NCBI RefSeq assembly: GCF_036971445.1
Contig: NC_091474.1
Location: 185,442,001-185,506,000, forward strand
Reading direction: 5' to 3'
Source: Narcine bancroftii
Lineage: Eukaryota
Length of the DNA: 64,000 bases
Below the pieces are notes generated by a model. The model had not been told where the DNA came from. It was given only the letters and a program-made list of their open reading frames with translations, and did no database searches. Of this stretch, positions 1 to 64,000 are shown in pieces. The position numbers and the translations under genes are program-made. Position 1 is the stretch's first letter; each line of letters starts with the position of its first letter.

Positions 1-1069
1 TTAATAAATATGGATCGAACTTTTTTTAAAAAATAGAAGAGTGGCAGATAATGTAGTTCAATTTTTAAGTTTGATAAATGTGGCACAAAATAGAAAGGTA
101 CCTAGAGTAGCGGTTGTGTTAGATGCAGAGAAAGAATTTGATAGATTGGATTGGGAAATTTTTGTTTAAACTACTTAATACATTTGGGATTCCAAATACT
201 TTTGCAAATTAGATAAAAGCATTATATGATCAGCCAAAATAAAAGTGGTTATGAATAGACAAATATCAAAACCTTTTTTGTTAGAAAGGTCTTCTAAGCA
301 AGGTTGCCCATTGTCACTTTTTTTTATTTGCATTAGCAAGAGAACCATTGGTGAAAATAATTAAAAGCAATAAAGAAATTAAGGGTTTTGAGATAGCCAA
401 TAAAGGGCACTAAATTAGTTTGTTTGTGGATGATGTATGGAATATTTAACAAGACCAGAAATATAATTGAATAAATTGAATTTGAGATTAATAGAATATG
501 TATTAGTATCGGGTTCTAAAGTTAAAGTTGATAAAAGCGAGGTGATGTCTATGGATGATATGAATTATTCACAATGTAAGAGATGGACAAAATTCAAGTA
601 GCAAAAAGAAGCAATTAAGTATTTAGGAATAAAAATTGATAGAAATATAAATAATAATGAATATTTTTCCAAGAATACAGTATATTTATTTCAATCATTG
701 CCCATTCATGTACCAGAAATGTTTTTCTGGAGTTTGAATAAAATTATACGAGAATTTATTTGGACAGTTAAAATATCAAGAATTGGTCTTGAAAAATTAA
801 CATGGAAATTTGATCAGGGAGAACTAAGATTATTGAATTTTAAAAATTATTATAAAGCAGCTCAATTAAGATGTTATCAAAGGGGTGAAAAAAAAACAGC
901 TTGGGTTCAGAATTAAATGAATAAAATTCGAAAAACTATCCAAGAACAAATTTTATATAATGGAATAGCGAATTGTTTAAAGGAAAAATGGAAGTACCAA
1001 TTCTAAACATACATTGAAAATTTGGAATGGGAGTCATATGGAGAGAGGGATTAAAAAATATCAATTACC

Positions 1070-1809
1070 TGTTACGGAGTCCAGAGGATCCCAAAACCAG
1101 CAGCAATGGATATGCACCACAACACAGGGTTACTTAAACACAAGTAGTTTTTAATTTTATATTTGAGCAAGAAAACAGAATTAAACTTTAACTTATTACT
1201 ATCAACTTACTTAATCTACCTAACCTACTTAATCCCCCCTCTAATACTAAGCACAGGTGTGTGTAATGTATATTTAAGATTAGAAAAGTTCTTTGGATCA
1301 CAATCCAATCTCACTGATTGTACTGTGCACAGAAGTTAGCATTAACAAAGTTCACCAGGCTTTGGTGTTTAACAGGCAAATAGTTACCACTCAGGAGGAG
1401 TCTTGCTGGTTTTCAGAGAGAGATTCCTTTTCCAGGACATCCGCAACTGATTACTTCCCAATCAGTCTTGCTGACGAAATTTTCCCCCAAATGATCCTCT
1501 TTCTTTCAGGTCACCAGTCTTCTCCTTTGACCAGGCAGCCTTCCAAAGTTTGCCAGCTTGTCCCTCTGGAACTTATTTCTGTGACTCATTCTCTCTCTGT
1601 TTCACACCCTCCCTCTCTGAGAGCAAAACTCTTCTGTCTCACTGCAAAGATCACATGTTCTCCCAGGAAAGCTGCTGTATGTTGCTACTTTGTTGCTCCT
1701 CTGCAAAAAGCATTCTGTAAAAGTCCTGCAAAAACTCTGTGTTTTGGAATGTGTGTGTGCAACCTGTTCTAGCAATTCCTCCTAAACCACCTCTAAATAC
1801 TCTGTCACA
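1070..1809 (-). mobile_element. Probable solo LTR (~740 bp) inserted in L1 ORF2
   Basis: Termini TGTTAC...GTCACA (TG..CA); flanks TACC/TATC (imperfect 4-bp TSD); the L1 sequence joins up across it. Orientation is inferred. Confidence 0.7.
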
Positions 1810-2788
1810 TATCTAAAATGTTGTTAAAACAAAATCATCTTATTCCTTTCACTTTGAATAACACTTTATTTGATAATTGGTGTAGTAAAGGTATACAGAG
1901 GATAAATGATAGTTTTTTAGGATCTTTCTTTTTAACTTTTGAGCAATTAAAAGATAAATATAGTATACCAAATAATACAATTTTGCATATTTAAAAAATA
2001 AATTAGAAACAAATTTGAGACTTCTGGAACAAAGTCAATTTGAATGTATAATAACTGATACATTTATTATCAAGAAATTTATTACTAATATGTATATAAA
2101 ATTACAAGCAACTACAAGAAAAAATATTTATACAAATCAAAATTATGATGGGAGAAAGATTTAAATATACAAATCCAAGTGGAAATATGTTCAAAATTGT
2201 GACAAGAGAATGTTACAATATAGATAATGCTAGATATCAAATGGTTCAATATAATTTTCTTCATCAAGTAAGTTATGCTCCACATAAATTGAATGGGCTT
2301 AATTCTAACTATCCGGATAAGTGTATTTGATGTACCAAGGAATTAGTGACTTTTTTACATTTGGTTTGGTCCTGTGTGAAAATGGAACAATTTTGGAAAG
2401 ATTTGAGTGTATTGTTAAGACAAATTATGAAGATAAAGATACAAAAAGACCCAAAAATATTTTTACTTAGAAATATATATGAAGAAAATGTAAAATTGAA
2501 ACTGGATAAATATCAAGAAACATTTTAAATATAGCCATAGAGACAGCAAAGAAATATACAGCAGTAACATGGAAAACTGAGAATTTGGTAAAAAATAAAC
2601 AGATGGGTAATGCAAAATCATATAGCTTTAGAAAAAAATTACTTCTAGTTTAAGGAATTGAATTGGAAACATTTATAAAATTTGGGAACCATATATGGAT
2701 TTTATGAATAAAAGTCCATCCACAATCTCCACCTTGCCCACCCCTTTCAGTTAATAATTATAAAAATAGCCAATAAATATTATATATG

Positions 2789-3786
2789 TTCTTTTTCTTT
2801 GGCTTGGCTTCGCAGACGAAGATTTATGGAGGGGTAATGTCCACGTCAGCTGCAGGCTCATTTGTGGCTGACAAGTCCGATGCGGGACAGGCAGACACGG
2901 TTGCAGCGGTTGCAAGAGAAAATTGGTTGGTTGGGGTTGGGTGTTGGGTTTTTCCTCCTTTGTCTTTTGTCAGTGAGGTGGGCTCTGCGGTCTTCTTCAA
3001 AGGAGGTTGCTGCCCACCGAACTGTGAGGCACCAAGATGCACGGTTGGAGGCGATATCAGCCCACTGGCGGTGGTCAATGTGGCAGGCACCAAGAGATTT
3101 CTTTAAGCAGTCCTTGTACCTCTTCTTTGGTGCACCTCTGTCTCGGTGGCCAGTGGAGAGCTCGCCATATAACACAATCTTGGGAAGGTGATGGTCCTCT
3201 ATTCTGGAGACGTGACCCACCCAACGCAGTTGGGTCTTCAGCAGCATGGATTCGATGCTTGCGGACTCTGCCAGCTCGAGTATCTTCTTCAGCATGATGC
3301 TGAAACAAGCCATGAAAGACCTCAACAATGAAGACGCTGTTTACATCCAGTACCGCACGGATGGCAGTCTCTTCAATCTGAGGCGCTGCAAGCTCACACC
3401 AAGACACAAGAACAACTTGTCCGTGAACTACTCTTTGCAGATGATGCCGCTTTAGTTGCCCATTCAGAGCCAGCTCTCCAGCGCATGACGTCCTGTTTTG
3501 CGGAAACTGCCAAAATGTTTTGCCTGGAAGTCAGCCTGAAGAAAACTGAGGTCCTCCATCAGCCAGCTCCCCACCATGACTACCAGCCCCCCCACATCTC
3601 TATCAGGCACACAGAACTCAAAACGGTCAACCAGTTTACCTACCTTGGCTGCACCATTTCATCTGATGCAAGGATCGACAAAGAGATAGACAACAGACTC
3701 GCCAAGGCAAATAGCACCTTTGGAAGACTACACAAAAGAGTCTGGAAAAACAATCACCTGAAGAAACACACAAAGATCAGTGTGTG
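2789..3786 (-). mobile_element. RTE-clade LINE, 5'-truncated, with an inverted 5' segment (3' part on minus 2789-3281; RT part on plus 3282-3786)
   Basis: Minus ORF ...QLRWVGHVSRIEDHHLPKIVLYGEL...CNRCNRVCLSRIGLVSHK. Plus part has LFADD and FTYLGCTISSDARID. Same CCAAG/AAGAA tail as the other four copies. Confidence 0.93.
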
Positions 3787-4179
3787 TTAGTATTGTTATA
3801 AATAAGTAGAATTAGGTGTTCTTTCTTTTCTTTTTTCTTTTTTTCTCTTCTTTCTTTTAGGGAGGGGGGTTGGGGAGAAAATTAAAAAATTATTGTATCA
3901 TTTTGTATGGTTTGTTAAGTTGCTGCATTATTGAATGTATACTTTGTATTGATACAAATGATAAATAAAATTTTCAAAAAAACGATAATTTACAATACTT
4001 AATTTCTTGGCTTAAAGAAGCTTCGGACTATAATTACTGTTTTTTTCTTGAGAAGGTGCATTCTACACTGCAAATGTCATGATGAATGCAGTGGGTAGAC
4101 CTTATGAGCTAAAATATATCATTAAGAATTAATGGACGGGAATCTTCATGGCATCGTTTCAACAGCCGATGGTGAGCAG

Positions 4180-4436
4180 GGTTCATGAAGGACTTTGGAC
4201 AATTCTAGCTTCCTAATCACAACACGGATTTGGAACTAGGGGCTGTGGAGGGTGACGCATGCATGAAACTCAGGTTCACTGCTGGAACAGAGAGGATGTC
4301 CTGCAGTTACAGAGGTTACAGAAGCACAGAAGGAAGTGGCATTGGAGGACGAGATGGACACTTGATGTCTCTGAAGGGACTCTCTTGCCTTTCTTTTATT
4401 ATTATCTCATTGGACTAGTGATTGCGTCTCTATGAA
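4180..4436 (+). repeat. Fragment of unclassified interspersed repeat (family A)
   Basis: Shares TTTGGAACTAGGGGCTGTGGAGGGTGAC and CTCTGAAGGGACTCTCTTGCCTTTCTTT with the inverted copy at ~5035-5205; related core at ~24335 and ~43737. Confidence 0.75.
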
Positions 4437-4622
4437 TAAAACAACACGGTAACATGCCTTTTTGGTCCATGAGCCTGTAGCACCCAATTAAACCCAGTTG
4501 ATCTACAGACCCCCCCGTCCATTTTTGAATGGTGGGAGAAAACTGGAGCCCTGGAGGAAACCCATGCAGACATGGTGAGAATATACAAACTGCTGGATTC
4601 AAACATGGGTCATGGCTGCTGT
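4437..4622 (-). mobile_element. V-domain (HE1-like) SINE, partial
   Basis: Reverse complement has a TCTGCATGGGTTTCCTCCAGGGCTCCAGTTTTCTCCCACCATTCAAAA central domain and a CR1-like tail. Confidence 0.75.
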
Positions 4623-4659
4623 AAGAATTGTAAGTCCTAATATTACCCCATATTGATAT

Positions 4660-5290
4660 CAGAGTTCCAAGATCCAAGGCTCAAGGTTCCTTTATTGTCA
4701 TGTACATAAATACACAAAATTTATAAAATCGGGTGGTAGTTAGCGTAGTGGTTAGTGCAACACTGTTATAGCACCAGCAACCCATGTTCGAATCCAGCGC
4801 TGTCTGTAAGGAGTTTATAGGTTCTCCCGGTGTCTGCGTGGGTTTCCTCTGGGTGCTCCAGTTTCCTCCCACCATTCAAAACATAGCAGGGAAGTAGATC
4901 ATTCGGGTTTAATTGGGCAGCGCTGGCTCGTGAGCCAAAAAAGCCTGTTAACGTGCTGTATGTCTAAATTTAAACTTAATATTTTTTTGTAGGGACACAC
5001 AAAAAAGGTGCCAGTAGCCCAGTGAAATAATGACAAGAGAAAGAAAGGCAAGAGAGTCCCTTCAGAGGCATCAAGTGTCTGTGGATCCCCCTCCTCTTCC
5101 AATGCCACTTAAGTCTGCCCTCCTGTAACCTCTGTAACCACATGGCCTCCTGTCTATTCCTGGGCTTCACACATGTGTCACCCTCCACAGCCCCTAGTTC
5201 CAAACCCGCAATACTATAAGGAAGGTACAATGATCCAAGGCCCTTCAGGAAACCTCCTCACCATTGGCATTCTCATGAATCCTGGTCCTG
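4660..5290 (-). repeat. Family A repeat, antisense, interrupted by the SINE at 4731-4976
   Basis: Inverted match to 4180-4420; minus-strand tail ATGACAATAAAGGAACCTTGAGCCTTGGATCTTGG at ~4702-4668. Confidence 0.7.
4731..4976 (+). mobile_element. Near full-length tRNA-derived V-SINE (HE1-like)
   Basis: A box TAGCGTAGTGG (4741), B box GTTCGAATCC (4786), V domain GTCTGCGTGGGTTTCCTCTGGGTGCTCCAGTTTCCTCCC, CR1-like 3' tail. Confidence 0.85.
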
Positions 5291-5764
5291 ATATCTAGGT
5301 CCCAAGAGCCAGTCTCTAGCATCCCGCAGGCAGCTTGCAGCCTGGAGAGAGCCCTTCAGCCATTGAGACCCTCGCTAGAGCACTTTTGTAAATCCAGGGT
5401 TGATCGAAAATATTCCTTGCAAACTTTTGATGGAATATTATCAACTATCTCTTTTAATTTAGTGTAATTTGAGTTACTTTATGTTTATTGAATAAGAAGT
5501 AAATTTGTAGACACCAAAGGTGAGTGGAACATGTAGTAAAAAGAGGGTGGAATGTGCAGAAACTATCATTTTTAAATATCTTATTGTCTTCAGAAGTTTG
5601 TTCAGCTGGTTTTAATACCATTAGCTTCTTCGCCATCTGGTTTCAGTTTATCATAAAATATTTGACCTGTAAGCAAAATTTTGTTAAAATAATTATTTTG
5701 GCTTCTTTATTGATTGCATGCAAGAAAGCAGTTTAAAATAAATTGGCTTTGATAAGCAATCCAA

Positions 5765-5990
5765 GCACAATGTGCTGGAAGAACTCAGTGGATTGAACAG
5801 GATTGAGCAGCATCGGTGGGAGAAATAATAGCTTGGTGTTTCAGGGTGAAACCCTTCATCAAGACTGGGAATGCAGAGAAGGAGAGAGAGAGAGAACAGC
5901 TAATGGAAAGAGGTCAGGGTGGGAGGAGCAGGGCATTAGCCCATGTGAGATAGGTGGACCAGGGAGAGGCAAAGCATGACAGTAATGTCG
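5765..5990 (-). mobile_element. Penelope-like element terminal fragment with a degenerate hammerhead-like motif
   Basis: TGCTGGAAGAACTCAG...CAGCATC motif, as in the terminus of the Penelope copy at 55135-56165. Minus strand reads TTGATGA-AGGGT-TTC-ACCCT-GAAA. Confidence 0.65.
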
Positions 5991-6409
5991 TAAGATGGTT
6001 ATAATATGACGCTGCTACAAAACACTGAATTTCATGACTTTTTCCTGATTCTGATCCTGATTCTGAGTTTACACCTAGTCCTCACTCTGACTGTGGAAAA
6101 AGCCCAGGACAAACAGGTCAGTGTGAGAGTGGGAAACAAGTTGAAATAGCAGTTGAAGAGGAATTGAAACTGACCTCTCTGTCCTTGGCATTCTCCCCTG
6201 CCAGGGTGAAGCCCAATGTAAATAAGAGAAACAAAATAGTGAACACCCCAAGAGAATGAGCATGGAATGTTCTAATTTCAGGTAATGAGTCCCCCCACTC
6301 TTCCTCTCTTTTTTGTTGTTTCATCCCTTTTCCCACTCATCCCACCCAGCCTCCCACCCATTCTCATTCCATTCCCTTCTACCCCTAGTTCCCCACTGGA
6401 TTCTTCTGT

Positions 6410-6410
<1 letters not shown>

Positions 6411-6445
<35 letters not shown>
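6411..6445. repeat. (CT)n microsatellite
   Basis: Perfect CT dinucleotide run of about 17 units. Confidence 0.97.
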
Positions 6446-6447
<2 letters not shown>

Positions 6448-7159
6448 CTTCTCCAGCCAAACATGTCAGCCATTCTTTTTCTCCCACTGATGCTGCTCCC
6501 ACCATTGAAACCCTCCAGCAGATTGTCTTCAGATTCCAGCAAATGCAGACTCCTGAGTGTGTCCATATTTGATGAACATATCAGGTCACCTGACTAATCA
6601 GAAGCATTCCTTCTTAATGTTCAAAAATGTAACTGTGTTGAATTTCAAAAATCTGTTTTCTTTCCCTCTCCTGAGTTGAAAGGCCTGCTCTTACAGGAAC
6701 AGAATTTGTCCACCAAGTCCACAGTCTGCAAGGAACAAACTGAGCTAATAAATTAAAAGTGACTCTTATCAATTTCAATTGTTTCCAGTTTTAAATATTT
6801 CATTTTGGCTTTCCTCATGTGACCACGATGCTGTTTTAAATGTGTGTTTGATTGAAAATCTACATTGTAACAGTGGCTATTTCCTTGAAAAGTAGCTCTT
6901 TTCAATCAGGTCACATAAACATGAATGGTGTGCCAGTTATAAAACACAATCAATTTCCACAACATGAGCAAATATTTCTAACCCAAAATGAAAATACATC
7001 TATTCAATGAGATTCTGTCTATCGTCTCAAACCAAATGAATAATTAATTGATTAATTATATTTCAAGAATTCATCCTGTGGTAATCCAAACTTTATTTCC
7101 TACAAACCTACATATCTGTTGCTTAACAAAAAAAATAACCAAACCATGATTTTTTTTTT

Positions 7160-7519
7160 GTTACAATCAAAGGTAACTTCATTGACTACATGTGAGACAA
7201 ACAGGGGAAGATATCAAATGATACTTAATTACTACTAAACATCTATATAGACATTCACATCGGACCCAGGTTGCACCCTGTTACCAGTTACCGCCTACCT
7301 TCTACAGGTTCCCGCACGTATAGACAATTCACAGACAGGGAATTTCAAGCACACTAAGATTCCCTGTACCAATGGGATTGTGACTCTCTGCAAGCACTGA
7401 TCCATCACAGTGCTATAGCTCAACTTAAGTGTAGTGCACAATTTACCCACGACTCCTCCAGTGATCTCCACAGTGTTGAACTGGCGTGGAGCGATGTCCA
7501 GGACATGGATCAAGAAACA
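7160..7519 (-). mobile_element. Partial LTR, same family as 13461-13628
   Basis: GTTACAATCAAAGGTAACTT...ATCAAATGATACTTAATTACT...CTATATAGACATTCACATC matches 13521-13628. Right end placed at an AACA is tentative. Confidence 0.7.
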
Positions 7520-7603
7520 AATGTGGTGTGGATCGATATTTTATGCTGTTCTAAGCTAAGCATTGAGTCAATGATTATACTGAGTCATTTAAATGAGAAA
7601 TTT

Positions 7604-8255
7604 AGATAAGCGCATACAGAGCCGTTGTCATACCCACACTCCTGTTCGGCTCCGAATCATGGGTCCTCTACCGGCATCACCTACGGCTCCTAGAATGCTT
7701 CCACCAGCGTTGTCTCTGCTCCATCCTCAACATTCATTGGAGCGCTTTCATCCCTAACGTCGAAGTACTCAAGATGGCAGAGGTCGACAGCATTGAGTCC
7801 ACGCTGCTGAAGATCCAGCTGCGCTGGGTGGGTCACGTCTCCAGAATGGAGGACCATCGGCTTCCCAAGATCGTGTTATATGGCGAGCTCTCCACTGGCC
7901 ACCGTGACAGAGGTGCACCAAAGAAAAGGTACAAGGACTGCCTAAAGAAATCTCTTGGTGCCTGCCACATTGACCACCGCCAGTGGGCTGATATCGCCTC
8001 AAACCGTGCAACTTGGCGCCTCACAGTTTGGCGGGCAGCAACCTCCTTTGAAGAAGACCGCAGAGCCCACCTCACTGACAAAAGGCAAAGGAGGAAAAAC
8101 CCAACGCCCAACCCCAACCAACCAATTTTCCCCTGCAACCGCTGCAACTGTGTCTGCCTGTCCCGCATCAGACTTGTCAGCCACAAACAAGCCTGCAGTT
8201 GACGTGGACATTTACCCCCTCCATAAATCTTCGTCCGTGAAGCCAAGCCAAGAGA
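7604..8255 (+). mobile_element. RTE-clade LINE, 5'-truncated
   Basis: ORF 7774-8202 is nearly identical to the C-terminus of 58225-59148; CCAAGCCAAGAG tail; candidate TSD TAAATGAG at 7590-7597 and 8256-8263. Confidence 0.95.
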
Positions 8256-9101
8256 TAAATGAGCCAGCAGTAAGGTGTGCACTAATGGGTGGCTGGAGTC
8301 CAACTTTGATTGGAAGATGATGCAACTTCCGAATAAGTTTCAGACAGGAAGGTCACGTGACCCACTACAATCCACAATGTTCCAGAGAGACCACATGTTC
8401 CTCCACAGTCTACATATAATATTCCACTCCTTGGAAATTACATTACTCACCAATCACTACAAATACAATGAGTAACTGGTTTCTAAACTGTAAAATCTAA
8501 GTAACATGTTATATCTGTAAAAATGTATGTAAAACAATGCCAATCAAGTGGATCGATATACACACAAGTGTCTTCCATATGATGGACAAGGTGCATTATC
8601 AAACTCAATGACAATGCCTCACCAGCTTCCACCCCCCACCCCAACCAAAAAATGTCATTGTGTTCCCAATGAAGCAGGGTGCTGTGGGAACTGCTCTAGA
8701 GTTTGAGAGGAGAGTGAAGAGAAAGAAAATAGCCTGTTCAATGCCTGGTTTCTCCAGCTTAGCTGGCATATGTGTGCAGCTTTTCCACCAATGTCTGTGA
8801 GCAGGCAGTGCAAGGTCATCCATCAGATGCCAAAGCCTTCTCTTGGCTAGTGCATCCTGCCCCTTTGCTTCACATCAGCACAGAACTCAGATGCCCATCA
8901 TTGTGTTATCCCATGGTGGTATTCTCATGGGAGCATCCCATTTTTTCTGGGTTGTTGCCTGATACTGGGATGCTGTTCCTGCTCAAGTTCCCTTTAACTG
9001 GATGCCACATAAGCATTGGTTCTCTGTAATGATAGCAAGGAGTCAAGTCTGAAAGTTGGTCAAATTAGTAGCTTTTAAATAAAAGCTCCTGAAGCACCCA
9101 T

Positions 9102-9325
9102 TGTGATAGTACAGATCTATCACCAATGTTACTCTATCTAGACTGTGCTTACAGCGATTGGCTGAAAGCTAAGCCACACCTATTGTCTGGGCCTTAAAGG
9201 GTTGTGTCCCTAGCCAGGTCAGATCATTTCGGACTGGTCGGCCACCTGTGAAGAGCTCCTGTCTTTTGCTAATAAAAGCCTTGGTTTGGATCAACAAGTC
9301 TTTGATTCTTTCGACGAGCTCTAAA
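9102..9325 (+). mobile_element. Solo LTR of the Gypsy family seen at 51546-52661
   Basis: Colinear with the 240-bp LTR at 52422-52661 apart from a ~16-bp deletion; AATAAA present; flanks CCCAT/CCGAT (4/5 TSD). Confidence 0.92.
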
Positions 9326-9679
9326 CCGATCTCATGAGGAATTAGTTTCTATTATCAGGGAGGACCGGAGGCTCTCTGTCTTAACCGAGTGGTTACAAAA
9401 TATAGACAATATTTCCTGCTAGTGGATGATCTGCAACATTGTAATTAAAAGCTGAAACTAAAATTGTTAAGCTGGAATTTCCTATGAAAATCAGTGAGGG
9501 GGCAACCCAATTAAATCCAGAGTGATCTTCCACTGTTGGTATTAACCATACCCGGTTAATAGAGGGGGAGTACTGCTTTTGCAGTATTTTGTTACTAGAT
9601 TTTTTTTAGTTTTAGTGTTAGAAAGGAGCCATATTTAGCACAAGGGTTGACTGTGTTGGGTGCCTCTCAATAACATGTA

Positions 9680-12473
9680 ATGAATAAATTTTGTGACTTT
9701 TCATGTTGACAGGTTAAATCATCCGATAAAATGGAAGCATGTTTTGGATTATATTAAGAAGTTGAAGGTGATATTATATTTCTGCAGGAAACTCATTTGA
9801 CAGAGAAAGAACATTTGAAATTGAAGAGGGATTGGGTAGGACATGTGATTGCTTCCTCTTTTAATTCAAAAGCGAGAGGGGTTGCAATAAAAAAGTGCCC
9901 GTTGTTTTAGATTCTTTTTTCTGCTAATGCTGGAAGAGTGTTGACGGTTAATTGAAAATTTTTCTCTGAAACTTGGACATTAATGAATGTTTATGAACCA
10001 AAAGAAGATGATGAAGTATTTGTTACTGATGCCTTTTTAAATTTGAATCAGTCAAATGAAAATGTTTTGGTTGGGGGAGACTTCAATTGCTGTTTAGATC
10101 CATTGTTGGACAAATCTCCAAAAACTGTGAAAAGAACTAAAATGACAAAAAGAATACGAGATGATAAGAAATTTGAATATGGTTGAGGTACAAAGGAAGT
10201 TGAATCCAACTGAAAAAAACTTTTCCTTTTATTCGGCTCATCATAATTCTTTTTTCTAGAATTGATTTATTTTTGGTTTCAACGCAATTACAAGGTTGAT
10301 TTATTCATGGTCAGTATAAAAGTAGACTATTTTCCGATCATTATTATTAGCTACATGTTTAGGTACTGAGGTGGTTGAGACTGCTTATCATAGGAGATTT
10401 AATGAAATGTTGTTAAAAAGGTCTGATTTTGTTAAGTTTATAAGAGATCAAATTGTTTTTTATTGACAAACAAATGAAGGTTCAGTACTGAGCAAATTCA
10501 TTCTATGGGATGCTTTGAAAGCATATTTAAGGGGTCAGATTATTAGTTATACTGCTAAGATTAAAAAGCAATATTTATTAGACAGTAAAAATTTGGAAAA
10601 AGAAATTGAAGGGTTAGAGAAGTAATTTCAAAAGAATTCTACTGAAAATAATAAAATACAATTATCTCAATTAAAGTTACATTATAATACTTTGCAAACT
10701 TATAAATATGAAAAAATGATTTTGTGATCCAAACAACATTATTATGAATTGGGTGAAAGAGTGCATAAAGTTTTAGCCTGGCAATTGAAAACTGAACAAG
10801 TATCGAGAATGATTAATGAAATTAGGAAGAATTCAGAGATTACATATAAATGAGAGGAAATTAATGAGGAATTTTTAAAATTTTATCAAAGCTTATATAC
10901 ATCAGAGGGTATTCAAGAAACAGATCAGATTGATTCCTTTTTATCTAATTTAAATTTATCATTATTGTGTGAGATGGATATTAAAGATTTGGATGGTTCA
11001 TTTACTGAATTAGAGCTAAAGAAAGCATTGCAATCGATGCCTGGTGGGAAATCCCCAGAGAGGATAGGTTTACAATGGAGTTTTATAAAGAATTTAATGA
11101 TTTATTATTTCTGTTATATATAGAAGTATTGAAACAAGCAACTGAAACTGGTTTGTTCCCAGAATCTTTTTCAAGGGCATTGATTATTGTTAAACTGAAG
11201 AAAGATAGAGATCCTTTAAAAGTGGCTTCATACAGACCAATATCTTTGTTAAATATGGATTATAAGATTGTGGTGAAAGTATTAGCTAATAGGCTAGCAA
11301 ATATTTTGCCAAAATTGGTGCATGTTGATCAAGCAGGTTTTATTAGAGGTGGATATTCTGCAGATAATATTGTTAAATTAATTTCATTAGTAAATGTTGC
11401 AAGACAACAGGTTAATCAACCAATGATAGTACCATCAGATGCAGAAAAAGTGTTTGATCGAGTTGAATTGAATTTTTTGTTTAAAGTATTAGAAAAATTT
11501 CATTTTGGTCCATTTTTTATTGGTTGGATTAAAGCCTTATATTACTAGTCCTTCAGCAAGAGTGATGACAAATGGTCAGATTTCAAGAGCTTTTAATTTG
11601 TCTTGTTCAAGTAGACAAGGTTGTCCTCTCTCTCTGGCTTTGTTTGCTTTGATAATAGAGCCTATGACTCAAGCTATATGGCAGGATTTTAGTATTAAAG
11701 GAATTACAGTAGGAGAACAGGAATTTAAAATTAGCTTGTTTGCAGATGATGTGTTGATATATTTGAGTTTGATATATAAGAGTTTGTCAAAATCTTTGCA
11801 AAATTTGTTAAATCGATATAGAATGCTATCAGGTTATAAAGTTAATTGGGAAAAAATGAGATATTATCTATATCTGATGAAGATTATACAGAGTGTAGAC
11901 AAATTACTAAGTTTAGATGGTCTAGTAAAGTTAAATATTTGGGAGTTGTAGTGAATAGAGAATATCAAGATTTATATAATTTAAACTATATACCGTTATT
12001 GAATAAGATTAAAGCTGATTTATGTAGTTGGAAAGATTTACCATTGACTTTAATTGGGAGAGTAAACTGTATTAACATAAATATTCATCCCTGAATACAA
12101 TATCTTTTTCAATTTATACCAAGTGTAATACCAAAGAAATTGTTTAAGGAAATAAATAAAGTAATTTGGTTATTTTTGTGGAAAAGTAAATTGTCAAGAG
12201 TTTCTATGCAAAAATTAACATGGCGTTATGAATTAGGTGGTCTACAATTACCACATTTTCAAAATTATTATGAAGCAGCGCAATTGAAATTTATTAATAG
12301 GTTATTTGATATTGAGCAACCATCTGGATGGGCAAAAATTGAGTTGGATCAGATTTTTTAAGATAATATTAGTCATTTTATTTATAAATTGAATCCTTTA
12401 TTGTTACAAATGTATAGATTACCTGTGTTGCGATATATAATGAATATTTGGTACAAACAAAATCAATCTATTG
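9680..12473 (+). mobile_element. Decayed L1-clade ORF2 (APE endonuclease plus RT), 3' end missing
   Basis: FLQETH (~9779), GGDFN (~10073), SRID, SDH; YRPISLLNMDYKI, DAEKVFDRV, RQGCPLS, LFADD, KYLGV, GGLQLP. Many stops; ends abruptly at the MITE at 12474. Confidence 0.93.
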
Positions 12474-12836
12474 CAGTGGTTCCCAACCTTTTTCTTCAAA
12501 CTCACATACCACTTTAAGTTTTCCCTATGCCATAGGTGCTTTGTGATTAGTAAGGGATGGTTTAAAGTGGGATGTGGGTGGAAAGAAATAAATTTGAAAA
12601 GCACTGTTTTAATCGTGCCTAATTGACTTGTTACGTGCACGGTTTCATAACTCCAAAGGAAATGGGCCAATGACAATTTTTCCCAAGCAAAATATTTCAA
12701 TAACAATTGGGTCTTGAGCAGTGATTCTCAACTTTCCCTTCCCACTCACATACCATCTTAAGCAATCCCTTACTAATCACAGAGCACCAATAACATAGAG
12801 AATACTTAAAGTGATATGTGAGTTGGGAGAAAAAGG
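12474..12836. mobile_element. hAT/Charlie-like MITE built from two inverted ~130-bp modules; last ~13 bp of the right TIR missing
   Basis: TIR-like CAGTGGTTCCCAACC (12474), TTGAAAAGCACTG (ends 12606), CAGTGATTCTCAAC (12719). Modules share CCCTTACTAATCACA in opposite orientations. Confidence 0.7.
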
Positions 12837-13628
12837 CCTCACCTGGCTCAGACTTTGCCTGGGTCAAGCTGCCAGTCAGACCAATGAGCTGCTTGCAGCT
12901 GCTGCATCTCAAACAGCTTAGAATCTGTCTCCATGACTTTCATTTTTAGGTTGGTCACTCACCCTTTGACAGTCTGCACTATCTCCTGTAGTGCCCAAAA
13001 GTGATGTTGCAGGGATTCAATCTCCCTATCTTTCTGTGCACCTGATTGTCCTAATTCTCCTGCAATTTCATGTTGTTGTCTAAAGAGAGACACCAAAAGC
13101 CAAAGGGCCTCTCCGTGACGCTCTGCGGTCTCTGAAAATTCCAATTTATCAAGGAGTGACGCCACAAAGTGCCCCATCTTTTCTCTGTGACAGTCAACCA
13201 GCATGGCATGGCTTCCCAGCCATGCATCCAAATGACTGAGTCCTTGGCGATCATTGGTCCACCTGGGATTTTATATTCTGACCCTAGGGGTTCCTTTACT
13301 AGTGTGGGTCAACTCTTGCAGTCCTCATTGATGAACAGGTACACAATAATGCATGCACCCAAAAGGACACATTCACACACTCATTAGCACAATCTCCCAC
13401 ATGGTTAGTACTCCTCGTGTGCCAAGCCAAAACTCTTTGAACCTTGCTCGCAGCACCAATTGTTGTGTTTGGGAAGTATCCGTTTCGGTGGGTTCAGAGA
13501 GAGACGAATCTGGACACAAGTGTTACAATCAAAGGTAACTTTATTGAACACACGGAAGACAAACAGAAGAAGACATCAAATGATACTTAATTACTCTACT
13601 ACTAAACAACTATATAGACATTCACATC
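12837..13628 (-). mobile_element. Fragment of an LTR retroelement or ERV: part of the 5' LTR (13628-13461), tRNA-Ser-like PBS, leader and decayed gag-like N-terminus
   Basis: LTR ends ...CACAACA, then AT-TGGTGCTGCGAGCAAGGTTC, resembling the complement of a tRNA-Ser 3' end. ORF 12959-13231 has LWLLVSLF followed by a coiled-coil-like stretch. Confidence 0.65.
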
Positions 13629-13631
13629 AAA

Positions 13632-13714
13632 CCCTTACTAATCACAGAACACTGATGGCATAGGGATTAATTAAAATGGTGTGTGAGTGGAAAGAAAAAT
13701 ATTGAGAACCACTG
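13632..13714. mobile_element. Right-end half module of the same hAT-like MITE
   Basis: CCCTTACTAATCACAGA...GTGAGTGGAAAGAAAAATATTGAGAACCACTG; the terminus is the reverse complement of CAGTGGTTCTCAA. Confidence 0.7.
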
Positions 13715-15044
13715 ACTGTAGAGACTTCAACAGGGATTTTATCTGAAGGCCTCACCTGGCAATTGGATTCAGGTGACTCAGGCAGATGATGTAGTGAAGC
13801 TCAGATCAGCAGGAAGCTGATTGGACAATAAAGATCAATTGATCGAGGGAACAGGGTGGTATTAATTCACTTCAACTAGCAGTTTAGGAGATTGTACTAT
13901 TGACTAGAGTTCCACACAGTACAGGCAGCAGTGAGTAGGAAATTTGAAACTAATTCTGTTTTTTTTTTCCCATAATTGGGTAGTTTTTTTAGGGGTCTGT
14001 GAGGCTTTTGTAATATTTTGTTGGAGTTCTTGCAAAAAAAAATAATTAATTAATAATCATTAAAATCTTTCTAAATTGGGCAGGGGATCACTGGCTGAGG
14101 AATATCTGGTGGAATGCATTACACAGTCATTTGAAGCCTACCTAATTTTCCACCTCTTGTTAAATGACAAAAATTGGATTAGTACCATTATGGGTGTTTC
14201 ATCACCTCTACTTAACTTTCCACTTTTCTATGTTTTATGATGCAGTGTACTTAGATCATCTAAACTTATCTAAATCTCCTTTGTTGACTTTTGCATTTAT
14301 CAAGTGCCAAAATACCCAGAAATCATGGAGTGTATTTTCAAAAGGAATAGGAATTAAAAATAGAAGGGAGAAATTAACTTGCAGGCAAAGAATAATGTGA
14401 ACCACAGGTGCCTGATATTTAAGAAGTTCAAACAGTATCCTAATGATGTAGACCACTATGACTGCAGATATGATTGAGATTTTGGTAGATAGATTGACAA
14501 CTTCACTTTTTGTCATGCTATAAATTTATTCAGTTGAATCAACATGAAAATTGAAACTGGAACTATCTGAAGAATCAAATTAAACAATGTCATGGGAATG
14601 AACTTGCATGTCTTCAAGAATTCAGTCACATAGCGTTGAAGCCCTGTGGCCAAACAAGGCCACGTCAAACCATCAAATATCCATTTCTGTTTGTATCATT
14701 TCTTTGTTCTCTCCAATTCCCCATCATCTATCCACACATAAATATTAAGGCAGTCATTTTTCATGAGGATTTATGTTAGGTCCAGTGTGCTCTTTTGAAC
14801 AGTTGGTAAGTCATGTGGTATTCATAATTTTCTTAATTACATCATGAAACAACTTTCTTTTTCTACTCACCTTCACTATTCTATGTCTCCAAAACTGGAG
14901 ACTCTAAAGAAACCACATCATTGAATATATAGAACTGTGAGATATTTTCCACTGAGGGGAAAATGTGAGGGATTCATGGAGAAAATTACTTCCATCAGGT
15001 ATCAATGCATCATTAGCTTTGAACAAAGAAATAAATATGATTTT

Positions 15045-15990
15045 TTTTTGGAATATTTTATTTTTGATTTTCCAAGACACAAATCCAAAACAACAGTTCA
15101 ACTTCTCAACAATGATAATATTACATTACATTTGGAGTCCATTTTCCCCCCACCCACCCACCCACCCCTCTCCTTTCCATACCTGAATACAAGGAAATTA
15201 TTATGTAAATTAAACAAACATAAAGAACCAAAAGTAAAATGAAAAAGATACGAAGCAAGTGCATGTTGTCTGTGCCATGACCCACTTAATTCAACTCAGT
15301 CATTTCATTATTAGAAGTACACAGCTATATCTGTGTACTTATATGTTGCTGATAAGGCCGCCGTACCCCAACAAATGTGTGATATTTCCTCCATAAATTG
15401 TATGTAATTTTCTCAAGTGGAATATAACTCTGCATTTCTGTATTCCATTGTGTCATATTTAGTTGAGAGTCAGACTTCCATGTGACCACCATGCATTTCC
15501 TGACTACTACCAAGGTGATCTTCACAAACTGAATTTGGTACTTAGTTTAAAACTCACATCCATAATGTTTCCCAGAAGGTGAAATAATGGATCCTGTGGA
15601 AAATCCATCCTTGTAATAATTTTCAGAATGTCCCCAGAAGGATCTCACCTTTGTACACAGCCAGATTGAATGAATAATAGTTCCAATCTCCACTGCACAC
15701 CCAAAACACATTTCCAAAATTTCCTGTTTGGATTTAAGTAATTTTTGTGGTGTGAGGTACAGTCGATGCAAGAAATTATATTGCACCAACCTGTACCTGG
15801 CATTAATGACTGCTGTCATGCTGTCCCAACACAGGTCTGACTAGAACTGCTTCTGGATTGTTGTGTCCAAGTCTGTCACCCATCTTTCCCTTGCCTTATA
15901 TAAGCCTGGGTTTGGCCCCTCACTTTGGACTAGGAGATACATCATAGAAATGATTATGGCGATGTGAGAGCCTCTTAATTTGCTGGCTTG
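15045..15990 (-). mobile_element. Decayed L1 3' fragment (ORF2 C-terminus and 3' UTR)
   Basis: ORF 15547-15819 INARYRLVQYNFLHRLYLTPQKL...CFGC...HSIWLC; ORF 15325-15525 RKCMVVTWKS...LEKITY; poly-T at ~15041. Confidence 0.85.
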
Positions 15991-17499
15991 ACATGCTGAG
16001 TTTATACAGCATTCTCTTTTTATTACTAAATGCCATTGATCTATATTTAAAAATGTTGCTGGTCTGTTTTTGCGTTTGTGAATATTGGTCATCATTATTT
16101 TAGGCTTGCTACAGAATTTAATCTTGCTATATATTGCTTTCCACTGTGATCATATTACATATCAATTTCAATCTATATTTCTTCATGATCAGCTGCTTAA
16201 GTATGTTTAGTTAAATTATAATTTGATATTGTCCAGATCCAGGCAAAAGTAGTCCAACTTTACGAATTCAAATACTGTTTTTTTTTTACCCGTACCTTTC
16301 TTATTTGTTGTATCTAAGAGATTGGGAGATATTTTTTGGAACAGTGAGACAGTGTTTTTAGCTCGCAGGTGCAAATAAGGGTTGATGGTTAGAAAAGATC
16401 ACCTACCAGTGGTAACTGACACCTACTCAAAGGTATTATTTCACCTTCAAAACATCACTGAAGTATGTCTGGTATTTGGTGTCTTGAGCTTGCCTTGAGT
16501 GCTCCTTGCAGTGTCATGTTTTTTTTTTCACATATGACTGCAATTCCAAAACTTGAGTGATGATAACTGCTGTTCTATAATCTCGCCGTTCTGCCATTTA
16601 GACAGGAAACCCTTTGTTTTGTAATTAGCAGAATCATTATTCAACTATGCAGAACTTCAGATTCCTGATGAGATTCTTCAGGCTGAGGCCCAAAGTTTAT
16701 GCTATTAAATTACTCGTAATTGATCCAGAAAACTTCTTGAGTATTATTTTAATAAGATGGTGTGCAAGCTCCCACCAAAGAAAGAGCTACCTAGACATAT
16801 AAGGGATCTCTATACCCAGATTGCTTCACAGTTTTCAACAATCGCTTCATTCTGAGACCGAGCTATAGCCTCATAAGAAGAGATAACTTTTCCCACCTAT
16901 CTTCTTCTTCGCAATGACATAAAGTGGGCTTCTAAATAAAAAGCATCCATCCTAATGCAACAAAGCTACAAAATCCCTGAGATGAAAATAATGGTAATGA
17001 TTTTATTGTCATATACTTTGAACTTGCTGCAACTGAGTATACTTAGTCAAGTTAAAAAGAGACAATAAATACAAAAATAAAGTAATAAATATTCACAGTT
17101 CAACTAGTTCAAAAATAGTGACTTAGCAATAGTCTAATCAATCCTTTGTGATGTCCTCAAAAAAATCCAGTAAGCACTGATAACCCATTAGACAATTGTT
17201 TGGAAATTCTAAGAATTTGGCATTTGGCTTTCCCCACTCCTTTTGATCACATAAAGTTAATTGGAAAATGTATTGCGTTACTGTGTACCTTTTAAAATAA
17301 GTGAATTAAAAGTGTGTTGGAGTGTCAATAAAATATGGTCCTGATAATATGCTTGTCTGGTTCCAATTAAGACCTGTTATATGCCGCTGTATCTACTTTG
17401 CCATTCTCCATTGCCTCATTAAATTAACCATGATTTATTTCACAATTTGAAATATCTCTCATTCATTTCTTTAACATTTTAAGCACTTTGTGTGCAACA

Positions 17500-17768
17500 A
17501 ATATCAGAGCCCGATCCTCCGGGCTGAGAAATAGTGCCTTCCCATGTACAGTGAGACTGCTGAACGATTGAATGAACTGCTCATACTAACCCTCCAAGAT
17601 TCTACTATTTATTCAACAATATTTATTAATTTTTATATATGTATTTTTGACTGCATATGCATTACTTGTCTGTATGTGTGTTTGCATGATGTTGACCCAA
17701 GGACTGGAGAACGCTGTTTCGTCGAGTTACATGTACAATTTAAATGATAATAAATTTGAACTTAACTT
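17500..17768 (+). mobile_element. Rex1/Babar-like LINE 3' end remnant
   Basis: Decayed CTGAGAAATAG...CTTCCCA ORF end, then a 3' UTR ending ATGATAATAAATTTGAACTTAACT. Confidence 0.5.
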
Positions 17769-18351
17769 CCTGCATATCATTCTTCTAAGCTTGAATCAAT
17801 GATAGTTGCTTTGGGAGGTTGCATCCACAATCAAGCATATTAATATGATTCATCTCTTCCATTCCTCGAAGATTTCTGCATTCTTGAATAATATCTCCTC
17901 CATACTTTCCTTTTACAAAGGATTCAATTCCATATCTAAATTGTCTGAGGACAGTGTCACCTAATTGCCCTTTATAACTTTTTTAAATGCTTGGTTATTA
18001 GTCCAACAGAATTGGAATCAGGATGGCATTGGTGCCTCGATAAAATTTCCTTGTACACAGCATCATCCTTGGGTAGTTTTAGCTTCTTCCACTCCTGACA
18101 ATCCAGAATCCATGCTCCAAAGGCCAGGTTTTCCCTCTCCTAGAAAATTAAAACCCAAAGGAAAACCACACTTTCCCTGTTTATTTCCTTGCACTGATGG
18201 CAGAATGAAGGGAAATTAATAACTTAGACAGAAATATGTTCATTATAAATGTAATGTACAACAAGTTGATCAGAACAGAAGAGACTAAATAGTAGAAGTG
18301 GTCCATTCAGCCCCTCATGTCTTCTTTTCCATTCAATAAGGTCTTTACTTC

Positions 18352-18934
18352 TGTAATATGAAGGATCATGTGTGTCAAGTGACCCTACCGGCAGGTACCT
18401 AGTCAGAGATCACTTGATCTGCCAATCAAGGTCAAGCTCCACCCACAAGTTAGCATACCTGGTCATTGGGCATTTGGGCATTCAATTACCTAACTGATAC
18501 TGGGGCTGGACAGTCCAGCTGATGGCATTACAAACCCCACCATGTGTGAACTATCAGTCTCTTCTTTTTCCCTTGAGACAAACCCCAGCTTCAGTCTAGA
18601 TTGTGAAATATGGGCAATACTGGAGAGTCATTGGAAAGGTATTCATTGACAAAGGGTTGGGATATATAGTATTGTGTATCTATAAATCACTGTCTCTAGT
18701 TCAGTTAAATTAAGAGTCATGCTTGCACTGTACCCAATTGTAATGCTATCTCTTTGTGGTGGTTGTGAATATTGGGTAGTTGATGCGAGTGTGTCATACA
18801 ATTGTGTGCATGTGTGTGTGTTTTATCCCCATTGTGACTTCCCTACACGTGTAAATAAACATCACTTTTTAACTAACTGGTGTTTAGACTCGCTGCTCTT
18901 GGGACCTATCGAACTTTTCCTTCCACATACAACA
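18352..18934 (+). mobile_element. Probable solo LTR inside an antisense CR1 tail
   Basis: Termini TGTAATATG...CATACAACA (7/9 inverted match), AATAAA at ~18854; CR1-like tail sequence on both sides; no clean TSD. Confidence 0.55.
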
Positions 18935-19910
18935 CTGATGTGCCAATCTACTGCAAAAATTCATATCGATTTATTTAATCAATACCAAAATTTAACTCTA
19001 TTTGTTTTCAATTTACCCAATGATTGAGATTCCACATCTTTCTTCAGCAGTGAATTCCAAAGATTCATAACACTGTTATGTTGCAGATATAACTCTGCTT
19101 GGTCATCTTAACATTTGTACAAAAATTGTCTTGTATTAAATATTAACCTATGGTTTACCTTCCAAATTGTTGGTGCAAATGACACCCAACTTTCAGCGCT
19201 TTGGCACAAGGACATCCAGGTCACTCTGAGCACTATCCACTTTCAATCTATAACTACTGTATTAATAAAATGCTCCACTGTACTTGTTTTCTACCAATGT
19301 GGATAACCTCATATTTCCTACATTACATTCCATCTACCATGTCTTCACCAATGGACTTAACCTGTCTATCTCCTCCCAAAGCCTCTCAGTATTCTCCTCA
19401 GAACCCACTCTACCTCTCAACTTTGTATCATAAGAATTATTTTTACATATTGCATTTGACGATTGTGGACTTCAGGAGGAAGTCAGGGGAAAATGATCAA
19501 GCCCTCATCGAGGGGTCAGTAGTGGAGAGGGTCAAGAACTTCAAATTCCTGTGTGTCAACATCTCCGAGGATCTATCCTGGAACCTTCACATTGATGAAA
19601 TTGCAAAGAAGGTTTGCCAGCGGCTATACTTTGTGAAGTGTCTGAGGCGGTTCAGTATGTCTTGTAAACTTCAACAGGTGAACCGTGGAGGGCATTCTGG
19701 CTGCTTGCATCACTGCCTGGTATGAATTCCAGAGGGTTGTTAACTCAGCCTGTGACATCACAGGCATCAGACCTCACTCCATTGAGGACATCTACATGAG
19801 GTGGTGTCTTAAAAAAGCAGCCTCTATCCTCAAAGACCCTCACCGCCCAGGCCATGCCTTCTTCACTCTGCAACCATCAGAAAAAAGGTACAGGAGCCTA
19901 AAGGCAAGCA

Positions 19911-21035
19911 CCTGGGAAGCCTTCCTGGGACCCAGCGCGATTACTGGTGCAAAGATACTGGAACCAACTTTCAAAGTGATAAATCGGCAACCTGGTGATT
20001 TAAGGGGGATCCCGCCCCGTGATGATGTGTAAAGTGTTGTGTCATGCCCTCACGGGAACTATCGGCCATCAGTCTCCCAACGCCAGAGGAGTTCCAGCGG
20101 TGCGGGGAATTATGGGTAAGGAAGATAGCCATTGCTCCTGCACTCCTGCATTGAGCCGTCGCTGCAGACTGGAGCGGCTTTTGCAGCAGTGGCACATTGT
20201 GTCCCCACCTACTCTCCCCCTCCCTGCTGCAGCAAACTCTCTCCCCCTTCCTGTGGCAGTAACTCCTCTCTTAACCCCAATCATGGCAGCAACCCTTCTC
20301 TTGCCCCCCATTTGTGGCAGCGACCCCTCTCTCTCCTCCTGATTGTGGCAGCAGCACCTCAGCCTGGGGTTCCCTGTGACACAAGCACTGAAGTCACCAG
20401 AGTAACCACGTCAGCCATTTCCCCTTTCAAATCACTGGACCAGGATGCCAGGATAAGTTTTACTGGGTTCCTTGATGTAAGGTAAAACATCATGAGATGG
20501 GAATGTGTAGGGAGTTACCCTGTACAGGGCAGTAACAAGAAGAGGAGGTGTCCTTGTACTCCTGTTAGGTAAAACATCATGAGATGGGAATGTACAGGGC
20601 TGTAACAAGATGTGAATGCATCCTTGTACTTACAAGATAAGAGAGACATTGATGGATTGAGAGGCAGGAAGCTAGCAGGGAAAGGATAGCAACAGTTTTA
20701 GTCATTGGACAAGTAATGATATGATGATGTTCTAAGCACATATCCAAGGGTATAAAAAATCACCATTTTGCTGATAACGGCAGAATGCATTCTCCGACTA
20801 ACATGTTTAGTCGCAAGTGTTACAATCCGGTAATAAAGAACAAAGAACCCTGATTTCGACTCAGCCTGGTGTTTGTCTCACTCATTCATGAACAAAGCAG
20901 ACCTAACATTGACCACCTCTGAGATAGATTGGTTTCTGCCTGGGTTGGACCCTTTCAAGTAGCCATGTAAATAGGTGGCTAACCATGTAAATTGCCCAGT
21001 GAACCCCTTTTTATGTGGCAGTTTGAAAGGGCCTA
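19911..21035. mobile_element. GC-rich non-autonomous element (PIF/Harbinger-like, tentative) with a ~27-bp degenerate minisatellite at ~20205-20355
   Basis: Ends TGAAAGGGCCTAA; shares the TGCGGGG..TTATGGGTA.G.AAGAT.GCCATTGCTC core with 57190-57230. Left end not resolved. Confidence 0.5.
20476..20908 (+). mobile_element. Solo LTR (433 bp)
   Basis: TGTAAGGT...ACCTAACA termini, perfect 4-bp TSD TTGA, TATAAAA at 20751, AATAAA at ~20832, internal duplication of the LTR start at 20563. Confidence 0.9.
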
Positions 21036-23787
21036 ATGTCACGAGGAGAGCTTCTTCCCCGCTGCCATCAGATTCCTGAATAATCAATGAACCAAGAATG
21101 CTGCCTTACTTTTTGTGCATTATTATTATTTTTATATTATTATTTTATATATATTATTTTATTTTATTTATATATCATAAGATGGTTATAAGATGTATGT
21201 TTGCACTATGATGGTCTTGCAAATCACCAAATTTAATGACTTGTTTATGACAATAAATTCTGATTCTGGAATATAGTTATTCTCAATAACTCACAGATTT
21301 ATATAGTTGTTTAAATGTGATAAGACTTTAAAGTTGAGAGAACTTATTGTGCACATTTCCTTTTATTAAGCCAAAGATTTAATACTCTTTTACTAATACT
21401 AATGAAATTTTGAACATAGTGAGCTTCTTGTTTAACTGTTTCATTCTATCTCAAATAATCATATCATGTAAAATGTTTTTAACAATCAGTTTGTTTTTAA
21501 CCATTTAACTTTACTGGAAACATATAATTACTTATTTTCACAACTAGTGTCAGGTTATAGAAGTAATGAAGAGTGCATTGTAGTGTCTTAAGTATGAGAT
21601 CAATACCTTCAATTTGCTTATTCAGTTATCCTCAGTAAAGTTTCTGTAAAGCCAGCAATAACAATTGCCTTTATCAGTCCAATTGTGTTTATTGACTCAA
21701 CACTCAGCATTGTTGGGTGGCAGGGTTATACTGATCTATTGTCTTTTTCTTCAGATGTGGAGGAAAGTGAAAATGCTATAATTTTGACTGATTTCTTTAT
21801 ATAAATATACACACCTGATTGGAATTTAAATCATAGTGTTTTATCTGTATGTAATTAATTTATTTTATAAATTGAATATCCATTGCAAACACTCATCCCT
21901 ACAAACCAGCTCCAAAATATAGAGTCACATTTTGTTATGTTCATTTTCATATTTTAACCAACATTAAAAAAACATTACAGCACAGAACAGGTGCTTCAGT
22001 ACACAATGTTGTGTCAATTTATGTCAAGTATTCCACAGCAATCTAATCCTTCCCTTCCTCACACCCATAACCCTCTCATTTTCTTACTTCCATGTGCCTA
22101 TCTTACAGTCTTTTTAAATGCCCCTATTGTCCCAGCCTCCACCACCAACCCAAGCAACCAACCACTTTTTGTAAAAAAAAACTTACCTCTGACATCTGGA
22201 CTAGACTTTCTTCCACTCACTTTAAACATGCAAAATGTTTTTTTTAAAGTTAATTCCCCGAATTAAAATGAGGTTAACAAAAGTGGACTAATTCAGTGAT
22301 GAAAAGAGAATTTTCCTAAAGGAACAAGTATAGATAATTTCTGAGAGATCAATCTTAACAGGATGTGTCATTAACTAGTGATTGATGATTTGAATTGTAT
22401 TTGATTCATTTAATTTATGTTCCAAAGGACAAGTCTTGCTACTTTTCTTAAATTTCATTTGCACTGTTTCACAGAAATTTAAGGTCAGGCCTTATTTTCG
22501 ATCTGTTGTCATAGGGTCAGGTATATGCAGATCCCAACTGAGCCTACTGCATTCCCAAGGTCTTACCATGTAAGCCAGATACAATTTCAGCATTAGAAAT
22601 TGCTGTTGTTTTGGTAAAAGCTTGACTTGTTTTCATTAGTTGGTCACTTGGGGCTTGGCCAAAATTTGCCTCAATTCTTTGGTCTGACAGCACTGCCAGT
22701 TGCATTCAATCTTCGTTTCTTACTCCCACCGGAATATGTTGAGGATGTTTAGACTTTATTTTGTTTCAAGAAGAAACAGAGCAACCATTTGTATATGGGA
22801 TTAGTTTTTATGCATTGAACTCGTCAGAATTTAGTGACATTAATGGGACTTTAGTGTAATCTACAACAAAGACATCAGCACAAGAATTTGAAAGTGCTTT
22901 CATAAATTGTATCAAGTCAGGTTTCTTACTTGAAATCAAAAGCAAAATGCATGACAAAATTTCTAAATTTACTCTGGATCTGATTTCTAATTTTAACATA
23001 CATACATGCACTCAGTAATATTAATAGGCTTCCTTCATCCCAACTCATGGACTATTTAAAGCCTCTAAATTTAACCATTCCTGGAAAGTTTTTCATAAAT
23101 TTGTCATCAAAATCTGCTGTTTTTGTTCTATGTGGCTCCCCATCACATTTGTCCATTGACCTTTTCCTCTCTGATGTGCAATAGGTGCTGATAAAACCTC
23201 AATCTTAAAATTTTCACCTTTTTTTTAAAATCACATACTAGAGTCATTGTTCATTCAGGTGCCTTGCCATTCGACGTGGATGATTATGTCTATCCATCCA
23301 TCATGAGTCATACAACATGGCAATAGGCCCTTCATCCCACTGAGTGCACTTTACACCAATCCTATTTTATCCTCCTGACATTCCCATCAACACCACCCAG
23401 ATTCTATCATTTACCTGCACACAAGGGACAATTTGCAGTGGTTTTAAACATCAACCTACCAGTCAATGAAAATTGTCTTTTGTATTTACCGTGGAGAAAG
23501 ACATGGAGATTCAGGAACTCAGGCAAGTAAACAGTGTAGTCTTGAGGAGAGACCACATTACAAAAGAGGAGCTACTGCAGATTATTAATGCATACAGCTG
23601 GATAAATCCCCTGGACCTGATGAAGCGTGTGCTGGAACATTGTGGGAAACTTGAAAAGAAATTGCAGGATCCCTGGCAGAGATTCTTCCATCATTGTTAA
23701 GTGCCAGCAGACTGAGGGGCAGCTAATGTGCCTTTATTTTAGAAAGGCTGCAAGGACAAGCTAGGGAACTACAGGCCAGTGAGCTTA

Positions 23788-24470
23788 AAATGGTGGCACT
23801 GTGGTAACTGCTATAACGGCGCCGCTGGTGCAGACCCGGGAGAGCAGAGAGCTGCTCCAATGTATTCAAAAGCCCACTTCAAATGCTGGCAGCACCATAC
23901 AGGCTGTAAATGTTAAAGTGCTTGTACTCAGAGTGCTGTGCCCCTTATGGCCACTACTGTGCACCTTTGCTCGGTAGTGACTATAAGGGGTTGCAGACAC
24001 CAGGGAGCAGAGAAATGGGAAGAACACCCCCCCCCCTCCAAAATTGAGATGGAGAAGCAGAAGAGATGACCCTACAGGGAAGGTAACCACAGCAGCAGAC
24101 CAGAAAAGGGTTCAGCAGCTGAGGAACCCACAGAGGCTGCAGGCAACTTGTGGTTGGGGGTCCCGCACAGGCAGTGGGCCGCTGGAAACTGGCTCATGGA
24201 AACCAGGTATCAGAGCCTGGATTTGAGAGGGTGGTGAGGGTAAGAAAGGCTCTCAGAGGGCCTTGAGTGCTGAAGACTGATCATGTCAGAGGTTTTGGAC
24301 TGGAGCTCGAGTGGAAGATACACGGACACTCAGTATCTCTGAAGGGGCTCTCTTTTGCTTCTCTTTATCTCTTACTGTCAGGGGTATAGGCAATGTAGAG
24401 CAGGCAGAAGGAATTTTCTGTAATATTACATGTTCTGTACTATTGCATGACCACAAAGGAATCTTGAATC
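23788..24470 (+). mobile_element. Family A element, apparently complete (~680 bp), inserted in CR1
   Basis: CR1 sequence stops at AGTGAGCTTA and resumes at AGTCATGGGTAAATTACTGG. Starts AAAATGGTGGC; core TCTCTGAAGGGGCTCTCTTTTGCTTCTCTTT; tail ATGACCACAAAGGAATCTTGAATC. Confidence 0.75.
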
Positions 24471-24808
24471 AGTCATGGGTAAATTACTGGAAAGGATTCA
24501 AAGTTATAGGCTTTGTTACATGTTACAAAGTTTGTTACAAAGTTACATGCATTTGGAAAGGCAAGGAATAATTAGGGCTAGTCAGCAGATCAAATGGCAA
24601 ATCATATCTCACGAATTTGACAGTTTTTTGAGGAGGTGACCAGGAAGGTGGTGGTTGTCTTCATGGATTTTCGCAAGGCCTTTGATAAGGTCCCACATGA
24701 TAGATTGGTCCAGAAGGTCAGATTGTATGGGATGCAGGCTGAACTAGTCAATCTGATGAAGAATTATTATGATGATAGGAGATGGTTGGTGGTTGTGGTG
24801 AGTTGGTA

Positions 24809-25124
24809 CAGGAAGCCCTCGCATTACAAACATCTGAGTTATGGACAACTTACACTTATGAACAAATTGTGCCCCCAATTCGCGCATGCGCATAATGTTA
24901 CCTCATGAATGCCCCATCGATGGTATGAGAGTAAGTGTTAACTTTTAATCATGATTTTTTTTGCTATCTGAACTGTTTTAAGAACTGTTTCTTTTTTTTA
25001 CAGTATTAAGACAAACATTTAATTAACTGAAGCTAAATAAGAACTATATGTACCTGTTCCAACTGATCTACAAATTCGATTTAGTCAAAGAAATGGATCT
25101 TGTTCATAACCCAGGGACTCCCTG
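24809..25124. mobile_element. Tigger/pogo-like MITE inserted in CR1
   Basis: TA-CAGGAAGCCCTCG left end versus reverse-complemented right end CAGGGAGTCCCTGGGTTATGAAC; TA/TG flanks; CR1 resumes after it. Confidence 0.6.
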
Positions 25125-28100
25125 TGCTCTGATTAGAGGCCTGTAATCAATGGTGTGCTACAGGGATTGGAGCTGGGTCCACTGTTGTTTGTCATCTATA
25201 TTAATGACTTAGATGACAGTATGGTTAGCATGGTTAGTAAGTCTGTAGATGAGATCAAAATTGGTGATACTGCAGGCAGTGAAGAAAAAAACAGAATCTA
25301 GATGAACTGGAAAAGTGGTCCAAGTATTGATGTGGAATTTAACTTAGACAAATGAAAGTTATTGTACCTTGTAGGTTAAACCATGGTGTGACTTATACAG
25401 TGAATGGGAAGGGCCTATAGGGTATTTTAGAACAGAGAGACTCGGGAATATAACTCCACGGTCTATATGGCCACACAGATAGCCACAAATGTGTTTGAAA
25501 TGCCTGCCTTCATTGGTCTGGGCATTGAGTTCAGGACCAGCAATGTCTCTGTAAACATATTAATCTACTTATTCTAAAAGCATCACATTGACTAGATTTG
25601 AATGCAACATTTTGAGTTTGAAATTATGTTTCAAAATATTTCATAATGTCATTGTGTGTGAAATCTTTACATAGTGTACAGTGCTGCTTTTACATGCTCT
25701 GAGAATAACTAATTCAGATGTATAGTTAGTTAATTGTGCATCCTTATTATAAAGTTATTGAAGTTTTTATATATGACATCCACCCCATGTTGATTTGATT
25801 CAAACTAATTCCACGAACCAACTTTTCTGAAGCCTTTCATTGCATTGGTTCAGAAACGACTGCTCCTTTACCCTTTGTGCTATTATCATGGAGAAAAACA
25901 TTGTAGTTCCAGCTTCAGTGATAATTGCTGCATTTACGGCCATATCAAAAATAGTATCAGTACCCTAGGATTAGCAGAAGTAATGAAGGTATCGCTTGTT
26001 CTTTGATTTTTCACCCACAAGAAGAAATGTTCACAGTGATGTAAAATTAACATGGAAGGGGAATTCTGAAGGTACAGGATGTCTTACCATGTCAGAGTGC
26101 TATTTGTTTGTTCCACACCTGTTCATTAAAGCATATCTGTTTTGCTTTTAGAACCCTCTATTTGTCCAATAGGCATTCATTTTCCTTTAAAAATGATGGA
26201 ATCTATTCCAGTAAAATGGTCATATCCACCGACTAAGTGAACATTTTCTCTTAAATCCCATTTTCACTCTTTTGACGATGAAACATTTTGCATTCAAAGA
26301 ACAGAGAAAATATGTATTTTGAAATTTGCCCTGAATTCCTCTCTTAAAACCTCCTCCCTGTGTTCAATAAAGTATGATATAATATCGAAATGGAGCAGAA
26401 ATATTCATACTAGTATAAGCTGTAAAGTTGATAAATAGACTAAAAATCAATGCCCAGAATGGTAAGAAATGATTCTGGATTAATTCCAGCTGGTTCTTAT
26501 GTGGAATCTGCAGCTTTCATTTCGAACACAATGGATGGGCTGGAGTAGAAGTAGTGGAAGTATACTTTTTCAGTAGAAATGCTACAAACATCTTTATATT
26601 TTTGGAATTCATAGTCCAACAGGTGATTAAATACATCATTGTTTTGTGAATCAAGGTCATCTTCCCTGAAGAAAAAGGGTGCTTCAATTTTGTTTTAAAC
26701 CGACATCTTTCTCTTTAAAATAGACAGCTGAATGTTTTGTAATACTGTGCTTGGTTGGTTAACGTTTTACTTGAAAGGAATGTGAACAAGCATTTACCAG
26801 CACCTCTGATAGAATTTAACACTAAAACTGCAATGAGGGACAAGGCTGTAATTTTTTTTACTCCTTTCAGAAACAAAAAGTCAAATTGAGAGAGGATTTT
26901 AGGAGGTTTGGTTTATATGCTCTGAGATCATATAAATCAGAAACCACATCAGTCAAATTTCGGTCTGTTTCTGGCTTGATAGGGAAAAGGCAATCGAAGA
27001 AGTAGGGCAGTTTATTAATCAGCAGCGTGTTAATATCAATGTATGAATAATATATTTTTGGATCAATTTCTGTTAAGCAGTCAGCATATATGTGGAGGCA
27101 TTACTGCAGAGAAAAATTCCAAATAGAATCTCGTTATGATTTCATCAAAATTGATGCATGCTGTGTTCTTAACATCAGATTGGGCTTAAGAATGAAAGTT
27201 TGCAATCACTAAACGACCAGCATGAAAGCTCAGTGCCTTCGTAATCCAGCTAACATCCCAGACAGCTTCCTAAATATGTTCCAGTACTTACCAATTCCAT
27301 ATTTTTTCTGTTTTCTATTACACTTGTGTATTTTTCCATGGCTTGACATGAAATCTATTTGCATATTGTTCATTACGTATTTCAGTATATACAAATAATA
27401 TTTTTACTTTTGACTCTGGAACTTTTCCAAATTATATTGTTTTCCTCTCCCCTCCCATCCTATTCCCTTTGATGTTTTTCCATCCTTGATAGCTTTAGGA
27501 AGCCCATCCTTTCATCCATCACTCCAAAAGCTGCCTATTGGGAAGCATGCATCTTTTCACACTTGTTTGCCATCTCCCCAAATATTTATATACAGATAAT
27601 CATTTCATGTTACATTTTGTTTCATCATTTGATTCAAATTTGTATTTATTTCATCTCACTGCTGTAAATTTCCATGAGAGAATTTTTCATTACATTTAAA
27701 ACTATTCAGCTAATGAAATCATTCCCAAATGATAAAATCATTTTAAATAATTATAATTAATTAATATTGTTTCATTTTAACATTTGATTTTCACATTTGC
27801 ACTTTGTGAATACTTATTCATTCATAAATTTAAATAAATTCATTACTTAAATAGAATTTTTTCCCCAAAAATTCTGTGCCTGCTGTTCTTTTATGACTAG
27901 GACTGTAATATCCTCAGCTACAATTAGCATCTAGAGAAATACAGAATAACAGTGTGTCCTGGGATTTTCCATAGTCAATGCTACAAAAGAAACATTGGTC
28001 TTATGGATGGGTGGATTGTTGTGGTTGACAACAAAGAAATAAGTAGAGCGCATGTTGAGTTTTGAAACAGAAGATAATATTGTTATCAACCATTTGTATT

Positions 28101-28629
28101 CCACAAAATCACTTAAAAGTTACAAATAGAGGTAACTTTCTCATCAGGTTTTTTGGAAAAGTAATCATATGGATCTGCAATGACATCGTTGATGCAGTTA
28201 TAATGAAGTATGGGGAATGTAGGAGCTCTGTAAAGTAGGATGGCAGGTAGATTACTGGAGTATGTGATCTGGAATACAACAGGGATCAGTCTTATCAACT
28301 TTGTTTCCAGCTGTATTCTTAATTTTAGAGCCAAAGAGATGGGGCTTATTTCAGAGACAGAAAATCTTTCAAAAGCTTAAAGTGAATTTTAAATCCATCC
28401 TCAGCATACAAAACAGGGACACGTTTTGAACAGAAAATCTTTTGTGACTCTGTCTTATGCACCATGGTACCTTGCATGTACACCCAACAAATGAAATATC
28501 TGTCATTAGAACCAAGTCTTCAAAAGGATTTCACTTGCATTTGACATGCTAAATGAATGCAGTAGTTGGCTCAAATGCCCATTACGGGGCCTGCAAAAAG
28601 CTACTAACTTGTTGAAAGTTGGTATTAAA

Positions 28630-28955
28630 AAATGCTAGCTTCCTCCCTCCTCTCCTATCCTTCTCCCCCTTCACCCCATCTTTTTAAAACTCCCTCCCCA
28701 GTCTTTCTCTTTGCATTCCCCTCTGTCTCCTTTCTTCCAAATCCTCACCACCTCCCTCTTCTAGCAAAGAACTACCTTTGCTCTGTCCCCATCACTTCTC
28801 ATCTTCTACTCTCTCATCTATCATCTGATAGACTGTGCCCCTCCTCCTTCCCTTTCTTTCTTCCTCTTCCTTCAGGCCCAAAACGTTGATTGTCATTTAG
28901 TTCCGATAGATGCTGGGTGACCTGTTGAGCTTCTCCAGCATTTTTGAGTATGGTG
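28630..28955 (+). mobile_element. Penelope-like 3'/terminal fragment
   Basis: Pyrimidine-rich tract, then CAGGCCCAAAACGTTG...AGATGCTG...CCTGTTGAGCTTCTCCAGCATTTT. Confidence 0.65.
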
Positions 28956-30689
28956 CTTTCTGCATTGAAACGCTGCCTGTTCATTTTCCAACAGTAGATT
29001 AAATATCTTTGCTCCTTAAAATATATTTTCCAGACAGTCACTTCACAGTAGCATATACTGCCCTGGAGGTGATATAAACTGGTGAATGCAAGAGGGAGGA
29101 TCTGGCTCTGGCATGCCCAGCCTGATTTTCAAAAGGGTGAGACTTAAACCAAATATGGACACAAATGTGCTAAAATGTGCAAAATCATTTTACATTAGAT
29201 TGATGCATAAAAGGGTGAACATTTCCTTGTACATTTCTTAAATCTGATTATCTATTTTGATTTATCACTATTGATAGAACTGGAAGGAGAAGTGAAAAGT
29301 AAAATGGCAAACTTTTACAAACTTTTCATTTTATCTGCTTAACAATATTCAGAATTATCAATTTGCCCACCCATCAGACTATAGAACACTGAATTTTATT
29401 GCATTTATTCCATCATTTAACTTCTTTGTAATTTTTAGACCCTTCCACCTTGAATTTAAAGTTTTCGTCTGCACTAGATACCTTTCCGTCACCTCTGCTC
29501 ATGTCCTGCATGTTTCTGAAATTCCAACAATCCAACTCTCTTTGTGATGTTCATTCCAAAGACTGGAGTCTCTTCTGTATACATTCTCCCTTCACTCCAA
29601 ACCTGCTTCTTTACCTTTCTGCAACCTTTACTGCCATCTTTAGCATCTGACAGGGATTAGTCAGAAGTTGTGGAATAATGTGGCTACCAGGCATTAAATA
29701 CAAACAAGAATCAGTTATTTTTTTTAAACTGTTCAAATGTAAAATACAACCAGTAATCAGTTTTAAATCAGCTCTGTAAGCAAACAGAACTGTCTACAGA
29801 GCACAGGCTAGTGAGCCACCGCAATGATTGCCACATTGACACGACCATGAGATGTTTCAGTATGCATCAACCAAATGTGAGACAATGGGGCGATGTTGAT
29901 TTTTCTGCATCACACCAGGAATCAGACATCTTTAGTTAAGTTATTCTGCACCATTGAGATTGAGATCAAGGAAGCTTCCAGTCTAGTCTTATCTTGTCAC
30001 TGAGCACATCAAATATGGTATAGTTATATTTGCTCTGACAATTAGTCATTTGGATTTTTATGTATGCAGAAAGACAACCCTCACAACATTAATTTGGATG
30101 TTTGGGTTCTCTGTCCTTTGAAGCATTGAGGCCATCTAGAAAAATGTTGTTGTCCCAGCAAAGGTGTTTTAACATTCAGAGGTACCTTGTCAGATGCAGT
30201 GTGCTCCCATTGGAAATATATAAGTCAATGGAACTGTTTGCCAGAATACTGATGGAAACAATGTCATTGTAGTTATTGAAATTGCATTGAATTGCCTGCT
30301 GTTATTTTGTTCTTAATAATTTAAAAATCCAAGGTGCTTTGAGTTTGGGAGACTCTGTTGAGAAGAATTCCATTTACCAGCTTCAGGTTCCAGTGATATT
30401 GTCACATTCGTAACTGTTCCCACTTGTTTGCTTACATTTTAAATTTCTTAACATTCAATTTCATGCTTTTGTGAAGCAGTTTGGATATACTTTTATGTTA
30501 CTCTTCCCACTGGTGTCAGCAAACAGTGTTAACAAAACACTATACTTTTGACAACCTGAATAAAATCTGGAGAAATTATCGACACATCTCAAAACAAAGA
30601 TCTAACTGTTCTGTAAACATCTTATTTAGTCTACTTATGGAATTGAAGACTCTAGTTTTAAAAAAAAGTCACTTCTAACATCAATTTCT

Positions 30690-33010
30690 TTTCAAGTCCT
30701 GTTTGGAGAGATAAGGTGATGACCAAGATAATGAGAATGGAATGCTACCAGAAAGCCAAATTGCTCAACAATCAACCTAGAAATTACACGTCTAGAATTA
30801 GTGGTGGGGAGATTTTCAGAGACAATAATTCAGGTTGAAACTAGCTGACATTTGAAAATATATGAGTAAATGAATAAAAGTCAGAATGGATTTGTTGCAG
30901 GCAAATTAAATGTGATTAACGATTTAGCGAATGGTTTCTTGAAATGACTTCTGAGTCATTTGCCAAGGTACCACATTACGCAGTGCTCCGCCGATGATCC
31001 TTCCCCGAGAGGGGTTGCAGTTGGCCCCTTGGAGCCGGGACAGCACATTCATAGATGTAAGTGTCCTAACGTAAGAGCAGAGAATCTCTGCCTTTATAGT
31101 TGGACTTTTTCACTGCATGAAAGACCCTAAAGTTCACTTTATTATAGGGGTGTAATTATTTACTTATTTAAGACCATTCTGGTTCGTTTTCTTAATTATC
31201 CTTAATCTGAATTTTCTGCTCTTTTGTCCTTCTGTCAACAGGAACAGTTTGTTTTCATTTACTTAATGATCTTGAACACTTCCATCAAATATAATTTTAA
31301 CCTGCTCTGTTCTGAGAGAAAAATGGAAGGTTCGAGAGAGAACATGTTTATTAGACAAAAGATGAGTGTCCATAGGTGTTTTCCAAAGTTAAATATTGGG
31401 AACATTGCAATATTTATTAGTGGCTGGATGTGACTATAAATAGTATAAAGTACTAGATGAATTGAAAGTTTAGAATGTTACAAATAAGGAAGAAATTTGT
31501 AATGAACAGACATGCATCAGATATAATGATAAAATACATCAGATTTTTTTTTATCTCATACCATGAGGAAAATTCTTTGGCTTGGCTTCGCGGACGAAGA
31601 TTTATGGAGGGGGTAAAAAGTCCACGTCAGCTGCAGGCTCGTTTGTGGCTGACAAGTCCGATGCGGGACAGGCAGACACGGTTGCAGCGGCTGCAGGGGA
31701 AAATTGGTGGGTTGGGGTTGGGTGTTGGGTTTTTCCTCCTTTGCCTTTTGTCAGTGAGGTGGGCTCTGCGGTCTTCTTCAAAGGAGGTTGCTGCCCGCCT
31801 AACTGTGAGGCACGAAGATGCACGGTTTGAGGCAATATCAGCCCACTGGCGGTGGTCAATGTGGCAGGCACCAAGAGATTTCTTTAGGCAGTCCTTGTAC
31901 CTTTTCTTTGGTGCACCTCTGTCACGGTGGCCAGTGGAGAGCTCGCCATATAACACGATCTTGGGAAGGCGATGGTCCTCCATTCTGGAGACGTGACCCA
32001 TCCAGCGCAGCTGGATCTTCAGCAGCATGGACTCGATGCTGTCGACCTCTGCCATCTCGAGTACTTCGACGTTAGGGATGTAAGCGCTCCAATGGATGTT
32101 GAGGATGGAGCGGAGACAAATAAATTTGAACAAAATGGTACAATTTTTGTCAGGGAACTAGTTTCAGAATGAATTATGAGATGACAGAGAGGAACTATTC
32201 ACAGTGTAAAAAGGTGGACCGTAACATTCCACAAGGACAATTACTTCAAACATATTAATAATTTATACTTAATAATGAAAAATACTATTTACATGTTTGC
32301 AAATAATTTTAATTTAGATGGGAGGAATCAGTCTGAGGATTGCAACAAATTACATGGAAATATTAATAAATGTTTGGAATGGGAGAATAAGTATCAAATT
32401 AAATTCAATAGCAATAAACGTGAGATAGCCATTTTTTTAGGAATTTATAACCTGAAAGTTGCGAATCCAGGTGGAGCAGAGAAATAAGATTGTACCACAG
32501 GTTAACATGATGATAAATAAAACAAAACAAACATTGGGATATATTTCTCGAAAGAAGGTGCATTAATGATTTGAGACTTGTTAAATCACTCTTAGATTTT
32601 GGTATTAAATTATTCTCACCAGGTCATGAGAAAGAATATAAAGGCATTGGGGAGGGCACAGGGAAGATTTACAAGGATGATACCAGAAATAGAAGGATGT
32701 ACTTGTTGACTCTTGGAAAAAAAGAGAGCTGAGGGATGATTTTTAAAATTGTTTTAATGCAGAAGGAATATTTCCACTGTCAATAGAGGCAGAGAGACAG
32801 CAGAGAGACATCCAAAAAGGAATTAAAACAAATCTTCTTTCCCCAAAGAGTTGTTTGTGAAGCTCACCATTGCAGCTACATAACTACAATGAATGAGATG
32901 CTGGGTGAGCACATGAAAATTACACTGATCTATTTAAGTAAGGAAAGACAAGAAGTAGTCCAAGTTGCTCTTCAACATCAACATAGACTGGTTTTGCTGG
33001 CAGGCCTGCT
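30690..33010 (+). mobile_element. Very old CR1 RT-to-tail remnant, interrupted by an RTE copy
   Basis: Decayed SQNGF..GK (30880), KVPH (30965), MFANN (32292) and a QGRFTRMIP-like stretch (32658). Confidence 0.55.
31573..32119 (-). mobile_element. RTE-clade LINE, 5'-truncated
   Basis: ORF 31627-32133 CLRSILNIHWSAYIPNVEVLEMAEVDSIES...SHKRACS; family tail at 31573-31600. Confidence 0.95.
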
Positions 33011-33104
33011 CCTGAATCCTTTGTGAAATGGATGCAGGGACAGAGAAATCTGGAGTGCATGTGTAAAAATTGAGAAATCTTAACAATATCAGAGAAATTT
33101 TATT

Positions 33105-33570
33105 TTGTTTTGAAAATTTTATTTAAAGATTTTACAAAAAGTAAAACATTTTTTAAATCCTGTCCCCCGCCCCCTCCACTTTCCACCTAAACTATCCCAT
33201 CCCACCCACCCACCCACCCTCGGAGCTAAGAAAAAATATTTTCTGGGCATTTAACGGTAACTGTTTGGTGTGCCAACCCTTTACATATCATTTACTTAAC
33301 ATCCATACCCATATATTCTAAATATAAACTCTACATCTTAAAAAAAGGGTAATTATTTTGCAAATTATAAGTTATTTTTTCAAATACAAACATGATTGCA
33401 GTTCACTATGCCACCTTTGTAGATTCAATTCCACATCATTTTTCCATGTAGTAGCTATACATTTTCTTGCTACAGCTAACCCTAATCGTACAAATGCTAA
33501 TTGTGGTTTATCCATCCACAAACCAGTCAATTTTGTTTTATTAATAGAAGTTGAGAACACACATGAAGGG
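33105..33570 (-). mobile_element. L1 3' end fragment
   Basis: ORF 33372-33560 FVRLGLAVARKCIATTWK...RWHSELQSCLYL, followed by a G-rich 3' UTR. Confidence 0.75.
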
Positions 33571-33925
33571 AAATTGAATGTGAGATTTTATTGTCATATA
33601 CATAAGAACAATGTATAATGTGAGTATTTTTATAAACGAGTCTAGTTTGCAAAGACAGAAAAAGATAACTAATATAAAAGTATAGATCTGTGAATAGTCA
33701 CAGCTGGAGTTCATGCAAAAAAAAGTAATGTTTGAAAAATACAGGCAAATCTTTGGATGGTCCCAGTTTATGGTCATGGTTTTGGTATTACAGAGAGGTT
33801 CAAGAGAATGATAGCCATTGGGCAAAAAGCTGTTCTTGAACCAAGAAGTCCTGGACTTCTGAAGAAATTTTAATTATTTTCAATTCTGAATACTATACTT
33901 TTAGGAGCTCTCATTGTCTGGGAGG

Positions 33926-34099
33926 TGTCATGATAATGAATATGTATGAGATGTACCGGAAGTCACGTGGTATGAGAGAGAGATAAGGACACAAGCAAGA
34001 GAACAAAGGAAACTGGAGAATAAAGACACTCAGAAGTTTACCTGATAAACTTGTGTTTAATGTTTTAATAACTTCACATTTCGGGCCACAAATGTGACA
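33926..34099 (+). repeat. 5' LTR
   Basis: Direct repeat of 38514-38687 with 4 mismatches by eye; contains AATAAA. Confidence 0.98.
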
Positions 34100-34100
34100 C

Positions 34101-34114
34101 TGGCGACGAGGATG
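34101..34114 (+). promoter_or_regulatory. Primer-binding site, tRNA-Ser(GCT)
   Basis: TGGCGACGAGGATG, 1 nt after the LTR, complementary to the tRNA-Ser(GCT) 3' end ...CAUCCUCGUCGCCA (recalled sequence). Confidence 0.88.
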
Positions 34115-34229
34115 AAAGAAGCTTGAAGAAAATTAAAGACTAAACAAGATTACAGAGGATTACAGACAACTTCAAGGTGATAAGAATTTTCTCTGTGACT
34201 CAGTACTTTTGGGGCTGGAATATTTCCTT

Positions 34230-37200
34230 ATGGCTGGGGCAGACAGTGACTTTCTAACACATAGTGGAATTGCTCATTTTGACCCAACGGGTGATGCAAG
34301 CACTGTAAGTGTGAAGTGGAAGGCATGGCTGGAAGAATTTGAATCCTACGCCGACAGTCGTGGCCTATTTCTAGATACCGGTACAGTTGAACAAAAAGCG
34401 CAGAGAAGGGCGTTACTTCTTTTCACTGCAGGACCCTCAGTTCGGGAAACATTTAAGACACTTTTGAATACTGGAAGAAAGGATGAGTACCGGAAAGCGG
34501 TAGATGCATTAAACGCACACTATGTAGTGACACCGAATGCTACATTTCAACGCCATTTGTTTCGGAGAACGAGACAAGAAGATGGCCAGACAATTGCTCA
34601 GTACGTGACGAGACTACGCCAGCTAGCTGTTGGATGCAATTACATGCCAGCTGATTTGGACAACCAATTATTGGATCAAGTCGTACAGCACTGCAGATCA
34701 GATAAACTCAGAAGACGTCTACTGGAAAGAGGGAGTGAGTTGGAACTCACCGATGCTTTAACCATTGCTGCTGTATTAGAGGCTGCTGAAGGGCAATTTC
34801 ATACCATGACCCTGAAAGACAACTCAAGCCAGCAAATTAAGAGGCTCTCACATCGCCATAATCAGCCAAGACATACGCCGACACAGGACGTGGAGTGTTA
34901 TAGATGTGGAAACTGAGGTCACTTTGGAAAAGACCCATATTGCCCGGCCAAAGGCAAAGTTTGCAGAAAGTGTGGAGGTAAGGACCACTTTGCAAAGAAG
35001 TGCAAAAGCAAGTCTAATGCAGACCAGAAGAGGAAGAGTACAACTTCCAAAGGCAAAGCCTGGGGGAAAGGAAAGTATCCTGGAAAGAAAGATACCATTC
35101 GCCAGATAGACGGTGACGATGATGATACCCAGGAGGAACAGAGTTGTTACCAATTTACGTTGAATGAAGTACGTCATGAGAAGGTCCCAGTGATCATTGG
35201 TGGAGTGACAGTTCAGGTCATTGTAGACTCAGGCAGTGACAGTAATGTGATCGATCGACATTTATGGGAGAAGTTGAAAAGGAAAAAGATCATCTGTACC
35301 TCAAAGAAGTGTTCCAAGAAACTGTATCCATACACAGCAACCAAGCCATTGCAGACCATTGGATGTTTTACTGCAACTGTTGAAGCTGGAGATAAGTACA
35401 CCGAAGCAGAGTTTATGGTCATAGAAGAGAGGGGAGAACCATTGCTGAGTAGAAGCACAGCGCAAGACCTGGCAATACTTCATACTGGAGCTTGTGTCAA
35501 TTCAATTCAGTCATATGAGGATATGAAGCAAGAATTCCCCGCAGTCTTCCAAGGAGTAGGAAAGCTGAAAGGTCGACAATTGAAGCTAGCGGTAGATGAA
35601 ACGGTCAAACCCAAGGCACAACCAATGCGCCGAACTCCGTTTGAACTTCGTGGGAAAGTCGAAGCCAAAATTAAAGAATTGATCGAACAAGACATTATTG
35701 AACCGGTGGAACATTCGACACAATGGGTCAGTCCTGTAGTGATTGTGCCCAAACCAAAGGGTGACATAAGACTATGTGTTGACATGAGAATGGCCAATGA
35801 AGCTATAATTAGAGAATGACACCCTATACCAACAGTGGAGGAAATACTTCAAGAACTAACTACCAGCAAGGTATTCTCAAAAATTGATCTGAAATGGGGC
35901 TATCATCAATTAGAGCTGGATCCAGGTTCCCGAGATATAACTACATTTGTGACTCACTGTGGATTGTATCGTTACAAGAGACTATCATTTGGAATTAATG
36001 CAGCTTCGGAGATCTACCAGTATGAAATCCATCGAGTGATTCAAGGCATTCCTGGAGTTGCCAACATTTCTGACGACATCATAGTCCATGCACCAACAAA
36101 GGAAGAGCATGACAAACGGTTGAGGCGTGTACTATCTAGACTACAGGAGGCAAGCCTTACCGTGAATGGAAACAAGTGCCAGTTCGGTGTGTCAGAAATG
36201 GACTTCATGGGACACAGACTTACACGGAAAGGACTAAACCTTGCAGAGGCCAAGGTGAAAGCTATTGCAGAGGCACGTGCACCTCAGAACGCAACAGAGG
36301 TGAGGAGTTTCCTGGGATTGGTCAATTTTTGTGCAAAGTTCATTCCTAATTTCGCTACAGTGGCAGAACCACTAAGGAAACTAACCAGGAAAGGTGTACC
36401 ATTTCATTTTGGATCTGAGCAGAAGAAAGCGTTCACAGCGCTGAAGCAAAGCATGACAGATGCAAAAACTCTTGGATATTACGATTCGGCGGCATCAACC
36501 AAAGTCATAGCAGATGCCAGCCCAGTTGGTTTAGGAGCCGTGTTGGTCCAGATGCATGATGGAGGACCAAGAATCATTGCCTATGCCAGCAGATTGTTAT
36601 CAGATGTGGAAAGAAGATACTCTCAGACAGAGAAAGAAGCACTCGGACTTGTACGGGCCTGTGAGAGGTTCCATGCATATTTATACGGCATTGAATTTGA
36701 ACTCATCACAGATCATAAGCCATTAGAGGTGATCTATGCACCTAGATCCAAACCATGTGCCAGAATAGAGAGATGGGTACTCAGACTACAACCCTACAAA
36801 TATAAAGTAATCCACATAGCATTGAAAGCAAACATTGCTGATCCGCTGTTCAGATTGGTGAAGGATGGATGTCCACAATCCAAGTCAGAATTGGGAACAG
36901 AGACAGAGAGCTTTGTACGCTTCGTAGCTATTCAGGCAACACCGAAAGCTGTGACTACGAAGGAGGTCGAGAGAGAATCTGAACGTGATCCAGAACTCAT
37001 GGAAGTAAGAGAATGCATACAGAGTGGACAATGGGACAACTGTACTCACAAGGCTTACATTCCCATTAGAAACGAACTTTGTTGCATCGGACAGTGTGTA
37101 TTGAGAGGTTGCAGATTGGTGATACCGCAAAGATTGAGACCGAAGATCGTATCCTTAGCGCATGAAGGACACCTAGGCATTGTTGGTACCAAGCAAAACC

Positions 37201-38327
37201 TCAGAACCAAGGTTTGGTGGCCAGGTTGTGATAAAGACGCAGAGAAATTTGTTAAAACTTGTCACGGATGTCAAATCACAAGTAGGAGTAATCCGCCAGA
37301 ACTGATCCGGAGTACGCAATTTCCGACAGGACCATGGATCGACGTAGCTGTTGATTTTCTTGGACCTTTACCGACGGGTGAATCAATTATGGTAGTGATA
37401 GATTACTACAGCAGATACTATGAGTACGTGGTGTTGAAGTCCACAACCACTGAAAAAACAATACAAGCGTTAGCAGAGATATTTGCAAGATATGGATTAC
37501 CTGTTACATTATACTCTGACAATGGTCCACAATTCATTTCAGAGACATTTGCGGAATACGTGAGGACCACAGGTATCCACCATCATAAAATAACTCCGAA
37601 ATGGCCACAAGCCAATGGAGAAGTAGAGAGACAAAATCAGTCCATTGAAAAACGATTGAGGATTGCACAAGCAGAAGGACAAAATTGGCGAGAAGCATTG
37701 CTATCTTATGTGGCTGTCTATCGAGCAACGCCTCATGCAACCACTGGAAAAAGTCCTGCAGAAGCATTTTTTGGGAGAAAAATCCGCACAAAAATGCCAG
37801 AAATAAAGGAAATCCAAGACGACCAGGAGATGAGGGACCACGATGCTGAAAAGAAAGGTGCAGCAAAGCTGTACACAGATTCGAAACGTGGAGCCAAGTA
37901 TTCAAACATCATGCCAGGAGATAATGTTCTAGTGAGGCATGAAACTGGTGGTAAGCTAGACACACCTTATTACCATCAACCCTATACTATCGTATCCAGA
38001 AGTGGCAGTATGGTGACAGTCAAGTCTCCGACTGGAGTCCTGTATAAGAGAAATGTATCCGGTGTAAAAAGGTACCAGTCCAGAGATACATCGAGCGAAG
38101 AGGTTGAAAGGCCAATACGAGATGCTGAAACTGAGAGACCTGATGATGTTCCAGAGGCAGTTACCAGCACTCCTGATGAAGTGACTAGAGCGCCAGAAAC
38201 ACCCGAAGCCATGGAGAGCAGTATTTCCGACGCTGAGAGTGAACAACCGAGAAGCGACGACAATATCGCAGGCAGGCCGAAACGAGACCGGAAAGTGCCC
38301 AAACGATACGAAGACTTTGTGCCATAG
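34230..38327 (+). pseudogene. gag-pol: Single-frame gag-pol polyprotein (~1365 codons) with two premature TGA stops (34914-34916 and 35817-35819)
   Basis: ORFs at 34209, 35160 and 35835 share one frame. Two zinc knuckles CYRCGN*GHFGKDPYC and CRKCGGKDHFAKKC; protease IVDSGS; RT KIDLKWGYHQ and NISDDII; RNase H DASPVGLG, EKEAL, TDHKPL; integrase HEGH..CHGC, AVDF, SDNGPQF, NGEVER. Confidence 0.95.
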
Positions 38328-38503
38328 TTTTAATAAGAACTTTGGGACAGTATTTTAATCTTATATCATAAAGTGCATGTATGAGTGCTGTAGGAAGTAA
38401 ATTTTATGTAGTTGAGTTATAGTATTACCATTAGTTACGATGTTTGTACGTTTCCGAGGGATATTGGTAAGTAATATTACTAAAGTAAAGTTTATTTCTG
38501 ATT

Positions 38504-38513
38504 AAAGGAGGGA
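38504..38513 (+). promoter_or_regulatory. Polypurine tract
   Basis: AAAGGAGGGA directly before the 3' LTR. Confidence 0.9.
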
Positions 38514-38687
38514 TGTCATGATAATGAATATGTATGAGATGTACCGGACGTCACGTGGTATGAGAGAGAGATAAGAACACAAGCAAGAGAACAAAGGAAA
38601 CGGGAGAATAAAGACACTCAGAAGTTTACCTGATAAACTTGTGTTTAATGTTTTATTAACTTCACATTTCGGGCCACAAATGTGACA
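38514..38687 (+). repeat. 3' LTR
   Basis: Direct repeat of 33926-34099. Confidence 0.98.
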
Positions 38688-40761
38688 GGAGGCAGTACAG
38701 AAAAGATTTAATGGATTAGATTCAGCAGTGAAGGATGTTAGCAATCTGTTAGTCCATAGAAATTAGGGTTCTTAACTTTAGAACCGGGAAGGTTAAAAGA
38801 AAGCAGAAATGAAGTCACGTCCTGCTTAGATAAATAAGGAGTAATTGTTTCTAGTATCAGAAGAGTTGTAGAGTTATACTGGCAAAAAGCAAAGGAAAAT
38901 GTACCCTTGTTACTGTTATCAGAAATTCACTGCTTCTAAAATGTGACAGCAGATTCAAAGGAGAATCTGTTTATTCAAGGGAAAATTGAATATATACTTG
39001 GAGGCAAATCATTTACAGGACTATGAGGAGACAACAGCAAACCAAGGTTCCTTGAATAGTTGTACAAAAAGAGCTGGTGCAAACACACTGGGATCAATAC
39101 TCTCCATGGGAGCTGTATTTTAATAGCTTGCAATAACTAGTTTCTTGTTTTGCCTTTGCAAATGCTCAGAGTAAAAACTCCAAATCAATGAAGAATTTAA
39201 ATTTTCCCAAAATAATGCTCTCTTAGATCGTAGCATGTTATGAAAGCTGACATCATCTATGATGAGGCAAAGCGGGAATTCTATCAAAATAGATCTGGTA
39301 CAAAGGAATGGTGCTGTCCCTGTGAGTATAAGAAATGGAAACAGCTAAAGATAACGTTTCAGTCTGGATATTCTTCTAAATGTAACTAGTGAAGTAATTG
39401 TTTAGCTCAACCATGCAACATTGATTTTTTTTAAAATTCCATTGGCATGCCAAGCATGAAGCACTAAAAGTCAATAAGGTACCAGTCATGCTGCAGGACT
39501 TTGTTAAAGTGGTCAATGTTTTGGAATGTGTAAAGTATTATGAAGTGGAAAAATCCATGAAACAAAGAGAAATCTTTATAAATCATATTATATTCCTCAA
39601 AATATTTGGTTATTTTCTTAAAATATTGGAAACCAACAGGAACTTTTGGATAGGAACTGAAATGTATACACCCCAGATTTTCCAACAACTGATTTTCAAA
39701 AAACAGCAAACAGCTAAATACACATGGAAAACTAAAGGTAATGTTTCCAAATTTCTGCCAAAAATATTAATGAAATAATGCCATCGCCTAAGTACTCAGA
39801 GATGGTATTTTGGAGTAACCTCATTTACACTGAGTCTGCACCATTCACTTTTAGCATTCCAGCAGTAGGAGCAGTCCAAAGATGTGTGTATATTATAATC
39901 ATAAACAATGATTCATCACATTTTATCAATAATACTTTAACTCTAAATCATTTTGAATTCATCCATTTTTCTCTATTTTTGCATATGCTTCTGATTTTCA
40001 TTATGAATTGGCTTTAAGTATGGTCTCTCTTTGATTGCACGGGAAGGTATGTGGAATGAGCCCTCCAATTGTAACATTGTGTGATAATGATGTGCTCACT
40101 GGCCCAGTTATATGTGTAGCATCCACGGAATGTTTATCTGCTCAAAGTTATTCACACATAATAACCAACAAGATTTAATGAGTACAGTTTGTATATTTTT
40201 TAAAAGAAGAATAAAACCTGCAATTTTAAGTGTTTATTGGTTGCAAATGAATATTCAAAGCTAGTTGGAAGAAAGAAAGTTGTGGATAAATATCTACAAA
40301 TTGTGGGAAGTAGTATCCTACTTAGGAATTGGGAACAGATCATTTAAAGTTTTGTGGATAGATCCACATATGGTAAGTAAAATCATGAAGTACTTGTGGG
40401 GATGAGTGAGGGTGACTTGCTGAATTGAGTGCATTTAAGTCCAGTTATTTTGCCAAAATGTCTCCAAGAGCCAATAAACTTCATTACAGATGATTACATA
40501 ATCCATCATTCATTCTGATGGAATGAATTACGAAGGCAATAATTCCTTGGAAAGGATGTCTGTGGATGGGGCCAAGGAGCTCTGTACACAGGAACACTAT
40601 TTTGTCTATATAAAAAAAAATTTAAATGAAGTATGAAGCTTTATTTGTAGAGGATGACATATGAAAGCAGGAAAGTTATGTTAAAATTGTTCATAACCAT
40701 GCTTAGATTACACATAAATTACTTTGGAAGTTCTGATTTTCATATCACAAGGGAGCAAAAA

Positions 40762-42166
40762 GCGACCATTCTTTAAGAAGGGAGGGAAACTACAGACCAG
40801 TTAGCCTGACATCAGTAGTAGGGAAGGGGCTAGAATCAGTTATTAAAGATACAATCACAGTACATTTGGAAAGTAGTGGTATTATCAGACAGAGTCAGCA
40901 TGGTTTTGTGAAGGGAAAATCATGTCTGACAAAACCAATAGAGTTTTTTGAGGATATAACCAGTAGTGTGGATAGGGGAAATCAGTGGATGTGGTATATC
41001 TGGACTTTAGTAAGGCATTTGATATGGTTCTGCACAGAAGACTAGCATACAAACTTGAAAAGCATGGTATAGGAGGTATGGTATTAAGGTGGATAGAGAA
41101 TTGGTTGATGAACAGGAAGCAAAGAGTAGGAATAAATGGCAGGCAGTGACTAGTGAGGTACCACAGGGCTTCATGCTGGGACCACAGTGATTTACAATAT
41201 ATATCAATGACTTAGATGTGGGAATAGATAGCAATATCTCAAAATTTGCAGACATCATGAAGTTGGGTAGCAGGGTTAGCTGTGTGATGGATGCTAGGAG
41301 GTTCAGAGTGATTTGGACAAGTTAGGGGAATGGGCCAAGACATGGCAGATCGAATATAATGTGGATTAATGTGAGGTTATCCACTTTGGAGGTAAGAACA
41401 GGAAAGAGGACTATTATCTAAATGGTATCTGTTTAGGAAAAGGGGAGATGCAGCGAGACTTGGGTGTTGCTGTGCATCAGTCATTGAAAGTGGACGTGCA
41501 GGGGCAGCAGGCGGTGAGGAGGGTGAATGGTATGTTGGCGTTCATAGCGAGAGGATTTGAGTACAGGAGTACAGAGATCCTGCTACATCGTATAGGGCCT
41601 TGGTGAGACCACACCTGGAGTACTTCATGCAGTTTTGGTCTCCTTATCTGAGGAAGGATATCCTCGCCATGGAGGGGATGCAGACAAGGTTCACTAGACT
41701 GATACCAGGGATGGAAGGACTTGCATATAAAGAAAGGATGGATAGACTAGGCTTGTATTCGCTGGAATTTAAAAGATTGTGGGGGGATCTTAGAGAAACA
41801 TATAAAATTCTTAAGGGTTTAGACAGACTAGATGCAGGAAGGTTGTTTCCAATGCTGGGGAAAAACTAGAACCAGGCATCACAGTTTAAGGATAAGGGGG
41901 AAATTTTTTAGGACTGAGATGAGGAAAAATTTCTTCTCTCAGAGAGTGGTGAATCTATGGAATTATTTGCCACAAGAAATAGTTGAGGCCGGTTCCTTGA
42001 CAATATTTAAGAGTATGTTAGTCTTGGCCCTTGTGGCTAAGGAGATCAGGGGCTATGGGGAAAAGACAGGAACTAGGTACTGATCAGCCATGATCATATT
42101 GAATGGCAATGTAGGCTTGAAGGGCCAAATGGCCTACTCCTGCACCTATTTTTTATGTTTCTATGT
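40762..42166 (+). mobile_element. CR1 LINE, 5'-truncated, RT through 3' tail
   Basis: NYRPVSLTS, QHGFVKGKSCLT, YLDFSKAFD, KFAD, VRPHLEY.MQFWSP, FFSQRVVNLWN; tail GGGCCAAATGGCCTACTCCTGCACCTATTTTTTATGTTTCTATGT. Confidence 0.93.
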
Positions 42167-42859
42167 AGATACCAGAGCCAAGGGGTTATAGCCAATAGGA
42201 AAGTCTGAATCTGTTTCTACTCAACATAAAAAAAGTCTAAGTAACTTTATAATGATCTTTAAAATTAAGTAAGATCCAATTAAAAAGGATGATAATCAGC
42301 TGGCAAGTACAGGATAGTCACTAATAAATCCAAACACTAATAAATCAGTGGAATGTGTTTCCACTGAGAGAAGTGAGAATGTGTAGATCCACGTTATAGG
42401 CAGCAGGTGAGGGGACTAATAAAGAAGAAGGAAATAATCTATTGCTGAGCATGGGGGCAAATGTATTGGGCTAAATGACCTTTCTCTGTGTGTTGGTACT
42501 TCTGAAATCACTTCATAGCATAGCTGGAGAATTTAATTGCCAACGAAGAATAAATTAGGTTAGGCCATTTGCATCAGATATTCTTGTCACTCATTAAACA
42601 AACAACAATTCCACATGAAGCAGATTTTTTTAAAAACAGCAATGAATACTAAAAGTAGTGGAGCAAAAGTAAAACATCAGCTGCCTTGCATGACAATGTG
42701 CCTCCTTTCATTTCCAAGTCTTTTCTTCTAGAGGTAGGAATTCAGGGAGCATCACCCCAACATAAATGCCAGTATTTTATCATTGGGACTGAAAGCAAAA
42801 ATGTTCAAAGTGTTAATTATGCATTACTTGTCATCTTCCTAAAAGTCCACAGATTTTAT

Positions 42860-43130
42860 GGAATAGTTTCTGCTGTTTCAAGGGTGGCAAATATCACCCC
42901 ACTATTTTTTAAAAAAGGAATAAGAGGAAAAAAGTGAGACATCAGATTGGTTGTCCTCACATCAGGACTGCTAGGATACTCAGAAAATATCAATAAGATA
43001 CCACAAAGCTAATATGGATTCATGAAGGGTACATTCTGTTTGACACCCCTTTTGGACTTTCTGAGCATGCAATTGTTAGAATAAATAAAGAAAAATCAAC
43101 TAATGTGATGTTTTTGAGTGTGTCAACAAG
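42860..43130 (+). mobile_element. Old CR1 RT fragment
   Basis: RVANITPLFFKKG and a decayed YGFMKG..CLT. Confidence 0.55.
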
Positions 43131-43299
43131 ATAGCTAGTTCACCAGCTATGCAAGACCAAAGCTAATAATAGTCCAAATAACATCTTCTCTGTAATTTGT
43201 CTGATACCTGGTCTAAAATTGGAAAGAGAATGGAACTCACAGGCTTGGAACGGTCCATTGAGGGAGCCAGCAGTGGTTTTATTTGAGATCCCATGACCT

Positions 43300-43907
43300 C
43301 GGGGTCTGCGCCCAAGATGGCGGAGCCTATTAATTGGCAGCAGCCAGGAGGAGCAGTAGACTATGGGGAAGTGGGGGACTGGAGCAGGGCACCACAGGTC
43401 GGGAAGATCACCCCCCCCATCTGAGAAGGAAAACCGGAAGAGATGATCCATGGGTCTATGGCCATGTAGATGAGGGGGCTTTGTGGCTGAGGGACCAGTG
43501 GAAGCTGCGGGCTGTTGGAGATTGCTGTCAGGAGACTCAGGCCGGTCTGCGGATTGCTGGACACTGTCTTGAACTGGCCGGAGGAGTACCAGGTATTGGA
43601 ACCTGGATATGAGGCGGTGCCAAAGGGTCTCTTACCTTGTTAGAGGTTCAGATCTGGAACTCAGGTCGCCAATGCTTTGAACTGGACTCTGGGTGACTGT
43701 GGAAGTGCTGGAGGTGAATCTATGGATACTTGGTGACTCTGGGGGACTCTCTTTTGCTTCTCTTTCTCTGTCTGTAAGTCTGACTGTAAGAAATGTAAGA
43801 GGTGTTTAGGCATTTTTTTGCTGGTAATGAGTCTCTGTCTTGCAGAAGGCAATAAAGGAATTTCATCTAATCTTATTACTATGACAATAAATTGAATCTT
43901 GAATCTC
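43300..43907 (+). mobile_element. Family A element, apparently complete (~610 bp)
   Basis: Starts GGGGTCTGCGCCCAAGATGGCGG; shares ACCAGGTAT...CCTGGAT.TGAG and CTCTCTTTTGCTTCTCTTT with 23788-24470; tail ATGACAATAAATTGAATCTTGAATCT. Confidence 0.75.
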
Positions 43908-46900
43908 TATTAAGGTGCAAATTGTAAAACGAAACAAATTTGATTGAGAGGAGAACTTATTTTAAAGTAAGCAGAAGAGACATGGAAAACACTATAGCTA
44001 CCAGTTTCATGAGGGATTTGCCAATTCTTCCTATTGCTATGGAATAATAAACACTTTAGGCTTTCAGTGATGGAAAATAAACTTCAGACCATCCCATCCA
44101 AGGGCCACTGCTGCTGGATGTCACCCAACTCATTCCACATGCTAATGACCAGCAATTTGGTGCAGGAAGCAGATCTAATCCCATCTTTCCAGAAGAGGCA
44201 AGAGGTGGGAAGAGGCACCCTACTCAGTCCAGGAGAAGGGGAATATGGTCTATACCCCATATCTAGGAGTTTAAATTGGCATGAATGGCGGTTGAGGGAT
44301 GCACTTTGCTTACTTGCTCTTGCCTGCTCCTAACTGGTTCCTAACTCTGGTTTTCTTCTTCTATCCTCAATCTGAAGCATCTCTGAATTTCTCTCATCAT
44401 ATTTGTCTCAATTATCTCATTTTCACTTCTGGTTTGTCACACATCACATTCACAAAAAATAGCCCCTTCAATACCTGTGCATATGAAAATGTTCAGTAAA
44501 TTTGAGCCTATCCAATTTCCTATGACTAAAATCACCAAGCTTTTCAATAATGGTTCCTACTGTTCAGTTACTTTGATAAGCAATAATGCCAAATTTTATG
44601 CGTTCACCACCCTTCATCCAGTTGTCAATGTCTCTTTGCATCCTTGTTTGTCTGATTTCTTAGATCCAATTTTCAACTTCAGCCCTACATGTATTTCCTC
44701 TGTTCTGATTTTTGACCATTGCTTTGAATTTACAGAACACAAATCAGACTTTTAAAATTAGTCCCATCTTGTTCAACAGATGTCTGCCAGTTGGACGGGC
44801 TTCAAAATTTCTTAGCTGCATTTTTTGTTGTCAGTTCACTTATTCTCTTATTAGTGCCAGTATATCAAATAGCTGGACCTAGCAGAATTCCTGCTTCAAT
44901 TTTCCCCATATCATCTCTGCCAATGGATATGAAAAGAATATGGATAAATAAATCTATTACTCTTGCCCTTTGTCAATAGTTTGTTTTTTTAACCTTGGCC
45001 AACTCTCTCTCCAAGTAATTTTGAATTTACTCATAATGCTGCAATGTAACTTTTTTTAGAAAAATTGAGCTATTGTTTTACTTCATGTACAATGGTAAAC
45101 AGCACCCTATGTTGCTCCTTACTAAAACTGGGTCTTGTAAATTGGGCATGTTCCTTTCCATTCCACATTGCATTAACCAAAGAAGGTCTAAAACCTACAC
45201 TTACATTTGTCAGCTTCACTTTTCTAACCCTTAAATATGATGCCTCACAATCTGTGAGAAGATGCACCTTCTGGGCTCCAACAGATCCCAATGATATCAC
45301 ATTGATGATTCCAAGATTCTGTGCATTTGATTTTACACTTATCCCACAATATCAATTTTCCTAATTCTTTAGGTTAATGAATGGAAAAGAATGATTATGT
45401 TTGCCATGTTCTTCATCCATCCCACCCCATCCACCTGCCCATCCATGTAAAGTTTGAGTTCTTCTCATTTGCTGGGGCTTTTGGGGACATCCACTGCTGA
45501 ACTTCCAATGTCCAGGCATCTGATCATCATCCTGTGAGAAAGTGAAATTAAATAAAAGCCCTGCTGATAAATTTGGGAAGACTTCTACATTCCTTACTAT
45601 GTGCAGCCATGGTTCCTCATGCAATCTCATAAATTTTAGGGTGTAGTCTATCTTCACCATCCAATTGGAGATGGGTTTTTACTGTTAAAACTTTTCTGTG
45701 GAAGTTGCTTTGATTGGTGATTTATCCATGAATGATCTAACAATCCATAAAACTTCAATGTAAAGTTTAAATTATGATTGTTTCAAGAACAATCTTATTG
45801 CCCAAGTCTCTGAAGTTCTGCTCTTGAACATTTTAGTAAATCTCAGTTGTCACCTGAGGTCACCAACAGCTCCTGAAAGGTTTCTATGACCATGTGCTTC
45901 ATGGAATTCAAATGGCAGCATTCTTATCTGGGAGTCAGAGGTTGGAGGAATCAAGCCACATTCCGGTAGGTTAAATTCAAAGTGTAGAATGAGTGCACCG
46001 GTTCTAACCTTCAAGATGCCAACTACTTTCCAAGATAAAAAGATCCAAAGCATTATTTCAAATAGCAGAGAAGTCATCTTTGGTGTAGTGACCAATAATG
46101 ATCTCTTAATTAACATTACTAAGAAGCATCTTGAGACCCTACAACAATCATGGAGAATATTTTTTTTGAAATTTGTGCTACCTCTCCTTTAACTTTTCTA
46201 ATCATTGTTATTTTAAAAGAGCCACTGAACTTGCTTTGTGTCTGGAGAACATTTATTGTTTGGATTAAAACCAGTTTTTTTAAAAAACATTACTTTGTGG
46301 CACAAATCCTCCTTGTTTTCTTCTCTTCAGAATCAGAATTTCTTGTCGTGAACGAGTCATAAAATGCAGTGTTTTGCGGCAGCAGATTCACAGTGAAAAC
46401 GTTCATATAAACCACTTGAATATTTGCACTTTGATACTGCTGCAAGACACCAAATTTGTGATTTAAAAAGATCTTTCACTGAGTTTTGTTGGCAAGAACG
46501 GCAGTGATTGTAAATCAAATGGGTCGCAAATTAATTTCAAAGGGAAATTGAGAATTGGCCTTTCTCTTCTATGTCTGGAGTTACATATAGATTAGATTAA
46601 GAAAGCGCAGGAGAATTTCTTCCATGATGGAATTAGATGGTCATGATCTTTGTTCAAAATACAAATTGAATTTAGCTTTATTTAATTCCCCACCTACCAA
46701 GATGGGTTTTGAATATATTTCTGGATCATTGGTGTGGGGAGTAGTCAGGGCACAGAATATATATTCGGGAGGTCAATCACCAAGATTGGTTTTCACTAAT
46801 GAGGCTGCCAAGTCCTGAAGGAAATATCTACCAGACTCAGTCTTCAGTAACTAATGAGTGAACTAATACAAGTCATGAACTTAAACCTCATCAATTTACC

Positions 46901-47244
46901 TGGCAAATACATCTGTCCATGCCAACCCTGGTAACATAAAATGTGCACACAGTTGTAGACTTGCATTGTAGAGATTCTCTGCCATGCAGTGCAGCATTGC
47001 ATTAGATAAATACAGTCTGCTGCTAGAACTCAATGGGACGAGCAGCATCAGTGGGAAAAAAGGAATGGTTGATCTTTCAAGCTAAAGGTCCAGTTTGAGG
47101 ATAGGTTTCTGTCCAAAATGCTATTTTTTTTTCCTCGAGCAGATTGTATTTAACTTCGGATTTCACCATCTGCAGTCTCCTATGTGTTTCCAGTAGCACC
47201 ACATTAGTTATTTTGTCAAGAGCTGGTTTGATGTTTTGGTAAGT

Positions 47245-47925
47245 CAAGTCAGGGTGGCACTTACACTGTAAATGGGCCCTTGAGAGCATAGTAGAACAGA
47301 GAGACCTGGATTACAGATGTATAGTTCCATATACAGGTACATACTTCAATGATAGTGGCAACTCAGGTGGTTGGGTGTTAAAGAAGGTATTTGGTGTACT
47401 CACCTCAATTGGACAAGGGGATTGAATGCAAAAGTTGGGACCTCATGGTGCAGCAATTCATACCAATGGTGAGACAACTCTTGGAATATTGTATGCCTTT
47501 CTGGTCACCCAACTACAGGAAGGATATTGATAAGTTGGAAGTGGTGCAGAGGAGATTCACAAGAATGATGCCAGGTCTGGAGGGCTTGAATTATCAAGAG
47601 AGGTTGGCTAAGCTGGATCTTTATCCCTTTGTGTGTAGGAGGCTTAGAGGTGTCCATATTGAGTTTTATGAAGTCATGAGGTGCATGGCTTAAGTGAATG
47701 CTTTTGGTCTATATCTCTGGGTAGATGTTTCTAGAACTAGATGCCCAAGGTCGAAGGTGTCAAGAAGCAATAGAATGGCTACATTTGCAATCTTCAAAAG
47801 GCATTTGGACAGATATAGAGGACTAAATAGAAGAAATGGAGCCAGACCAGAATGTCAGCTTGGTCTTCATGGATTAGTTGGGTCAAATGGCCTATCCTGT
47901 GCTGCTTGACCCTATAATTCTATTA
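47245..47925 (+). mobile_element. Decayed CR1 3' fragment
   Basis: VRQLLEYCMPFWSPNYRKDIDKLEVVQRRFTRMMPGL; tail GGGTCAAATGGCCTATCCTGTGCTG. Confidence 0.85.
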
Positions 47926-48332
47926 GTGCTAAATAAGATAGACTCAGAATAAATCTAGCAGTTCCAAATCAGAAATCCCATGTGATTGAACGTGTGAGAG
48001 GTTTTAGTTATAACGAGATTTTACAGGGAAGAAGGGAAATTGTTGTGATGAAGGGAATGCACCAGTTTTCCAGAGGATCAGCAGCTGAAACATGATTTGT
48101 CCAAGTCTGCAATGTCAAGACTTGGGAGCAGAACAAATAAAATGTGTCGACCCCACCTTCCTCTTCCCCAGCTGTATGGGATCCTGCAATCGCTTGATGA
48201 TGTATGTTGGCCTGATTGACCAGCAGGGGCAGAAACTACTGGTAATCTAATAAAAACAGAAATAGAATTTATTACTACACAACTAATCAGGATGAAAGTC
48301 TCTCTGTTATTCACAAGAAAGTATAATTTAGT

Positions 48333-48782
48333 CCTCGAGATGGCAGAGGCCGACAGCATCGAATCCACGCTGCTGAAGATCCAACTTCGTTGGGCAGGTT
48401 ACGTCTCCAGAATGGAGGTCCATCGCCTTCCCAAGATCGTGTTATATGGCGAGCTCTCCACTGGCCACCGTGACAGAGGTGCACCAAAGAAGAGGTACAA
48501 GGACTGCCTAAAGAAATCTCGCCTCCAACCGTGCATCTTGGCGCCTCACAGTTCGGTGGGCAGCAACCTCCTTTGAAGAAGACTGCAGAGCCCACCTCAC
48601 TGACAAAAGACAAAGGAGGAAAAACCCAACACCCAACCCCATCCCACCAATTTTCCCCTGCAACCGCTGCAACCGTGTCTGCCTGTCCCACATCGGACTT
48701 GTCAGCCACAAACAAGCCTGCAGCTGACGTGGACATTACCCCTCCATAAATCTTCGTCTGCGAAGCCAAGCCAAAGAAAAGA
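48333..48782 (+). mobile_element. RTE-clade LINE, 5'-truncated, with a ~44-bp internal deletion
   Basis: LEMAEADSIESTLLKIQLRW; perfect 10-bp TSD ATAATTTAGT (48323-48332 and 48783-48792); AAATCTC joined directly to GCCTCCAACC. Confidence 0.95.
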
Positions 48783-49544
48783 ATAATTTAGTAATAAATC
48801 AATACTTTAACTACCTTTTCTAAATATTCCATATTTCGTTATGTGAGATCAGGGCATGAACATCATCACAGAAACATCTAATTCTCCAGAACTGTAGCAG
48901 TTTAATTATTGTTGAAGATAATTTATCAGTCAGTGTCAGAATATTTGTGGCATGGCAATTGTGCAGGAAAATGTTGCTGTCTGGTTTGTGCCTTTGAATT
49001 GGCAGCTCAAGTTCCCATCCCAGAAAATGCCAAATCTCATTAGCTATGATGCGGCACATGTCGCTCTAAAGTTTGGTACTTTCCCCCTGAGAAAGCGGTC
49101 TGCTTAATTTGAGCTGAACTTGTAAAAACAAGAAAAATCTGCAGATGCTGGAGCCGAAGCAATGCACAAATGTCCTGGAGAAACTCAGCAGGACACACAG
49201 CATCCATAGGAAGCAAAAGTTAACCAACAGAAGTGAAGGAAGTCTGCACCAGAAGAGTATCGAAAATTTGTGAGTTTTGAAGCCAGGCAGTGAAATTCTC
49301 ATGAACATGTTTTCAGATTCCATTTTGTCACGTCAATTACAGATCCTCCTTTCATGGCACATGTGACAAAAGCCTGGAGAGCTCCCTTTCACAATTTCCT
49401 CTGGGTTATTTAGAAGGTTGGAGATTTGGCTGCTTTCCTTGCCTTGCCTGATATAAAATCATTTCCTTTTTAAAAGATGTGTCTGGAATTTACAGATTTT
49501 TTTTTCCATTCCCTATTTGATGTAGTTTCTCCAAGGTTTCCATT

Positions 49545-50404
49545 AAACTTTGCCAAGGTGACAGGCACCACCAGCATGTCTGACTGCAAGAAATATCAAG
49601 ACAGACAAGAGGAAGGAGATGGAAAATGTGGTAGCATGGTGTCAGGATGGCAACCTTGCCCTCAATGTCAGCAAGATGAAGGAACCAGGAAGCAGACTGA
49701 AGCACCCAGCCTAGTCTGTATTTTAGGAGTAAATATCATCAACAATCCTGGTCTAACCACATTGACAATACAGCCAAGATATCTCAGTAGCCTAAGGAAA
49801 TTTGGCATGTGCTGAGTGGTATGACCCTGCCAAATTTCTACAGATGTATGGTGGAAAGTGTGCTGACTGGTTGCATCACAGTCTGGTATGGGGACATCAA
49901 TACCCCATGTGTAAACCCTGCAAAAGATAGTGGACACAGGCAAGGATGTCACGCACAAGATCTTCTCCACCAGTGAGAACATCTACAGGGAAAGCTGCCG
50001 TCAGAGAGCAGCAGCAATTATCAAGTGTCCACATCACCCAGCACATGTTCTGTTCTTGCTGCTATGAGAAAGAGGTCTAGGTGCCACAAGACTCACACCA
50101 CCAGGTTCAGGAACAGCTGCTACCCTTCCACCATTAAAGTCCTTAACAACAAACTCAATCAGGAACTCATTTAAGGATACTTACTTTTGCATTTTATTGA
50201 TGTTTTTGTTCTCTCTGTATTGCACAGTCAGTTTGTTTACATCTGTTATCTCTTCACAATTTTTATTTACCTATATACACTGTGCAGTTTTTTTTTGTGC
50301 TACCAATAAGAGGTAATTCTGCCTTGCCTGCAGAAAAATCATCTCACATTGCTATGTGATGTCATTTATATTCTCTGACAATAAATTTGAAATCTGAAAA
50401 TCTG
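49545..50404 (+). mobile_element. Decayed Rex1/Babar-like LINE 3' fragment
   Basis: GAAAGTGTGCTGACTGGTTGCATCACAGTCTGGTATGGG (ESVLTGCITVWYG), TTRFRNSCYP, tail CTGACAATAAATTTGAAATCTGAAAATCTG. Confidence 0.8.
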
Positions 50405-51030
50405 TTGCTTACCAATTTTTATAGATATACCATAAAAATATCCTGTCTAGATGCAGTGAAAGATGAAAATCTGCAGACCCTGTGATTATAATTTAAAAAA
50501 ACAAGAATGCTGGAGGAGCTTAGCAGGTCTCGCACTGACCTTAGGAGTTAAAGATATATAATTGACAAATCAGGCCTGAGCCCTTCTTCAAGATGCATCA
50601 CATTTGGTGCAGGAACTGCTCTGCCGAAGACTGCAAGAAACTGCAGAAAGTTAAGAATGCAGCTCAGGCCTTCACATAAACCTTCTCCACCCATTGACAC
50701 CATCACCTCCCGCTACCTTAGACAAGCAGCCAACATATTAAAGGACACATCCCTGGAAATACCTTTTTCTCCTTTTTCCTCTTGGGGTGAAGATACATGA
50801 GATTGAAAACACACTATTCCAGATTCAAAAACTTTTTTTCCTGCTGTTATCAATCTTTTCAATGCATCTCCAATCAGTTAAAAATGTATTTTCTCTTTAA
50901 CACAATGCTCTGCATTTTTAATTTCATGTAAATTATACCAGGAACTTTTGTTTTTATTTTTATACTATGTCTCCGTTAAGTTGCCTGGATACCAGATGAA
51001 ATAACATTTTTAGTATATATGACAATTCAA
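50405..51030 (+). mobile_element. Second decayed Rex1-like 3' fragment with a 135-bp Penelope-terminus insert at 50456-50590
   Basis: CKKLQKV, KAANILKD motifs; the insert is flanked by the 7-bp direct repeat AGATGCA (50449-50455 and 50591-50597). Confidence 0.7.
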
Positions 51031-51079
51031 TTTAATATGGATGTCTTGATGGAGATCATAAGATCTAGGAGTAGAAAGA

Positions 51080-52788
51080 GGCCCATTGGCAAATAGTGTC
51101 TGCTCTACCATTCTAATCATGAACTGATCCATCCTTCCACTCAACCCCACTCCCTGGATTTCTCCCCTAAACCCTTGATCCCCTGACTAATCAAATATCT
51201 GTCAATCTCTGCCTTAAAGGCACCCAACCATCTCACTTCCACAGCTGCCTGTGTCAACAAGTTCCACAAACTCACAACCCTCTGACTAAAGAAATATTTC
51301 CGTATCTTTGTTATAAATTTACATTTTTTTTTCCTGATGGTTGTATCTGAGATAAAACAAGACATAGGTTCCCCAGCAAGACTCAATTCACACCAGTGCT
51401 CAAGGGCAGAATCAGGCTGGGAAATGTTCCGTCAAAGTTTGAGAGTGACATAAAACATTCAACAAATGATTCTGATAATCCGCCATTGTAAGTCATAAGT
51501 TTTCAATAGTTTAACGTTGAAAAAAACTTGCCAGTCCTATTATATTGTGATAGTACAGATCTAACACCACTGCCACCTCAGTGATACAGGCCCTTCACAG
51601 TATTTTCACTATCTTCGGGTACCCCAATTCCATCCACAGTGATAGGGGGTCCTCATTCATGAGTGCAGAGCTGCAACAGTACCTTCTGGAGTGTGGTATT
51701 GCTTCAAGCAGGACCACGAGCTATAACCCACGCGGTAATGGCCAGGTCGAGAGGGAGAATGCCACCATATGGAGAGCGGTTACACTGGCTCTCCGGTCTA
51801 AAGGTCTCCCCACCTCTCACTGGCAGGAGGTTCTCACTAGTGCTTTACACTCCATCCGCTCCCTCCTATGTACTGCAACAAATGCCACCCCCCACGAAAG
51901 GATGTTCCTTTTCCCGAGGAAATCCGAATCGGGAACCACTGTACCGGCATGGCTCACCGTCCCTGGCCCCGTCCTTTTGCGACGCCACGTCCGGCACTCA
52001 TAGAACGACCCCTTGGTCGACCGAGTGACTCTACTCCACGCAAACCCACATTACGCATACGTGGAGTTCCCAGACGGGCGGGAGGACACTGTTTCGGTGC
52101 GGGACCTAGCTCAGGACGCGGTAGACCCAGCAAACCCCCCAACTCCTTCTCCAGGCCCCGTGCCGCAACAGAAGGACCAACAGCATCCCAATGACCCGGG
52201 CCACCCTGCCGACAAAACGACTGGGGAATTGAGCGACGGAGCAATCGCTCCCGACGAGCCCGCTGGCAACACCACTCCAGTGACCCCAATCCCGGCACCA
52301 CGGCGGTCACGCCGGATGGTCAGACCCCCTGACCGCTACAGTCCTTGACCTACCCCTTCCTTTCATTCTCTCCCTCGTTTTTGTTTTTTTTTCCAGGGTC
52401 AATTCTCCAAGAAGGGGTGAATGTGATAGTACAGATCTATCACCAATGTACATAGTGTATATAGTTACTGTATCTAGACTGTGCTTACAGCGATTGGCTG
52501 AGAGCTAAGCCACTCCTATTGTCTGGGCCTTAAAGGGTTGTGTCCCTAGCCAGGTCAGATCATTCCGGACTGGTCGGCCACCTGTGAAGAGCTCCGGTCT
52601 TTTGCTAATAAAAGCCTTGGTTTGGATCAACAAGTCTGTGGTTCTTTCGACGAGCTCTACATATATCCAACCATCTTTTTCTACCTTCTTTGTCAGATAC
52701 GGGTTTTAAGGATTGATTATAGACTAGGTATTAAAAGTTTTAAAAGATCTTTTTATTAGAGATAATTTTGCTTCTTTTGACAGTAAAA
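51080..52788 (+). repeat. Left arm of a 588-bp inverted duplication (51080-51545 plus 52667-52788), split by a Gypsy insertion
   Basis: Reverse complement of 53289-53876 with ~3 mismatches; contains an antisense CR1 tail, unassigned sequence and the start of an L1 fragment. Confidence 0.97.
51546..52661 (+). mobile_element. Internally deleted Gypsy element: ~24-bp 5' LTR stub, integrase core and C-terminus, PPT, complete 240-bp 3' LTR (52422-52661)
   Basis: TSD TATAT (51541-51545 and 52662-52666); IHSDRGSSF, YNPRGNGQVER, TNATPHER, PRRSRRMVRPPDRYSP; in-frame stop at 52001-52003; PPT AAGAAGGGGTGAA. Confidence 0.96.
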
Positions 52789-53430
52789 CCAAATCAAGCA
52801 ATTAAGGGACATGATTCTAATTTGATCTTAAAAATCACTGATAAAGTTTGAAAAATCTTTTCCTAAAATTTTTCTGAACTAGAGCAAGCCCAAAACATAT
52901 GGACCAATGAAGCCTCAAAGATTTTACACTTATCACATAATGGATCAATATTAGAATAAAAGTGAGATAATTTAACTTAATATATGTACTCTGTGCACCA
53001 CATTGAATTGCAACAATGTCCTGCACAGAAAGTGGACCCGTTAATCAGATCATCTGCGTGTGATAAATTCAGATCAAGTTCCCAATCATTCTTGATCTTA
53101 ACTAGTGAAGCTTTTCTTAATCCATCAAATTATTGCAAATAATTGATATTGAGCCTCTATGACAAAGTTGAAAATGAAAAAAAAAATCAAGAATGTTTGC
53201 TTCGGAGATTCATGGAAAATCAGAGCATTTGGACTGAACAAAATATCTGGTAAAAATCTGAAAAAAATTTATTATTAGGTAGTTTAAATTTTACTGTCAA
53301 AAGAAGCAAAATTATCTCTAATAAAAAGATCTTTTAAAACTTTTAATACCTAGTCTATAATCAATCCTTAAAACCCGTATCTGACAAAAAAGGTAGAAAA
53401 AGATGGTTGGATATAATAGGACTGGCAAGT
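52789..53430 (-). mobile_element. Decayed L1 ORF2 C-terminal segment, inverted relative to its own 3' end
   Basis: Minus strand gives YRLGIKSF.DLFIRDNFASFD, KNDWELDL, PLCDKCK..EASLVHMFWACS across broken frames. Confidence 0.85.
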
Positions 53431-53876
53431 TTTTTTCAACGTTAAACAATTGAAAACTTATGACTTACAATGGCGGATTATCAGAATCATTTGTTGAATG
53501 TTTTATGTCACTCTCAAACTTTGACGGAACATTTCCCAGCCTGATTTTGCCCTTGAGCACTGGTGTGAATTGAGTCTTGCTGGGGAACCTATGTCTTGTT
53601 TTATCTCAGATACAACCATCAGGAAAAAAAAATGTAAATTTATAACAAAGATACGGAAATATTTCTTTAGTCAGAGGGTTGTGAGTTTGTGGAACTTGTT
53701 GACACAGGCAGCTGTGGAAGTGAGATGGTTGGGTGCCTTTAAGGCAGAGATTGACAGATATTTGATTAGTCAGGGGATCAAGGGTTTAGGGGAGAAATCC
53801 AGGGAGTGGGGTTGAGTGGAAGGATGGATCAGTTCATGATTAGAATGGTAGAGCAGACACTATTTGCCAATGGGCC
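53289..53876 (-). repeat. Right arm of the 588-bp inverted duplication (uninterrupted, carries the empty Gypsy site)
   Basis: GGTTGGATATAATAGGAC is the reverse complement of GTCCTAT-TATAT-CCAACC with a single TATAT. Confidence 0.97.
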
Positions 53877-54702
53877 AAAGGAAACTTTAGTTTTTAACCT
53901 CTCTGAGAGCTAGATGGGCAATTTTGATGAAATGGAAAGACAGCACTCCATCTACTCATATTCAATGGTTACACGATATCATGTCTTTCCTAAGTTTAGA
54001 AAAAAAATAAAAATGTAAAGTTTAACTTTCATAAGATGTGGGGCCCATTCATGGATTACTACCAGAATTTAAAAAAAACTGAGGAGTTTGGATGTTCCTG
54101 AGATGCATTGTCTGGTTTCTGGATGTTGTCATTCAATTCATATCTATGTATATTATTTATACATGTTAACCTTGTAACCTTGTTTAGAGACCATGAGTTT
54201 AGAGGGAGGAGTTTGATTACAAGGTGGGGGCGGGGGGGGGGGGGGCCTCCTTTTTCTCTTTTCTCTTTTCTTCAGAGACCTAATAGTTAAATGTGAGTTT
54301 AATTGAGAATGATAAACATTGATCATATTACAGAAGATAAAGTTAATATCTGAGAAATATAAATTCCCTGTCTTTTTATAAGGGGATTTTATTTCTAACT
54401 TACCTTAAAAGAAAGTATATTTTTGCCTCAGGTTTTTTTTAAAACTTCCCCCTTTCTGAGGGATTATCCTTTTTTTTATTCCTTTTCAATATTATATGTT
54501 ATGAAGAATGTGTCAACTGTTGATTCTATCCAATCTTAGATTTAATGTTTTGGATATGATTAAGTTAAGAAAAGAATTATGGCGATGTTTTTCATTTACA
54601 ATTTATGTTCATTATGTATGTGATCCAGTTTATGCCATTTGCACGATTATTGTGCACAGGTTTTTATTAAACTCAATAAAAAATATGTTAAAAAGGAAAA
54701 GA
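53877..54702 (+). mobile_element. L1 ORF2 end and 3' UTR
   Basis: TSLRARWAILMKWKDSTPSTHIQWLHDIMSFLSLEK, KMWGPF; G-run; ends CTCAATAAAAAATATGTTAAAAAGGAAAAG. Confidence 0.85.
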
Positions 54703-55134
54703 TCACTGAGTAAAGTTCAATATAAAAAAATTGCTGGAGAAACTCAGCAGGTCATGTGGCATCCATGGAGAGAAATAGGCATTTGATGTTTTGGGCCTAG
54801 ACATTTCATCAGGAATACCAAGGTCAATCAAACGCATGAGTAAGAAAGTGGGGGATTCAACCATGTGTTTCCATAGAGGCTGCAGCATTCTCATCCCACT
54901 TTTCAAATCTTTTACGATCTAATTGAAGGGGGGGGGGGGGTTGAAAATGTAGCTCCTTGTTGAACTCTGATGCATTGAACATTCACTGCCTTAACAGTGT
55001 TGATTTTAGAAGAATATTTTCGGCCACCAAGACTGATCTAACAGCTAAGTGTGAAAGTAGCTTTTAAACAGCTGTTTATAAGCAATTATTTATATGATGC
55101 CACTGCTATGGAATTCAGTCTCTCCTGTCCAATA

Positions 55135-56165
55135 AAAGCACACTGAAATGCAGAAGGAACTCCGCCAGTCCTTTCAGCGTCCAATGGCAAATAAGATATT
55201 TTGCCAACATTTCCAGCTTGAACCCTTCATTGAGGAATAAGTGGAATTAGCAAAATTCAGAAAATATCAGAATACAGACTATTCTGGCTGGGGAGGAATC
55301 CAGACCAATAAAAGATTTAATTTGGATATGATAAGGAGAGAGGTGAGAATTTAGCACATCTGTGGGAAAGGAGACAGGGAAAAGGGAGAAAGACTGAGCT
55401 GGGGGAAGGTGTCCGGGGGTGGGGGGGGGGAAATTTTAATCTAAAGCCAGAGAAGTTGATATTAATTCCATCCAGTTAGAGGGTATCCAGTCAGAAGATG
55501 AAGTGTTGTTCCTCCAAATTACAGGTGGTCTTAATCTGGAGTGCATGGGCAGACATGTCAGCAAGAGTAAGAGATGAGGAATTGATGTTGGTGGCCACAG
55601 GGAAATGCGCACTATTGCGTTGGACACAGCTGAGGAGCTCAACAAAGCAAACTCCCAGTCAGTGCCCAGTTTTTCTGACGTAGAAGAGTCCACAACATCA
55701 GCATCAGATGTAGTAGATAACCCCTGCAGATTCACATGTGAAATGTTGGAAGGTCTGTTTGTGGCCCTGACTGGTGGTGAGAGAGGAAGTGTGGGTGCAA
55801 GTGGAGCATCTCCTGCGGTAACAGGGGTTAGTGCCATGGAGATGATTGGTGGGGAGGGAGAAGTGGACATGGGAGCCATGAAGAGAGAGGACTCTGTGGA
55901 AAGCGGAAAGGGGAAGAGAGGCGAATTATGTGTCTAGTGGTAGGATCATGTAGTAGGTGGCGGAAATGGCAGATGAGGATGTGTTAGATGCAAAGGCTGG
56001 TGGGGTGGTAGGTGAGGACAAGAGGAATCTTGTTCTTGTTGCACATAGGAATTGAGGAGGCCAGTGCAGATATGCGAGTAATGGAGGATATGCAGGTGAG
56101 GGCCAAGTTGATGGTGGTAGAGGGAAAGCCACGTTGTTTGAAGAAAGAGGACATCTCTGATGAGT
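55135..56165 (-). mobile_element. Penelope-like element, 5'-truncated (RT C-terminus, GIY-YIG endonuclease, terminal region)
   Basis: SEMSSFFKQRGFP, KIPLVLTYHP, TCESAGVIYYI, LFYVRKTG (decayed GIY-YIG), PVAT; terminal motif also seen at 5765, 28870, 49135, 50456 and 54725. Confidence 0.85.
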
Positions 56166-56918
56166 AACGACCCTTTGAACCCTTGTATAAAGCTAATATA
56201 GACAACAATATGTTTAGAAGAGTTTTACAAAATTGTGCATCCTGAATGCAGAGACTCCATTGTTTTAAATTCAAACTGAAAATTAAGGTGAAGGCTCTCT
56301 GCAATTTTCCATCTACTGTATTTACTTTGAATTATTGAAACTTTAGTGGAAGACTTGCCACATTACATTTTGTTAAAATTTGCCTTTAATATTATAAGAG
56401 AACCATATGAGAATCTACAGCTTTTATGTTTCTAACATATAAATCATCTGCAATATTGATCCCAGGTTGCAGTCAGAGTAGCAAGACTCTTTTTCTGAAA
56501 AAAAAAGGCCCTGCAGCTGCCTGGACAATGATATATTGGGCAGATCATATCTAATTTTAGTTTCTGAAAAAAAATCTGCCGTCAGCTTTGGTTTAAAATA
56601 TGAACCTGTGTGGTGGTGTTAATCAGAAATTATGCAAGTAATGTTGTGTATGAAATTCAGCAAATAGATATCAGAGAGAAATCAACATATGCCAAATTGC
56701 ACCATAAATAAAACAATAATGAAATGTTGGAGGTACATTTGCAAGTCCATGTGAAGGACTGGCACTAGGGTGTCTCTGGTCATTTGAAGATGCACTTCAA
56801 AAGCTGTTTGCCCCCAGTTGGATTTGATGCAAGGAAAAAGAAAAGCGGAGTTGTGAAGTGATTCACTTAAAAGCCTAAAGTAATCTACATATCAATAAGT
56901 GTGAAGTTCTATTTCTTT

Positions 56919-57816
56919 AGGCCATTTCATGTCAGGCCTCCGCCTGGAGGCTGGCTACAAGAGCGGATCTAAAACTTACCTTTCAGATAGCAGCCCTAAA
57001 AGGCTGCTCCAGCGTCCCATTTATATCCAGAGGTGCCTTGTAGATCCCTCCAGAGCTGATGGAGGCAGGGGCGACTGGTACCATAGTGCCACCTGTCATT
57101 AAAAAAGTGGCAGAGCAATGGCCGTCTTCCCTACCCATAATCCCCCATGCAGTTAAAACCGCTCTGTGGTTCCCAGAACAGGTCCAGCTGTGCGGGGGTT
57201 TATGGGTAGGAAAGATGGCCATTGCTCTGCCATGTTTTGAGCCACAGAGAGTGGCCCCAAACACCAAAGAGGCCCAGTGTGGCTGTCTCAGCTTGTACTG
57301 GCTGCTCCCAACAGCTCCGGCCAGCTCCGACAGCTCCTGTTGCTCAGACGGCTCCTGCTGTCCTGCTAGCACCGCTGACAGCTCCCGCTGCCCTGACAGA
57401 CCCCGCTGCCCTGATGGCCCCTACTGGTAGCTCCCACTTCCCCGAGGGCTCCCGCTGCCCCGACAGCCCCCACTGATGGCCCCCGCTGCCCCAAAGGCTC
57501 ACACTGCCCCGACAGCCCCCACTAACAGCTCCCGCTGCCCCGACAGCTGCCACCCCTGCCTTGGAGGGAGAGGGTTGATTGGGGAGGTGGGTCACGGGCT
57601 GACAGCATCATCAGCCCGTCCCAACCAGCCACGCAGCGGTTGTACATTCAGGTCAGGCGGCGGAGCGCAGCACTCCACTGATTATACTTCCCCAAGAAGG
57701 GTTGGAATCGACGCCTCGGAGCCAGCCATGGTGCATTCAGGAAGGTACGTCTTTAGCCATAAGGGCGAAGAACCTTCACCTTTACAGATGGGTGTTTTCC
57801 TTGCTTGAAGGTGCCT
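56919..57816. mobile_element. GC-rich non-autonomous TIR element (PIF/Harbinger-like, tentative)
   Basis: Imperfect TIRs AGGCCATTTCA / TGAAGGTGCCT, left end overlapping a TTA; internal hairpin at 57108-57232; minisatellite; core shared with 19911-21035. Confidence 0.55.
57310..57560. repeat. Degenerate ~17-bp minisatellite (GACAGCTCCCGCTGCCC-like)
   Basis: Repeated ACAGCTCCCGCTGCCC and CAGCCCCCACT units. Confidence 0.85.
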
Positions 57817-57994
57817 TCTAGCACAAGTGTTCAGATGTGTGGGAATATGTAATAAACACTGGAGGAAGATGTTGAGCTATTAAAGAAGAATGATCAGAGA
57901 AAAAGGATTTGCTAGAAGGAGTCTGGGCTAAAGAGGAAAAGTTTAGAAAATCTGTGTTAATCTTGTCCATTTAAGATAACTTTATGTTCAACAT

Positions 57995-59203
57995 GGAGGA
58001 CCTCAGTTTTCTTCAGGCTGACTTCCAGGCCAAACATTTTGGCAGTTTCCGCAAAGAAGGACGTCAAGCGCTGAAGAGCTGGCTCTGAATGGGCAGCTAA
58101 AGCGGCATCGTCTGCAAAGAGTAGTTCACGGACAAGTTTCTCTTGTGTCTTGGTGTGAGCTTGCAGGCGCCTCAGATTGAAGAGACTGCCATCCATGCGG
58201 TACCGGATGTAAACAGCGTCTTCATTGTTGGGGTCTTTCATGGCTTGGTTCAGCATCATGCTGAAGAAGATTGAAAAGAGGGTTGGTGCGAGAACACAGC
58301 CTTGCTTCACGCCATTGTTAACTGAGGTCCTCCATCAGCCAGCTCCCCACCATGACTACCAGCCCCCCCACATCTCCATCGGGCACACAAAACTCAAAAC
58401 GGTCAACCAGTTTACCTATCTCGGCTGCACCATTTCATCAGATGCAAGGATCGACAATGAGATAGACAACAGACTCGCCAAGGCAAATAGCGCCTTTGGA
58501 AGACTACACAAAAGAGTCTGGAAAAACAACCAACTGAAAAACCTCACAAAGATAAGCGTATACAGAGCCGTTGTCATACCCACACTCCTGTTCGGCTCCG
58601 AATCATGGGTCCTCTACCGGCACCACCTACGGCTCCTAGAACGCTTCCACCAGCGTTGTCTCCGCTCCATCCTCAACATCCATTGGAGCGCTTACACCCC
58701 TAACGTCGAAGTACTCGAGATGGCAGAGGTCGACAGCATCGAGTCCACGCTGCTGAAGATCCAGCTGCGCTGGATGGGTCACGTCTCCAGAATGGAGGAC
58801 CATTGCCTTCCCAAGATCATGTTATATGGCGAGCTCTCCACTGGCCACCGTGACAGAGGTGCACCAAAGAAAAGGTACAAGGACTGCCTAAAGAAATCTC
58901 TTGGTGCCTGCCACATTGACCACCGCCAGTGGGCTGATATCGCCTCAAACCGTGCATCTTGGCGCCTCACAGTTTGGCGGGCAGCAACCTCCTTTGAAGA
59001 AGACCGCAGAGCCCACCTCACTGACAAAAAGCAAAGGAGGAAAAACCCAACACCCAACCCCAACCAACCAATTTTCCCTTGCAACCGCTGCAATCGTGTC
59101 TGCCTGTCCCGCATCGGACTTGTCAGCCACAAACGAGCCTGCAGCTGACGTGGACTTTTTACCCTCTCCATAAATCTTCGTCCGTGAAGCCAAGCCAAAG
59201 AAG
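57995..59203 (+). mobile_element. RTE-clade LINE with an inverted 5' segment (minus 57995-58320; plus 58321-59203)
   Basis: Perfect 11-bp TSD ATGTTCAACAT (57984-57994 and 59204-59214). Minus ORF GVKQGCVLAPTLF...LFADD; plus ORF open from TEVLHQ to SHKRACS. Confidence 0.97.
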
Positions 59204-60124
59204 ATGTTCAACATAGTTTTCTCATTTCTTCAAGAGCCGCTAGAGATGAAGATGAGTCAACTATTTTGCTCTGCATCTGGAGTAATAAAAAGGCAAGACA
59301 GTGAATGTTAGGAAAGCAGATATATCTCCTGAAAGGTGAACAAATTTATTTTTATGTAAAAATTCATCCAGATTTACTTAATAAGATTAAATTAAAAATG
59401 TGTTTGCTTGATATTAATATTTAAATATTCAAGATTTATACATAAATTTTGCTTTTTTTTTAGATGAAACAGTAACTTGGATATGAAAGATCAGTTTATT
59501 GTTGCAAATAAGAACATGCGGGTAACTGCCAATACTTATTTCTCTTTATTCCTAATCAGCGAATCCACAATATATTTCATCTCAATGCCGATGCAAGGCT
59601 GTGCCATTATCCTGACACTTTTATCAACCTCCTTTTCAGCAGAGCTGAACTTCCAACAATCTCCTGTCAAAATGAAGCTTATCTACAAGACTAATGAAAA
59701 TTATTTAACTGGTGTAACCAATGTTGTAGAATCAAGGTCACCCCAATCTTAGTGGTCAGACTAATGCAAATGATGCTTGTGCACATTCAAGGCCAAGCTC
59801 CTCATTAACTCATTCAGTGAGGCATGAAAAGATGGACTCATCACTCCACATCGATGAACAACAGTTCTCTTCCAATCTGTCCCCAATGCAGCTGCCTCAT
59901 CAATAAAAAAATTCAAGATAAGATCCTGAAAAATGTGGTCCACTCCCCATATTTTGGGGACCACCTTTGAATGAAAGCAGGTGTGGATGATGAAATTCAC
60001 CACAGCCTTTGTCAACACAGCCTTTGCCCAACTGAGGAAAAGAAAGTATCAAGACCACAAAACTCATGGTCTATCAAACAGCAGTGACCCCTGCTTTCTG
60101 AAGTGTAAACTGGGAAGTAAAATG

Positions 60125-60420
60125 CCATTAACCTTTTGTGCTGAGTCTTTTGTTAGGAATTGAGGAAAATGGCAGACACCTGAATAAAAAGGTGGGGGGG
60201 GAGGAGCAGAGGAGAGGAGGGAAGAAGGAGAAGCACAGGCTAATAGGTAAGAGGGAGCAGGTGAATTCAGGTGGGAGGGTAGGAGAAAGACGCTGAGAAG
60301 TGTTAGGGGAAGAGAACAGAGGGCTAACAATGGTAGCTCGCTGATAGAAGGAAGGGGGTAGGGAGCTGGAGGAAGGGACACAGAGGGAAGGGAAATACTG
60401 TGAATAAAACCACAAAAAAA
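60125..60420 (-). mobile_element. Penelope-like 3' region remnant
   Basis: Purine-rich tract with GGCAGACACCTGAATAAAAAGG, similar in layout to 55200-55430 and 28630-28870. Confidence 0.5.
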
Positions 60421-60832
60421 TTCACTCCTCATAATTGGCTTCACTGAAGCCAATGGAATTGAATGTGTGAAAATGAGAATAACCACCATCCTGAACTCAC
60501 TGGCGCATTCAACAATGGTTACCAATGTATGGTTTTCAGACTGCAGGCATGTAGCGGCACAATCAAGGAATTTTGCCATTACTCAGGCAGTCTAAAAAGG
60601 AATGTGCAGGAATTTTGAGTCAATTCCTGCACCACGATTTATCCTGCAGGACCCTTATAATTTTTTGGAGGAAGCCTGCAGTGTAAATCGTACCAGAAAA
60701 ATTTGTTGATGGTCATCCACTCTACTTTATGTCCAACCATCAGGACTGCTGCACTCAGCTGCTTGAAGTCTAAAAAGGCGCCAAAGCTATTTCTATTAAT
60801 TCTCTCTCTAATTGTCTTCTTAGGAAGAGCAG

Positions 60833-62820
60833 TCACTGTTGCACCTTCCTAACGAGTGAGGAGATGTGTGTCCAGGATAGGTCACTTGTTAAGGGGACTC
60901 CAAGGAACTTGGTGCTCTCTACTCTTTCCACTACTGAGTTATTAACATGTAGTGGAGGGTGGTGATTCCTGGTCCTCCTAAAGTCCACGATCATCTCCAT
61001 CTTATCCACATTGAGACTCAGGTTGTTATTCTCGTACTGTATCACAAGATTTCCCACCTCTTCTCTGTAGTGCAACTCATCATTGTTAAGCCAACTAATT
61101 TTTTTTTAAATTAGACATACAGCATGGTAACAGACCATTTCAGCCCACAAGTCTATGCCACCCAATTTTACACCTTATTACCTTATCCTCTGGTACGTTT
61201 TGAACTACTGTTGTGCATCTGCAAACTTGACGACTCTGTGGGAGCTGGATCTGGTGTTGCAGAAGTGGGTCAGTAGCATGAACAGGAGCAGGCTAAGAAA
61301 CGGCATTGAAGTGTTCCAGTGCTCAGTGTGATGGTGCTCGATGTTCTGCTACCAACTCAGGCAGGCTGCGGCCTTTCCATTAGGAAGTCCAGCATCCAGT
61401 TCCAGAGAGGGGTGTTGAGTCCCAGAGAGGAAGGAGAGCTTCTCCACCAGCCTCTGGGGAATAATCATTTACAATGCCAGTCTGAAGTCAATGAACAACT
61501 GCTAAACATATGAGATGTCATTCTCCAGGTGGGTCAGGATGGAATGGAGGGTCAAGGCAATAGCATCATGAGTGGAATGGTTCTGTCTGAAGGTGAATTG
61601 AAATGAGTCCAGTATCCCTGGGAATTTCCTTTAACGTGTTCCATCAGGAGACGCTCAAAGCATTTCATAATGGTAGAGATCAGTGCCACGGGACTGTAGT
61701 CATTGAGGCCTCTTACTGTCACCCTCTTTGGCACAGGGGTGATGGTGGCTGTCTTGAAACCTGCGGGAATAATGGACTGCTGAAGTGATGTGTTGTAGAT
61801 GTCTATGAAGACCTCTGTCAGTTGATCTGCACAGTCATTCAGTACCCGACAGGTATGTTGTCTGGTCCCATTGCCTTGTGTGGGTTTACCTTGGATAGGG
61901 TTGTCCTCAACTTGGCTACAGTTATGCAGGGGTCCCGTTCATCTGGGGACACGGAGCTTTTTTCAGCATCAGCCTGTCCTTCTCATCAAACTCTGCATAG
62001 ATGTTCAGACTGGCTGGAAGGGAGGCATTGTTGTCTTTAACTCACAAGGTTATCTTGTGATCTGTTATAGATTTGATTACTTGCCATGTGTGCCAAATTG
62101 CACAGCTGTCTATAGATCTTCTGTACGACCCATGCTTTGCTTGCTGATTTTAGTTGCATCTTCTCCCCTGTTCTGAGGCATCATCACAAGCTCCAAGAAG
62201 TGTCCGGACATCCTCATCCAACCATGATTTCTGGTTAGCCCTGGTTGTGAAGGATTTGACCTCGGTGACATCCTTGATGCACTTGCTGTTGTAGCCAGTC
62301 ACTGAGCTTGTGTACTCCTTGGTGTTTACATGACCGTTGTAGATGGCCACTTCCTTGAAACAGCTCATCTGTGGTCTCAAAACAATCCTGTAACACTGCT
62401 GTAACAAACCACCCCTCCCCATCCCCCCACCCCACCACAGCACCCACCCATCCACACCCTGATTTCCCTGCAAACTGGCTTAGGTTATTATAACAGCAGT
62501 CTGTTTGCCAGGGTTAGCAGGAAGGATCTGAGTAACCAAGGTGGAGGTGAGGGGCAGACTTGTATGCACCTGGACATTGGTGTACACCCGATCCAGGGTG
62601 TTCTCTCCTCTGGTGGCAAAGTTGAAACAATGGCAAGGTTGTTTTCAGGTTGGCAAGGTTGAAGTCACAAGCTACCATCATGGGACCATCAGAGTGGGAT
62701 GTTTAGGCTTCGCTGATGGCACCATGAACCCCCTTCATGACTTCACTCTCAGGAACCGAAGGCAGAACGTAGACTGCATCAATCAGCTTAGCCAAGAATT
62801 CCTTGGGCTGGTCTGCATTT
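60833..62820 (-). mobile_element. Decayed Rex1/Babar-like LINE (endonuclease end through RT), with a SINE tail inserted at ~61100-61203
   Basis: NFATRGENTLDRVYTNV, NQKSWLD, LNDYSPVALISTIMKCFERL, KFADA, LSLNVDK.EMIVDFRR, VERVESTKFLGV. Confidence 0.88.
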
Positions 62821-64000
62821 CACCATCAGGTACTGCGTGACTGTAGCAGTGAGAAGAGATTGTGACCAGTGTGATGGGGTCTTTTATGATGTTGTTGGTT
62901 GCCTCCTTGCCTCACGCAGATGTCTGCCGTGGATGGGAGGTCAGAGCCTTCAATGGGGGCACGTTTACTCCAGGCAGCCGAACAAGATGTGCTCTGGGTA
63001 GATATTGTGCTCCAATGCCATCTCTTAGCATCAGATCTGGATAAAGAATTGAAGAAGAATTTGAAAGTTATGTTCTTGCTGACATGAACATTAAAGAGAG
63101 AGTGCTCTCCTAGAATATATTTTATTGCCATGTTTTCATTGTTTCATATTTGGAAGAATAACCTCCTAATCACAATACAACATTGCCAGTACATTAAAAT
63201 GTCAGATCCAAAATAGATTTAGGCCTGAAATTCTCTTGGATCGGATCACTATTACTTCACTCGAAATGTCGGCAAAGAGGGCTCACTACACAAATGGTAA
63301 AGATACAGAAGGGATGTAAGAGTAGGAAATCCTTCCCATAATGTTTCCCCACCAGTTTGATCCACGAGGCTAAAGCATACAGAGTTCTGGTTGCACATTG
63401 CCTCACCCAAGACTATTTGACGATGATGTACTCCAGAATACAATGCAGCAGGAGAATAAACTGGTGCATCATAGTCCAAGGAGTGCACTTCTGTCCTCAT
63501 TAATAAACAGGCATAAGATTTGTCAGAAATGCAAATAATTTAGGATAGTGTATGAATCATTTTATACATACATTTGTGTTTACACCACACTGGTAAAGAT
63601 TCATTAAAAGAAACATTGGTTTGGTTATTTTCCAAAAATTGCAATTAATTACAGAAAGTAAATCATTGTCCTGTTGAACCATTTTTCATACTTCATATTA
63701 GATTAACTAGTTAAACCCAAATTCATTCCATTCTCAATTGCTGTTGTTTAAAGTGAACATCAGTGAGATCTATGACAGTTCTAACCTTTCATTTTGCTGG
63801 TGTAATTCTTATTATTCATTACAAAATTAAATTATTTATTTCATAAAAGCTTCCATATTTAGCCACACACAAAAACGGACATCATTATACACACTATTTC
63901 ATACCTAACAATTAGCTTTTCTTTTTAAAAGTCCGTTGTTTTGATTGCTCTTGTACATTATATGCAAAGCAAATTTGGAAAAGTTAGCCAAACACACTGG

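What the first reader, a model, noticed from the sequence alone, without database searches (positions are those of the whole stretch)
51080..53950. Recent inversion with a 588-bp inverted duplication that can be reconstructed from an old L1 (X-A-B-C became X-A-inv(B)-inv(A)-C)
Seen: arms 51080-52788 (minus the insert) and 53289-53876 are both 588 bp, differ at ~3 positions, and flank a 500-bp spacer. The left arm is continuous with the CR1 tail on its left. The right arm is continuous with the spacer as a minus-strand L1 ORF2. The next L1 motifs (RARWAILMKWK...) resume on the plus strand right after the right arm. Inference: one event inverted the segment and duplicated 588 bp at one breakpoint, as expected from the staggered-break inversion model or a double template switch (FoSTeS/MMBIR). 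The result is a long near-perfect inverted repeat that could form a hairpin and flip its spacer.
Basis: partly seen in the sequence, partly recalled or inferred. Interest (0 to 1): 0.7.

Follow-up and report, generated by a model that had tools for sequence, protein, structure and literature searches.

The report
Inversion scar with mirrored duplicated edge
A 588-base stretch of repeat-filled animal DNA is present twice, back to front, around a flipped 500-base piece with about 40 bases missing, likely the scar of one local DNA copying or repair accident of a kind already catalogued in human genomes, with no function shown.

Summary
Confirmed. Both arms are 588 bp with 3 substitutions around a 500-bp spacer; a 1,116-bp deleted LTR retrotransposon with a 5-bp target duplication sits in the left arm only. 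In 14 of 14 other LINE copies arm and spacer run on as in the right arm, and 10 of 14 place the 53877+ piece 36-41 bp after the spacer end, so X-A-B-C became X-A-inv(B)-inv(A)-C with about 40 bp lost. The arm's middle occurs only twice in the assembly: not a transposon end. Short-read contig depth over the arm is 1.6-1.7 times flanking depth, 1.66 predicted, but no listed contig bridges either new junction. One junction has 4-nt microhomology, the other 0-1. Best reading: one opposite-strand copying event (template switch type 3-1-2-4; human class dupINVdel), 0.55. Two more young local inverted duplications lie within 864 kb, and the scan noted this kind before on other DNA. Ordinary class, clean example.

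The parts
51055..51320 (-). CR1-like LINE 3' fragment (family name from recalled motif) that crosses the outer end of the left arm; marks the left arm's outer end as the original join X|A
   Evidence: 38 of 38 non-self genome matches start before 51080; weak tblastn to an RT-element C-terminus, E 0.008
51080..51545 (+). Left arm, outer part (466 bp)
51320..51526 (.). Single-locus sequence inside the arm (approximate ends); mirrored at about 53430-53636
   Evidence: 53416-53640 has 2 matches in the assembly, both here
51527..51545 (+). 5' truncation point and first bases of the old L1-clade copy (mirrored at 53429)
   Evidence: paralog alignments begin at the 53429 equivalent
51546..52661 (+). 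Internally deleted LTR retrotransposon (Gypsy-like, name recalled): 18-bp stub of the 5' LTR, 3' part of integrase, 240-bp 3' LTR (52422-52661); TG...CA ends; target duplication TATAT at 51541-51545 and 52662-52666; absent from the right arm
   Evidence: Pfam rve E 9e-9; 39 further places at 98-99% over the internal part; the stub junction occurs once in the assembly
52667..52788 (+). Left arm, inner part (122 bp of L1)
52785..52788 (.). New junction J1 (A end | inverted B): 4-nt microhomology AAAA
   Evidence: 9 of 14 paralogs, the closest among them, carry TTTT right after the B end; chance of 4 nt or more 0.029
52789..53288 (-). Spacer = inverted B, 500 bp of L1-clade ORF2 C-terminal region with a C-x2-C-x8-H-x4-C motif
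   Evidence: closest paralog has RVT_1 upstream
53289..53876 (-). Right arm = inverted A, 588 bp (141 bp L1 + 447 bp non-L1), with the empty single TATAT site at 53411-53415
53876..53877 (.). New junction J2 (inverted A | C): 0-1 nt microhomology, no inserted bases; about 40 bp of L1 missing before C
53877..54700 (+). C: end of L1 ORF2, 3' UTR, AATAAA and A-rich end

Best explanation
This is a local duplication-inversion-deletion scar, likely made in one DNA replication or break-repair event in which about 1,088 bases (B then A) were copied from the opposite strand. SHOWN: an old 5'-truncated L1-clade copy beside a CR1-like piece gave the order X-A-B-(about 40 bp)-C; today it reads X-A-inv(B)-inv(A)-C; an LTR element with a target duplication lies in the left arm only. 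INFERRED: synthesis left the template at the end of A, paired through 4 A:T bases with the opposite strand at the end of B, copied B and A backwards, and rejoined at C without homology, skipping about 40 bp (four-point type 3-1-2-4); an equivalent version starts from a break at B|C, with copying that runs off at the broken end and a microhomology join at J1. The LTR element inserted afterwards and later lost most of its length. No function is proposed: the structure is likely neutral debris.
For: Order and loss from paralogs. Both arms come from this one L1 copy: 12 alignment columns, among them an 8-bp deletion, are shared by both arms and absent from 8 of 8 paralogs aligned. Only two new junctions, all four switch points within about 1.13 kb of the ancestral sequence, no untemplated bases. 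4-nt microhomology at J1, P about 0.03. Type 3-1-2-4 makes exactly an inverted repeat with an inverted spacer and is 23% of high-confidence short events in human versus chimp (PMC5453318, section 6). Arm depth in short-read contigs fits two copies per haplotype. Arm divergence (3 in 1,176 site-lineages) and the insert's private changes (5 in 1,098) agree (binomial p 0.49), so arm homogenisation is not needed.
Against: J2 has 0-1 nt of homology, so the return is not microhomology-guided. The copied tract (1,088 nt) is far above the 128-nt maximum of the short-range great-ape set (PMC7954356). The B end and the C start were neighbours (about 40 bp), which PMC5829575 says template switching gives no reason to expect. 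A neighbouring inverted duplication has an un-inverted spacer, so the first step of the two-step rival does occur in this genome. The microhomology is inferred from paralogs (9 of 14), not from the true ancestral allele. No listed contig bridges J1 or J2.
Confidence: 0.55

Rival explanations
1. Two steps: a fold-back (intra-strand) inverted duplication first, X-A-B-inv(A)-C, primed by the T-run at the B end on the A-run at the A end after a break at B|C, then a flip of the spacer by recombination between the new arms. The two junction sequences are the same as those observed.
For: Explains the 40-bp loss and the closeness of B end and C start as one processed break. Inverted duplications are the commonest non-L1 inversion class in human long-read data, median 284 bp, mostly with 1-15 bp microhomology (PMC12350158). 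A neighbour at C15:185329469-185331246 is of this un-inverted type. Human inversions between near-identical inverted repeats recur (PMC6748972).
Against: Needs a second event; whether 0.1-0.5 kb arms flip at the human rates is not shown by the passages read; PMC5453318 argues that short switches are inter-strand; no un-flipped allele seen, although contigs could not show one.
Confidence: 0.25
2. Staggered breaks: nicks 588 nt apart on either side of A (or offset breaks on sister chromatids) plus a break at B|C, fill-in, and end joining in inverted orientation.
For: Produces this exact product with duplication at one end only; duplications of 46 bp to about 1.9 kb, median 321 bp, in Drosophila (PMC1885836); blunt J2 and the small loss suit end joining.
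Against: Needs three or more breaks within 1.13 kb and unwinding of 588 bp, a difficulty the paper itself names; the 4-nt microhomology is not required by it.
Confidence: 0.14
3. Assembly artefact (fold-back chimeric read or merged haplotypes).
For: Neither new junction is bridged by a listed contig; the bin just left of J1 has zero depth in 3 of 3 runs of the matching sample; those runs may be the assembled individual, so are not independent.
Against: Arms differ at 3 sites and by an insertion with a clean target duplication; both alleles at 53448 and the left-arm allele at 53547 occur in contigs, and arm depth is 1.6-1.7 times flanking depth; about 40 bp are missing at the join.
Confidence: 0.04
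4. L1 twin priming at insertion, or terminal inverted repeats of a foldback transposon.
For: An inverted L1 5' part beside a sense 3' part with a small internal deletion is the twin-priming shape (PMC2837659); one paralog (L011) has that shape.
Against: 447 of the 588 arm bases are not L1; the arms are 99.5% alike while the closest L1 copy is 88%, and they share private changes, so the event is much later than the insertion; the arm middle has no third copy; no target duplication flanks the arms.
Confidence: 0.02

Closest known systems
Four-point template switch, type 3-1-2-4 / 1-3-4-2 (PMC5453318; abstract, section 6 and passages read; PMC7954356, passages)
   Same: New inverted repeat with an inverted spacer from two switches; order of switch points matches.
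   Different: Copied tract 1,088 nt against median 12, maximum 128 nt in the great-ape set; polarised here from repeat paralogs, not from an outgroup genome.
Complex SV class dupINVdel / delINVdup (PMC5338099, PMC5829575 section 33, PMC6286558; passages read)
   Same: Inversion with a duplication at one end and a deletion at the other; a human case has about 930 bp duplicated and about 600 bp deleted.
   Different: Deletion only about 40 bp; non-human vertebrate; fixed or homozygous in the one individual seen; later LTR insertion in one arm.
Inverted duplications in human long-read data (PMC12350158; passages read)
   Same: Size range (median 284 bp) and short microhomology.
   Different: Here the intervening segment is also inverted.
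Staggered-break inversions of Drosophila (PMC1885836; passages read)
   Same: Inverted duplication at one breakpoint lets the direction of change be read.
   Different: Those inversions separate distant syntenic blocks; here the inverted unique part is 500 bp.
L1 twin priming (PMC2837659; passages read)
   Same: Inverted L1 part, small internal deletion.
   Different: Non-L1 DNA duplicated, no flanking target duplication, event far younger than the L1.

Membership tests
dupINVdel / delINVdup complex SV | Inverted segment relative to the ancestral order | tested here: met
   14 of 14 paralogs run A into B as in the right arm
dupINVdel / delINVdup complex SV | Duplication at one breakpoint | tested here: met
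   588-bp arms; depth 1.6-1.7x
dupINVdel / delINVdup complex SV | Deletion at the other breakpoint | tested here: met
   36-41 bp in 10 of 14 paralogs; 2 have separate 1.1-kb insertions there; 2 unresolved
dupINVdel / delINVdup complex SV | Un-rearranged allele seen in another haplotype or species | tested here: inconclusive
   No such joint listed in the 6 runs laid; the two other samples hardly cover the locus
Template switch 3-1-2-4 | Product equals L-to-1, reverse complement 2-to-3, 4-to-R with order 3<1<2<4 | tested here: met
Template switch 3-1-2-4 | Arose in a single replication event | not testable with these tools
   Fold-back plus flip gives the same junctions
MMBIR / FoSTeS | Microhomology at the junctions | tested here: inconclusive
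   4 nt at J1 (P 0.029), 0-1 nt at J2
Foldback / TIR DNA transposon | Arms multicopy in the genome | tested here: not met
   2 matches, both here
Foldback / TIR DNA transposon | Target duplication outside the arms | tested here: not met
   Outer flanks differ and a CR1-like piece runs through the left end
L1 twin-priming insertion | Inverted part is L1 transcript only, same age as the insertion | tested here: not met
   447 bp non-L1; arms 99.5% alike, closest L1 88%
Recurrent (toggling) inversion between inverted repeats | Both spacer orientations segregate | not testable with these tools
   Contigs break at the first arm-diagnostic site, 53389
L1-clade LINE (the marker) | Non-LTR RT upstream and C-terminal CCHC motif, A-rich 3' end | tested here: met
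   RVT_1 E 7e-7 in closest paralog; motif in 52866-52976; the window pieces alone gave no Pfam family above cut-off; clade name recalled

The most novel reading that the evidence does not exclude
Kilobase-scale local inverted duplications are a frequent, ongoing mutation class in this genome (3 young ones in 864 kb), they arise by fold-back and then toggle their spacers; because old repeats record the ancestral order, thousands could be polarised without an outgroup, testing directly whether spacer inversion comes with the event (inter-strand switch) or later (recombination between arms).
Probability: 0.25. Interest if true: 0.45.

Novelty: new member of a known kind. Interest (0 to 1): 0.2.

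Why it matters
As a single locus, little: it is a clean, datable example of a catalogued class in a region where 85 scanned open frames gave only retroelement-type Pfam families. Its value is as a method case: three nested clocks (old L1, duplication, LTR insertion) fix the order of events from one genome, and the copied tract is about eight times longer than the longest short-range switch in the great-ape set, between that scale and large complex SVs.

Tried and rejected
Terminal repeats of a multicopy element: rejected. Spacer and C from different L1 families: rejected. Twin priming: rejected. Arm homogenisation by conversion: no sign, the two clocks agree, but 3 and 5 changes give little power. 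Read test of J1, J2, ancestral allele and spacer flip: inconclusive; only assembled short-read contigs were available, 8 pieces per run were shown, and contigs run through both branch points unbroken, which may be graph simplification (inference) or absence of the junction. Run X5 (another sample) covers 218 bp of the arm at depth 2.5, no junction. Run X6 holds only the LTR element at low depth: taken as no evidence of transfer or habitat. Host gene: no non-retroelement Pfam family in 85 open frames of the window (9 chosen pieces at the locus and 76 other frames of 95 aa or more; 8 such frames were not scanned), which does not exclude an intron. A target duplication around the old L1 was looked for by eye and not found. 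Spacer orientation of the neighbour at C15:185213358 could not be polarised. Literature search for inverted duplication + cartilaginous fish + structural variant gave one unrelated report; no supplements were read.

Full report
1. Observation. The inverted repeat is there as described. 51080-51545 pairs with 53876-53411 and 52662-52788 with 53415-53289. With the insert removed both arms are 588 bp and differ at three positions; the spacer is 52789-53288. The insert 51546-52661 (1,116 bp) has TG...CA ends and TATAT on both sides; the right arm has one TATAT. It carries an integrase core fragment (Pfam rve, E 9e-9) and a 240-bp 3' LTR; the genome search listed 39 further places at 98-99% over its internal part (a lower bound). 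In 24 of 24 copies examined the sequence upstream of the 51564 equivalent is internal element sequence, whereas here it is an 18-bp LTR stub; that join occurs once in the assembly, so the deletion is likely private to this copy.

2. Ancestral order. A search with 52667-54720 returned LINE copies in which window 53429 down to about 52785 matches as one piece and 53877 onward matches beside it on the other strand. Of 18 loci aligned, three overlap others and one holds only C, leaving 14 distinct copies with the A-B part; 14 of 14 cross 53288/53289 unbroken. In 10 of the 14 the C start lies 36-41 bp after the B end (41 in the closest copy), two carry unrelated 1.1-kb insertions there, and two were not resolved (BLAST-based estimate 38-41 in 9 copies). 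On the left, 38 of 38 non-self CR1-like matches run across 51079/51080. So the left arm keeps the old outer join, the right arm the old inner join, and the new joins are J1 (52788/52789) and J2 (53876/53877). Both arms share 12 alignment columns, an 8-bp deletion among them, that none of 8 paralogs has: they are copies of this one element. At 52688/53389 8 of 8 paralogs agree with the left arm. The LINE is L1-clade by its C-x2-C-x8-H-x4-C motif, the RT domain upstream in the closest copy and its A-rich end; the names L1, CR1 and Gypsy are recalled, from no repeat library.

3. Junctions. At J1 four A are shared between the end of A and the start of inverted B if the lost sequence began with TTTT, as in 9 of 14 paralogs including the closest. 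Random inverted joins in this L1 piece reach 4 nt or more in 2.9% of trials. At J2 the overlap is 0-1 nt. No untemplated bases at either.

4. Is it real? Six runs were found: four of one sample that may be the assembled individual, two others; all are short-read contigs. The contig over 53359-53719 has depth 17.3 in X1 (five single-copy contigs listed 9.5-11.6) and 22.7 in X2 (11.3-15.0), ratios about 1.6-1.7; 1.66 is expected if both arms are on both haplotypes. Left-arm letters appear at 53448 and 53547. Against: no listed contig bridges J1 or J2, the bin 52727-52777 has zero depth in the three matching runs, and contigs pass both branch points unbroken. That may be graph simplification (inference); it is a missing confirmation. 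Three substitutions and a one-sided insertion with a target duplication are not what a chimeric read makes.

5. Age. Three differences over two 588-bp lineages give 0.26% per arm (95% range 0.05-0.75); the insert has 5 private changes in 1,098 bp, one of them a CpG change (0.46%); the two agree (p 0.49). The closest L1 copy is 88% identical. Order: L1 insertion, long gap, rearrangement, LTR insertion, deletion within it (the last two inferred from the empty right-arm site and the unique stub). If the 7e-10 per generation measured in epaulette sharks (PMC10587355, passages) applied, which rests on my recalled guess that this is a cartilaginous fish, the event would be roughly 1-11 million generations old.

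6. Mechanism. The product is type 3-1-2-4 of the four-point model, 23% of high-confidence short events (PMC5453318, section 6), and dupINVdel among human complex SVs (PMC5338099; a case of about 930 bp duplicated and 600 bp deleted in PMC5829575). I give 0.55 to one opposite-strand copying event, at a fork or at a break at B|C. Against it: tract length 1,088 nt versus at most 128 in the great-ape set (PMC7954356), no homology at J2, and the closeness of B end and C start (PMC5829575). A fold-back duplication followed by a flip between the arms yields the same two junction sequences (my inference) and explains that closeness; inverted duplications are the commonest non-L1 inversion class in humans (PMC12350158) and repeat-flanked inversions recur (PMC6748972): 0.25. 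Staggered breaks with end joining (PMC1885836): 0.14. Artefact 0.04. Twin priming or transposon ends 0.02.

7. Consequences. The inner part folds as a long stem in single-stranded DNA (-182.6 kcal/mol, z -16), trivially. In double-stranded DNA instability falls steeply with spacer length, while in long single-stranded regions even widely spaced repeats interact (PMC10164571, abstract and introduction). With a 500-bp loop and a 1.1-kb bulge this locus is likely quiet. No gene was seen in the window (incomplete), transcription untested.

8. How common. In 864 kb around and including the window there are 7 inverted pairs of 100 bp or more, 94% or more alike, within 5 kb: two are this finding, three are pairs of multicopy repeats, two are further local inverted duplications (258 bp, 98%, spacer 968; 223 bp, 99%, spacer 1,332). 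The second has an un-inverted spacer in the paralogs aligned; the first could not be polarised. Leaving out the selected locus, 2 in 800 kb. Earlier scan notes describe the same kind in other genomes (unchecked); none covers this place. One search for such variants in cartilaginous fish found nothing relevant; that is too narrow to claim absence from print.

9. Verdict. Real, correctly reconstructed, a new member of a known kind. Interest 0.2.

Noticed in passing
G000:C15:185329469-185331246 (L064:7469-9246): 223-bp inverted duplication, 99% alike, 1,332-bp spacer not inverted relative to paralogs of the host repeat.
   Followed up: partly
G000:C15:185213358-185214840 (L113:1358-2840): 258-bp inverted duplication, 98% alike, spacer 968 bp; the right arm continues into a CR1-like piece, the left arm is the truncated copy.
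   Followed up: partly
window 51546-51572: The LTR insert's 18-bp stub joins internal sequence just before an imperfect 8-base look-alike between LTR and integrase region; the join is unique in the assembly.
   Followed up: partly
L011:1403-2881: An L1 copy of the same family with the shape of a twin-priming inversion.
   Followed up: no
L007 and L012: Two unrelated insertions of about 1.1 kb fall within the same roughly 40 bp of L1 that is lost here; chance or a weak spot.
   Followed up: no
L014: Tandem duplication of the same L1 region.
   Followed up: no
window 33921-38687: A second LTR retrotransposon with gag, protease, RT, RNase H and integrase domains and LTRs 96.7% alike.
   Followed up: no
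window 9102-9323: LTR of the same family as the insert, 90% with one gap.
   Followed up: no
window 15951-15991 and 34824-34864: 41-bp exact inverted match 19 kb apart, one copy inside the LTR element.
   Followed up: no
window 57093-57247 and 57372-57551: Imperfect palindrome and a GC-rich minisatellite.
   Followed up: no
window 2792-3559, 7604-8251, 31573-32119, 48330-48780, 57993-59202: Five copies of one dispersed repeat, 85-97% alike, in both orientations.
   Followed up: no
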